NCBI GenBank assembly: GCA_977017645.1
Contig: OZ360239.1
Coordinates: 61,380,001-61,444,000 of the forward strand
Length of the DNA stretch: 64,000 nucleotides
From: Torpedo marmorata
Taxonomy: Eukaryota
Reading direction: 5' to 3'
The position numbers and the translations under genes were made by a program. Shown here one piece after another: positions 1 through 64,000 of the stretch (positions within the stretch are counted from its first letter, which is position 1; every line of letters begins with the position of its first letter). Below the pieces are notes generated by a model. It worked only from the letters and a program-made list of their open reading frames with translations, was not told the DNA's origin and did not search any database.

Positions 1-169
1 TGTGCAAATGTAAGAGGTGATAAGTTTTCAATTGATTAACTAAATGATCATGATTCATTACTGGTAGCACCAAACTCCAGGTTTGCTTGGACTTTGATAA
101 AAGTAGAATGGAAAATCTTAACTGACATCTATAAATGGTTAAAATGGTGCATTGTGTATGTTTAAACAT

Positions 170-1514
170 ATCCCTATTACAAAAGAGGTGGTGCTGATGG
201 TCTTCCAGTACATAAGGGTGGATAAATTCCAAGCACCTGAACAAGTGTATCCTCGGATGGGAAATCTAGGAAGAAATAGCTGGGGCCTGGCAGAGATATT
301 TGTATCATCTTTGGCCTTGAGTGAGGTATTAGAAGACTGGTGAGTGGCTAATATGGTGTCTTTATTTAAGAAGAGATGCAAGGAGAAGGCAGGGAAGTAT
401 AACTTGGTGAGCCTAACATCAATGGTGGAAAAGTTACTGGAGGGAATTATGAGAGAATCTCCCTGCATTTGGAAAGACAATGACTGATTAAGGATAGCCA
501 ACATGGTTTTGTCCTTGGGAAATCATGTTCATGAACCTGAGGTTTTTTTTTGAAGAGGTGTCCAAGAGGATTGACTAGGTCAGGGTGGTAGACGTTGTCT
601 TCATTGACTTTAGGCAGACTTTTGATGAGGTTTGTGGTAGGTTGACTTGGAAAGTTAGATAACATGAGATCCAGGGTGAGCTAGCCAAATGGATACAAAA
701 TTGGCTTAATGGTAGGAGACAGAGGGTGGCAGGGAAGGGTTGTTTTTTAGATTGGAGACTTTTGACCAGTGGTGTGCTGCAGGGATCGGTGCTCAGTCCA
801 TTGTTGTTTGTCGCCTATATTAATGATCTGGATAGGAATGTAGTTGGCATGGTTCGCAAATCCGTAGACGACACTGATATTGTTGGTAAAATGGACAGTG
901 ACATAGGTAATCTAAGATCACAATAAGATCAATATCAACTGGGAAATTGTGCCAAGGAATGGCAGATGGAATTTGTCTTGGATAAATGTGAGGTGATGCA
1001 TCTTGGTAAGTCAAACCAGGGCAGGACTTGCACAGTGAATGGTAGGGGCCTGGAGAATGTGGTGGAACAGAGAGTCCTGGGGCTACAGGCACATAGTTCC
1101 ATGAAAGTAGTGTAGGTAGACAGGGTGATGTAAATGCTGGCATTCATCAGTAAGGGCATTGAGTACAGGAGTTGAGTCATCATGTTACAACTCTACAAGT
1201 CATTGGTGTGGCCACACTTGGAGTCGAAAACTAGAGGGGATGGGTTTAAGTTGAGAGGGGGAAGATTTACAGGGGGCCTAGGGGACAACTTTTGCGCACA
1301 GAGCATGTAAAGTGGATAAAACTGCCAGAGGAAGTGGTAGAGGCAGGTTCAATTGCAATACTTAAAAAGACATTTAGACAGGAACATGGATGGAATGGTT
1401 TAGAAGAATATGGCTGAATACTGGCACATGGGACTAGCTCAGGTAGGCAGCTTGGTTGGCATGGACAATTTGGGCTGAAAGGCCTTATTCTGTGCTGTAC
1501 AACGCTATGACTCT
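170..1514 (+). mobile_element. CR1-clade LINE, 5'-truncated and degenerate (RT region to 3' end)
   Basis: ORF 726-926 has GVLQGSVLSPLLFVAYINDLD (CR1 RT motif PQGSVLGPLLF..YINDL). CR1-type 3' end ...ccttattctgtgctgtacaacgctatgactcta at ~1482-1514. Many stops and frameshifts; 5' boundary approximate. Confidence 0.85.
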
Positions 1515-1704
1515 AATATTGGTGCAAACCTATCACGTCTTGGAATGAGAGGGTGCGAATTGATACAAAACCCTCCTTAAACCTGTTTGCAACATCCACC
1601 AGGTTAACAGGTAAGACTTCATGTGCAAGCCATTTCCTTTGGGATAGCTGAAAAAAAAAAGGTTATGTATGGACCTTATAGGCCCATTAATTTCCGCCTG
1701 TTGA

Positions 1705-2180
1705 ATGGGAGATCGCTTCGCTGAGCACCTCCTCTCCGTCCGCAACAACAGTGACCTCCCAGTAGCCAACCATTTCAATTCCGAGTCACACTCCCACACT
1801 CACATGTCTGTCCATGGCCTTATGTACTATCCCACCCAGACCACCCGCAAATTGGAGGAACAACATCTTATTTTCCGTCTGGGCACTCTCCAGCCAGATG
1901 GCATTAACATTGACTTTTCTGCTTTCCACTAAACCTGCTCGCCTTTTCCTTCCCCACTCCCCTTACCTGTCCTTCCAGTTTTATTCACCCACCCAGCCAT
2001 CCCTCCTCCCCCTCTTTGCTGCTGTCCCCTCCCTCCTTTCTCCACCTATCATCTCCTGCCTTTGCCCCCCCCCCACTTCCCCCCCCCTCACTCTTTTGTT
2101 CAGACGCCTGCCGGCATTTTCTCATACTTTGGTGAAGGGCTCAAGCCCGAAACGTCGGTTATGTATTTCTACACTGTTTG
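1705..2180 (+). mobile_element. Penelope-like element 3' fragment (GIY-YIG endonuclease C-terminus plus pseudo-LTR)
   Basis: ORF 1705-1932 GDRFAEHL..VANHFN..H..RKLEEQHLIFRLGTLQPDGINIDF is a typical PLE C-terminus. It is followed by a pyrimidine tract and the gaagggctcaagcccgaaacgtc...gacctgctgag pLTR motif. Confidence 0.85.
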
Positions 2181-2720
2181 ACCTGCTGAGCTTCTCCAGC
2201 ATTTGTGTTTTTTCACTTGAATCCATTTAGTTCTTGGTTAGGTGCAAGCACTTCTCCCTTCACCTGCACGCTACCTTCCAGCAATCAGTTACAGCCAATA
2301 TGTCATGATAAAAGGACTTGCCTGAGAATGTCTCCACTTTACAATGGTGGCAGGAGTTGCACATGGAGTGCTTATTCATTCTTTCCTCTAAGGACAGATG
2401 GTACTGAGCTCCACACTGCCAATCAAGCACTGAAATTGGCATTTGGAGCTGGGGAGTCAGATGACTCACTTTCTTCTTTAAGCCAGCTGGCCAGGGACTG
2501 TGAACAGATTCATCATCCAAGCTGGTCCTTTCTGTCTGGGAGACCTGACATGACAGGTTGCAATTCTGGACAGATAAAACAGAAAACAATCTCCTGCAAG
2601 GAGCACATATTCACCACATCTTTCCTATTATTCTACTTTCTTTCTGATGGTGTTTTGATTCCCTGAAAGTGTTGTTGAAGCTATGAGGCTGAGTTATGGA
2701 TGACTTAACTTATCACACTG

Positions 2721-2833
2721 AGACAAAGTAGCGACTCTCTGTCTGCTTTACGGTAGACAAAAATTAAAGAATTTCATGTATGTTACATTCTAAATGTAGT
2801 ATTACGTGACAATAATGGAACCTTTTGCCTTTA
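2721..2833 (+). mobile_element. 5'-truncated copy of the 5S-derived SINE (3' body and tail only)
   Basis: Near-identical to ~17175-17285 (..ctctgtctgc.ttacggtagaca.aaattaaagaatttcatgtatgtta.attctaaatgtagtattacgtgacaataatggaaccttt..). Confidence 0.85.
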
Positions 2834-3700
2834 CAGTTTGGTTGCAGGCATAAATGAGGTCAATGCTAAGGTGCAGAGCTTTCTATACTGGTCAAAGTTT
2901 TAACTGAAGAATTTTTTTTTTTTTGCACTGCCCTGGTTCAAAAAAGAACAGAGTCAACACAAGACTTCCACGTCAGCACCTTGAAGCCTCTTGCCATTAT
3001 ACTGCATGCTTTCTGTGGTTTGGCTCCACTAGAGAAGGTTCAATTTCTGTGTATCCCACTTGTGCCTAGTGAAACAAACTTGCCAAGCAAGCTGGCAGTG
3101 CACCTTGTACCGGCTTTTAACTTTGCTTATTCTAGCAACTGTCCAGTTGGTGATTCCACGTGCAGGCAGTCTACTGTTGTGACGCAGGCAGGCTGACTCA
3201 GTGAGTTGGGTTGGAAGGCAATACGTGGAGAGACCACAGAGACTAGGCCGTAAGGCAGTGGGAAACTTTGGCCCTAGTGACACACAAAACCAGGTGCAGT
3301 GGGAATTGGCAACACAGGAACAAAGGAATATACTCACTATTTCCGGCCCATGAGCTACAACTAGGTGAATTGCCTGTCATGCAGCACATGGGCAATGGGT
3401 GGAAATGCCACAGTGAAATTGGAGGCTAAGCTAAATTTTATGTGCAGAATGAGGGCAAGCATTGCTGGAGTACTCAAAGACTGAACAGGAAAATTGGTTT
3501 CTCTCTTCAGTGCTTTAATTCCTCCAACATTCCAAACAAACTCCTTGGGTATTTTCTGGTGTTTCCCTGACCTTTACTTTGTCTATTTGAGAAATGTCAA
3601 TAAATATTGGAAGTTGGATGTTTGGGACAGGCTTGGCTCTCATACGTTTTAAAGCTAAATTGCATGGCAGGTAATATGATCGAATATAAAAGAACAAAAA

Positions 3701-3957
3701 GGGCAGCATGGTTAGCGTAGCGCTTAGTGCAACGCTCTTACAATGCCAGCGATCCGGGTTCCAATCCGGTGATGTCTGCAAGGAGTTTGTACATCCTCCC
3801 CATGTCCGTGTGGGTTTCCTCTAGGTGTTGCGGTTTCCTCCCATGTTCCAAAGACATTCAGGGTTAGTAGGTTAATTAGTCACATGGGTGTAGTTGGGCA
3901 GCCCAGGCTCATGGGCTGGAAGGCCCTGTTACCGTGCTGCATCTCCAAATAAAAAAA
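3701..3957 (+). mobile_element. tRNA-derived V-SINE (HE1-like)
   Basis: tRNA-like head (ggttagc...ccgggttccaatcc), V-core ggagtttgtacat..tccccatgtccgtgtgggtttcctc..cggtttcctccca, CR1-like tail ggccctgttaccgtgctg. Confidence 0.85.
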
Positions 3958-4059
3958 ACATCCTCCTCCAAGCAGCCTCCACGATAGCTCAATTGAACTT
4001 ACTATTGGAATAGGGAAGACTGGTTGGTTCAGTAGCTTAGTCCAATGGCAGTTGTCAGA

Positions 4060-4470
4060 GAGCCATGGAATTATACAGCAGAGAAATGGGTGCTTCAGCC
4101 CTCCACACCCTTGCTGACCCTTTTCCCCATCTATACTAATCCCATTTGCCTGCAATTGGTCCGTATCCTCTTATGCCTTGTCAATTTGAGTGCCTGTCTA
4201 AATGTCTCTGAGACACGGTGATTGTATCTGACTCCATCTCCTCCTGTGCACTGAGTTCCAGTTCATCAACTCTCTGTGAAGAAAAGAAAAAAAATAATCC
4301 TTACCCATCAAATCATCTTTTAACCCTTCTCCCTCTCATTTTCAACCTATTCCCTCCTGGTTTTGATACGTCTGCCATGGGAAAAAGATTCTGACAGTCT
4401 TCCCTATCTATATGTCATATAAATTTAGATACCTCTATCAGATCACCAGCCCAGTCTCCTTCGCTCCAGG
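4060..4470 (-). mobile_element. Degenerate CR1 3' fragment
   Basis: Reverse complement of CR1 3' UTR and end of ORF2 (..atacagcagagaaatgggtgcttcagccc.., ..ttaaacctat.ccctc..-like). Confidence 0.6.
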
Positions 4471-4589
4471 AACTTCCTGTATTTATTTCCTTTCCTGATG
4501 GTCACCCATCTCCTTCTTTTGGTACCTGTGGCATGACCAACTCACTAAACATACTATTGCTGACATTTTCCGCATTTTGGATGCTCCGT

Positions 4590-4760
4590 AGTGAATCTAG
4601 CTGTTGCTCCAAGAGCTCTACGCAGTCTGGCAGGAGCTGCACCTGGACATACCTCTAGCAGACGTAGCCCTCAGGCACATTAGATATGTCCCCGATATCC
4701 CATATCCTGCAGGTGGAGCAAACCGCTGCCCAAGCTTCCACATCCTTTCTCATCAGTGCC
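4590..4760 (-). mobile_element. CR1 ORF1 (PHD-like Cys motif) fragment
   Basis: ORF 4655-4852 ends AAVCSTCRIWDI...VPEGYVC, resembling the elasmobranch CR1 ORF1 N-terminal CxxCxMW motif. Confidence 0.5.
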
Positions 4761-7311
4761 TTCCACTGGGAAAGAGAAGAAAAAAATTGTACCTGGTCAC
4801 AACTCGCCCTCCTGACTCGCTTTGCTTGCACATAGCTCTGGCACCTGTTCATTTGTGCAGTGAAGACAATTGTATCAGTGGTTTACCACATATTAAAAAC
4901 ATGATGTGCACATTCAGAAAATCATGCAGCCACTCATCTAGGTATTGTAGATGAAGCAGTGTGCATGTATTGCACCTTGCAAACCCACATTAGAAATCGG
5001 CTGCCTTATTTCTCATAGTTTCTTTTATAACACAATCTATTTTGCAGAATTAGCTGTGTCCCCTGTTGCCAGCTCTGTTCCATGTACTCTCTTTTTAAAA
5101 AAACAAAACAAATACACTGTACAAAAGCTTGCCCTTGTCTCTTCTGGTATCTTGAATGGTTATTTAAAAACATTTCAAATCACTTTTAAAATGAGGTGAA
5201 ATCACGCAGATTAAAATGCGTGGTTAGTTTCGTTCCTCTTCCATAGCCACTGTTTTAACGTTTCTCACCAGTTTGTGCTCTGGGATTTGCCCACTCCCAT
5301 TCCCCAATGGCCATTGTGGCTTCACATGCAAAGATTTTAGCATCGACAAGATGTAAATCTAGAAAACAAAAGGGATCAGAATCTAATGGCTTCTCTTCTG
5401 ACGCAGGGCTACACCCAGTTCCCAGTTACAAGCATCGCGTAGAAAAACAGTGAAGGATAAAGGTCAAAAAATAAACCAAAGGAAAATAAATATTTTCCTG
5501 ATTATATGTTCATATTTTACGTAGAAGCAAAATAAGGGCACAATTGTTTGACTCGTACTATATGATTGCTAATTAATTTATAGTTTTACTTTTCAAATGC
5601 AGTATTGGGTTTGCTTGATTTTGCACATTTTAAAAAGAACTGTAATCTGACCTTTATAATGCTGACACGAAGCAGCCCCAGAACTGGCAACGTGAAAAAG
5701 TCAAGAGTTAAGAATGACTGCTTGGATTCTTCGTCGACAAGCACTGAAAGAATTAATTTGGGCATTTCTCTGTCTGACATTTCAGCAAAAGTGGCATCCA
5801 TTTTAAATAAAATTTCTATTTCAATTTCTATAAGAATACAGGGAACCCCTGTAAATATTTATCCCTGAGGTCTCAACAGTTTCAAGCTTTAGATGATATT
5901 TTTGTCAGCATTTTATTAAAATAGAACATGCATCAGGAGGAAATGCTTGGGTTGAAAAAATGAAATTATTTTCTTAATAATTTCATGTAGAAAGTTGCTG
6001 TGGTGACAGCATATAAACCATTATTTAGAACAAAAGAGTGAGTTATCTCATTGAGTGTTTAGCCTTTCTGTATCTCTGCTGATCCTTGATCCTTCTGAGG
6101 GCAAAGTAATCATGTTTGTATTTGGCATTAATACCAAGAATGTAGATTTGATGGTTAATTCGCTGTGAATGCATCAGCGTGTGAAGTTCTGAAAGTAAGG
6201 GACTAAGGTTCTAGTCCTTGCGATATAACAGAGCAATGACAGGGGTTGGAAGTAGAGTGTTAAATATGCCTGACACCCTCTGGTTGGATTGCCTCAATTC
6301 TTTGTTTCTTTTGATCAAACAACTCTTGATTGTCAAGCTCGTGTTATGAACCTTCCCTTCAAGGTCAAGCAGATATGATTATGATGCCAATCCATGTGTG
6401 CGTTAATTCCTCATTAAGATCACCCAATGCTGAAGGGATGACATTAAATGCCAATCTCCTTATTTAATGCCCATATGGAGAGGCACACACAAGCCCTTGC
6501 ATTCAAGTGATTATGAGCAGGTCTTTTCTCTGACTCTATAATTAAATCATCAGGATAAAATAAGCTCCAAAGATGGTTAGCACAATTGCTGTATTGAAAT
6601 TCAAATCTATGTATACATTGTGGAGAAAAACCAAAAGCTTGACTTTATAATTCGTTCACTCTGAAGTGACTTAAATGAATCTTTGGATTCTTTAAAAAAA
6701 ATTGCAGGATAATACTGGACATAATCAATACCAATGGCTCACCATCTGGAATAAATTTAAAGTCTGGATTAAGTCATAGTTTATTCCTTCATGGGAATAT
6801 GTGGGTCACTTGCAAGTCTAGCATTTGCTTATCTCTAGTTACCTCTGAGAATGTTGAGAGAGCATCTCTTCATGGGCTGTTGTCGTCTCTGCAATGAAAA
6901 TAATTGCTCTTTGGTGGGAAGTTTAGACCCAGTGCTGATGAAGGAATGGCGATCAGGAGAGTGAATGATTTGGAGAAGAACCTGGTGGTAATGAGGATAA
7001 AATAAGTTAGAAAATACTGGGAATGGGAGATTAAGTAGCATTGGTGGAAAACTGAGTTAACATTTCATGATGATGACCTTTCTCAAGTGATTAAACATAA
7101 TCATTCTGCAGTTCCTGACTCCTCCTATGCCTTTGCTGATTGGTCTGCTGGCAGTCAGTAAAGACATGATGGGACAAGTAATTTCCTGAAGTACAGTAAC
7201 TCTTCCGAGATTATCTCGACACCTTTCATTCATAGGAAACTTTTTTTATAATAATTCCGCTGGTAATGATGCAGAAGTGCCCGGGTGTAGCTCAACTGGA
7301 TACACCTAGAG

Positions 7312-7685
7312 CAGTGGTTTTCAAACTTTTTCTTTCCACTCACATACCACCTTAAGTAATCCCTATGCCATAGGTGCTCTGTGATTAGTAAGGGATTACT
7401 TAAGGTGGTATGTGAGTGGAAAGAAAAAGTTTGAAAACCATTGTTTTAATCATACCTAATTGACTCATTATGTGCACAGTTTCATAACTCCAAAGGAAAT
7501 GGGCCAATGACAAATTTTCTCAAGCAAAACATTTCAGTAACAATTGGGTCTAGAGCAGTGGTTCTCAACCTTTTTTTCCACTCACATACCACCTTAAGTA
7601 ATCCCTTACTAATCACAGAGCACCTGTGGCATAGGGGTTACTTAAAGTGGTATGTGAGTGGAAAGAAAAAGTTTGAAAACCACTG
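7312..7685. mobile_element. Composite hAT (Charlie-like) MITE: two ~130-bp palindromic units in inverted orientation around a ~110-bp spacer
   Basis: TIR cagtggttttcaaac...gtttgaaaaccactg. 8-bp TSD acctagag at 7304-7311 and 7686-7693. Units at 7312-7443 and 7556-7685. Confidence 0.9.
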
Positions 7686-7765
7686 ACCTAGAGCTTGGAT
7701 TACACCAAGAGTGCATTATGCTTCTTCAGAATGCACCTGAGGACAGTTCATTTTTTTGTCACAGA

Positions 7766-8958
7766 AGATTAGATTTAGATTAGATTAAATTCAACTTTAT
7801 TGTCATTGTGCCAAGTAAAATACAAAGCCAATGAAATACAATTAGCATCCAACCAGAAGTTAAAAAATAGTGCAATATACAAATAACTACGTGCGAATAA
7901 AAACAAGCGCATTCAGCAAGCAATTATAAAAATACTGACAGTACAATGTGAGTGCAGGACCACTCAGCGCTGTGATTTAAGGTTCAGCAGGGTCACAGTC
8001 TCGGGAAAAAAGCTTTTCTTGAGCCTGCTGGTTCGAGAGCGAAGGCTCCTGTAGCGCCTACCGGATGGAAGGAGAGTAAAAAGTCCATAGTTAGGGTGAG
8101 ATGCATCCTTCATGATGCTCTTCGCCCTGCCCAGACAGCATTCATGATAGATGTTCTCAATGGTGGGCAATTGGATGCCGATAGTCTGCTGGGCAGTTTT
8201 CACCACCTGCTGAAGTGCTTTACGGTCTGATACGAGACAATTGCCATACCTCACTGAGATGCTCTCAATGGTACAGCAGTAAAAATCCATCAATATCCTG
8301 GGATAGAGGTGTACTTTCTTGATGCTCCACAGGAAATAAAGGCGCTGTTGCGCCTTTTTGATCAGGATGGAGGAGTTCAGGGACCAGGTGAGATTATCTG
8401 AAATGTGGACACCAAGGAATTTGAAGCTTGATACACGTTCCACCACAACTCCACTGATGTACATAGGGGCATGAGTGTGGCTTCCAGCATGCCTGAAGTC
8501 CACAATGATCTCCTTGGTCTTCTGAGTGTTAAGTGCCAAGTTGTTGTCGGCACACCACGCGGCCAGGTGCTGGACCTCGTCCCTATAGGCCTTTTCATCA
8601 TCCCCTCTGATCAGACCAACCACCGTGGTGTCATTTGCGAACTTGATTATGGAATTAGTACCATATACAGGAACGCAGTCATAGGTGAAAATGGAATACA
8701 GGAGAGGGCTCAGCACACAGCCCTGGGGCACGCCGGTCGGTGCTCAAGGTGAGAATGGAAGAGAAGAGATTGTCTAACTTAACAGATTGGGGTCTGTTAG
8801 TCAGAAAGGCCAAGGTCCAATTACAGAGGGATGAGCTGATACCAAGCAAGTGAAGTTTGGCAATCAGTTTGGAGAGAATCACAGTATTGAATGCCAAACT
8901 GAAGTCAATAAACAGCATTCTGACATAAGAGTTGGAGCTGTCCAAGTGGGTCAAGGCT
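7766..8958 (-). mobile_element. Rex1/Babar-type non-LTR retrotransposon, 5'-truncated
   Basis: ORFs 8679-8996 and 7964-8731 contain [58 protein letters not shown]. Short-repeat tail (tctaa)n after aataaa. Confidence 0.9.
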
Positions 8959-9091
8959 GTTGTTATGAATTTATTAATGACATTATTTGAAACCATTGCT
9001 TTCTAGATGGTTGTACACAGGGTCTTTAATCATTGCTACATGCAAGTGAAATTAGGATGCTGTGGAATAATTCAAGGAGGACATAACCTGA

Positions 9092-9230
9092 AGCTCAAGC
9101 CCGAAACGTCGGTTATGTATTTCTACCTTTGCTACATAAAAGACACTGTTTGACCTGCTGAGTTTCTCCAGCATTTGTGTTTTTTTTTTACTTCAACCAC
9201 GGTGTCTACAGATTTTCGTGATTTACTTTT
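9092..9230 (+). mobile_element. Short Penelope pLTR insertion with 13-bp TSD
   Basis: Matches the pLTR at 36073-36200 and 2140-2180. Flanked by ggacataacctga at 9079-9091 and 9231-9243. Confidence 0.9.
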
Positions 9231-9535
9231 GGACATAACCTGACTCCTGTCTAAGATTATATTCTTGGTGCAGTGGTGGAAACCGAACTGTCTGCCCAGA
9301 CGAAACAACCAGATTATAAGGACAACATTGCTGATGGTTATTTTTATCAGGGGAACACTTGTGTCACTTCTTTCTTTCTATCTCTTTCACTCTCTGCTGC
9401 TTTATATAGACTTTACTGGATGTTCTATATATTGATTATGAATTATGTCAGCAAACACAGACATTAAAATAATGTCTCTATTATAATGAAGTGAGAGTAG
9501 TGGCCATCTATAACAGTGGAATTATGAAAAATGTT

Positions 9536-12053
9536 TGTTAAGTACAGAATTTGTTTGGGTCCTAGTGATGAATGTGCTATGATTAATCTTTAGTTTAATG
9601 TTAAAACTATATTTCATCTAGATATGGCTTAGTAAGTTCGTTTTGGGTGGTTTCAAGGGCACAAAGACAACACATTTGCATTTTAAACACACATGGTTCT
9701 TTGAGATGGCAGATGGCGATTGCAGTTGAAGCCAAGAGATGAAAGGCTTTATGATGGTTCTTGAGATACTGAAAACAATAGGTGTTGGCTCAGAAGCACC
9801 TGTGTAAACGCACAGCCATTTTGCTCCCATGTGGGAAGACATCTCGGAGGCATATTCTCATTAACCTTTGGAGAAGTTGGAACTTCAAACATTCAGGAAA
9901 ATACTTGGTCAAACGCAGGAAGGCATAAGTGGACAGATGCTTTTAGCACATAAGTGTGAAGAAGACATTATGAACTTCAAAGACAGAAATGATGTCACAT
10001 ACCATGTGACATGAGAGATTTGCAAGAAATATATTATCGAAATCAGAGACAAAGGGGTCAGTTTAAGAGAATTTACTGTCCTGTTGAGACACAGGATTGA
10101 TAAAGCAGTAATATTTTCTTTATAGCAGGAAAGCTGCCTGTGCTCTCCTTAATAAAAGGAGGAACACCAAAAGTGGTATTTTAAAAGAAATATTCACTCC
10201 AACTGCCTCTAAGAAAAGAGGGCAGCCTCGCATGTTACTCTTGATTAAGAAAGAAATCATTGTGGAAAACAGACTCCGGAACTCTTAGGCAAGATAAGAG
10301 GGAGTTTGTAAAATCACTCGTATGAAGGAATATCTCTCTGAAAGACAACTCATCAAAAGACTTGAGTTTAAAAGATCCGAAGACAAGACATGTAAAAGCG
10401 CCTCATAATTAATTCTGAACTGCAATTTAAAGAATCTTCAAGCAACACAATGTTGAAGTTTAAAATTGACTTTTCAGAATCAAGCTCAAACTGTAATGGT
10501 TTGAATTCTTAACACACACACACACATATACATATTTACATTTGCGCATAGTGGGATTTAAGTTAGAGTTAAGTTTAGAGATAAGTAAGAACTGTTATGT
10601 TATTAATAGTTTAATAAAAACTATTATTTTGAATTTAACATTGTCTGGTGAATTTTTCATTGCTGTTCCTTTGTTAGTACTATCAGAATCAGAATTTCAG
10701 AATCAGAATTTATTGTCATGAACAAGTCATGAAATTCGGTGTTTTGCGGCAGCATCATAGTGCAATTAACATTCATATTAACCATCTTACGACATTACTA
10801 TAAAAAATTATAAACAAAAGTGCACGAAAAGTAAGGCAGTGTCTTTGGTTCATTGATTATTCAGGAATCTGATGGCAGCGGGGAAGAAGCTGTCCTTGTG
10901 CCGTTGAGTGCTCGTCTTTAGGCTCCTGTACCTTTTTCCCGATGGAAGCAGAGTGAAGAGGGCATGGCCTGGGTGGTGGGAGTCTTTGAGGATAGAGGCT
11001 GTTTTTTAAGACACTGCCTCATGTAGATGTCCTCGATGGAGTGAAGTTTGGTGCCTGTGATGTCACAGGCCGAGTTAACAACCCTCTGGAGTTTACTCTT
11101 GTCCTGAGAGTTGGCGCCTCCATACCAGGCAGTGATGCAACCAGCCAGAATGCTCTCCACGGTACACCTGTAGAAGTTTACGAGAGTCTTTGGTGACATA
11201 CCGAATCTCCTCAGACACCTCACAAAGTATAGCCGCTGACGAGCCCTCTTTGTGATTGCATCAACGTGGAGGCTCCAGGACAGATCCCCGGAGATGTTGA
11301 TACCCAGGAATTTGAAGTTCTTGACCCTCTCCACTACTGAGCCCTCGATGAGGACTGGGTCGTGTTCCCCTGACTTCCTCCTGAAGTCCACAATCATCTC
11401 CTTGGTTTCGCTGACGTTGAGCTCAAGGTTGTTGCCATTACACCATTCTCCCTCCTGTACGCTTCCTCATTGCCGTTTGTGATTCTGCCGACAACTGTGG
11501 TGTCATCGGCAAACTTGTAGATGGCATTGGAATTGTGCCTGGCCACACAGTCATGGGTGTATAACAAGTAGAGCAGTGGACTAAGCACGCCTGTGTTGAT
11601 AATCAGTGAGGAGGAGACGTTGTTTCCAATTCGTACTGACTGTGGTCTTCCGATGAGAAAGTCAAGGATCCAGTTGCAGAGGGGGATACAGAGGCCTAGA
11701 GTTTTTTAGCTTCTTGACCAGCACTGAGGGAATAATGTTATTGAAGGCCGAGCTGTAGTCGATGAAGAGCAGCCGTATGTATGAATTGCTGTTTTCGAGG
11801 TGATCCAGAGCTGAGTGGAGAGCCAGCGATATTGCATCTGCTGTGGAGCGATTGTGACGATAGGCGAATTGCAGTGGGTTCAGATCTTTGCTTAGGTATG
11901 TGTTAATTCTGGCCATGACCAGCCTCTCAAAGCATTTCATCACAGTAGAAGTTAGTGCTACTGGGCGGTAGTCGTTGAGGCAGCTCACACTACTCTTCTT
12001 GGGTACCAGGATGATTGATGCCCTTTTGAAGCAAGGTTTGTTAGTTCGTAACA
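9536..12053 (+). mobile_element. Probable solo LTR (~1.15 kb) split near its 3' end by a Rex1 insertion
   Basis: Termini tgttaagtac...gttcgtaaca form an imperfect inverted repeat (TG..CA). AATAAA at ~10614 and (ca)n/agtt repeats are LTR-like. No TSD confirmed. Confidence 0.5.
10679..12036 (-). mobile_element. Rex1/Babar-type LINE, 5'-truncated
   Basis: ORFs 11662-12096, 11394-11588 and 10918-11397 contain [37 protein letters not shown]. (ttctga)n tail. Apparent TSD tttgttagt at 10670-10678 and 12037-12045. Confidence 0.9.
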
Positions 12054-12711
12054 GTCCTACTCTTAAGCTCTTGACACAGCAATGAGAAGCAGTCAAGTTC
12101 CCAGAAGTAAGGTTTAAGTTGATATTTCCAATGTTACCAGTGTGAAACTGAGCAGCAATTTTATCCTTTTCAATCCTTACACTGACATTGTTTCTGCTGA
12201 GAGCTATATCACTCTTTCTTCCCTGTTATTTTTATCCAATTATTATTGTTTCTCACTATCCAGTAATAGCTATGAACTTAAACTGATCCTTGCAGAAGGT
12301 CAAAGGTACAAGTGGCCTTGGTTTCCAGACTCGCCCCACAATCCGTTCACTCAACCTTCTTTACGTTCATGAGCTTGCTTTTCTTTGGTCATTTCATGTT
12401 GTTGATCTTCTGTCTTTTATATTTGTTGCCTATTTATAAAGTACCTGTACATGAACTTCACACCTTACTTCAAACCTGAGCAATGGAGAAAGTACAGTAT
12501 AAGGAAATATGAGGAGATGCAGTTCAATCCTAAACAGTAAGAAGTTGGTGTGCATGTCATTTCATGGATGCCTACTTTGACTAAGTGCTGGTTGACAAGG
12601 TTGTTTGTGGTTTAATCCTTGAATCCCAAATTTGATTGTGAGTGCACAACTGCAAATTCTATGGAGATGATGTTGAGGAAAGCTTTCATCCAATGTAGTG
12701 CATAAATGGAC

Positions 12712-12933
12712 TACTTCTTCTTTGCACAGGCAGTGAGAATGCTGAACAACAAAAGGAACTGCTCACACTAACCATCCGAGACTCACATATTTATAAAACA
12801 ATATTTCTTGATTTATTTGTATATATGTGTTATGTCTGGTTGTTTGTCTGCACGTTTTACACCGAGGACCAGAGAACGCTGTTTCGTCGGGCCGTACTTG
12901 TGCAATCAGATGATAAATAAACTTAACTTGACT
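12712..12933 (+). mobile_element. Rex1/Babar-type LINE 3'-end fragment
   Basis: cttcttc...caggcagtgagaatgctgaac corresponds to the SFFPQAVRMLN-like ORF end; 3' UTR ends aataaacttaacttgact. Confidence 0.6.
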
Positions 12934-13552
12934 ACGGTTAATTGCGCAGTAGTAGCAAAGGTTAGCGATTCAAAGTGGAATCCCAAACAAGTTGCTGAGA
13001 CTGGCACATGTTCCTGTAATAGATGTCACTAAAGCAGCCAATGGCCATTCATGTAAGTTTAAAACAGCAGACTTTTATTTGCCAAAAAAAGGCCACATAT
13101 TCCCGAGATGGAAGTTTAAAGCCAGTGATGAATCCAAGTTATTCTAGTACTTCCTGCTTTGCACAGCAAAATACTGCAGAGAGAAAATTTCTGTGGAATT
13201 GGTCAATGTGATCAATGGAGTCGTCTTATCAATTAATAAAATCAGTGGAGAACAGCTTATTCAGTGTTGCATTCATGACACCAGTGGGTAGTGGAAAGCA
13301 GAACAACTTTGTCAAAGGAACACTTAAATGGCCAGTGCATCCACATGAAGATCAGGAAAGCAGCAGATTGCTCCATTAAAGGAAAGGATGCATAGGATGG
13401 GCCAAACGGCCACTTTCTGCACTGATTTGCTGATTATTTTATGATATCTAAGTAAGTTCATCCAAGTACCATTTACAAAGAGTACAGTGAATCTGAACTC
13501 GGGCACAGTATTGAAGACTTTCAGCCAGGTGAAATAGTTGTGCCTCAATGGT

Positions 13553-13900
13553 GACGGCACAATGGTGCAGCTAGCAGAGCTGGCTGCTTCACGGTGCCAG
13601 AGACCCGGGTTCAATGCTGACCTCAACGACTGTCCATGTGGAATTTGCACGTTCTCCGGCATGACCACGTGGCTTTCCTTTGGGTGCCCTAGTTCCTTCC
13701 CACATGCCAGTGAAGTGCACGTTGATAGATTAATTGGCCACTTTAGGAAAGTAATAGTATCTGGGGGGGGGGGGGAGTTGATGAGATTATGGAGTGAATA
13801 GAAATGGGACGAGTGTAAGATTAGTGTAATTAGGTGGTTGATGGTTGTTGTGGACTCAGTGGGCCTAAGGGTCTATCCCCTTAATTCTCCATGTCTCTGT
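13553..13900 (+). mobile_element. V-SINE (older subfamily)
   Basis: ggcacaatggtgcagc...gagacccgggttcaat head and V-core gtggaatttgcacgttctcc. Confidence 0.75.
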
Positions 13901-14121
13901 TAAATTGATCTCTTACATTGCCACCAGGGTGTGATAACCTCCTGTAGTGGAGGGCTGAACAATTTGAGCCTCTGCTGAGAACATTTGAGAGACAGTGGGT
14001 TCCCAGCAGCAAGTAGGCCTCAGAGGCTTTTGATCTGTTTTTAAATATCTCTGATAATCAGAATGTTTAGCAATAATTCAAATACATTTAAATAATTAAA
14101 AATATTACATTTATTGCAAGA

Positions 14122-14355
14122 GCGACACGGTTAGCGCAACGCTGTCACAGCGCCAGCGATCGTGACCGGGGTTCAAATCCCACGCCATCTGTAAGGAGTT
14201 TGTACGTTCTTCCCGTGTCTGCGTTGGTTTTCCCTGGGGGCTCCGGTTTCCTCCCACCCTTCAAAACGTATCGGGGGTTGTAGGTTAATTGGGTGTAATT
14301 GGGTGGCATGGGCTCGTGGGCCGAAAGGGCCTGTTACCGTGCTGTATGTCTAAAT
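14122..14355 (+). mobile_element. V-SINE (HE1-like)
   Basis: Head ggttagcgcaacgctg..ccggggttcaaatcc, V-core, tail gggcctgttaccgtgctgtatgtctaaat. Confidence 0.9.
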
Positions 14356-15959
14356 TCTAAACATATTCAATTATTACTAAATAGCAAAAACAAAGATAAA
14401 GTAAAATCATTCAATTAGTTTCTTGCACAGAGTCAACGAGTGCATTCAAATGATTGGGGTCGATGTCTGTGCACCAGTCATCCCTGGCTGGATGCATATT
14501 CATCTGGGCCCTCTCTCCGACTCATCAGTGCTGTTGCTGGACTGAGCGCTGACTCCAGTGGTGAGGTGGGAGGTCAGATGTGCTGACATATGGCCGGTCA
14601 TGCAGTGACATCTGAAATGTCAGTGGATTGTTCCCCAGAGGACTCTCTGTGGTCAAATTGGAGCCACACAAAATGCCGGAGGAACTCAGCGGGTCAGGCA
14701 GCATCTACAGAAGGCGATACCTTGTTGCTCCAGTTTTCAAGCATCTGCTGTCTTCCTAGTTTACTCTCCATGGTCAGCCTGCTCTACTTACTGCATGGAA
14801 ATTGAATCACTTTTTCCTATTTGTTAAGGGGTCCCGCGGGAGCAGAACTTCCCTCATACATACCCTGCTTACCTGCAACAGCTGATGAAGGCCCATTGGC
14901 CTTGAGAAATGTATAACATATCCCATTTACAATAGGAAAATCCACCCTGTGACTCTAATTCTGAATGTACTGCCAGTATTTAACAACAGAGCTGAATGGA
15001 GTGAGTCATTTTAAATCTAAATTGTAAATATAAGTTTTACATTACTCAGTATTCAGACTATGTTTTAATTTGCATTGTAAAAAACCTAAAATGTAATTGT
15101 GAGTGATTCCCATGGTACATGGAGCACAATTATCAGAAAGTATTCACTCCCTCTGAATGGGTGAAAACTCAGTCATTCTTATTTTCTGCAAGGCTTCGAG
15201 GGTAGATTTTGACTGTGAGTTTCATGAATTTGATGTGTATTCCCTGAAGAATAGAGGATTAAACTTTGAACTAATCAAGGTATCCAAAAAATGTTTCCAG
15301 ATTTAATTTGGGTCGATGCGGAGAATCCATTTCCTCTCAGAGATGAGTCCAGAATTGGGATACAATCTTCAAATTAAAACCAGGGCAATGTGGGAATGAA
15401 ACCAGAAAGAGGGTGGCAGAGATCTGGATTTCTTACCGAGAGAGTGTGGGTTCAGGGTCATTCAATACTAGCAATGAAAGATAGTCATTGGCTGGACACA
15501 CTGAAGCAGATGGAACCAAAATACAGATCATCCAGTATTTAGCTGAATCAGGCGAGTTTGAGGAGGGTGAATGGCCTCTTCCTGTTTCTCTGTTCCTTTT
15601 ATCAGATATCATGGGTAAAAATAAATATTTTGTGCATAAAGATGTACAGATAAAAATCCACAAAAGTTCCGGTTCTTATTTTTCCGTCAGTTCCTTCCAA
15701 GTTGTCGAATGCATTAACCAGTGTAATGTAATTATTTATAATAACTTTATCACGGTGGAGGAAGGCTATGTTGTTTATCAGTCATTTTAATATCTGTTGA
15801 GGAATGTCTTAGTCTGGATAAATCCATTAACATGCTTAATAGAAAATGCTTGCTAATGTATTCTTGTTCATTACTGTGGTCACTGCATTAGAAATGGCAC
15901 GAGAATTCTTCCCTTGGCAGTACGAGTAAGAGTGATTTTTTAAAAATTATTTTTAAAAA

Positions 15960-16245
15960 TTAATTTAGAGATACATCACAGTAACAGGCCCTTCCGGCCC
16001 ACGAGCCTGTGCTGCCTAAATACACCAAAAATGATCAATTAACCTTCTAACCCCATACGTCTTTGGAATGTGGAAGGAAACCTGAGCACCTGGAAGAAAC
16101 CCTTGCGGACATGGGGAGAACGTGCAAACTCCTTACCGACAGCACTGGATTTCACTGCAAACTCCTTACCGACAGCACTGGATTTGAACCCGGGTTGCTG
16201 GTACTGTAATAACGTTGCGCTAACCGCTACACTAACCACGTCGCC
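15960..16245 (-). mobile_element. V-SINE with internal 30-bp tandem duplication
   Basis: Reverse complement of the same SINE; tgcaaactccttaccgacagcactggattt occurs at 16123-16152 and 16156-16185. Confidence 0.85.
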
Positions 16246-16924
16246 CCAATCTGAACAATTTATAATCTGTGTTGATGAAGTTTGGACTGATGGTTTTGAA
16301 ACAGATCTAGCTGGTTAAAATTGGGTTATCCATGAAGTGTTTTGAGTCATTGGCAGTGTGTTTCCATCGCAACCTCCTGGCACAACTGAGCTCTTCAGCC
16401 AATTCAATTCTCACAATTCCAAAATGCTTGGGCGCTAGATACAACAAAGGTAATAGAACCAGATAACACCCAGATGATAATGCTGAAGATTTGCACTGCA
16501 GAATTAGCTGTACCTACGTTGTCTTTGTTCCAGCACAACTATCTGACAGTGTAGAAAGTTTGCCTAGATTGTTCAGTCCATAGCATCAGGCCAAATGAAT
16601 ACCAGCTCATCAGTCTACTCTCAAAGTGACAAAAGGATAGGTTCATGTTATCTTCCTCACCAGCAATCTGCTCACCAAAACTCATTTTAGACATCTTCAG
16701 GACCACGTAGGCCAAACATGGACAAAGCAGCTGAACAGCATTAGCAAATTGAGTTTAAATTCAAAAGAATTTAGTTGGCTGTAAAGCAAATTTGGAACAT
16801 CCTGAGATGGTATATAAATGCAAACTCTTTCTTGGATGTATTTAGAAGGTCTTGTGTTGTGTCAGTTGACTAGCTATAAAATGTGATTCGGGCTCAAAAT
16901 ATCTATCACCAGAAATTTATATTA

Positions 16925-17838
16925 CCGTATATGCCAACGTATAGAATGACTCTGTATAGTACGACCCCCAGAATTTCCACCTAAAATGTAGGATTTGAGC
17001 TATACCCTTTGTATAGGACAACTCCCCAAAGTCTGGCACTTTACAGCACCAATAGCCTGAATACGACTGGGATTGTCTGATCTCGGAAGCTAAGCAGGCA
17101 CAGGACTGGTCAGTACTTGGAGGGGAGACCGCCAAGGAACACCAGGTGCTGTAGGTTTCTGTGAGGGGCGCTGGACGAAATAGCGACCCTCTGTCTGCCT
17201 TACGGTAGACAGAAATTAAAGAATTTCATGTATGTTATATTCTAAATGTAGTATTACGTGACAATAATGGAACCTTTACCTTTACCACTGACCAGTGGAG
17301 TGATGCTGTCATAATATTTTAATACCAAATTATCCTGTAAAGTTTTTAATTTTATTAGCATATTTTAAAATAAACCACCGTCGGCTCCTGTAACAGGCTG
17401 TTTAAAGCCTGTACAGAGCCAACGGCAGTCGGACTGGGCAGATGGACCCTGCGGGGGGAGCGCTGAGACTTCGTTGGACACGCACAAGTTTGCCCTGCTG
17501 AACTAGCAATGCCCCTCAGTGTGTGCGCATTCTCTGCGTGGAGGTGAGCCAGGTTTTCAGCATGAAGAAGGTGCGCTGAGGGCCTGACCAGGACACTTGT
17601 GTGGAGGTGAGTCGGGTTGTCAGCGCGAGGAAGGTGGCAAAGTGCACCTAGGGCCTGACCAGGACACTTGAGTCGGAGCTGGCAGAATGGGGATAGGATA
17701 TGGAGGAGGAAGGGGAAGATGGCAGTGGTGTTGAGACTCCGCTGTCAAGGTTCGGGGTTTAGACCCGGTGTATAAGACAACGTGATTTTGAGGCAACATT
17801 TTTAAGTTTTGGATCGTCCTATATGCCCGCATATACTG
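16925..17838. mobile_element. Tc1/mariner (Tc2/pogo-like) non-autonomous DNA transposon hosting the 5S-SINE
   Basis: TA|ccgtatatgc ... gcatatactg|TA termini. Subterminal repeated motifs gtata.gac(g/a)ac are of the Tc2/Kanga type. Confidence 0.65.
17039..17285 (+). mobile_element. 5S rRNA-derived SINE (SINE3): ~120-bp 5S-like head, unique body, (ccttta)n tail
   Basis: gtctgatctcggaagctaagcagg..ctggtcagtacttgga.gggagaccgcc..ggaacaccaggtgctgtagg matches vertebrate 5S rRNA including boxes A and C. The body recurs at 2721-2833, so this is a SINE and not a 5S gene. Confidence 0.9.
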
Positions 17839-18209
17839 TATAAATTGGATCCTGCCACTAAAATTATAGCCTTAAAAAATCAGGAGTACTGTGAATAGGA
17901 AACACTGAATTTTCCTCCTGTTTCTCCACGATTGAGAATCTGTGCTGGCCATGGAGTCTTGTAGCTTTGGAGAAATGGTGTACATTCAGACATGGGCCTT
18001 CTTAGAGGAAGGAGTGAAACAACTCCAGACCTGTATCCCTCCAAGGGCTTTGGGTTCCTCCAATCCGATCACTTGAACAGCTTCTATTTCCTCTCCCCAG
18101 CATGCATTCAGCTGCCTTCACCCAATTCTGTGGTCTCCATCCCTGCATGTGTCTATCTCTTCAGCGAAGCTGGTAGTCAGCTGTCCTAATATCTGGAGAC
18201 ATTGATATT

Positions 18210-18412
18210 AGACTGCAGATGCTGGATCCTAGAGCAAAAAACAAACTGCTGGAGGAACGCACCGAGTCAAGCGGCATCAGTGGGGAACAAAAAAAGGTGG
18301 TCAACATTTCAGGTTGGAACCCATCGTCAAGAATGACAAAGGGTTCTGGACTGAAACATTGACCACTGATGCTGCTTGACTTGCTGAATTCCTCCAGCAG
18401 CTTGTTATTTGT
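18210..18412. mobile_element. Palindromic Penelope-pLTR-derived short element
   Basis: ctgctggaggaa.....gagtcaagc.gcatc is inverted to gatgctgcttgacttgctgaattcctccagcag, with degenerate hammerhead-like motifs in the centre. Confidence 0.7.
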
Positions 18413-18884
18413 CCTGCTTGGTGTCAGATTTTGCCTGATGATACCCCTGAAAGTACCATGGTATTTTTACTGTGCTAAAGGCCTGCAGAAATTCCCATTA
18501 TAAATGCAGACTTACGGTGATGTACCTATCAATGACAGACGCGAGTCTGGAAGTGCAGGAAATCAATAGGCTTTTAATACCAGAAATCAGGCCAGGGCTA
18601 AGCTACACTTTGACCTGGTGATCCCTGCTGGATTGTCCCGGAACTGAGGGAGGGGTCAATGGCTCAAGGCCTTTATTCCAGGGGAAAGGGGGGGAGGAGT
18701 CAACGGGACAGACAGACAGGTCATGGTCATACTTGCCTCAGGCCACAATACATGTATACATACTAAAGTGGTTTACCACATTCACCCCTTCTTTTAGAAC
18801 AAGTCCGACGGGGGGGGGTGAAGTGGATACCGTAATTAAAAAAACACAAATATACACAGATTATTTACATAGTCATTATTAAGT

Positions 18885-20246
18885 CTACAGGTTGAGTCTA
18901 ACCGGCGGCCGGATTCGCCGCTGTGACCTGCGTAGTACCAGCGGTGATGGTAGTGGTTGTGGGATGAGGGTACGTGATGCCTGCGGAGATGGTTGTGGTT
19001 GTGGAATGGGAGTAGGTGTAGTAGGGTGGGTCTGGGTCTGGTTTGCCTCCTGCCTGGCTTGTGGCCTTTCCAGCTCCGGCTGGGGCGTTGTACCCGCCGT
19101 GCTGGGAGGCGGCTGGGCCGGAGGGGGCAGCTGTGACCCGGCGTTCCCGCTGTCGGGGACCTCTTCTGACGCTCCTACAGGCGCCAGGTCACGTATTGAC
19201 ACCGTGTCTTTCCGCCCGTCGGGGAAAACCACGAATGCGTACTGCGGGTTCGCGTGGATCAGCTGCACCCTCTCGACCAAGGGCTCGTACTTGCTACTCC
19301 GAAAATGTTTGCGGAGTAGCACCGGTCCCGGGGACGTCAGCCAGGCAGGGAGGGTAGTCCCGGTAGTCGATTTTCTGGGGAAGGAAAAGAGACGTTCGTG
19401 AGGGGTAGCCTTAGTGGCAGTACATAAGAGGGATCGTATAGAGTGGAGGGCGTCTGGGAGAACCTCCTGCCAGCGGGCCACTGGCCACCCTTTTGATTTC
19501 AGGGCCAGTAGTGTAGCTGTCCATACAGTGGCGTTCTCCCTCTCCACCTGTCCGTTCCCCCGTGGGTTGTACCCCGTGGTCCTACTGGTGGCGATGCCTC
19601 GGGTCTGCAAATGCTGTCGCAGCTCCTCGCTCATGAACGCGGATCCCCGGTCGCTATGGATATAGCTGGGGAACCCGAACAAGGTGAATACCTGGCGGAG
19701 GGCCTTGATAGCCGAAGCCGCCGAGGTATCTGGGCAGGGGATGGCAAAGGGGAACCGCGAGTACTCATCGATGATGTTAAGGAAGTACGCATTGCGGTTC
19801 GTGGAGGGAAGGGGGCCCTTGAAGTCTACACTGAGACGTTCGAACGGGCGTGTGGCCTTGACCAGCTGTGCTCTGACGGGGCGGTAGTACTGCGGTTTGC
19901 ATTCCGCACAGACTCGGCAGCTGCTGGTCATGGTTCTGACCTCATCCAGGGAGAAAGGCAGGTTCCGTGCTTTGATGAAGTGGAACAGCCTGGTGACTCC
20001 TGGGTGGCAGAGGTCGTTGTGTAGGGAGTATAACCGGTCGATCTGCGCGCTGGCGCACAATCCCCGGGATAGAGCGTCGGAGGGCTCGTTGAGCTTCCCG
20101 GGCCGGTACATGATGTCGTAATTGTAGGTGGAGAGTTCTATTCTCCACCTCATGATTTTGTCATTCTTGATTTTACCCCGCTGCTGGCTGTTAAACATGA
20201 ATGCGACGGAGCGCTGGTCCGTCAGCAGGGTAAAATGTTTTCCGGC
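18885..20246 (-). pseudogene. RNaseH C-terminal end and integrase of Gypsy copy 1
   Basis: HNDLCHPGVTR..CRVCAECK zinc finger, SVDFKGPLP, IHSDRGSAF, GNGQVER, Pro-rich tail ending LRRSQRRIRPPVRLNL. The N-terminal ~44 aa of the tracked ORF come from the deletion junction. Confidence 0.9.
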
Positions 20247-21230
20247 CGTTCCCTTACTTCGCACGCGGCGGCGCTCGGAACCGGAAGTGCTGAAGGCCAA
20301 GATGGCCGCCTCCATTCCTCGCACAAGGTAACCGCCGGAAGTGACGGTAGGTAAGATGGCCGCTCCCTTACTTCGCACGCGGCGCTGCTCGGACCCGTAC
20401 GCGACTTGGAGCGGCAGGCCTTTGCGTAGTGGCCTTTCTTGCCGCAGCTAGAACAAGTCGCGTCTCGGGCCGGGCAGCGCTTACGTGGGTGCTTGTCGAG
20501 CCCGCAGAAGTAGCACTTCTCGGGCTCCCGGGTGACAGCGGCAGCGGTTAACTCACGGGTGGCGGCGGGCTCCCGGGTAGCGGCGGCAGCGGCCAACTCA
20601 CGGATAGCGTCGGCGGCGGCGAGCGGGTCCCGGTAGACGGCAGCGGCCGTCGCGTTGCTTGCAGGGCTGGCGGTTGGGGCGATCCAAGAGGCAGGCTGCG
20701 CCTGCATAGCGTCGGCGTTCTTGAGCGCCGACTCCAGCGTGAGGGCATTCTGAGCGGTAGATTTCAGGGTCAGGTTGGCGTGTTCCAGCAATCGCTGGCG
20801 AATGTAGACCGACCTGAGCCCCATAATGATCGTGTCCCTTGCCAAAATTTCGGCGTGTTGCTCAGCCGTCAGGGCTCGGCAATCGCACGCCCGCACCAGG
20901 AGCATCACGTCCTGGATATATTCGGAGATCGACTCTCCGGGTCGCTGGTACCGTTGCGATAACCGGTGCCTCGCGAAAACCTCGTTCACCGGCGTCAGGT
21001 ACAGCCTTCGGAGGGCTCCCAAGGCATCCTCATAGGTTTCACAGTCTCTGACGGTGCCATACACTCGTTTGCTTACCCTGGACATGAGGATGTCGAGTTT
21101 ATCCTCGTCGCTAGCCGCTCTGGTCGACCTCAGGAAGGCTACGAAGCAGCGTAGCCAGAGTTCAAAGTCACTTGCAGCCTTGGGCCAGGGGGTCGATGTC
21201 CAGCTTGTCCGGCCTCAGAAAATTCTCCAT
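20222..21230 (-). pseudogene. gag of Gypsy copy 1 (frameshift near 21180)
   Basis: CYFCGLDKHPRKRCPARDATCSSCGKKGHYAKAC double knuckle is typical of the Mag clade. ATG at 21230 matches MENFLRPDKLD in copy 2; 2-nt deletion relative to copy 2. Confidence 0.9.
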
Positions 21231-22597
21231 CGGATTTTGGAACTGGTATTAAAATTGATGTACCTATCAATGACAGACGCGAGTCTGGAAGTGCAGGAAA
21301 TCAATAGGCTTTTAATACCAGAAATCAGGCCAGGGCTAAGCTACACTTTGACCTGGTGATCCCTGCTGGATTGTCCCGGAACTGAGGGAGGGGTCAATGG
21401 CTCAAGGCCTTTATTCCAGGGGAAAGGCGGGAGGAGTCACCGGGACAGACAGACAGGTCATGGTCATACTTGCCTCAGGCCACAATACATGTATACATAC
21501 TAAAGTGGTTTACCACATACGGTCAGTAATTACAACTGATAGACTGGGAAATAACGTGATGATAAGCGGGGATCACTCTTGATTATATGTGTGTATCCCC
21601 TTGTTCTGTCTCTGTGTCGACAATGCTTCCAAACATCCTTTCTGCAAAGTGAAATATGTGATGAACCATTTTCGTGCCAAAGAGTTAACTGCAAACAGAC
21701 TGCAACATCACTAAACTTCCTTAACCTGCTTAATTTCCTGAGGGAGGAGAGTAAGAGTGAAGAGTATAAATAAAAGTAAAACCTCAAAGGAGGGAAACTT
21801 GAGAAATATTTTCCAGGCAACAGAATAATTTTATTTTTGCTCTTCTAAGTGTCAAGCATTAAAAATGATAAATAGTTGAAGGCTTCCAAGGACCTAGCAG
21901 TAAATCAGAAAATTGCTAATCCATACTTGTGTGTGTCTGTCTGTGTCTGTGTGAGATCTCAATAGTGGCACAAGGCCATGCAAGATATAACCTTCTAACA
22001 TTCTTTGAAGAACACAGAAACACATTTTAAAATCTCACAATCGATGCACTTTGCCTGGAATTCCCACAAAGAAGGAGGAAGTGTTCCTGATCTCTTGCCT
22101 CAGCAGAATCCCTGGAGCACTGGTTTAAAGCGTTAGTCATGCCATTTCTATAGAGTTTCCACTAAATCTTTGCCAAGAGATCGAGATATTCAGTTTCAGG
22201 AGACCTTCTTGTTAGATTTTTGCTCCCATATGTTTAATGTGAGTGTCGTTTATTCTATTTGAACATATGCTGATGGATATGAACCTTGACAACCTCCAGT
22301 ACATATGAGAGACTGAGGGCCATGTTATCCAGGATATTCTGCTACATTTCAACAGCAGGCAAGCTTGTTTGCCACTGGAATAAGATTAGGAAATATCAAC
22401 ATAATACTTCAAACAATAAAAATAAGCATATTTGATACATATAATCTATTACATATGGTTACAACATGTGCTCCAGATGCTAGATTAGACTGTAGCTTCC
22501 TATGGTTTGAGAAGAGTTAATGCTGTCTCATTAAGGGCAAACAATCTCTCAGAGCATCTCCGGGCAAAGTGACAACTCTAACAACAGCACGCATTAG

Positions 22598-22830
22598 GTT
22601 AAACAAGAAAATCTGCAGATGCGGTAGTCTAGTGCAATATATAAATGTGTTGGAGAAACTCAGCAGGTCACGTAGCATCCATAGGAAGTAAAAGGCAATC
22701 AATGTTTTGGACCTGAGCCTTTCGTCAACATTCCCAACAAAGGGCTCAGGCCCGAAACGTTGATTGTCTTTTACTTCATTTGGATGTTTGTGACCTGCTG
22801 AGTTTCTCCAGCACTTTCGTGTATTGCAAC
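22598..22830. mobile_element. Palindromic Penelope-pLTR-derived short element
   Basis: tggagaaactcagcaggtcac...gtgacctgctgagtttctccagca inverted arms with central agggctcaggcccgaaacgtt. Confidence 0.8.
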
Positions 22831-22989
22831 TGTATTATGTAGTTCAATAGGAAGACAGCCTAACAGCAGCCTCTGTAGGAGCAGTTTACTTTTATTATCA
22901 AGTGAAATATTCAGGTTTTCAGATGACTGATGGCCACCTCAAGACACTCAGCTAACGTGTGTTGGAGAAGCATGACAAGCAACATGGGA

Positions 22990-23760
22990 AGGACCTTCTT
23001 CATTTTCTTCTTCATCTGAGATGGCTAAAGAATCCTATGTGGGATCTGCAGACCCTGCCACAGCGGGTAGGTCCTTGCAGACATTGTGCAACACTTGTGC
23101 TCTTTGCACTTGGCTTTCTGCAATCAAGACTTAAAGTACTCAGTGCTTTATTCTGGTCCTTCTCCATTTTGAACACTCATGGACCAGAGATTCCCATGAG
23201 TTGGCCAGATTGTTACCACGTTTTCTACGGGACTTGGAGAACAACCTTAAGCAATCTTTTTGCTCTCCTCGAAATTTCTCCCCATAATGAAGAAAAGCAC
23301 TTGTTTTAGAGGGTCTGGTGTTAGGCAAGCAGAAAATGCAGCCATGTGAGCTAGTTGAGCATGATCAGCACTGAGATGTTGGGGCTGTTATTTCTGGGAG
23401 GAGACATTGATGTTGGTTTATGCTAATCGATTTGGAGAATTTGGCAGGGACAGTGTTGATTGTAGCTCTCCAACGGTTTAAACATCTAATGTAGGTAGTC
23501 CATGAATGTGAAGCACACAGGAAGATGGGGATCCCCGTTGCTTGACAGATCATGAGTTTGGTAGCAAGCTTGGAGGTTTTGATCTTCAAATAATCTTTTC
23601 CACATTTGACCAAAGACCGTGCTGGTGCAGTGATGCTGACAATGTGCTGGAGGCAACAATATATTTATTGAGATATGGAAAGAGATCTACATTTTCCACA
23701 AGCTTCTCATAGGTCTTGGTTTTTGTGTGTTATAATGACAATGCCAAGTTGACGAAGGGT
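22990..23760 (-). mobile_element. Highly degenerate RTE (BovB-like) LINE fragment
   Basis: Minus-strand remnants TKLMICQA.GIPIFLCASHSWT (cf. TKL.VY.A.V...LLY.SETWT) and HYGE..RGEQK. Confidence 0.55.
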
Positions 23761-24212
23761 CTCTATTCTCCTGATGCTTTGTGCAAGGTCTGTCCTCTAA
23801 TGTACTTCAGTGAAGAAATCAACCATGGCATGGAGACACTGATGCTGCTCGACCCACTGAGTTCCTCCAGCAGATTGTTCTTTTTCTCTTTCAGAAAATA
23901 CAAATCGTTTGCCTTTTGTCATGATCATTCCAGATATCAGGCCACTCTTTTATCAAACTACAGACATCAAACTACAGCACCCAGACAAAGCCCATGCATG
24001 TTCACATTTGAAGGAAAATTAACATCACAATTAGCAGCCACAAAAGATCACCTGCTAGATTTCAACACTAGGGTTTTGGTCAATATGCTTTTTCCATTAC
24101 AGAGAGCAAAGATTTCACCAGTGGCCATTTGGAAATGGATCTAATTCTCAGTGGGAATGAAGAGATCTGTAAACAAAATTGTGGCAATTTCCAAAAGGCA
24201 GAAATAACCACG

Positions 24213-25302
24213 AGCGGCACGGTTAGCTTAGCGATTAGCAGAATGCTATTACAGTGCCAGCGACCCGGTGTTGTGAGTGAGGAAACAGGTTTGGTGAGTC
24301 TCAGAGGCAAGGACTCCAGACACACAGTTTTGGTAGTAAGGGATTTTATTTATAAAAGGCAGCCGTGGGAAAATGGTAACAGATGCAACACACTCACACA
24401 CAATTTACAGCAGCAGTGGGAAAATCGGATCGGCAATAAAACAACGCGGACAAATAATAACAAACGTGGGAAAAAGTCAGGATGGCAATAAACAACACGC
24501 TCAACTTAATAGCGATCGAGGGAAAATCGCATGGGAACAAAGTACACACACACATACAACCAACTGGGTACATACAATAATCAAGGAAAAATCAATACGA
24601 TGCCCCACCACCTCTTGACTCAGTGCAGGCACGGCTCTATGCTACTTAGGGACACTAATTAAACGCTCCCAACCCTTTTAAACAGTGCACATCTTACCAA
24701 CAATTTCTCCAGCGCCCTTCCACAGTTCTAGGCCTGGAGTGAAACAGGGTGGTCCCAAGCTGGCAAAGAGGGAGAACAAAGAACACGTGGCACCTTTTTA
24801 GTGCTGGAGGGCTGGGGGGTCCAGCCCAAGTCGTTAGCAGGGGGCCAATGGCTCGGTGCCAGGAAGGTTAATCCAATTACAACAGTCAATGGCCCAAGGC
24901 CAGTACAGGCAGGCTGGAGGGTCCAGCCCAGGTAATTTACTGGAAGCCAATGGCTCGGTGCCAGCAAGGTTAAGCTGATTACAAAGGTCAATGGCCCAAG
25001 GTCAAGTACAAAGGAATTTAAATTGGCCAACGGCAAGGTGTGCACTAATTGGCGGGGTCAAACCTTGATTGGCAGGTGGTGTGTCCTCCGATTAGCCACG
25101 ACCCTTCCCAATACACCCGGGTTCGAATCCGATGCTGTCTGTAAGGTGTTTGTACATTCTTCCCGTGTCTACGTGAGTTTCCTCCAGCAGCTCCGGATTC
25201 CTTCCACCCTTCAAAAACGTACGGGGATTGTAGGTTAATTGGTGTATTTAAGGGGCACAGGCTCGAGGATCGGAAGGGCCTGTTACTGTGCTGGAAGCTA
25301 AA
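24213..25302 (+). mobile_element. V-SINE split by a solo LTR
   Basis: Head 24213-24268 ends cagcgacccgg and resumes at 25116 with cccgggttcgaatcc, V-core and tail. Confidence 0.9.
24269..25115 (-). mobile_element. Solo LTR (847 bp) with 5-bp TSD
   Basis: TG..CA termini; TSD cccgg at 24264-24268 and 25116-25120; minus-strand AATAAA at ~24346; ~103-bp tandem duplication with CCAAT boxes at ~24815-25010. Confidence 0.85.
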
Positions 25303-25737
25303 TTCTTTAAAAAAATTAAACATTATGGATCATATATGCCTTACTCAATTGGATTTCATTTACTGATAACTTTGCATAGCAACTTAATTCTTGCTTTGTA
25401 GGTAATAAGGAAAGCCAATTGATAATGACTGATAATGACTATTAAACAACAAATGACTCATATGCCCAGTTGATTGGTTAAGGTAATTTGAGTGAGACAT
25501 GGCAGCAACTTTTTAGCAAAACTTAGAAATTCTATGATATAATTTTGTTGACTTGGAGGATTACAAAGTTAATACAAAGATCAGTATTGTTTCTAGCCAA
25601 TGAACTGTTCCATTTGAGTACCCAGTTAATGTACCCAGTTTTGTAGGGAATTAATTGAGTTTAATGATATTGAGTTTAATGATATTGAGTGTATTGGCAT
25701 ACACATAAGTACAATGTAAATATGCCATGAAATTCTT

Positions 25738-28307
25738 TTTTATTTATTTATTATTTTATTTAAACTTTTAAATCACAAAATACATAAGATAAAATATAAA
25801 ATTATCAAAATACATGTGATATATTTTCACCCCCCCACCCTCCCTCCCCTCCCCAACCCCCCCATCCCCACTAATCTAATAAAAAATATAATAAAAAGTA
25901 AAGTAAAATAGAAATAAGAAATAAAAGAATAGAAAGAAAAGAATAGAATGAGGGGAATACCTTCTAAACTAATTCTATTACGGAGGTCAAGTATGCCAGC
26001 AGATCTGATATCTAGAGATCTTCAAATCCTTAAACCCACAGCTCTCATATATGGGCTCCAAATTTTCAAGAAAAAATGATATTTATTACGTAAATTATAA
26101 GTAATTTTTTCCAGTGGTATACACGAACGGAGTTCTGCATGCCGTCTTTCTAATCCTAAATCTAAATCAGATTTCCAAGTAATAGCAATGCATTTTTTTG
26201 AAACAGCTAAAGCAATTCGCAAAAATTCTACTTGATACATATTTAATTTCTTTTTAATACTAAATTTTTTAATATCTCCAAATAAAAATAACATAGGATC
26301 CATTGGAAATGCAATATTAAATACTTTATCTAAAAATTTTTTAACTTTCAACCAAAAATCTTGAATCTTTGGACAAAACCATGTAGAATGAACAAAAGAA
26401 CCTTCCTCTCTATTGCATCTAAAACATAAGCCTGATAATGTCGGATTAAATTTCTTTAATTTTTTAGGTGTTAAATATAATTGATGAAAAAAATTATATT
26501 GTACTAGTCTATATCTAACATTGATAATCTTCGTCATACTTAACTTACATAAATCATTCCAATGATTTTCATCTATATTTACATTTAAATCTAATTCCCA
26601 TTTTAATCTTGATTTATGCAATCCTATTTTAGGCATTTTCTTCTGAAACAATTTATACATTTGAGAAATGAATTTATTAACATCTCCATTAGTAACTAAT
26701 AATTCTAATTCATTTTGTCTTAGTAAAATCAAAGCATAACCTAATTTCTCAGTCAAAAAAGCTTTAACTTGATAATAAGCTAAAAATGTATTATCTGGTA
26801 TATTAAATTTATCTTTCATTCTTTGAAACGTAATAAATTTTCCAGCTTCAAAACAATCATTAATCTTCTTAATACCTTTTTGAAACCAAATTTTAAGTAA
26901 CTGATTATTAACAGTAAATGATATAAGTCCATTTTGATATAATGGCATATTTGAAGAAATTAATCCTCTTCCACCTATCTCTTTATCCGTCTTACCCCAT
27001 ATTTCTAACAAATGTTTAATAATTGGTGAATTTTTCTTTTTTAATAATATTAATTTAGAATCCCATTTATAAATAATTTCTTCTTTAAGATTTTCTCCTA
27101 TATTATTTAATTCTATTTTAATCCAAGCAGAAAATTTAGTTGAATCAAAAAATTCATTGACAAATTTTAATTGAGCTGCTTTATAATAATTTTGAAAATT
27201 AGGAAGTTGCAATCCACCCATCTCATAATTCCAGGTTAACTTTTCCATGCTTACTCTTGCTAACTTTCCTTTCCATAAAAATTTACTAATAATAAAATTT
27301 AAATCTTTAAAAAATTTTTGAGGAATTCCAAAAGGAATTGATTGAAAAAGATACTGAACTCTTGGAAAAATATTCATTTTAATACAATTTACCCTTCCCA
27401 TTAAAGTTATGGGTAAATCTTTCCAATTCTCTAAATCTTTCTTTATTTTCACAAATAATGGTAGATAATTTAATTTATATAAATTTTCCAATTTTGTATC
27501 AACCTTAACCCCCAAATATTTAATTCCTTCTTTAGCCCATTTAAATTGTGTAATTTCTTTACATCTAGTATAATCACCTTGAGATAAAGCCATTATTTCA
27601 CTTTTATCAGAATTAATTTTATATCCAGATATTTCACCATATTCTCTTAATATAATAGATAGTTGTTGAAGTGATATAATAGATTTTGTCATATATATCA
27701 ATACATCATCTGCAAACAAACTAATCTTATGTTCTTCCATACCAACTTTAATACCCACTATCTTAGGATCTTTTCTAACTAATTCAGCCAAGGGTTCTAT
27801 CGCCAAAACAAATAAAGCTGGTGACAGGGGACATCCCTGTCTCGTAGAACGTGTCAAAGAAAATTTTGGCGATATTTGTCCATTTGTAATTACTTTAGCT
27901 GATGGTTCTTTATATATAGTTTTAATCCAATTTATAAATGTATTTCCAAAACCAAATTTTTCTAATACCTTAAATAAAAAATTCCATTCTAATCTATCAA
28001 AAGCCTTTTCAGCATCTAATGTTACAACTAAAGGTAAATCTTGTTTCTTTTTATGCAAACTAATTAAACTAATTAATCTAGCTATATTATCCTTTGAATA
28101 TCTATTTTTAATAAAACCAGCTTGGTCTATATGTATCAAATCTGGCAAATATTTAGCCATTCTGTTTGCTAAAATTTTTGCCATTATTTTATAATCTACG
28201 TTTAATAATGAAATAGGTCTATATGATTCAGTTTTTAATACATCTCTATCCTTCTTTGGTATAACTGTAATTATAGCATTTAAGAATGTTTTCGGTAATG
28301 AATGAGT
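25738..28307 (-). mobile_element. L1-clade LINE, 5'-truncated, ORF2 RT to C-terminus open
   Basis: ORF 26022-28385 has YRPISLLNVDYKI, DAEKAFDR, TRQGCPLSP, SLFADD, CFRC..H..WFC. A-rich tail. 17-bp TSD tatgccatgaaattctt at 25721-25737 and 28308-28324. Confidence 0.95.
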
Positions 28308-28324
28308 TATGCCATGAAATTCTT

Positions 28325-29040
28325 GCTGCAACGAAACAGGTATGTAAGATACACCAACTACAACAGCATATATTAAATTTCCCAAATCTGGAAAGAGCTA
28401 ATGAATATAAAGGATAAATAGGTAAACTATTCACAGTTACAGTTTGTGCAAGAAAAGAAAAAGTGATATTTTAATAGTTCAAACAGATCTTTAAGTGGTG
28501 TCAGAGTAGTTTATGGTTAGGGTGGTAAGGGAAGTTCAAGACATAATAACCACTGGTAACCACTTGAACCCAGAGGTGCTGGACCTAATGTTTCTCTTCT
28601 TTTTACTGGAAGATAGCAGCGAGAAGAGGTTGTGACTAGGGTGATTGGGGGGTGGTGGGGTGGGTCCTTCATGAGGTTGGCTACCTTCTTGAGGCCACGC
28701 TTAACATAGATGTCTTCAATGGATGAGAGCTCGGAATCCATGATGGACTTGGTTATGTTTATTACCTTTTGAAGCCTTCTGCATTCCTGAGCACTTGAAT
28801 TACTAAACCAGGTCATGATATTTTCCACAGTGCACCTGTTGAAGTTTGATAGAGTATTTGATGACATGCCAAATCCCCCCAGACCTCTTAGAAAGTAGAG
28901 GCATTGGTGTGCATGCTTCACAGTTTCCTCAATGTGCTGGCTCCAGAACAGGACCTGCACTATGTGGATTTTCAGGAACTTGAAGGTACTAACCCTCTCC
29001 ACTGCTGTCCCATCAATGAAGACGTGTGTGGTCAATTTGC
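28325..29040 (-). mobile_element. Degenerate Rex1/Babar-type LINE (3' tail continues at ~25657-25737)
   Basis: ORF 28517-29035 VERVSTFKFL..AHQCLYFLR..TLSNFNRCTVE. Its 3' UTR is interrupted by the L1. Confidence 0.8.
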
Positions 29041-30504
29041 TTTATTGGACCTGTGGTGGTTAACTTAGAGTCCCATAGGCTCTTTCTGCATGTAATCATT
29101 GGTCTTGCATTTTGAAGGAAGCTTGATCATTTTCCAAAGAAGAATTTGATTTTCTTGGTTACTTAGTTTTTTCCAACTTATTTTAAACTCTTTTTTATCA
29201 TCATGGATGATGGATTAATTAAAAATTTATTGGATCAAAATCATTTGGATTTATCCATGATCCAACAGGAATTCCCTGAGAGCTGGGTGGAGAATCCTTC
29301 ATTCATCAATAGTTGCTAGAATCCAGCTTGTGTTCCCTTAGGAATAGAAGAATACAGGGTGGAGTCCTCGAGGTATCTAAAGTATTACACTTCAAAACTG
29401 TTGTTTTTTTTAAAGTAAGGGACACAGAACAAAGAGTGAGCCATAATCTTATTGAATGGTACATCACGTCCAGGAGAAAAGTGACCTATTCTTTCTTTTT
29501 CAATCTTTTTAATGTTTTTTTGAGAAAAAAAATAATGAGCTATTCTTAATGCTTCTATTTGGTGTTTTTGCCCAGTAATCCTTGCTCCTTCCCCCACCTC
29601 GCACGAACACCCACTCTGTCACCTCCCTCAAGGTGGTAGAGTGTGAAGGCAGTGGTGTTAATCCAGACACCTAACTAGTGTTTCCTCCCTGTTCGGCACT
29701 TCTTTGAAAGTCAGTCTTATTTCTTTTGTCATTTTCTCTCACCGTTATCCCCTTGAATGAGATTAATAGACCGTAGAGTAAAAGGATATATTGTCACTGC
29801 AGCAACCCTTTTATATTTGCAGTTATCAAACCCCATTAGACTGACTGGAGCAACCTTTCCAATGCATCAATCGACTGCATTGTTAAGATACAATAGGGAA
29901 TGGTGCTGCTGCCAAGAAAGTGGGGAAACTTTCTTTTAATGAGAGAACAAGGGAATTTGAATGATCTTTTTGGGCAGTGCACCAAGAGCTGTCCTTCTGA
30001 AGGTATATAGCTGTTCCGAGAGCTTGTGCCTCTCTTATCCTTTCCTTCTTCTACCTCCTCCTCCCACTAACAGGGGGAAGAGGAGCAAAATTACCAACTT
30101 TCAGTCAAAGCAGAAAATGACCTAAACATCTCTGTTATGAATCAAAAGGGATTTCAACAGATCTCTACTAATGTGAGTTTCAAAGCTGCATTGTCGGCAG
30201 AAGAATGAACAGCCTGCCCTCTGTTTACAGGACTGTCTATTGGCTCATGAAACATGCAGCATCTCATTAACGACCATTAACTGGAATCTCATGAAAAGCT
30301 TTTTGACAGGATTGCCCATGCTCATTGTTTACATCTTCTGGAGTGAGCAGGGATTTCCTGCAGACCTCATGCAGCGGATTAAATTCCTTCAGTGGCTGAG
30401 CAGTTACATGCACGAATATTTTGCTACACAAACCATTGCGTAATACTTGACAACTGAGACAGTTAGACGTTATGCTCCATGTATGAGGTGTACAAGTCAT
30501 TCTT

Positions 30505-30685
30505 TATCATAGAACGCTACAGCACAGATGTAGGCTCTTCAGCCCATCTACTCCGTGCTGGACTATGATTCTTCCTAGTCCCATTGACTTGCACCCAGAC
30601 CATAGCCCTTCACACCCCTCCTATCCATGTACCTGTCTAATATTTTTTTTCTTAAATGTCAAAATCGAGCCTGCATTCAATATAA
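30505..30685 (-). mobile_element. CR1 3'-end fragment
   Basis: catagaacgctacagcacaga..aggctcttcagcccatc is the reverse complement of a CR1 3' terminus. Confidence 0.65.
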
Positions 30686-31657
30686 TTCTGATTTACTTCA
30701 CTCCTGCAATTGTACTTGAATTTTGGTCCAAAGTTTGCTTGCCACCAAAAAGAAAATTTGAGACGAACAGCAGAGATGTATTTAATGAAAACCAGGTAAA
30801 GGAGAACGGCACAAAAGCGTCTGCAGATAAGATTACATCAGGAGGAGGATCAAGTGAACTATAAACTTTGGGACAAACAGTATCATGGAATGGGCTGTAT
30901 CTGTGCTGTGCATTCTATGTAATTGTTTAAGAAAAATCCCCTCAAAATCTTCAGAGTTCGTCAAAATCCATCTTGCCTTCATGAAGAATATGTGGTGCCT
31001 GTCCTTCAGTAGCAATCACTGGGTTATTGGTGGAGGAGTCAGTTTTCTACATCAAACTGTGGCTAATTGTTGCATTAAGTGCATTGGAGTGATTCTCCTT
31101 TTGTGGGGAGGCAGAAGAGGCTAAAACCTTTCCTATTCAGACATACCGCAGTAAAACATGAAAGTCTGCAGACACCATGGTTGAAGTAAAAACACAATGC
31201 TGGAGAAACTCAGCGGGTAAAACAGTGTACTTTATGTAGCAAAGATAAAGATACATAACCAACGTTTCAGGCTTGTGATATACCTATCAATGACTTACAC
31301 GAGTCAAGAAGTACAGGAAATCAATAGGCTTTTATTACCAGAAATCAGGCCAGGGCGAAGCTACACTTTGACCTGTTGATCCCTGCTGGACTGTCCCGGA
31401 ACTGTGGGTGGAGTCAGTGGCTCAAGGCCTTTATTCCAGGGGAGAGGAGGAGGAGTCACCGGGACAGACAGACAGGACATGATCAGACTTGCCCCAGCCC
31501 ATAATATATACATTGGTACAATAGTGGTTTACCACATTCACCCCTTCTTTTAAAACAAGTTCGACGGGGGGGGGGGGGGGTGAAGTGGTCACCGTAATTA
31601 CCGTAATTAATAGCGCACACAAATATATACAAATTATTTACATAGCAACCATCACAT

Positions 31658-33973
31658 CTACAGATTGAGTCTATCCGGCGGTCGGGCTCGCCGCTGTGAC
31701 CTGCGTAAGATCTGCGGTGATGGCGCGGGCGATGATGGTAGTTGTGGCTGTGGAACGAGGGTGGGGTGGGTCTGGGTCCGGGTTGCCTCCTGCCTGGCTT
31801 GTGGCTCGTCCAACTCCGGCTGGGGCGTTGTACCCGCCGTGCTGGGAGGCGGATGAGGCGGAGGGGGCAGCTGTGACCAGGCGTTCCCGCTGTCGGGGAC
31901 CTCTTCTGACGCTCCTGCAGGCGCCAGGTCCCGTATTGACACCGTGTCTTCCCGCCCGTCGGGGAAGACCACGAATGCGTACTGCGGGTTCGCATGGGTC
32001 AGCTGCACCCTCTCGACCAAGGGCTCGTACTTGCTACTCCGAAGATGTTTGCGGAGTAGCACCGGTCCCGGGGACGTCAGCCAGGCAGGGAGGGTAGTTC
32101 CGGTGGTCGATTTTCTAGGGAAGGAAAAAAGACGTTCGTGAGGGGTAGTGTTAGTGGCGGTACATAACAGGGATCGTATAGAGTGGAGGGCGTCCGGGAG
32201 AACCTCCTGCCAGCGGGCCACTGGCCACCCTTTTGATTTTAGAGCCAGTAGCGTAGCTGTCCATTCCGTGGCGTTCTCCCTCTCCACCTGTCCGTTCCCC
32301 CGCGGGTTGTACCCCGTGGTCCTACTGGTGGCGATGCCTCGGGTCTGCAAGTACTGCCGCAGCTCCTCACTCATGAACGCGGATCCCCGGTCGCTATGGA
32401 CATAGCAGGGGAACCCGAACAAGGTGAATACCTGGCGGAGGGCTTTAATAGCCGAAGCCGCCGAGGTATCGGGGCAGGGGATGGCAAAGGGGAACCGCGA
32501 GTACTCGTCGATGATATTAAGAAAGTACACGTTGCGGTTCGTGGAGGGAAGGGGGCCCTTGAAGTCTATACTGAGACGTTCAAAAGGGCGGGTGGCCTTG
32601 ACCAGCCGTGCTTTGTCGGGGCGGTAGAACTGCGGTTTGCATTCCGCACAGACCTGGCAGCTGCTGGTCATAGTCATGACCTCCTCCAGGGAGTAAGACA
32701 GGTTCCGTGCTTTTATAAAGTGGAACAGCCTGGTAACTCCTGGGTGGCAGAGGTCGTTATGTAGGGAGTATGCCCGGTCGATCTGCGCGCTGGCGCACGA
32801 TCCCCGGGATAGAGCATCGGAGGGCTCGTTGAGCTTCCCGGGCCGGTAAAGGATGTCGTAATTGTAGGTGGAGAGTTCTATTCTCCACCTCATGATTTTA
32901 TCATTTTTTATTTTACCCCGCTGCTGGTTGTTAAACATGAATGCGACGGAGCGCTGGTCCGTCAGCAGGGTAAAATGTTTTCCGGCGAGATAGTGCCTCC
33001 AGTGCCGAATAGCCTCAACTATGGCCTGGGCCTCTTTCTCTACCGCGGAGTGCCGAATTTCGGGGCCTTGAAGGGTGCGGGAGAAAAACGCTACCGGTCT
33101 TCCCGCCTGGTTGAGGGTAGCAGCCAGTGCGAAGTCCGATGCGTCACTCTCTACCTGAAAAGGTACCGACTCGTCCACCGCGTGCATCGCTGCTCGGGCG
33201 ATGTCCCCTTTTATGAGGTCGAAAGCCTCACATGCCTCCGCTGCCAGGGGAAACTTGGTGGATTTGACGAGGGGTCGGGCTTTGTCCGCGTAGTTTGGGA
33301 CCCACTGCGCATAATACGAGAAGAACCCGAGGCATCGTTTAAGGTCTTTGGGGGTATGGGGAATCGGAAGTTCCAACAGGGGGCGCATGCGGTCGGGGTC
33401 GGGTCCAATCACCCCGTTCTCCACGACGCACCCTAGGATAGCGAGTCGGGTAGTCCCGAACACACATTTCTCCTTGTTATAAGTGAGGTTCAGCGTCTTG
33501 GCCGCCTGTAGGAACTTCCGAAGGTTCCTATCGTGATCCTGGCGATCATGACCACAAATGGTGATGTCGTCCAGGTACGGGAAGGTGGCAGTGAGTTTGA
33601 ACTGGTCAATGATCCTGTCCATCTCCCGTTGAAACACAGATACCCCGTTTGTTACCCCGAAGGGGACGCGCAGAAAATGGAATAATCTGCCGTCTGCCTC
33701 GAAAGCGGTGTACGCTCGGTCTTCCCGGCGGATCGGAAGTTGGTGGTAAGCCGACTTTAGATCAATGGTGGAGAATATTTTGTACTGCACAATCTGGTTG
33801 ACCATATCCGCGATTCTCGGCAGCGGATAGGCATCCAGTTGCGTGAACCGGTTAATGGTCTGACTATAGTCCACCACCATCCGGCTCTTAGCCCCGTTCT
33901 TCACTACGACTACCTGAGCTCTCCAGGGGCTGTTACTGGGTGCTATGATCCCTTCCCCCAGTAGACGATGCAC
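31658..33973 (-). CDS. pol (RT-RNaseH-integrase) of Gypsy copy 2, open for 771 aa
   Basis: RMVVDY, IDLKSAYHQL, VPFGVTN, YLDD, SDASDFA..EKEAQAI..LTDQRS, HHCC and DDE integrase motifs. Confidence 0.92.
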   Translation of the reverse strand: MHRLLGEGIIAPSNSPWRAQVVVVKNGAKSRMVVDYSQTINRFTQLDAYPLPRIADMVNQIVQYKIFSTIDLKSAYHQLPIRREDRAYTAFEADGRLFHFLRVPFGVTNGVSVFQREMDRIIDQFKLTATFPYLDDITICGHDRQDHDRNLRKFLQAAKTLNLTYNKEKCVFGTTRLAILGCVVENGVIGPDPDRMRPLLELPIPHTPKDLKRCLGFFSYYAQWVPNYADKARPLVKSTKFPLAAEACEAFDLIKGDIARAAMHAVDESVPFQVESDASDFALAATLNQAGRPVAFFSRTLQGPEIRHSAVEKEAQAIVEAIRHWRHYLAGKHFTLLTDQRSVAFMFNNQQRGKIKNDKIMRWRIELSTYNYDILYRPGKLNEPSDALSRGSCASAQIDRAYSLHNDLCHPGVTRLFHFIKARNLSYSLEEVMTMTSSCQVCAECKPQFYRPDKARLVKATRPFERLSIDFKGPLPSTNRNVYFLNIIDEYSRFPFAIPCPDTSAASAIKALRQVFTLFGFPCYVHSDRGSAFMSEELRQYLQTRGIATSRTTGYNPRGNGQVERENATEWTATLLALKSKGWPVARWQEVLPDALHSIRSLLCTATNTTPHERLFSFPRKSTTGTTLPAWLTSPGPVLLRKHLRSSKYEPLVERVQLTHANPQYAFVVFPDGREDTVSIRDLAPAGASEEVPDSGNAWSQLPPPPHPPPSTAGTTPQPELDEPQARQEATRTQTHPTLVPQPQLPSSPAPSPQILRRSQRRARPPDRLNL

Positions 33974-34136
33974 CTCCGCCTTAATGAATGCCCTGTCCCC
34001 TGCACTGTATCGCCTACTTTTCGTTGCTACAGGCTTACAGTCAGGGGTCAGGTTGGCGAACAGTGATGGGGGTTGGGTCTTCAGCGTGGAGAGACCACAG
34101 GTAGTCTGGGGCGTATTAGAGGGCCGTCTGGACGGT

Positions 34137-34608
34137 AGATTTCAGGGTCAGGTCGGCGTGTTCCAGCAATCGCTGGCGAATGTAAACCGACCTGAGCCCC
34201 ATAATAAACGTGTCCCTTGCCAACAGTTCAGCGTGTTGCTCAGCCGTCAGGGCTCGGCAATCGCACGCCCGCACCAGTAGCTGCACGTCCTGGATGTACT
34301 CGGAGATCGACTCCGGGTCGCTGGCGCCGTTGCGATAACCTGTGCCTCGCGTAGACCGCGTTCACCGGCGTCAGGTACAGTCTTTTAAGGGTTCCCAAGG
34401 CAGCCTCGTAGGTTTCGCAGTCTCTGACGGTGTTATACACCCGTTGGCTTACCCTAGACATGAGGATGTCGAGTTTATCCTCGTCGCTAGCCGCTCTGGT
34501 CGACCTCAGGAAGGCTATGAAGCAGCGTAGCCAGAGTTCGAAGGTACTTGCGGCGTCTTGGGCCAGGGGGTCGATGTCCAGCTTGTCTGGCCTCAGAAAA
34601 TTCTCCAT
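34137..34608 (-). pseudogene. gag N-terminal half of Gypsy copy 2
   Basis: MENFLRPDKLDIDP...ARHRLSQRRQRPG, then a frameshift at ~34312 and truncation at ~34137 by the deletion. Confidence 0.85.
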
Positions 34609-36072
34609 CAGATTAAGAACTGGTAATAAAATTGATATACCTATCAATGACTTACACGAGTCAAGAAGTATAGGAAATCAATAGGCTTTTATTACCAGAA
34701 ATCAGGCCAGGGCTAAGCTACACTTTGACCTGTTGATCCCTGCTGGACTGTCCCGGAACTGTGGGTGGAGTCAGTGGCTCAAGGCCTTTATTCCAGGGGA
34801 GAGGGGGAGGAGTCACCGGGACAGACAGACAGGACATGATCAGACTTGCCCCAGCCCATAATACATACATTGGTACAATAGTGGTTTACCACAGCTTGAG
34901 CCTGTCATCAAGGTATGACAAAATGTAGGCAGGCGCCCGGTTGGGGTAGTCTTTGCTATATAAAGTACACTGTTTGACCTGCTGAGTTTCTCCAGCATTA
35001 TGTTTTTACTATCCAGACATACCCCTGTATCCCACCTCTACTCCTCTTCCTCCAGAGAGTCTCTCTCACAAAATCCCTTTCTTGCTGATAGATTTTTAGC
35101 TGAACCACTCCCATCCTTCGGAAATCTAAAGCAGATCTATTTTACGAGTCTGGAGCTGGTCACATCAAAGAGCGACACATTTGCCTCTTGCTTGAGCTAT
35201 TCTTACAGGTGCTCAGTGCTAATTTTCTGTTCATAAATAGAATCATAGAAATTTACAACACAGTATGAGGCCATTCAGACCATTATAGTCGAGTCGATTA
35301 CGCACATCAAGAGTAATGCAGTGTTTTGAAAGGCTGTTGTTGAAGCATATCAGATACTGTCTGAGCGGTGACATGGATCCGTTCAAATTCGCCTATCGTA
35401 GCAACAGGTCTACGGCGGATGCCATCTCACTGGCTCTACACAAAGCCCTGGAACACCTGGGCAGCAAAGATGCATACATCAGGGTACTCTTTATCGACTA
35501 CAGTTCGGCATTTAACACCATCATCTCCTCAAAATTGATCAGCAAACTTCAAGACCTGGGACTCAACACCCCACTGTGTAATTGGATCCTGGATTTCCTC
35601 ACCTTCAGACCACAATCATTGAGGATTGTTAAGAACATGTCCTCCACAATCTCCATCAGTAAGGAGCACCACAGGGCTGCGTCCTTAGCCCCCTGCTCTA
35701 CTCGCTATACACCTATGACTGTGTTGCTCAGTACGACAACAACACCATCTACAAATTCGCTGACGATATCACAGTGGTAGGTTGTATAAAAAGGGGGTAT
35801 GAGTTGGCATACAGGAGGGAGATTGAAAACTTGGCTGAATGGTGCACCAACAACAACCTTGCACTCAATGTCACCAAAACCAAGGAGCTGATTGTTGAAT
35901 TCAAGAAGGGAAAACCAGAGGTATACAATCCAGTGAACATTGGGGGATCAGAGGTGGAGAGGTGAGCAAATTTAAGTTCTTGGGAGTCACTATCTCAGAG
36001 GAACTTTCCTGGACCCAACACACCAATGGCATCATGAAGAAAGCACGTCAGCAACTCTACTTCCTCAGGAGT

Positions 36073-36787
36073 AAAACACGAAAATCTGTAGACACCGTGG
36101 TTGAAGTAAAAAACACAAATGCTGGAGAAACTCAGCAGGTCAAACAGTGTCTTTTATGTAGCAAAGGTAGAAATACATAACCGACGTTTCGGGCTTGAGC
36201 CCTTCATCAAAGTATGAGAAAATGCCGGCAGGCGTCCGAACAAAGGAGTGAGGGGGGAAGGGGGATGGCAAAGGCAGGAGATGATAGGTGGAGAAAGGAG
36301 GGAGGGGACAGCAGCAAAGAGGGGGAGGAGGGATGGCTAGGTAGCTGGAGAAAAACAGGAAGGACAGGTGAGGGGGGAGGGGAAGGGAACGACAAATGAG
36401 GGGGGAGGGGAAGGGAACGACAAGCAGGTTTAGTGGAAAGCAGAAAAGTCAATGTTAATGCCATCTGGCTGGAGAGTGCCGAGACGGAATATGAGTTTAG
36501 TGGAAAGCAGAAAAGTCAATGTTAATGCCATCTGGCTGGAGAGTGCCGAGACGGAAGCACTCTCCAGCCAGATGGCATTACCATTGACTTTTCTGCTTTC
36601 CACTAAACCTGCTTGTCGTTCCCTTCCCCTCCCCCCTCACCTGTCCTTCCTGTTTTTCTCCAGCTACCTAGCCATCCCTCCTCCCCCTCTTTGCTGCTGT
36701 CCCGAAACGTCGGTTATGTATTTCTACCTTTGCTACATAAAAGACACTGTTTCACCTGCTGATTTTCTCCAGCATTTGTGTTTTTTA
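36073..36787. mobile_element. Penelope insertion with inverted architecture and 16-bp TSD
   Basis: TSD ctacttcctcaggagt at 36057-36072 and 36788-36803. Minus arm 36073-~36556 has a ~60-bp tandem duplication; plus arm ~36557-36787 has an internal deletion. Confidence 0.9.
36176..36216 (-). ncRNA. Minimal type I hammerhead ribozyme-like motif in Penelope pLTR
   Basis: Minus strand reads catact-TTGATGA-agggctcaagccc-GAAAC-GTC-ggttatg: core, stem II, palindromic ACGT stem III, GUC triplet and stem I pairing. Confidence 0.7.
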
Positions 36788-37530
36788 CTACTTCCTCAGG
36801 AGTTGGCGGAGGTTTGGTATGACATTGGAAACCCTGGCAAATTTCTACAGATGTGTGGTGGAAAGTGTGCTGACCGGCTACATCACGGTCTGGTATGGGG
36901 ACACCAATACCCCTGAGCATAAAGCCCTGCAAAAGGTAGTGGACACAGCCCAGGACATCACAGGCAAAACCCTCCCCACCATCGAGAACATCTACAGGGA
37001 ACGCTGCTGTCTGAGAGCAGCAGAAATCATCAAGGATCCACATCGCCCAGCACACGCTCTGTTCTCGCTGCTGCCATCAGGAAAGAGGTATAGGTACCAC
37101 AAGACTCGCACCACCAGGTTCAGGAACAGCTGCTACCCCTCCACCATCAGACTCCTCAACAACAAACTCAACCAGGGACTCATTTAAGGACTTACTTTTG
37201 CACTTTATTGATTTTTTTTTTCTCTCTGTATTGCACAGTCAATTTTTTTTCATTTCTTTATTTGTTTACATGTGTACATTGAGTACTTTTTTTGCACTTT
37301 TGGGAGATAGAAGATGCAGTCTTTCAAGAAAGCTCTTAAAGGGGCATACAACAATGGAAGCAAGACTCTTCCAACTTGGAGCAGGCACTGATACAGAATA
37401 AATGGATGCTACAGTAATGGGAGGTAAGGAGAGGGGGGAGGGTGTTTGAGGGCCCTGGCCAGTGTGATTAAGAACAGAGCCTGCAGGAGGATACTCTGTT
37501 TACAAGGGAGCCAAAGCTACGCTAAGGTGC

Positions 37531-37781
37531 TGATAGGCCTATCAATGATTACTCAAAGACTGTGAGAGCGAGTGAATCATAGGCTTTTATTAGCAAAGAA
37601 TGAAGCCGTGCTTCTCAGGTCCGAACTGGAGGGGTGGGCCAGATACAGTGGCCTTTATTCAGGTGAGGAAAGGGGAGGGATTACCTGGACACCCAAGGGA
37701 GGGGAGGGAGTAGGTATCAGTCCGGCCTGCAATACTTATATACACCACAGCACACAAATACAAACACAGTGGTTTACCACA
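37531..37781 (-). mobile_element. Solo LTR related to the Mag-type Gypsy LTRs
   Basis: Termini tgataggcctatcaatga...gtggtttaccaca are shared with copies 1 and 2. 5-bp TSD ggtgc at 37526-37530 and 37782-37786. Confidence 0.9.
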
Positions 37782-38059
37782 GGTGCCAGGGAAGTGTCTG
37801 TGAGAATACAGTTGTTGTTCCTCTGTGCCTGCAATTCTGACAAGTCTCCACACCTGCTCTGCCCGCTTCTGTGGACTGGAGGTAAAGTTGATGAAGTCTT
37901 TACCCTCGAGCACAGAGTCTGGGTGACTTCCCCAATTCAGCAGTGAACAGCCAACTGTAAGACGTGGCAGATCTATGTAACGGCAGCCTGGGCTGATCCT
38001 GATGATAAGAGTGACATTTATACTGACGAGATTGGCAAAGTGTAATAGAGAGGCTTGAC

Positions 38060-38385
38060 GGGGAGACAGGCCCTGGGGCCTATCGAGTCCATGCCAAATA
38101 TCAAGCGATTCTTTTTCCTTTAACTCTACTCTAACTCTTTTAATTCTCTCCACATTACCATTAACTCCATCCCACACACCCCAGATTTTACCACTAACCT
38201 GCACACTAGGGACAATTTATAGAGGCCACAAAACCTACCCGCCCGCATGCCTTTTGAGTTGTGGGAGGGAACTGGAGCACCCAGAGGAATGTTGTTGGGA
38301 GAACGTGCAAACTTTGCACCCACAGCACTGGGCTCAGGATTGAATCTGGGTGGCTGGAGCTGTGGGGCAGCAGCTCTACCAGAAC
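38060..38385 (-). mobile_element. V-SINE (older subfamily)
   Basis: Reverse-complement V-core gtgggagggaactggagcacccagagg..ggagaacgtgcaaact. Confidence 0.7.
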
Positions 38386-38579
38386 ACAAGAGCATGAAAC
38401 AAATAGGAGCTGGAGTAGTCTGCCTGGTCCTGAAGGCAGCCCTGCCATTCAACATGATCATGGCTGTTCAAAGGCAGACCTCAACTCCTCCTCTGTGCCA
38501 GATCTCCATTGCCTTCAAACTCCTACCTTGTAAATATTTATCTACCTCCACTTTATAAACACTTTAATTCACCACTGTT

Positions 38580-38805
38580 CGCGTAGTGGTTAGCGCAACA
38601 CTGTTACAGTGCCAGCGACCCAGGTTCGAATTCGGAGCTGTCTGTAAGGAGTTTGTTAATTCTCCCCGTGTCTGCATGGGTCACCTCCGGGTGCTCCTGG
38701 TTTCCTCCCACCCTTCAAATTGTATGGGGGTTGTAGGTCAATTGGGTGTAATTGGCCTCATGGGCCGGAAGGTCCCGTTACTGTGCTGTATGTCTAAATT
38801 TAAAT
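38580..38805 (+). mobile_element. V-SINE (HE1-like)
   Basis: gtggttagcgcaacactgttacagtgccagcgacccaggttcgaattc head, V-core, tail gtgctgtatgtctaaat. Confidence 0.88.
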
Positions 38806-38887
38806 TTTAAAATTAAACTAGTAAGCCTACATTTGAGGCCTTCAGAAGAGGGAGATCTCACTGAGGCAATGAATGCAGTTTGGAGTG

Positions 38888-39022
38888 AAAAACGAAAGTC
38901 TGCAGACGCTGTGATTGTAGTAAAAACACAGAAATGCTGGCAGAACTCAGCAGGTCTCACAGTATCCATAGAAAGTAAAGATATATTCTGTAAATGACGT
39001 TTCAGGCCTGAGCCCTTCTTCA
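38888..39022 (-). mobile_element. Penelope pLTR fragment
   Basis: aaagtctgcagacgctg..gctggcagaactcagcagg..gacgtttcaggcctgagcccttc. Confidence 0.75.
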
Positions 39023-39369
39023 CTGTTGTCTTTCAAACCAGATGAGGGTAAAATTCTGACTGTAAATTAATTTTACTTGTTGCAATACCACATTTGAGGG
39101 AAGTTTATGCTGGGAGATAAAAGCCACTAGGAAATGAGAATTTTACATAAAAATAGGGTGGAATTTTCTGAAGTGCACTAAGATAGCTAGAAATTTGCAT
39201 AAAATTGTTCTATTTTGAGTTTAGTCAATTTTCAGCAGCAGAAAACTTTTAAAACAACACACACATGCCGCTTCACGCTCAGGAGAAAATGCCTCAACTC
39301 CTTCTCTGGTTGGGGAGAGTGTACTTTTCAATAAACAGTTTCTCTACAGACTACAGAAATTATCCTTAA

Positions 39370-39790
39370 ATTGAATCCAATGCTGTATGTAAGGAGTTTG
39401 TATGTTCTCCCTGTGTCCATCCGTGTCTTTCCTCCGGGAGCTCTGGTCTCCTCCCACATTCCAAGGATGTACAGGGTTAGTAGGGTAATTGGTCAAATGG
39501 TGTAATTGGGCAGCAAGTCGAGCCACTGCTTTATAGTTCCTGTCCTGACCTACTGTCTGTGCAGAGTTTGCACATTCTCTGTGTGACCTTGTGGGTTTCC
39601 TCTGGGTGCTCAGGTTTTCTCTCACATCCCAAAAAATAGGTTAATTAGTCATTGTAAAGTGAAGAATGATAGAAATTAAGGGGCAATTTATGGAACGTGG
39701 GGAGAACATAATTGGACTGGTGCAGGATTAGTATAAATGGATATTAGTGGTCAGCACAGACTTGGGCTGACGGACCTTTTCTTTGTGGCT
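39370..39790 (+). mobile_element. Two nested or adjacent V-SINE fragments
   Basis: Two V-core copies at ~39390-39460 and ~39555-39630. Confidence 0.65.
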
Positions 39791-41882
39791 CTAAATGTGT
39801 GAACCACCAGTGAACTGTTGATGGAATTGCTGCCTTGTAAATCACGGATACCATTAGTTGCATACTGCTTCCAAATTTTAGTATGATAACTTATAGGACT
39901 TCAAGCAATAACTGAGTAAGGTTTTAATGGAATGGATTGTGCAATCATTTGCATAGAATAAGAGGTGAAATGGCTCTGCTTTGTGGAAGCAGGTTGCTAA
40001 AGCCGTTACATTGACATTTGAAGTGATTGTAAGGAATGAAGCTCCTGAACTGCAGGTGACAATATTTAAAATGTCCCTCATGGCTGATCGAATTTGTGCT
40101 TCTATTGAGCAATTTAGTTGTCCCACCTTTAAACTAAAATGTATTTAAAATGCCGCACTCTCACAAGTAAATGCCATGTTAATCATAATCCATATTCTGT
40201 TCTCTATTATAATTCATTCAAATATTGTTAATTTCCATGACGTGAATCGTACTAATGTTGAGTGTCTCCTCTCATTCCAGCAGATTTTGCGTGGGTGTTT
40301 TTCTTTTCCCAGGCCCGTTAGTAATTCATCTACATTTTTGTGCTCTATGTTCCAGCGTGAATAGTTTTGGATTTAAGTTTCTCATCTCAGCTGGCATATC
40401 AGCACAGTACTGAAAACTGTTTTGTTGGAGGTGTTGTAGAAATTCATTCGCTGTTGGTAGCATTAAATGCCCCATTGTACTGCACCTCCAAAATTCATTC
40501 CATTAATTCGTTCTATCAACTTCAACAGAATCAATTGCAGAGGTAGCATGAATAAAGTGCTGTTATTTTGAAACCTATTTAGACAAACCACCAGGGATGT
40601 GGATCTTTTCAGCAAAGCTCCATCTATCTGCTCAATTAAAAGTCCCAAAGGGTTTTCAGAGGGATTTTTTTTCCGGTTTACTGGCCAACATTCATCCTGC
40701 GACTGAAACAGATCAATTGCTGTTTGTCACATTTTTGTCGCTTGTCACATTTGCTAGCAGAAGTAACTTCACTTCAAAACTAACCAACATTTTATAAAAG
40801 TTCCACTTCTAAGCTGCCTCAGTTCTCCAACGTAGATATTTGAAAAGATTGCAGCTCGTAGCTCAGGGAACTCTGCACATGGTTCTCAAGTGTCAGCTAG
40901 ATTATCACTGTCCACAGAGTAATCATTCCCAAAGGAGGAGACTTCCTTGTCAGCTCATGGAATAATGTTGAATTGACTGAGAAGACAAGGTGGATTTGAT
41001 GCAACTTCATGGGCCCCAACAACATCCTTCTTTACTGCCACCTCTTCCTTTTGTGCCAGTGTTTCTTGTACACCTCGAGGAAACCTGTTAAAGCTATGCA
41101 GAAATCCTACCTGTAATTTTGCTTCACAAGCTGACAAGCCAGCCAGGACTGATTACTCCTCATGTTTCAACCCAGGACAATCATATCATATGAATGAATA
41201 TCTCGGGAATAATTAAGAAAAGCTTAGAGGCAGATTGAATCAAATGGCCAAAGTGTTACTGTCCCCACTGTTTAAATTAATATTACATGCTTTAGCAACT
41301 CTTTGATTATTGGAAGGAGGTGCATTTTGACATTGTTGCAGAGAAGTGACAAACCTTATTAACAGTCGTCACTTTTTATATTTTTCTAAGAAGTTTATCC
41401 AGTTCATACATTAATCCTATTAAAGCCTTAGAATTTATGATTAATAATGTTTTATAGCAGGCATCACAGACTTAAGTTTTGAAAAATTCTGTTCATGTAT
41501 CTTTTATGAAAGACATTTCTTCCACATCTAAGCCGATGTCCTGTATTTAAAGATCTTTGAAGGAACTGGCTGTACAAGTGCAAGGTTTGTAAAGAAAAGG
41601 CCCATGAGTGAAATCATGTGCAAAACTGTAAAGTTATTTTGAGTTATCTGTAATAATGGTTGTGAACAATAAGCATTCCTTTAAGGCTACCCTTTTGGTA
41701 AGTGGGTTATGTAACCAACTTATCTCTGAACTGCAAGGTATTTATAGGAAGTTCCTGAGTCAATCTTTGAAGAACTGCTGATTAACCTACATTCACCTAG
41801 CTGAGCTCCTACTATTTCAAATGCATTAATTTGTGAAGTTTAAGGATCCACTAAGCACATATTTTGTACAACATGTACAAAA

Positions 41883-42510
41883 GAGACTGCAGATGTTGGA
41901 ATCTGGAACAAAAACAGAACACTGGAAGAACTCAGTGCAGCATCTGTGGAGACACAAAGGTTTAAGTCAACATTTCGGGTCAGGACTGAGAGGAAAGAGG
42001 AAAGATAGCTGATACAATGAAGTGGTGGGACAGATGAAGGTGGAACCAGATAAGGGGATGGGGGGGGGGTGGGTGGGGGGTGGGATGATGGAATTAGGTA
42101 GAGAAGGACTGGGGTAGGGGAATGGAAAGGTGAAGAAAAACAGGTTGGCAGGTGAATATGTATGATAGGAGGAGTAGGCTACCAGAAATTGGAACTTTCA
42201 ATATTGCTACCATTGGGTTGGAGGCTTCCCAGACAGGATATGAAATGTTGTTCTTCCAGTTTGTATTTGGCCTCACCGTGGCAATGGAGAAGGACAGATA
42301 GGGCAGTGTGGGAGCAGGAAGGAGGGATGAAATGACATGCAACAGGAAGCTCAAAATGGCTATTACAGACAGAGTGCAGGTGCTCTGCAAAATTATCACC
42401 TGTCTCTGTTTTGTTTCTCTAATCCAGAAGCGGTCACGTCGTGAGCACCGAATAAGGTAGACCAGGTTGGAAGAGGTGAAGGTGAATCTCTGCCTCACTT
42501 GGTGATCAGG
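41883..42510 (-). mobile_element. Degenerate Penelope-like element (GIY-YIG region plus pLTR)
   Basis: ORF 42094-42513 QVRQRFTFTSSNLVYLIRCSR...IRETKQR (cf. FTC.S.NVVY.I.C..C...YIGETKR). Confidence 0.75.
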
Positions 42511-42784
42511 CATGAGCTCACATTCAAGTTTATCATCCTATGTAGCAAGACGCAGTGATAGAGGTGGTTTTGCGAGCAGACCAGGAGACATCTCATACAT
42601 AATACAACAGTACAAAAGTGCAGAATTACAGAGAGATCAGTTGGTATGGAACAAAGGCAATGTAATTTTAAAGACAATTTAAAAGTGTGAGAGTGAAGAG
42701 ATAGAAGAATAGAGTGTCTGTATAGTGGGTTTAAAGAAAATATGCTGGGAGCAACTCACAAATTATTGGCATACTTCAGTGCCA

Positions 42785-43495
42785 TTTTACTTCGAAGGGC
42801 TGCTTTGGTCCCTGGATGGAGGTGAGGGAGCAGGTGAAAGAGACAAGTGTAATGTCTCCCTCGGCTTCAGTGATCAGTGACCCCCTGATCACTGCTGTCC
42901 CCTCCCTCCCTTCTCCACCTATCATCTCCTGCCTTTGCCACCCCCTCCCCCCCCCCTATCTTTTTGTTCGGACGCCTGCCAACATTCTCTCGTACCTTGA
43001 TGAAGGGCTCAAGCCCGAAACGTCAGTTGTGTATTTTTACCTTTGCTACATAAAGGACGCCGTTTGACCTGCTGAGTTTCTCCAGCTTTTTGTGTTTTTA
43101 CCAGGGGATGCGGAGGATGGGTGGGGAGAGATGAGCGAACCTGGGAGTCACAAATATATCGATCCATGCAGAAAGCGGGAAATGGGGAAGATGTTCAAAG
43201 GGTGGCACAGTTAGCATAGCGATTAACGAGCACGCTGTTACAGCACCAGCGACCGGGGTTCGAATCCAGCGCTGTCTGTAAGGAGTTTGTACGTTCTCCC
43301 CGTGTCTGCATCGGTGTCCTCCCACCGTTCAAAATGTACCAGGGTTGTAGGTTAATTGAGTGTAATTGGGCGGCACAGGCTCGTGGGCCAAAAGGGCCTG
43401 TTACCGTGCAGTATGTCTAAATTTTTAAAAAATTTAAAATGTCACTGGTGGTGGGATCCTGCTGGAGCTGGTAGAAATTTCAAAGGATGATCTAT
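42785..43495. mobile_element. Old Penelope fragments carrying a younger pLTR (with hammerhead motif) and a V-SINE at 43201-43420
   Basis: pLTR ~42890-43100 has cgtaccTTGATGAagggctcaagcccGAAAcgtc at 42991-43024. V-SINE head, core and tail at 43201-43420. Confidence 0.7.
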
Positions 43496-44219
43496 CTAAG
43501 AAAGGCCTTTATGGAGGAGCTGAGCATTGGACATCTCTGTAAAGGAAGCCTCTGCAGAGGAAAATCTGCAGGGAAAAGGTCTATAAAATAAAGGGCTTCT
43601 CATTTCAGGGCAGAAGTGAGCACAGGTTAATATCTAACCTGATAACTCTAGTACATTTGCAGTACATTTTCATTCATTCAATTTTAAGGGTCTGATTAAG
43701 TCAAATTCTCTCGTATTTTAGCAGATTTATTTTGTGTCACTAAGTACTAGATGAAGTTTTGACAAAAAAAAGTTAAAGTGCATCTCATAATGAAACTATT
43801 AACTGAATTAGAATTGTTAATGATCTAATGTGCTAAATATAGCACTCCGGATTTTAAACCATAAATTTTCTCAGTCTTAGTCACGTTAGACTTCAGTTGA
43901 TTTCAGTGACTCACTCTTAGGAAGTAAAATATCCTTGATATTTTGTGTTAACAAAATCAGCAATTCCACAAAGAAAGTCATGCATTATTTTTTCCTATCA
44001 ATGCACCTTTGATGGCTCAGCGATTGCCTATTGGGTGCAGTCGGTCACACGTGGAAGGTCACACACTTAGACCTCAACCTAAATTAAGAAGGTTGCTTTT
44101 AATTAAATTGATATTAAGGGTTATTACAATTAACCATAGTATCTCAGATTTGGAGTTTCCTGATTCTAACTAATCAGAAATTGGATTTCATTTTTATTTG
44201 GCGCGCTAACTATTGTATT

Positions 44220-45630
44220 GAATTATTTTATTGTCACGTGTACTGAAATACAGTAATAAGCTCTGTTTTGTGTGCTATCTGGACAATCCAATTCATACAG
44301 TAGGTAGTGCAATAATCACAACTAAACAAATAAATAGACAAATAAGTAAGACAACAGTGTAGGGAGTAGTGTAACTAGTTAAATCGTGCAGGATATGGAG
44401 AAAGTACAAAAACATGGTGCAGAGTATAGAGAAAAATGTAGTTATAAAAGATACCAGTGTGCGATCCATTCAAGAGTCTGAAAACAGTAGGAAATAAACT
44501 GGCACACAGCCTTGGAGGGCACTTGTTCAGGATCACCATGGAGTAGGTGTTGTCATCAGTCCTCACTGCTTGTGGTCTACAGGTCAGGAAGTCGATTATC
44601 CAGTTGCAGAGGGTGGCGTTGGTACCTATATCTCGGAGATGATAATGAGAATGAGTTTATTGTCATACACAATACACATAAGTACAATGCACATATTCAC
44701 CAAAATTCTTACTTGTAAAAAAAGAACAACTACAATATTATGCATTAAATTGCCCCAATACAGAAAGACAGAATAAAAAATAAAAGATAGCTAAATAAAT
44801 ATTCACGGTTCACGCAAAAAAAAGTGCCAAAATAGTTTAATACACAAAAGTGCTGGAGAGACTCAGCAGGTCACGCAGCAGCAATAGGAAGCAAAGGGAT
44901 ATAACCATTGTTTCAGGCCTGAGACATTCATCAAGGTATGGCTCAGGCCTGAAATATTGGTTATATCTCTTTACTTCCTTTAGGAACTGCATGACCTGCT
45001 GAGTTTCTCCAGCACTTTAGTATATTGCACTGCAATCACAGCCACTGCAGACTTTCCTGTTTAACTCCAAAGTAGTTTATGGTTAGGGTAGTAAGGAGAG
45101 GTTCAAGAGCCTGATAGCCTTTGGATAAAAGCTGTACTTGAACCAAGAGGTGCTGGACTTCAGGATTCGAACGTGACCACGGTGATGGGTGTCCTTAATG
45201 ATGTTGGCTGCCTACTTGAAGTAATAATTAATATAGCTGTCTTCACTGGATAGGAGGTCAGAGCCCCAGCTATGTCTGTATTTTCCACAATCTTCTGCAT
45301 TCCTGCACATTCAGAATAGCAAACCGGGTTGTGATGCAGCCAATCAGTATACCTGCCGCAGTTTTGGATTTGTTTGGGTTCATGGTGTCAAAGTCAGAGC
45401 TGTAGTCTATTAACAGGAGTCAGACAAAGGTGTCGTTGTCCAGATATTGCAGGATAGAGTGCAGGACCAGGGAAATGGCATCTGCTGTGGACCTATTGTT
45501 ATGGTAGGTATATTGAATTGGGTCGAAGCTGACTAGGAGGCTGGAGTTAATGTGGATCACGACCAACCTTCCAAGCACTTCAGAATGATGGATGTCAGAG
45601 CCACTGGGTAATAGTCATTGAGGCAGGTTC
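44220..45630 (-). mobile_element. Cluster of degenerate Rex1/Babar-type fragments with a palindromic pLTR element at ~44840-45065
   Basis: Remnants CLNDYYPVALTSIILKCLE and SLFPTVFRLLN, tttattgtca 3' ends, and inverted gctggaga.actcagcaggtca / tgacctgctgagtttctccagc arms. Confidence 0.65.
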
Positions 45631-45967
45631 CCAAAGCCTCCACATCCTTCCTGTAATGAGGTGACCAGAATTGCACAGTATTCCAAGAGCGACCTAACCA
45701 AAGTTTTGTATACCTGTTAAGTGACCTCCTTACTTTTATACTCAATGCCCTGCCCAATGAAGGCAAGCATACTCTATGCCTTCTTTATCACCCTATCTAC
45801 TTCTATGGTCACTTTCAATGAGCTGTGAACATGCACCCCCACATCCTTCTGCATACCAATGATTTTAAGAGCCCTACCATTATCTGTATACATTCCCCTT
45901 ACATTTGTCCTCCCAAACTGCAATATCTCATATTTGTCTGGATTAAACTCCATCTGACATTTCTGCT

Positions 45968-46372
45968 TATCAGAATCAGAATTTATTGTCGTGAACATGT
46001 CACAAAATGTTCATTGCTTTGCGGTAGCATTACAGCGCAAATATTGCTTTTAATTACATATCAAAAATAAATAAATAGTGCAAGAAAATAGTAGAAAATG
46101 AGGAAGTGTCTAGAGTTCATTCAGGAATCTGATGGCAGACGGGAAGAAGCTGTTCTTGTGCCGCTGGGTGCTCGTCTTCAGGCTCCTGTACCTTTTACCT
46201 GATGGTAGCAGAGTGAAGAGTGCATGGCCTGGGTGGTCGGTGTCCTTGAGGATAGAGGCTGCTTTCTTAAGACATCGCCTCTTGTAGAGGTCCTCGATGG
46301 AGTGAAAACAGGTGCCTGTGATGTCGCTGGCTGAGTTAACAACCCTCTGGAGTTTTTTCCTGTCCTGTGCAT
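45968..46372 (-). mobile_element. Rex1/Babar-type LINE 3' fragment
   Basis: AQDRKKLQRVVNSA..HPGHALFTLLPSGKRYRS..SFFPSAIRFLN; (ttctga)n tail; same family as 10679-12036. Confidence 0.88.
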
Positions 46373-47519
46373 TTCTCTGCCCGTGTCTGTTACTGATCTT
46401 TATTCTGTTGTATTCTTTAATAACCTTTAACACTGTTCACAACTCCATCAATCTTTGTATCATTTGCAAACATGCTAACCCACTCACCTAACTATTTCAT
46501 CCAAGTGTTTCAAACTCAAACCAGCAACGACAGAAGACGCAATGCAAAAGGGGTAAAATTGAAATTTATATTTATTAAAGACAATTAAATATATAATTTC
46601 ACAACAATTAACCCCACTATAAATGTCTATAAACACTATTCTTATCTAAAAGGTGTGTGTGTGTGTAAAGCCCAGACCATTACAGTCTGTGCCCAACCCT
46701 CATGTAAAAATGAAAATATTTCCCCAAAAACCCCAGGTCAGTCATAAAAACAAGTCAGTCAAAAAAAAAATACAGTCCACAAAAATTCACTCACTATGTT
46801 CAGGATCCAAATTCAGCTCTGTGTGCTGGCAAGAAGGACTTCTTAATGAACGTTGGAGAGAGACAATGACTGTTTATGCTTACGAATACTTGGCTTGCTT
46901 TTCTTCTCTGATGACTTTCCTTTTTGGTAGAGATTAACGAGGATTGCGACTCCAAATCAGTATACCACTGATTGAGGCGTGTACTTGGATCTCACAGCTG
47001 GTCTCGCTGATCTCACGCCTGTTCTCCACAAAAGTTGCTTTAACTCAGGATTTTGCTGAGACAGGAGGCCATGTGCTATTCTCCCAGCCTTTTTCCTGGG
47101 ATGCACAAGCCTGGATTTTGCTGTTCTCTAGCCTTTGCAACTCCAAAACTGCCACTGAATCTGAATGCTTTTTTGCAGAGGTTTGCACCTGCTTTTGCAA
47201 AAGTGCAACAAAGTATCTCTCCACAGTCTCTCTCTCTCTCTGGTGTCTCTTTCTCTCTCTCTCTGTGAGTACAAGAAGTCCTGGGCAAGTTAACTCTTTC
47301 AGTACCAGGTCCCAGTGTGTACTCCAAAAAACTTCATCCATCCTGCTGACCGTCCGCAGTCCAAATGGTCAGTCATGGTCCATAACACCTCCCACCCACA
47401 AAGAAAATTTTGGTCTGCAAGAACAAAATTTTGGAAATTAATTGAGGTGTCACAATATAAACAAAATCCACAATGTTCATCCATAAATACAAAATATGAA
47501 CTATTTTCATTGATAAAGT

Positions 47520-48200
47520 TTAACATCGAGAAAGACAATCAGCCATTACATTATCTTTCCCTTTTATATGTGTTATTACCAAATCATATTCTTGCAAAAT
47601 TAGACTCCAATTCAACAACCGTCGATTCTTATTTTTCATTTTACAAAAAAAAAACAATGGATTATGGTCAGTATACACGATGAGTGGTTTTTGAGCTGTA
47701 CAGATATAAACATCAAAGTGTTGTAGAGCCAACACAAGAGCCAACAACTCTTTTTCTATGGTTGAATAATTCCTTTGATGATCATTGAACTTCTTCGAGA
47801 AGTAGGATGGTCAATGTCCTCTTCGTTCTTCTTCTGTAACAGCACCGCACCCACAACTTCATCGCTGGCATCCACGGCTAAAGAAAACGGCTGTTCTAAA
47901 TTAGGTGACTTAAGCACAGGTTGGTGGCATAACATGGCTTTCAATTTGACAAATACTTCCTGACAACCTGTCGACCATACAAATTTTTCTTTCTTTCTAA
48001 GCAAATTTGTGAGAAGGATCGCAAGATCAGCAAAGTTTTTACAGAACTTGCGGTAGTAGCCAATCATTTCCAGGAACCTCCTCAGAGTTTTCTTACCAGA
48101 TGGAACAGGGAACTCGGAAATAGTCACAACCTTTGCCTCTACTGGCGCCAACTTCCCCTGTCCTACTACATAACCCAGAGAATTAACAGTACCATGACCC
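47520..48200 (-). pseudogene. Gmr1-like RT C-terminal remnant and RNaseH
   Basis: LGYVVGQG..LRRFLEMIGYYRKFC..AVDASD..LVLALQHF..VYTDHNPL..KGKDNVMADCLSR, located downstream of integrase. No YxDD motif present. Confidence 0.88.
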
Positions 48201-48249
48201 TCTCTGAATCTGGTTTTATCTGTCTCCTCCTTACCCCTGTCAATAACCA

Positions 48250-50577
48250 GCACCTCTGGTAAATGTTCAGTCCCTTTTTGCGGCACCTGTTCAAAATATG
48301 GCTTAATCATATTCACATGACAGACCTGTGTGTCTCGTCTGTGATTAGGTGTTTCTATGACATAGGTGACGTCATTAATTTTTGACTTAACTCTATAGGG
48401 TCCTGAAAATCTAGCCCTAAGAGGATTTGAATGGATGGGAAACAGAACTAATACGTTCTCACCAGGTTTAAAAGTTCTCATCTTAGCCTTTCGATCATAC
48501 CAAACCTTCAATCTCTCTTCAGTAGCCTTTAAATTCTCCTTTGCCATCTCACAAGCCCTATGGAACCGATCCTTAAATTTTTGAAATATAATCTAACAGA
48601 TTTAAATGCACATCACTATTAATCCACTGTTCTTTTAATAATCTTAAATGACCTCTCACCTCATGTCCGAAAACTAACTCGAATGGACTAAAACCAAGTG
48701 ATTCTTGGACAGACTCCCTCGCTGCAAATAAAAACAAATGAACCCCCTCATCCCAATCCTTTTCCTTCTCACAACAATAGGTTCTAATCATGTTTTTCAA
48801 AGTCAAATGGACTCAACATCACCTCCAATTCCTTTAATTAAATTCATTTCACCGGTGTCAGTAGCTTCACAAAATTCCAAGACACTATCTAACACAAGTG
48901 ACTGAGCAGCTCCAGTATCTCGCAAGATTTTCACTGGAACTTGCTTTGCTCCTGCCTTAACTGAAACAAAACCATCAGTCACAAAAGGTTTAAATACATC
49001 TCTAACTTTGTCAGTAAATTTATCTCCTTCCTGGGTGTTATGCCTCTTCTCACTCTGAATACAAGCATTAGGTGTTGCATCCTTTTCTCTCTTCTTTTTC
49101 AACACTGGACAACTTGCTAGCATATGACCAGCCTTCCTACAGTAGTGGCAAATGGGACCCGAATGGTTTTCCCTTTTCCACTTTCCTTCATCCCTTTCCT
49201 TAACACCACTTCCAAATTTACTTTCCACTTGCTTTGGATTATACACAGTGACCTTTTGGAAAATTCTTCCTGACGTCCACTTATGCTTGTGGGTTAAAGC
49301 ATATTCATCTGCTAACTTAGCTGAATTTTGCCAAGTTTTCACCTCCTTTTCATCTAAGTATGCCTTAATATCCTCAGGAACACACCTTTTTATCTCCTCG
49401 ATTATTATCAATTCTCTCAATTGAAAGTAATCATTGTTTACTACCTTAGATGTGCACCACTGGTCAAAACACACAACCTTTTCATAGGCAAACTCTGTGT
49501 AAGATTGGGTTGCTGATCTTTTTAAATTTCTAAACTTCTGTCTATAAGCCTCTGGAACTAACTCATAAGCCTGGAGTATAGCCTTTTTCACCGTTTCATA
49601 ATCAGCAGCTTGCTCCGTGGTAAGAGTAGAATAAGCTTGCTGAGCTTTTCCTTTTATTACACTTTGTAACATAAGAGACCATTGGTCTTGTGGCCATTTT
49701 AATTTCACAGCCACCTTCTCAAAATGTTGGAAGTACTTATCTATTTCTGCCTCCTCAAATGGAGGAACCAACCTAACTTCTCTACTAGCCAAAAACCCCT
49801 CAGCAGGATGACGAATTTGATCTTGGTGCTCTTCTTGTCTCCTCTCATTTTCCAACCTCATCTTTTCCAGCTCATATTTCCTATTTTTCTCATTGTTCTC
49901 AAGGCCCCTTGACTTTCTGGATGGTACGCAGAGGATACAATCTATTTAACTCCCAGTCCATCAACCACTTATTAGAAAACGCCTGACATGAAATTACTGC
50001 CCTGATCTGATTGAATTTCCATTGGCAAACCTACCAAGGTGAAAAACTTTACCATAGCCTTTACAATTGACTTTGCTTTAATGATTCTCAGAGGAATGGC
50101 CTCTGGAAATCTGGTGGCTGCACACATAATTGTTAACGAACACTCATTCCCCGCTTTGGTTTTGGGCAATGGGCCAACACAGTCCACAATCACTCTCGAG
50201 AAAGGCTCACTGAAAGCAGGGATATGTTGCAAGGGTGCCACCGGGGGACCCTGATTAGGTTTACCCACCACCTGACAAGTGTGACAGGCCCGGCAAAAAC
50301 TTACAACCTCCCTTCTCAAACTGGGCCAATAAAATTGTTTCATTATCTTCCTTATAGTTTTCTTCACCCCAAGGTGACCACCTAAGGGTGTACTATGAGC
50401 CAAAGTTATTATTGCATCCCTATATACTTTAGGGATCACAACCTGCTGCACTACTGCCCATTCTTCATTGGCAGGAACATCACATGGTCTCCACTTTCTC
50501 ATCAACACCCCATCTTTTTCATAATAACCCACTGGCACCTTGTTAATCTCCTCTTCAGAGAGAACCTTATTCCTCAC
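48250..50577 (-). pseudogene. Gmr1-like integrase split by a duplicated gag-protease segment (~48803-49901)
   Basis: AHSTPLGGHLG..CRACHTCQ, VIVDCVGPLP, IQSDQGSNF, SSAYHPESQGALE | insertion | TLKNMIR..GFSPFELVFG..FSGPY..CHVNMIKPY. Confidence 0.88.
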
Positions 50578-50619
50578 CTCAGCAAGATCAGGATCGTCCT
50601 TTTGCCTTGCTATTAGCTC

Positions 50620-52391
50620 CTATCGGGATAGTGTCAAATCCGTGCCTTTAGGTGTCTTATCAGTGGATGGGTGTAACATTGGAGATTGCTCAACCTTTTC
50701 CAGGTTTTCTTGATTATCACTGACTTTTTCTTTCACCAAGTTATTTTCCACTGCTTTCTCTAAAGTGACATTTTTCTTAGACATGGCCCTGGTTATGGCA
50801 CATGCCGGATAAATATCAGAGTCTTTCTCTGACTTATCAATGACTGGCTTAGTAGTCATTCGCACTGCAGGAACTACTTTACCCTTGGCCAAGTCATTGC
50901 CTAGCAACAGTGAGACTCCTTCTACTGGCAGCTCTGATCTCACTTCTATTATAACAGGTCCTTCCACCAAGTCTGAGTCCAACACTATTTTGTGCAAAGG
51001 AATGGACTCAACATCACCTCCAATTCCTTTAATTAAATTCATTTCACCGGTGTCAGTAGCTTCACAAAATTCCAAGACACTATCTAACACAAGTGACTGA
51101 GCAGCTCCAGTATCTCGCAAGATTTTCACTGGAACTTGCTTTGCTCCTGCCTTAACTGAAACAAAACCATCAGTCACAAAAGGTTTAAATACATCTCTAA
51201 CTTTGTCAGTAAATTTATCTCCTTCCTGGGTGTTATGCCTCTTCTCACTCTGAATACAAGCATTAGGTGTTGCATCCTTTTCTCTCTTCTTTTTCAACAC
51301 TGGACAACTTGCTAGCATATGACCAGCCTTCCTACAGTAGTGGCAAATGGGACCCGAATGGTTTTCCCTTTTCCACTTTCCTTCATCCCTTTCCTTAACA
51401 CCACTTCCAAATTTACTTTCCACTTGCTTTGGATTATACACAGTGACCTTTTGGAAAATTCTTCCTGACATCCACTTAGGCTTGTGGGTTAAAGCATATT
51501 CATCTGCTAACTTAGCTGAATTTTGCCAAGTTTTCACCTCCTTTTCATCTAAGTATGCCTTAATATCCTCAGGAACACACCTTTTTATCTCCTCGATTAT
51601 TATCAATTCTCTCAATTGATTGTAATCATTGTTTACTACCTTAGATGTGCACCACTGGTCAAAACACACAACCTTTTCATTGGCAAACTCTGTGTAAGAT
51701 TGGGTTGCTGCTCTTTTTAAATTTCTAAACTTCTGTCTATAAGCCTCTGGAACTAACTCATAAGCCTGGAGTATAGCCTTTTTCACCGTTTCATAATCAG
51801 CAGCTTGCTCCGTGGTAAGAGTAGAATAAGCTTGCTGAGCTTTTCCTTTTATTACACTTTGTAACGTAAGAGACCATTGGTCTTGTGGCCATTTTAATTT
51901 CACAGCCACCTTCTCAAAATGTTGGAAGTACTTATCTATTTCTGCCTCCTCAAATGAAGGAACCAACCTAACTTCTCTACTAGCCAAAAACCCCTCAGCA
52001 GGATGACGAATTTGATCTTGGTGCTCTTCTTGTCTCCTCTCATTTTCCAACCTCATCTTTTCCAGCTCAATTTCCTATTTTTCTCATTGTTCTCTAAGTC
52101 TAATTTCTTTTGTTCCAATTCCAATTTCTTTATTTGCAACTGTATGTTTTCAGAAGGTTTACCCTTGGGAAACTGCTCTAACACGCTCTCCTCAAACTTT
52201 TTTTCTTTTATATAGTATTTGACAATTTTTCTCCCAATCTCTGCCTTTTTCATAAATGGTTTTACAGAAGCAATGCCCAACTCTGTTGCTATCGCCACTA
52301 ACTGTTCCTTTTTCGCCTTTTTTAAAGTATTAGGTTCAGGTGATTCCAAAAATTTTCCTACATCCATTGTTGCTGATATTTCGTTACACAC
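50620..52391 (-). pseudogene. Gmr1-like gag-protease (frameshift at ~52055)
   Basis: SCAN-like capsid YELVPEAYRQKFR, CHYCRKAGHMLASC knuckle, protease ILRDTGAAQS, LLLGNDLA. Confidence 0.9.
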
Positions 52392-54306
52392 ACACTAGCT
52401 TTTAATTAGCTTTACAAAAGGAATGTCTTAAACCAGAATGGGATTCCTTCAATTACCAAGATGGATTTTTAATTCAAATCCAAGGACGAGCCCCCAATTT
52501 TGTTACAAACTCAAACCAGCAATGACAGAAGACGCAATGCAAAAGGGGTAAAATTGAAATTTAAATTTATTAAAGACAATTAAACATATAATTTCACAAC
52601 AATTAACCCCACTATAAACGTCTATAAACACTATTCTTATCTAAAAAGTGTGTGTGTGTGTAAAGCCCAGACCATTACAGTCTGTGCCCAACCCTCATGT
52701 AAAAATGGAAAAACATTCCCCAAAAACCCCAGGTCAGTCATAAAAACAAGTCAGTCTAAAAAAATAATACAGTCCACAAAAATTCACTCTCTATGTTCAG
52801 GATCCAAATTCAGCTCTGTGTGCTGGCAAGAAGGACTTCTTAATGAACGTTGGAGAGAGACAATGACTGTTTATGCTTACGAATACTTGGCTTGCTTTTC
52901 TTCTCTGATGACTTTCCTATTTGGTAGAGATTCACAAGGATTGCGACTCCGAATCAGTATACCACTGATTGAGGCATGTACTTGGATCTCACAGCTGGTC
53001 TCGCTGATCTCACGCCTGTTCTCCACAAAAGTTGCTTTAACTCAGGATTTTGCTGAGACAGGAGGCCATGTGCTATTCTCCCAGCCTTTTTCCTGGGATG
53101 CACAAGCCTGGATTTTGCTGTGTTCTCTAGCCTTTGCAACTCCAAAACTGCCACTGAATCTGAATGGTTTTTTGCAGAGGTTTGCACCTGCTTTTGCAAA
53201 AGTGCAACAAAGTATCTCTCCACAGTCTCTCTCTCTCTCTGGTGTCTCTCTCTCTCTCTGTGAGTACAAGAAGTCCTGGGCAAGTTAACTCTTTCAGTAC
53301 CAGGTCCCAGTGTGTATCCAAAAAACTTCATCCTTCCTGCTGACCGTCCGCAGTCCAAATGGTCAGTCATGATCCATAACACAAGTCATTAATGTACATC
53401 ACAAACAACAGGGGTCCCAACACCGATCCCTGTGCAACACCTCTGGTCTCAGGCCTCCATCCCAATTAACACCCTTCCACCACTACCCTCTGTCTTCTAT
53501 GAGCCAGCCAATTCTGTATCCAAACTATTAACACACCATGTTTCCCATGCATCTGCACCTTCTGAATCAGCCTACCATGGGGGACCTTGTCAAGTGCCTT
53601 ACTAATGTCCACGTATACAACATCCACTCCCTACCCTCATCAACTATCCTGTCACCTCCTCAAAAAACTCAAATTGGTAAGACATGACGTGCCCCTTACA
53701 AAGCCATGTTGACTGTCCTTAATCTGATCATGGCTTTTAAAATGTTCATAAATCTTATCTCTGAGTATCTTTCCAATAGGTAGCCTGCCACTGATCTGAG
53801 GCGTCCTGGCCAATTATTTCCTGGATTATCTGATCTTCCCTACTTGAACACATGTACAACATGCCACTCTCCAGTCCTCTGGGATCTCTCCTGTTGTGAG
53901 GATGCAACTATCTTTGTCATGACCCCAACAAGCTCTTCACTTGTCTCTCTCAATAACTGGGGATATAGCCCATCAGGCCCAGGGTATTTGTCCACCTAAA
54001 TGCTCTTCAAAAGACCCAACACTGCCTCTTTCTTTTTTTTAAATTTTTATTATTTTATTTAAACTTTTAAATCACAAAATACATGAGATAAAATATAAAA
54101 TTATCAAAATACATGTGATATATTTTCACCCCCCCATCCTCCCTCCCCTCCCCAACCCTCCCATCCCCACTAATCTAATAAAAAATATAATAAAAATTAA
54201 AGTGAAATAGAAAAAAGAAAGAAAAGAATAGAATGAGGGGAATACCTTCTAAACTAATTCTATTATGGAGGTCAAGTATGCCAGCAGATCTGATATCTAG
54301 AGATCT

Positions 54307-57300
54307 TCAAATCCTTAAACCCACAGCTCTCATATATGGGCTCCAAATTTTCAAGAAAAAATGATATTTATTACGTAAATTATAAGTAATTTTTTCCAGT
54401 GGTATACACGAACGGAGTTCTGCATGCCATCTTTCTAATCCTAAATCTAAGTCAGATTTCCAAGTAATAGCAATGCATTTTTTTGAAACAGCTAAAGCAA
54501 TTCGCAAAAATTCTACTTGAAACATATTTAATTTCTTTTTAATACTAAATTTTTTAATATCTCCAAATAAAAATAACATAGGAACCATTGGAAATGCAAT
54601 ATTAAATACTTTATCTAAAAATTTTTTAACTTTCAACCAAAAATCTTGAATCTTTGGACAAAACCATGTAGAATGAACAAAAGAACCTTCCTCTCTATTG
54701 CATCTAAAACAAAAGCCTGATAATGTCGGATTAAATATCTTTAATTTTTTAGGTGTTAAATATAATTGATGAAAAAAATTATATTGTACTAATCTATATC
54801 TAACATTGATAATCTTCGTCATACTTAATTTACATAAATCTTTCCAATGATTTTCATCTATATTTACATTTAAATCTAATTCCCATTTTAATCTTGATTT
54901 ATGCAATCCTATTTTAGGCATTTTCCTCTGAAACAATTTATACATTTGAGAAATGAATTTATTAACATCTCCATTAGCAACTAATAATTCTAATTCATTT
55001 TGTCTTGGTAAAATCAAAGCATAACCTGATTTCTCAGTCAAAAAAGCTTTAACTTAATAATAAGCTAAAAATGTATTATCTGGTATATTAAATTTATCTT
55101 TCATTCTTTGAAACGTAATAAATTTTCCAGCTTCAAAACAATCATTAATCTTCTTAATACCTTTTTGAAACCAAATTTTAAGTAACTGATTATTAACAGT
55201 AAATGATATAAGTCCATTTTGATATAATGGCATATTTGAAGAAATTAATCCTCTTCCACCTATCTCTTTATCCGTCTTACCCCATATTTCTAACAAATGT
55301 TTAATAATCGGTGATTTTTTCTTTTTTAATGATATTAATTTAGAATCCCATTTATAAATAATTTCTTCTTTAAGATTTTCTCCTGTATTATTTAATTCTA
55401 TTTTAATCCAAGCAGAAGATTTAGTTGAATCAAAAAATTCATTGACAAATTTTAATTGAGCTGCTTTATAATAATTTTGAAAATTAGGAAGTTGCAATCC
55501 ACCCATCTCATAATTCCAGGTTAACTTTTCCATACTTACTCTTGCTAACTTTCCTTTCCATAAAAATTTCCTAATAATAAAATTTAAATCTTTAAAAAAA
55601 TTTTGAGGAATTCCAAAAGGATTTGATTGAAAAAGATACTGAACTCTTGGAAAAATATTCATTTTAATACAATTTACCCTTCCCATTAAAGTTATGGGTA
55701 AATCTTTCCAATTCTCTAAATCTTTCTTTATTTTCACAAATAATGGTAGATAATTTAATTTATATAAATTTTCCAATTTTGTATCAACCTTAACCCCCAA
55801 ATATTTAATTCCTTCTTTAGCCCATTTAAATTGTGTAATTTCTTTACATCTAGTATAATCACCTTGAGATAAAGCCATTATTTCACTTTTATCAGAATTA
55901 ATTTTATATCCAGATATTTCACCATATTCTCTTAATATAATAGATAGTTGTTGAAGTGATATAATAGATTTTGTCATATATATCAATACATCATCTGAAA
56001 ACAAACTAATCTTATGTTCTTCCATACCAACTTTAATACCCACTATCTTAGGATCTTTTCTAACTAATTCAGCCAAGGGTTCTATCGCCAAAACAAATAA
56101 AGCTGGTGACATGGGACATCCCTGTCTCGTAGAACGTGTCAAAGAAAATTTTGGCGATATTTGTCCATTTGTGATTACTTTAGCTGATGGTTCTTTATAT
56201 ATAGTTTTAATCCAATTTATAAATGTATTTCCAAAACCAAATTTTTCTAATACCTTAAATAAAAAATTCCATTCTAATCTATCAAAAGCCTTTTCAGCGT
56301 CTAATGTTACAACTAATGGTAAATCTTGTTTCTTTTTATGCAAACTAATTAAACTAATTAATCTAGCTATATTATCCTTTGAATATCTATTTTTAATAAA
56401 ACCAGCTTGGTCTATATGTATCAAATCTGGCAAATATTTAGCCATTCTGTTTGCTAAAATTTTTGCCATTATTTTATAATCTACATTTAATAATGAAATA
56501 GGTCTATATGATTCAGTTTTTAATACATCTCTATCCTTCTTTGGTATAACTGTAATTATAGCATTTAAGAATGTTTTCGGTAATGAATGAGTTTCCGTAA
56601 TTTGATCTAGTACTTCCATATATGGAGGTATCAATAAATCTTTAAATTCTTTATAAAATTCTGATGAAAACCCATCATCACCCGGAGATTTACCACTCTT
56701 CAGTGAAGAAAAAACTTCACTAACTTCCCTCATTGTGAAAGACAAATCTAAAGAGTCTCTACTCCAAATATTCAATTTAGGTAATATGATTTTAGATAGG
56801 AATCTATTAATTTTAGAATCATCTTGGTCAATCTGCGATTTATATAAATTCTGATAATCATCTTTAAAAGATTCATTTATCTCTTGAGGTTTATAAGTTA
56901 TTTCTCCAGTATTTTTCTTCCTTATAGCATTTATAGTTTTAGAAACTTGTTCTTTTTTCAATTGCCATGCCAAAACCTTATGTGCTCTTTCTCCTAATTC
57001 ATAATATCTTTGTTTAGTTTTCTCAATTAATGTTTCCATTTTATATGTTTGTAACAAATTATAATGTAATTTCTTCCCTATTAAACAATTTCTTTTTTGA
57101 ATTGATCTATTTCTCTGTAAGTCCTTCTCCATAAGTTCAATTTCCTTCTCAAGTTTTTCTGATTCCTTAAGATAATCTTTCTTAATTTTAACTGAATAGC
57201 TTATTATTAGACCCCTTAAATAAGCGTTTAAAGCTTCCCACACTATAAATTTATCATTAATAGAATTAACATTTATTCGTAAAAATTCCTGAATTTCTCT

Positions 57301-58100
57301 TCTTATATATTCACAAAAATCTTTCCTTTTTAATAACGACGAATCAAATCTCCAATTATATATAGTTTTTTCTTTTTCCGGAATTATACAAGACAATAAC
57401 AAAGGTGAATGATCAGAGATTACTCTCGCTTTATAGGATGCTTGCGTTATTCTATCTTGAACCTGTGATGATAATAAAAATAAGTCTATCCTAGAGTATG
57501 AATCATGCCTAAAAGAATAAAATGAATAATCTTTCTCCCTAGGGTTCAATCTCCTCCAAATGTCTATTAAATTTAAATCTTTCATCAAATTAAGAACTTT
57601 TTTAACAATTTTAGCTCTAACAGGTGATCTTTAGGTTTTATCCATTATTGAATCTAAACAACAATTGAAATCTCCCCCGATTAAAATATTCTCATTAGCG
57701 TCTGACAAATGCAAAAAGGCATCTTGAATAAACTGCTCATCATCTGGATTTGACACATATAAATTCATAAGTGTCCAAGATTCTGAATAAATTTGACAAT
57801 GTATCAACACATATCTTCCTGCTACATCTGTAACTACCGATTGTATCTTAAAAGGTAATTTTTTATTAATTAATATAGCTACGCCTCTTGCTTTAGAATT
57901 AAATGAAGAAGCCACCACATGACCAACCCACTCTCTTTTTAATTTTTGATGTTCCAGGTCTATCAAATGAGTCTCTTGTAAGAAAGCTATATCTACCCTC
58001 AACTTTTTAATATATGCTAAAGTTCTTTTTCTCTTAATCGGATTATTAAGCCCATTTATATTAATACTTACTAAATTTATATTCTTACTACCATCATAAT
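54307..58100 (-). pseudogene. L1 ORF2 (APE endonuclease-RT-Cys domain) with in-frame stops at 57631 and 55054
   Basis: SININGLN..AFLQETH..GGDFN..SRIDLF..SDHSP, RT motifs with FSDD in place of FADD, and the CFRC..H..C domain. Confidence 0.93.
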
Positions 58101-58374
58101 CAAATTGTAACAAATCTCTTTCAATCAAATCTACTAGCTTTCCCCTCCTAAATTGTAAACTACTTGATATCCCCTCAAGTAAAGTAAAAGATAGAAAGAA
58201 AAGAAAGAAAAACGAAAACCCCCGCATATAAAATACTGGCGTTTTTATCCCAGTATTACCCCCCTCCATTGTTCGAGAAGTGGCTCTCGCCACTAAGGTG
58301 GTGTACGGCTAGGAAGAAGAGATAAAACGTCCACCTCCCCCCAACAGATTAACGTAAACTTATACATAATATCT

Positions 58375-59742
58375 TCAATTAACTGATCCAATTTCCAAAT
58401 CTTCTTGTTCTTCCTCAGTCCGAACTCGAACCCTCTCCTCTCTTGGCAAAGAACTTGGTGAAGGAGCTTGTATTGGTTGATTTTCTTGATCTTGCTGACG
58501 ATTATTTATTCCTAAATTTTTGGTCAAATATGGAAGAGTTTGTGCATATTTATAAGCTTGTTGAGGATCCATAAACAGAATGAAGTCATTTCCATTACTT
58601 TGAACTCTCAAAGCCGCAGGATATTTAAACGAAAATTTATATCCTTTCTGCCAAAGTAATGCTTTTGTTGGGTTGAATTCTTTACGACTCTTAACTACTG
58701 CTGGACTTAAATCTGGATAAAAAAGCACTTTATTTCCACCCATCATCATTGGAGCTCTATTATCTCTCGCCTTCTGAATCGCTGCTCTTAATATTTTTTC
58801 TCTATCTTGATATCTAAGACATTTCATCAATACAGGACGTGGTCTCCGATCTATCTGATTTTGTCTCCCAATTCTATGTGCTCTTTCCAGCTCCACTGGT
58901 TTGTCAAAAGCAAAAGTTTGCATAAGCCAATCTTGAAAAAATTGAGTTGCATCTGGTGTTTCAGTATCTTCAGGCAATCCCAGTATTTTAACATTATTTC
59001 TTCGGCTTTGATTTTCCAATTGATCCATTTTTTGCATCAATTGATTTCTTTGTAATTCCCATCCTGTAAATGAATCATCTATTTTATCAACTCTTTCTCT
59101 ATAGTCCGTAAATTCATCATAATTATTCTTAACATCATCTTCAACTTTTTGAACTCTACTTTCCATTTTACTCACAGTATTTTCCAATCTCTTAATATTC
59201 TGCTTCACCTCTTTAAATTCTTGCTGCATATTAACTTCTCATCTTGAAATGGCCTGTAATATTTGCTGTTGATTTTCTTTTATAGACCAATATTCTGTAT
59301 TAGGGTCTTCTGGATAAGCTTCATATTCTTCAACTTCTAACTCTGAAGTCTGCTGGATATCCTTATCCTTGCCCTCTGAATCCGACGATGTATCCTGCTC
59401 CCCAGCATATAGTAATGTCTGGGGAGCATCTCTTCTCCTACTGAACTCCTCTGGTAATGCCCGCTGTAATTCGCGTATTCGCGTCGTTTCGCGCATGCGC
59501 GTTGCTTCCAACGGGACTCTTGTAGTTTTTCTCCAAGCGCCGGCGCCATCTTCCCCAGCTCCCTGAAAAGACAGCGCCGGCGCTACAGACTCACCAGATG
59601 ACCTTCCGCGCTGCGACTTTGACAAGGGCATTACGACAGCTCCAGGCTCCAGCAGACAGGTAGGCCGCTTTTCCTCTTGTATTAAAGTTGATTGAATCAT
59701 TGCTTTCCTTGCTTTCTGTTCCTTCGATTTTTTAGAGGCCAT
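58375..59742 (-). pseudogene. L1 ORF1 (coiled coil plus RRM/CTD), one frameshift at ~59235
   Basis: LENQSRRNNVKILGLPE, ELERAHR, RPRPVL, FYPDLS..RKEF, FKYPAAL. Confidence 0.92.
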
Positions 59743-60002
59743 TGTTAAGAAGCTAATAATAATTTTCAAACTGTTTAAAAACTTTTAAAGTTAAATAAAA
59801 AGGCTTCTTGGTCTAATCTGTGGGGAGAGGTGTATTTTCACGTCTTCTACCTACGCCATCACGCCACGCCCCCCACACTGCCTCTTTCTTGATCTCAAAA
59901 TGTCCTATTACTGTCCATTTCCTTCCTGGTGAACACCAATACAAAGTACTCATTTAGTACCTCATCCACCTCCTCTGACTCCAACCAGAAATTCCCTCTT
60001 TT

Positions 60003-60933
60003 TAAAAAAAATTTATTTTATTTTTCATTTTCAAAATTTTCACAAAACATTAATAAACAATCACGAATATACATAAATTTCAAACATATCAAGTACAGAA
60101 TACATTACGCCCCTTAACCCTCCCTCCCCCACCCAAAAAGAATAAAACCAAAACAGAAGGAAAAGAAAAGAAAACTAAACGTACCATCAGCGCTTACAAC
60201 TTTTGTCCATGTATTTGGGGATGACACACCCTTAAAATAATTATACCTTACAGTATACCATACCTCAGGGGTTTGATTACAACTGAGCACCAATGTGCTC
60301 CAAGTATGGTTGCCACATTTTAACAAAGTTATCGTACTTATTTCTAAGACTCTATGTAATTTTTTCCATGGGGATACAGCTGTACATTTCCGTAGTCCAT
60401 CGAGTGATGAGAAGGGGGGAGTCGGACTTCCAAGTAACTGCAATGCATTTTTTTGCTACGGACAGAGCAATGATTACAAATTGAATTTGGAATTTAGATA
60501 ATCTGTTGCTTATGTCCATGAGGTTTCCTAAAAGATACAACTCCGGGTCTAGTGGGAAGGCTACTCCCGTAATCCTAGTTAGTACGTTAGCCAAATCATG
60601 CCAAAAGGGCCTTACCTTTGCATATGACCAGGTGGAGTGTAAAAAGGATTCAATTTCTATCCCACATCTGAAACACATTTCTGATATCTCTGGTTTTGAC
60701 TTGTGTAGTTTTTGTGGTGTGAGATACAATTGGTGGAGGAAATTATATTGAACCAGCCTATATCTGGCATTAATGACTGCTGTCATGCTATCTAAACACC
60801 AGTCTGAGCAGCATCGTTTGTGAATTGTTGTTCCCAAGTCTGACTCCCACCTCTCTCTCGATCTTTGTAGGCCTGGCTTAGGGCTTTCGCTTTGGAGTAC
60901 GAAATACATTCGAGATATGAATTTAGGTGCTTT
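60003..60933 (-). mobile_element. L1 3' fragment, second subfamily
   Basis: ORF 60352-60909 RYRLVQYNFLHQLYLTP..CFRC..CIPMEKIT. TSD cagaaattccctctttt at 59986-60002 and 60934-60950. Confidence 0.9.
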
Positions 60934-60988
60934 CAGAAATTCCCTCTTTTGTCCTTGAGTAGTCCTATCCTCTCCCTTGTCATCCTCT

Positions 60989-61303
60989 TCTTTTTTTTTA
61001 TTTTTTAAAAAATATTTTATTTAAAATTTTAAATCACAAAATACATAAAGTAAAATATGAAAATATCAAAATACTTGTGATACATTTTCATCCCCCCTCC
61101 CTCCCTCCCCTCCCTAACCCTCCCATCCCTACTAATCTACTAAAAGAAAAAGAAAAAGAAAAGAAAAAGATAGAATAAGGAGAATGTCAATCTAAAAAAA
61201 ATACATCTATAACTAATTTTATTATGGAGGATAGGTTCGCCAGTCAAATCCGATGTCCAGAGATCATCAAATCCTTAAACCAACAGCCTTCATATATGGG
61301 CTC
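60989..61303 (-). mobile_element. L1 3' end (relative of the full-length family) interrupted by the BEL/Pao element
   Basis: Similar to 54035-54345; stops abruptly at catatatgggctc|tgtagc. Confidence 0.88.
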
Positions 61304-61477
61304 TGTAGCGACTTCGTCCAATAAAAAATAGTCACTTGGAGGCTAAGTTAGGTGTTTGTCTGCGACGCGTTTTCATTCATTTACCAACAAAGTCCAAAAT
61401 GTTCAAAAACCTTTATTTACATTTGACTTGCAGTAATCTTCAAGTGACTTCAATACAAACAGTCCTTTAAATGATGT

Positions 61478-61598
61478 AAAACAATGTAAAACGATGTAAA
61501 AGGTTATAAAACGTGTTCCAAAACATGTTAAACGGTCCTAAACGATGTTAAACGTGTTCCAAAAGTGTTAAACGGTCCTAAACGATGTTAAACGGTCG
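61478..61598. repeat. Degenerate ~10-bp tandem repeat inside the BEL LTR
   Basis: Units aaacgatgtt, aaacggtcct and aaacgtgttcc. Confidence 0.8.
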
Positions 61599-62336
61599 AC
61601 AGGAATTGTCGACACCTAACTCACCCTCCTCAGATTTCCAACTGCCGACTCGCGCGGGGGAACCTATATTTAAACGAGGATCCCACCCGTGCATGCTCCG
61701 TTGTACGCGCGCTGGCACCCGGCTCCAACCGCTCGCCGCCGGGGCTGAGCCAACCGCGCATGCGTCAACCTAGTCCATGGTGCATGCGCACTGATGGACA
61801 TGCCGGCCCCGGCTGAAGCTGCCGCTGCCGAGCCAACCACGCATGCGCCGCCACGCTCCAGCTCCGTAAGCGGTGGCGGCGCTCGCGCTGGTGCGGCCTA
61901 CGGAAGAGGCCTACGGACCCCGGAACACCGCTGGCGTCCGTGGCCAAAACAGAAGGTATGTAGTGAGCCTATGGCTCTTACACCGGCCCCTAATTATTAT
62001 AATGAGATGTAACGTCTCTAATAATAATTACATTATAAAATTATAATAACAATAACCATATAACATTCAAACAAATATACAAATCTTTTCTTCTTTCTTC
62101 ACAAGACCAGAGTTTACTATAACTCTGGATGAATAAAATTCTGTAACCTGAAATATACAACAACAAATAAAGTCAGTTTACATTTATCAAAGTTCCTCCT
62201 TTGTCTTGAAAAGTCTCAATAATTTTTCCAAGTAACCAGGAGTTTCTTGAAGTTGAATTATCCATAATAATCACAATGCCTCTTTAAAGTTCTTTTATCT
62301 CTATAATCTTTGAGTTAAAACGTCAACCAGTAAACT

Positions 62337-63338
62337 TCAAATCTTCCTCAGATAAAATAGATAAAGTTTTTCTTTGAATTTAACACAAGGCACTTCTTCA
62401 ACATGTCGTTTCACTTTATTTCTTTTTTCAGTATTCCACTTCTCATGTGAAGAATTTAAACTCCTAGAACTAGAATTTGAATATTTATTTGATCCTTTCG
62501 ATTTTAAACAGGTCTGTTTAACCACTCTGGTTTCTATTGCTTTTTCCTGCAATTCCAAATCCAATTTTGCAACTTTCAATTCGGTCTCAGTTCTTTTCGA
62601 GAAATTAATAATTTGATCTGAAGTTAAAATATCATGTGATACATTGATATTTCCATTGTCAATCCTGTTGCGGCAAACTTGAAATTTTTTAATTTCTTCG
62701 TCTTGCTTGTTACATTTCTGCAATGCAATATTACATTCTTTCTGCATTGTTAATTGTTTTGTGTTATTAATCAATAACTTGTTCTCTATCAAAACATTAA
62801 TCTCTTCCTCCAACCTTTTACATTTTGTTAATGCTGAATCTCTTTCCTCAATAACTGTATTCATTTCTTCAGCAGTTATTCTTTTCTTCCGCTTTCTGAC
62901 TTTGCGAGTTTTACTTACAATTAAATCTTTCTGTTTACTGTTTTCTTGATTATCTAATATTTCCAATTCCCCTTTCAACATTTTGTTCTCTGAATTCAAT
63001 TGCATTAAATTATCATTCGCATTATTCTTTATTCCATCAGCACAATTTTCTGTGTTTTCCAGTTTTACATCACATTGTAATCTTTCTTCGTTAGCTTTGT
63101 CTGTTGTAATCTCTGAACTACAAAATCTACATTCAGATTTGTTTTCAGTCACTTGTTTTATTCCTGTATTGGATTCATTTACACATGAATGATCAATAGT
63201 ATTATTTGCAACATCTTCTAATACTTCACTTTCATCCTTTTCTGACGAAATTAATTCCTTCAATGTTGTTTTAAATACCATTGATTTATTTTCACATTGA
63301 TCTGTTTTCTTTTCTTCAAAAGTGATTTTCTTATTCAC
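62337..63338 (-). CDS. Coiled-coil ORF inside the BEL/Pao element with MIPOL1-like segments (probable captured host sequence)
   Basis: 333 open codons. RITAEEMNTVIEERDSALTKCKRLEEEI and KLDLELQEKAIETRV resemble vertebrate MIPOL1 as recalled; not database-checked. Confidence 0.65.
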   Translation of the reverse strand: MNKKITFEEKKTDQCENKSMVFKTTLKELISSEKDESEVLEDVANNTIDHSCVNESNTGIKQVTENKSECRFCSSEITTDKANEERLQCDVKLENTENCADGIKNNANDNLMQLNSENKMLKGELEILDNQENSKQKDLIVSKTRKVRKRKKRITAEEMNTVIEERDSALTKCKRLEEEINVLIENKLLINNTKQLTMQKECNIALQKCNKQDEEIKKFQVCRNRIDNGNINVSHDILTSDQIINFSKRTETELKVAKLDLELQEKAIETRVVKQTCLKSKGSNKYSNSSSRSLNSSHEKWNTEKRNKVKRHVEEVPCVKFKEKLYLFYLRKI

Positions 63339-63401
63339 GGTTTTTTGCTCTTGCTTAACTCTTCAACTTTCTGAACCGAAATTCTATTAATATTTATCGC
63401 T

Positions 63402-63597
63402 CTCATTCTATTTCTTTCCTTTTAACTAACATTTCTATATATTTTTTTTTCTCTTTATTAGAATAGTGTGGGAGGGCTGGGGAGGGGAGGGAGGGAAGGG
63501 GGGATGGTAAAAATATCACATGTATTTTGAATAATATATTATTTTTGACTATGTATTTTGTGATTTTAAAAATTAAATAAAAATTTAAAAAAAAAAA
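63402..63597 (+). mobile_element. Very short L1 3'-UTR insertion in the BEL/Pao ORF
   Basis: G-rich L1 3' UTR and poly(A). 13-bp TSD aatatttatcgct at 63389-63401 and 63598-63610. Confidence 0.9.
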
Positions 63598-64000
63598 AAT
63601 ATTTATCGCTAACTGTTCCTGAGCAATATCATTATTTCTTTCCAGTGGTCCATTGATTGTCCAACCAAACTTGGTTCTAATAGTGTAAGGTCCATTCCTT
63701 TTACTCTCTATTACTTCTTTCGGTTCCAAAACCTTTGGCACATCTGAACCAATCAGCATTTCTATCTCAGAATTAATTTCAGGTAAATAAACCTTCCACA
63801 GATAAGCTAAATGATGGATATCCCTTTGATGAGGAATATTTCCTTCATTCACAGGCATAGTCTTCTGAGGATATACACTTGGAAGATCACAAAATTTTTT
63901 GTCATCCAATCCAGCAACCTCTAAGCCTGAAACAATGTTAGTTTCAACAACCTTTTCTTGTCCCATTGTTCTTAACATAATTCTTGATCTTTTTCCTTGA

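Follow-up and report, generated by a model that had tools for sequence, protein, structure and literature searches.

What occupies the place of the polymerase core in a BEL/Pao element at the end of a 64,000-nucleotide stretch of the Torpedo marmorata genome (hereafter, the window), and by what route did it arrive there? A sequence-only reading of this DNA had described a minus-strand BEL protease and linker interrupted by a 196-bp L1 insert, followed after one frameshift by a 333-codon, MIPOL1-like open reading frame, and then by the extreme C-terminus of an integrase, the polypurine tract (PPT), and the LTR, without a reverse transcriptase (RT), RNaseH, or DDE core. The backbone of that description is confirmed: the minus strand from 64000 to 61304 reads protease C-terminus (marked by the motif TKFGWTINGPL), L1 insert, pol linker, cargo frame, integrase stub, PPT, and LTR (Table 1). 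When the window copy is aligned to full-length BEL copies, ∼3.2 kb of pol is skipped and an integrase C-terminal stub remains, with no RT, RNaseH, or DDE core between the protease and the integrase remnant. The L1 insert has a poly-T and a duplicated target of ∼12 bp, and does not occur in other aligned copies of the element. The gag and 5′ LTR of this copy fall outside the window (G000:C52 up to 61447411) and were recovered, as was the repeated target site, from the adjoining stretch, giving a whole element of 6,107 bp. The gag matches DUF1759 (E 4.9e-6); in the test for a BEL-type gag-protease, a DUF1758 match (E 0.003) falls below the cut-off. Lacking the RT, RNaseH, and integrase core that follow the protease in an autonomous BEL/Pao element, the element is a non-autonomous BEL/Pao LTR retrotransposon with its 3′ part in the window. 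Elsewhere in the window, a near full-length L1/Tx1-like LINE occupies 54000-59900 on the minus strand, with frames for ORF1 (58375-59238), endonuclease (57631-58308), and RT (55054-57630).

Table 1. Features of the element in the window, in minus-strand order.
Feature	Position	Strand	Remark
BEL/Pao aspartic protease region, C-terminal part	63598..64000	-	90-94% identity to intact BEL copies
L1 3′ end, 196 bp, secondary insertion, reverse to element	63402..63597	+	inverted match to L1 tails
Protease/RT linker stub (AININRISV...), final BEL pol sequence ahead of cargo	63348..63401	-	
BRCA1-derived piece, spliced colinear exons	62928..63347	-	skate BRCA1 E 8e-42, 65%; host gene G000:C61
MIPOL1 exons g (3′ part), h, i; intron-free	62668..62927	-	host gene G000:C40
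MIPOL1 exons c and d, downstream of exon i	62516..62667	-	
Elongin A (ELOA) remnants, spliced, colinear	62305..62515	-	host gene G000:C41
Integrase C-terminal remnant (..RNSWLLGKIIETFQDK..)	62190..62283	-	past cargo stop codon; ~90% identical to intact BEL copies
Polypurine tract	61983..61996	-	same sequence as helper family's
3′ LTR, TG...CA, 679 bp	61304..61982	-	97.1% identity with 5′ LTR
5-bp TSD GAGCC	61299..61303	-	repeated ahead of 5′ LTR

The long open frame is present, at 341 codons from stop to stop (62337-63362, minus strand). The frameshift ahead of it, which breaks the window copy within the linker stub, is damage in this copy only, because 14 of 26 sampled copies (30 were fetched by position and 4 tandem repeats dropped; four of the 14 are near-identical duplicates) read in a single frame from the protease through the cargo.

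In this cargo frame, stretches of BRCA1, MIPOL1, and Elongin A (ELOA) without introns are fused, and each was mapped to its host gene in this genome. The resemblance to MIPOL1 noticed earlier is genuine but confined to aa ∼147-283, with BRCA1 at aa ∼8-146 and Elongin A at aa ∼288-330. Sawfish MIPOL1 is the best match of the frame (E 1.7e-16), further matches are to shark and ray MIPOL1, the named proteins among the 120 matches listed of 179 are MIPOL1, and the top match in the Atlas is also MIPOL1 (0.96). Pfam returned no match for the 341-aa frame, and no MIPOL1 model was returned from that library. For the BRCA1 part, Atlas leads were below 0.8 and an HMMER library search made the identification; the part aligns with skate BRCA1 aa 204-370, and the window piece spans aa ∼198-370 of shark and skate BRCA1. 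Generic RING matches from a first search for the host BRCA1 gene were discarded before that gene was placed on its contig. The downstream part matches Elongin A of Narcine at 82%, and the nearest named proteins of the cargo pieces are from batoids. The MIPOL1 g-h-i part encodes a coiled coil that contains the basic stretch KVRKRKKR. The GC content of the window cargo is 31%, vs 38% for the host exons, and the fusion protein was found in no database protein of 187-597 aa or 603-1922 aa. The cargo has neither a poly(A) nor a TSD of its own, and consists of intron-free partial host RNA lying between both LTRs; the earlier proposal that an LTR retrotransposon transduced host mRNA into its polyprotein is upheld by the absence of introns and the spliced pieces in one frame.

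A genome search with sawfish MIPOL1 recovered the host gene and older copies of the element at ∼75-85% protein identity, in which MIPOL1 aa 340-470 run straight into aa 210-300. Exon-by-exon mapping of 33 older loci (15 of them chosen by junction pattern) showed a BEL gag-protease-RT stub followed by spliced BRCA1 exons (at most four, starting at aa ∼163), MIPOL1 exons g′-h-i-c-d with 18 nt of exon e, spliced ELOA exons (at most five, aa ∼372-621), and finally the BEL 3′ stub, with identities to the host exons of mostly 87-98%. Among 11 loci chosen by ELOA matches alone, the i-c joint is intact in seven, two keep the order with a damaged joint, and the MIPOL1 piece is absent from the stretch in two. 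The exon-exon joints of the cargo all match host splice sites, and the inter-gene joints fall within exons. Between MIPOL1 and ELOA there is a ∼19-nt linker outside the assigned host pieces, and by eye, short shared stretches can be seen at the BRCA1-MIPOL1 and ELOA-BEL joints. One sub-lineage (L126, L127, L128, and L136) has an additional ELOA piece upstream, and L127 also has a piece of cytoplasmic isoleucyl-tRNA synthetase (IARS1) after ELOA (E 1.7e-61); capture has therefore been serial. IARS1-like residues also occur at the end of L136. In L190 (1335-2330), the MIPOL1 g′-h-i-c′ unit (∼405 nt) is in tandem, with internal joints within exons.

The order of the MIPOL1 exons, with g-h-i first and c-d-e after them, is not that of the gene. 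In the host, exon i ends in ...TACTACAG followed by a GT donor, and exon c starts, behind a TAG acceptor, with CAGGGCTG; in the older copies, ...TACTACAG CAGGGCTG... spans the joint, exactly from the donor of exon i to the acceptor of exon c. A 22-mer of this exact joint occurs at 178 loci (control, 0). In the window copy the joint (∼62668|62667) is diverged, and the i-c region in one copy of the same young family aligns without gaps to the older copies. Elsewhere in the MIPOL1 piece, all joints are those of normal splicing. The piece enters inside exon g and leaves inside exon e, both ends lying within exons, and exons b, f, and j were not seen in the 33 older loci, such that the MIPOL1 cargo is confined to the exons of a putative circle. 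Exons c to i sum to 780 nt, a stop-free multiple of three, and lie between a 49.6-kb and a 61.8-kb intron; such long introns on either side are in keeping with exons that form circles. Up to 10 kb from the splice sites of the putative circle there is no strong inverted repeat, and one match of 188 nt has 69% identity. The i-to-c joint is likely the signature of a back-spliced circular RNA of 780 nt.

Two other sources could give the same scrambled order. A linear RNA with repeated exons, from a tandem duplication of c-i or from trans-splicing, would produce the same donor-acceptor joint, and a capture old enough for the older copies to be 2-13% off the host exons leaves time for a duplication to be lost; yet the 330-kb host locus has every mipol1 exon just once, a duplication would have needed more than 200 kb, and the long flanking introns suit circle-forming exons, which together make this origin improbable. 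Still less probable is a backward jump of the reverse transcriptase on ordinary mipol1 mRNA at microhomology coinciding with splice junctions. The 3 nt of microhomology at the i-c joint would permit such a jump, the remaining cargo joints are template-switch-like, and Tan et al. (2016; PMC5131818) note one template switch close to the joint of two exons; however, the inter-gene joints of the cargo sit inside exons, and of the in-frame backward jumps possible across exons b-j, 6,098 have microhomology of 3 nt or more and just three of these join an exon end to an exon start, so that a chance polymerase jump is unlikely. From the joint, the intron lengths, and the confinement of the cargo to exons c-i, we strongly favor a circle over other sources of the scrambled joint.

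The cargo belongs to a large replicating family, as the sequence-only reading had surmised. A 22-mer from the MIPOL1-derived cargo has 16,329 exact occurrences in the 6.2-Gb assembly (control, 0), setting the family at 16,329 loci or more, and a search with the DNA of the cargo frame turned up 3,638 candidates, with 40 scored matches at 97-100%. If every locus is assumed to be ∼5.8 kb, the family takes up ∼95 Mb or ∼1.5% of the assembly, an upper-side figure. A survey of element ends used 14 of 19 ten-kb loci, with five left out as apparently interrupted or nested. Of the copies with both ends (n = 13), 11 have an exact 5-bp TSD, one has a TSD with one mismatch, and one has none; the LTR pairs of 12 copies are 95.5-98.6% identical, and young copies are mutually 91-99% alike. 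Multiple LTR-flanked, intronless copies thus exist, and these loci and TSDs exclude the suggestion that the frame is a single processed pseudogene inserted into a dead BEL copy. Five cargo-pattern matches (L210-L214; G000:C1:1.498-1.518 Mb) have a constant 4,964-bp period, and form a tandem array of the element. Four copies lie in the introns of mipol1 itself (G000:C40:64.34-64.50 Mb; L074, L080, L088, and L089). On the small contigs C2005 and C1027, L134 and L135 have a stretch with the ELOA part only and an identical 822-nt insertion; similar ELOA-part matches on C2005 and C2476 suggest segmental amplification.

A helper BEL family exists in this genome, and shares gag-protease ancestry with the cargo family. 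Its full-length copies have PF05380-bearing frames of 2,043-2,134 aa, and their LTR pairs reach 100% identity; in nine of the ten examined, the gag-protease is 90-94% like that of the window copy, and the one helper copy checked for it has the same PPT. Part of the LTR is also common to the helper family and the cargo family. RT and integrase would very probably be supplied in trans by the helper. A first look found 6,618 candidates for the helper-type PF05380 domain vs 16,329 cargo loci, counts that are not like for like. In a protease tree (49 rows, midpoint root), nine helper copies and 19 young cargo copies cluster (100/100), apart from the older cargo copies, and the young-versus-old dS is 0.58 for the protease and 0.30 for the cargo. 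Because of this grouping and the unlike dS values, we infer different histories for cargo and backbone, with repeated exchange with the helper.

The reading frame is conserved. In 10 young and 10 older copies, a stop is the commonest codon in 0 of 335 columns; a neutral simulation with an assumed mutation spectrum expects ∼7-9 stops in 298 codons. Six deletions separate a young copy from the older copy L064 (24, 120, 81, 195, 3, and 111 nt), all in frame; an additional 24-nt deletion is polymorphic, and the two older copies used for comparison disagree in the remaining gaps. Of 19 indels confined to single copies, 5 preserve the frame, as do 3 of 4 shared polymorphic indels, the exception being 2 nt in 4 copies. 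The ratio of nonsynonymous to synonymous change, for which the sequence-only reading had proposed a comparison among copies, lies below 1 in the cargo (omega 0.65, 0.45-1.00), although its interval reaches 1.0, vs 0.29 (0.18-0.42) for the protease. In one test, the MIPOL1 part showed a deficit of shared nonsynonymous variants (ratio 0.32; p 0.027 in the wider sample), and a MIPOL1-specific purifying signal was rejected when it vanished in the wider sample once CpG-type changes were removed. Given no fixed stops, in-frame deletions, and a weak omega, the open frame is therefore under selection and the amino-acid sequence barely so; any protein-level selection on the cargo would be weak.

That the frame is open by accident of recent, passive amplification, with the cargo unselected, is highly improbable: young copies are 91-99% alike and many of their frames could be open through youth alone, but the dS of ∼0.3 between young and older copies, with no fixed stop and all six fixed deletions in frame, speaks against it. 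The main rival to a cargo that is simply translated through is a working accessory protein, a coiled-coil scaffold with an NLS-like basic stretch that might serve, e.g., in particle assembly or nuclear entry. Retention of the frame across this dS, the cargo omega, and the MIPOL1 coiled-coil core (20-mers exact in 35 of 36 copies) would fit such a protein, as would the excess of cargo loci over first-look helper-type candidates, to the extent that these unlike counts can be compared. Against it stand the omega interval touching 1.0, the single-copy ratios of 0.8-0.9 in the BRCA1 and MIPOL1 parts, and the large in-frame deletions that recurrently trim all three pieces, to the point that some subfamilies are without most of BRCA1 or MIPOL1 exon g. 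We regard an accessory function as doubtful, and the cargo as likely translated filler. On balance, the frame appears to be kept because the element RNA benefits when translation runs on to a stop close to the 3′ end, rather than for a job of the cargo protein, a preference we hold with some reserve; the benefit of translating through the cargo could lie in RNA stability or in cis-packaging by the element's own Gag, as general knowledge would suggest.

Taken together, the evidence makes it probable that a non-autonomous BEL/Pao family captured BRCA1, circular MIPOL1 (circMIPOL1), and ELOA sequence in place of its pol core, and has been copied by a helper with the cargo as translated filler. 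In the route we propose, host RNAs, a stable circMIPOL1 among them, would be co-packaged in BEL particles, where the reverse transcriptase would switch template to them and back, with the loss of most of pol; acquisition of the pieces by template switching on co-packaged RNAs is very probable. The MIPOL1 piece would be an arc of the circle, entered in exon g and left in exon e. Products in frame would make their own Gag-protease and take RT and integrase from the helper, and later the cargo would have been trimmed by in-frame deletions and have drifted toward AT-rich sequence. Three features go beyond the sequence-only reading, namely the three source genes, the apparently back-spliced exon order, and selection mainly on the open frame. 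A bolder account, in which a circular RNA was reverse-transcribed within an LTR-retrotransposon particle, the element collects RNAs serially (BRCA1, circMIPOL1, ELOA twice, and IARS1) and trades gag-protease with its helper, and the circRNA-derived cargo is translated, frame-selected, and advantageous, seems to us unlikely as a whole. If true, a captured coiled coil or host-matching RNA would confer a replication advantage on the element, and the circRNA-derived part would sit in a mobile element that ranks among the most abundant in this giant ray genome (up to ∼1.5% of it).

Related captures are known. According to Tan et al. (2016; PMC5131818), animal LTR elements can have the internal ORF partly replaced by partial mRNAs via template switches, including multi-gene chimeras (two genes in the Pao element BATUMI, four in one mouse locus), with further rounds as non-autonomous elements. 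The ray element is similar in having its internal ORF replaced by multi-gene partial mRNAs, whereas the cases described there are individual young retrocopies, the word "circular" does not occur in the main text, and from the ray chimera a family has grown to more than 16,000 copies, with a long-conserved frame and a putatively back-spliced piece. Maize Bs1 is an LTR element with segments of three host genes in a chimeric reading frame, as its treatment in a review (PMC13317346) describes, and likewise joins three genes in one frame; it differs in being a plant element with other cargo genes, and that treatment mentions no back-spliced cargo. In mouse, 33 high-confidence circRFWD2 pseudogene copies with LTR-rich flanks were reported, and their mechanism was called mysterious (Dong et al., 2016; PMC4897178). 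A non-colinear exon-exon junction and an association with LTRs are common to both systems; the ray junction, however, belongs to an identified LTR element that has TSDs and a helper, lies in frame with gag-protease and between two other captured RNAs, and reaches a copy number hundreds of times higher.

Oncogene-transducing defective retroviruses are helper-dependent and have a gag-host fusion in place of pol. The ray element is likewise replication-defective with host sequence replacing pol, but it is a germline BEL/Pao element in which no env was seen and the constraint on the cargo protein is slight.

A search of the openly accessible literature showed nothing on this family or on back-spliced cargo within an LTR polyprotein frame, and the available portion of a shark-and-ray genome preprint mentions neither the family nor back-spliced LTR cargo. 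LTR capture of mRNA and circRNA pseudogenes are known separately, and their combination in a family this large appears new.

A template switch onto a co-packaged circle would provide a concrete route for circRNA retroposition, left unexplained by Dong et al. (2016; PMC4897178), and both the entry and exit points of the proposed switch are visible in the cargo. In a vertebrate, moreover, the copies of a gene-capturing LTR element can number in the tens of thousands. Fragments of BRCA1, MIPOL1, and ELOA have thereby been seeded genome-wide, which is a clear annotation hazard and makes small-RNA or antisense effects on those genes possible. The subfamily series may preserve, like fossils, a record of RNAs from germline or embryo, and offers a natural test of why non-autonomous elements retain long open frames.

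Words of the older cargo stretch were also found in sequencing runs (X1-X19) from nine organisms and ten studies, mostly at small shares. Assembled contigs from three runs guessed to be RNA span the i-c joint; transcripts of the element carry this junction as well, and such contigs can show neither expression nor circularity. Together with the range of organisms, they hint that the element family is older than the host species. In one run guessed to be RNA, contigs depart from the cargo at identical positions, passing into exon j and coming from exon b, which agrees with the proposed capture.
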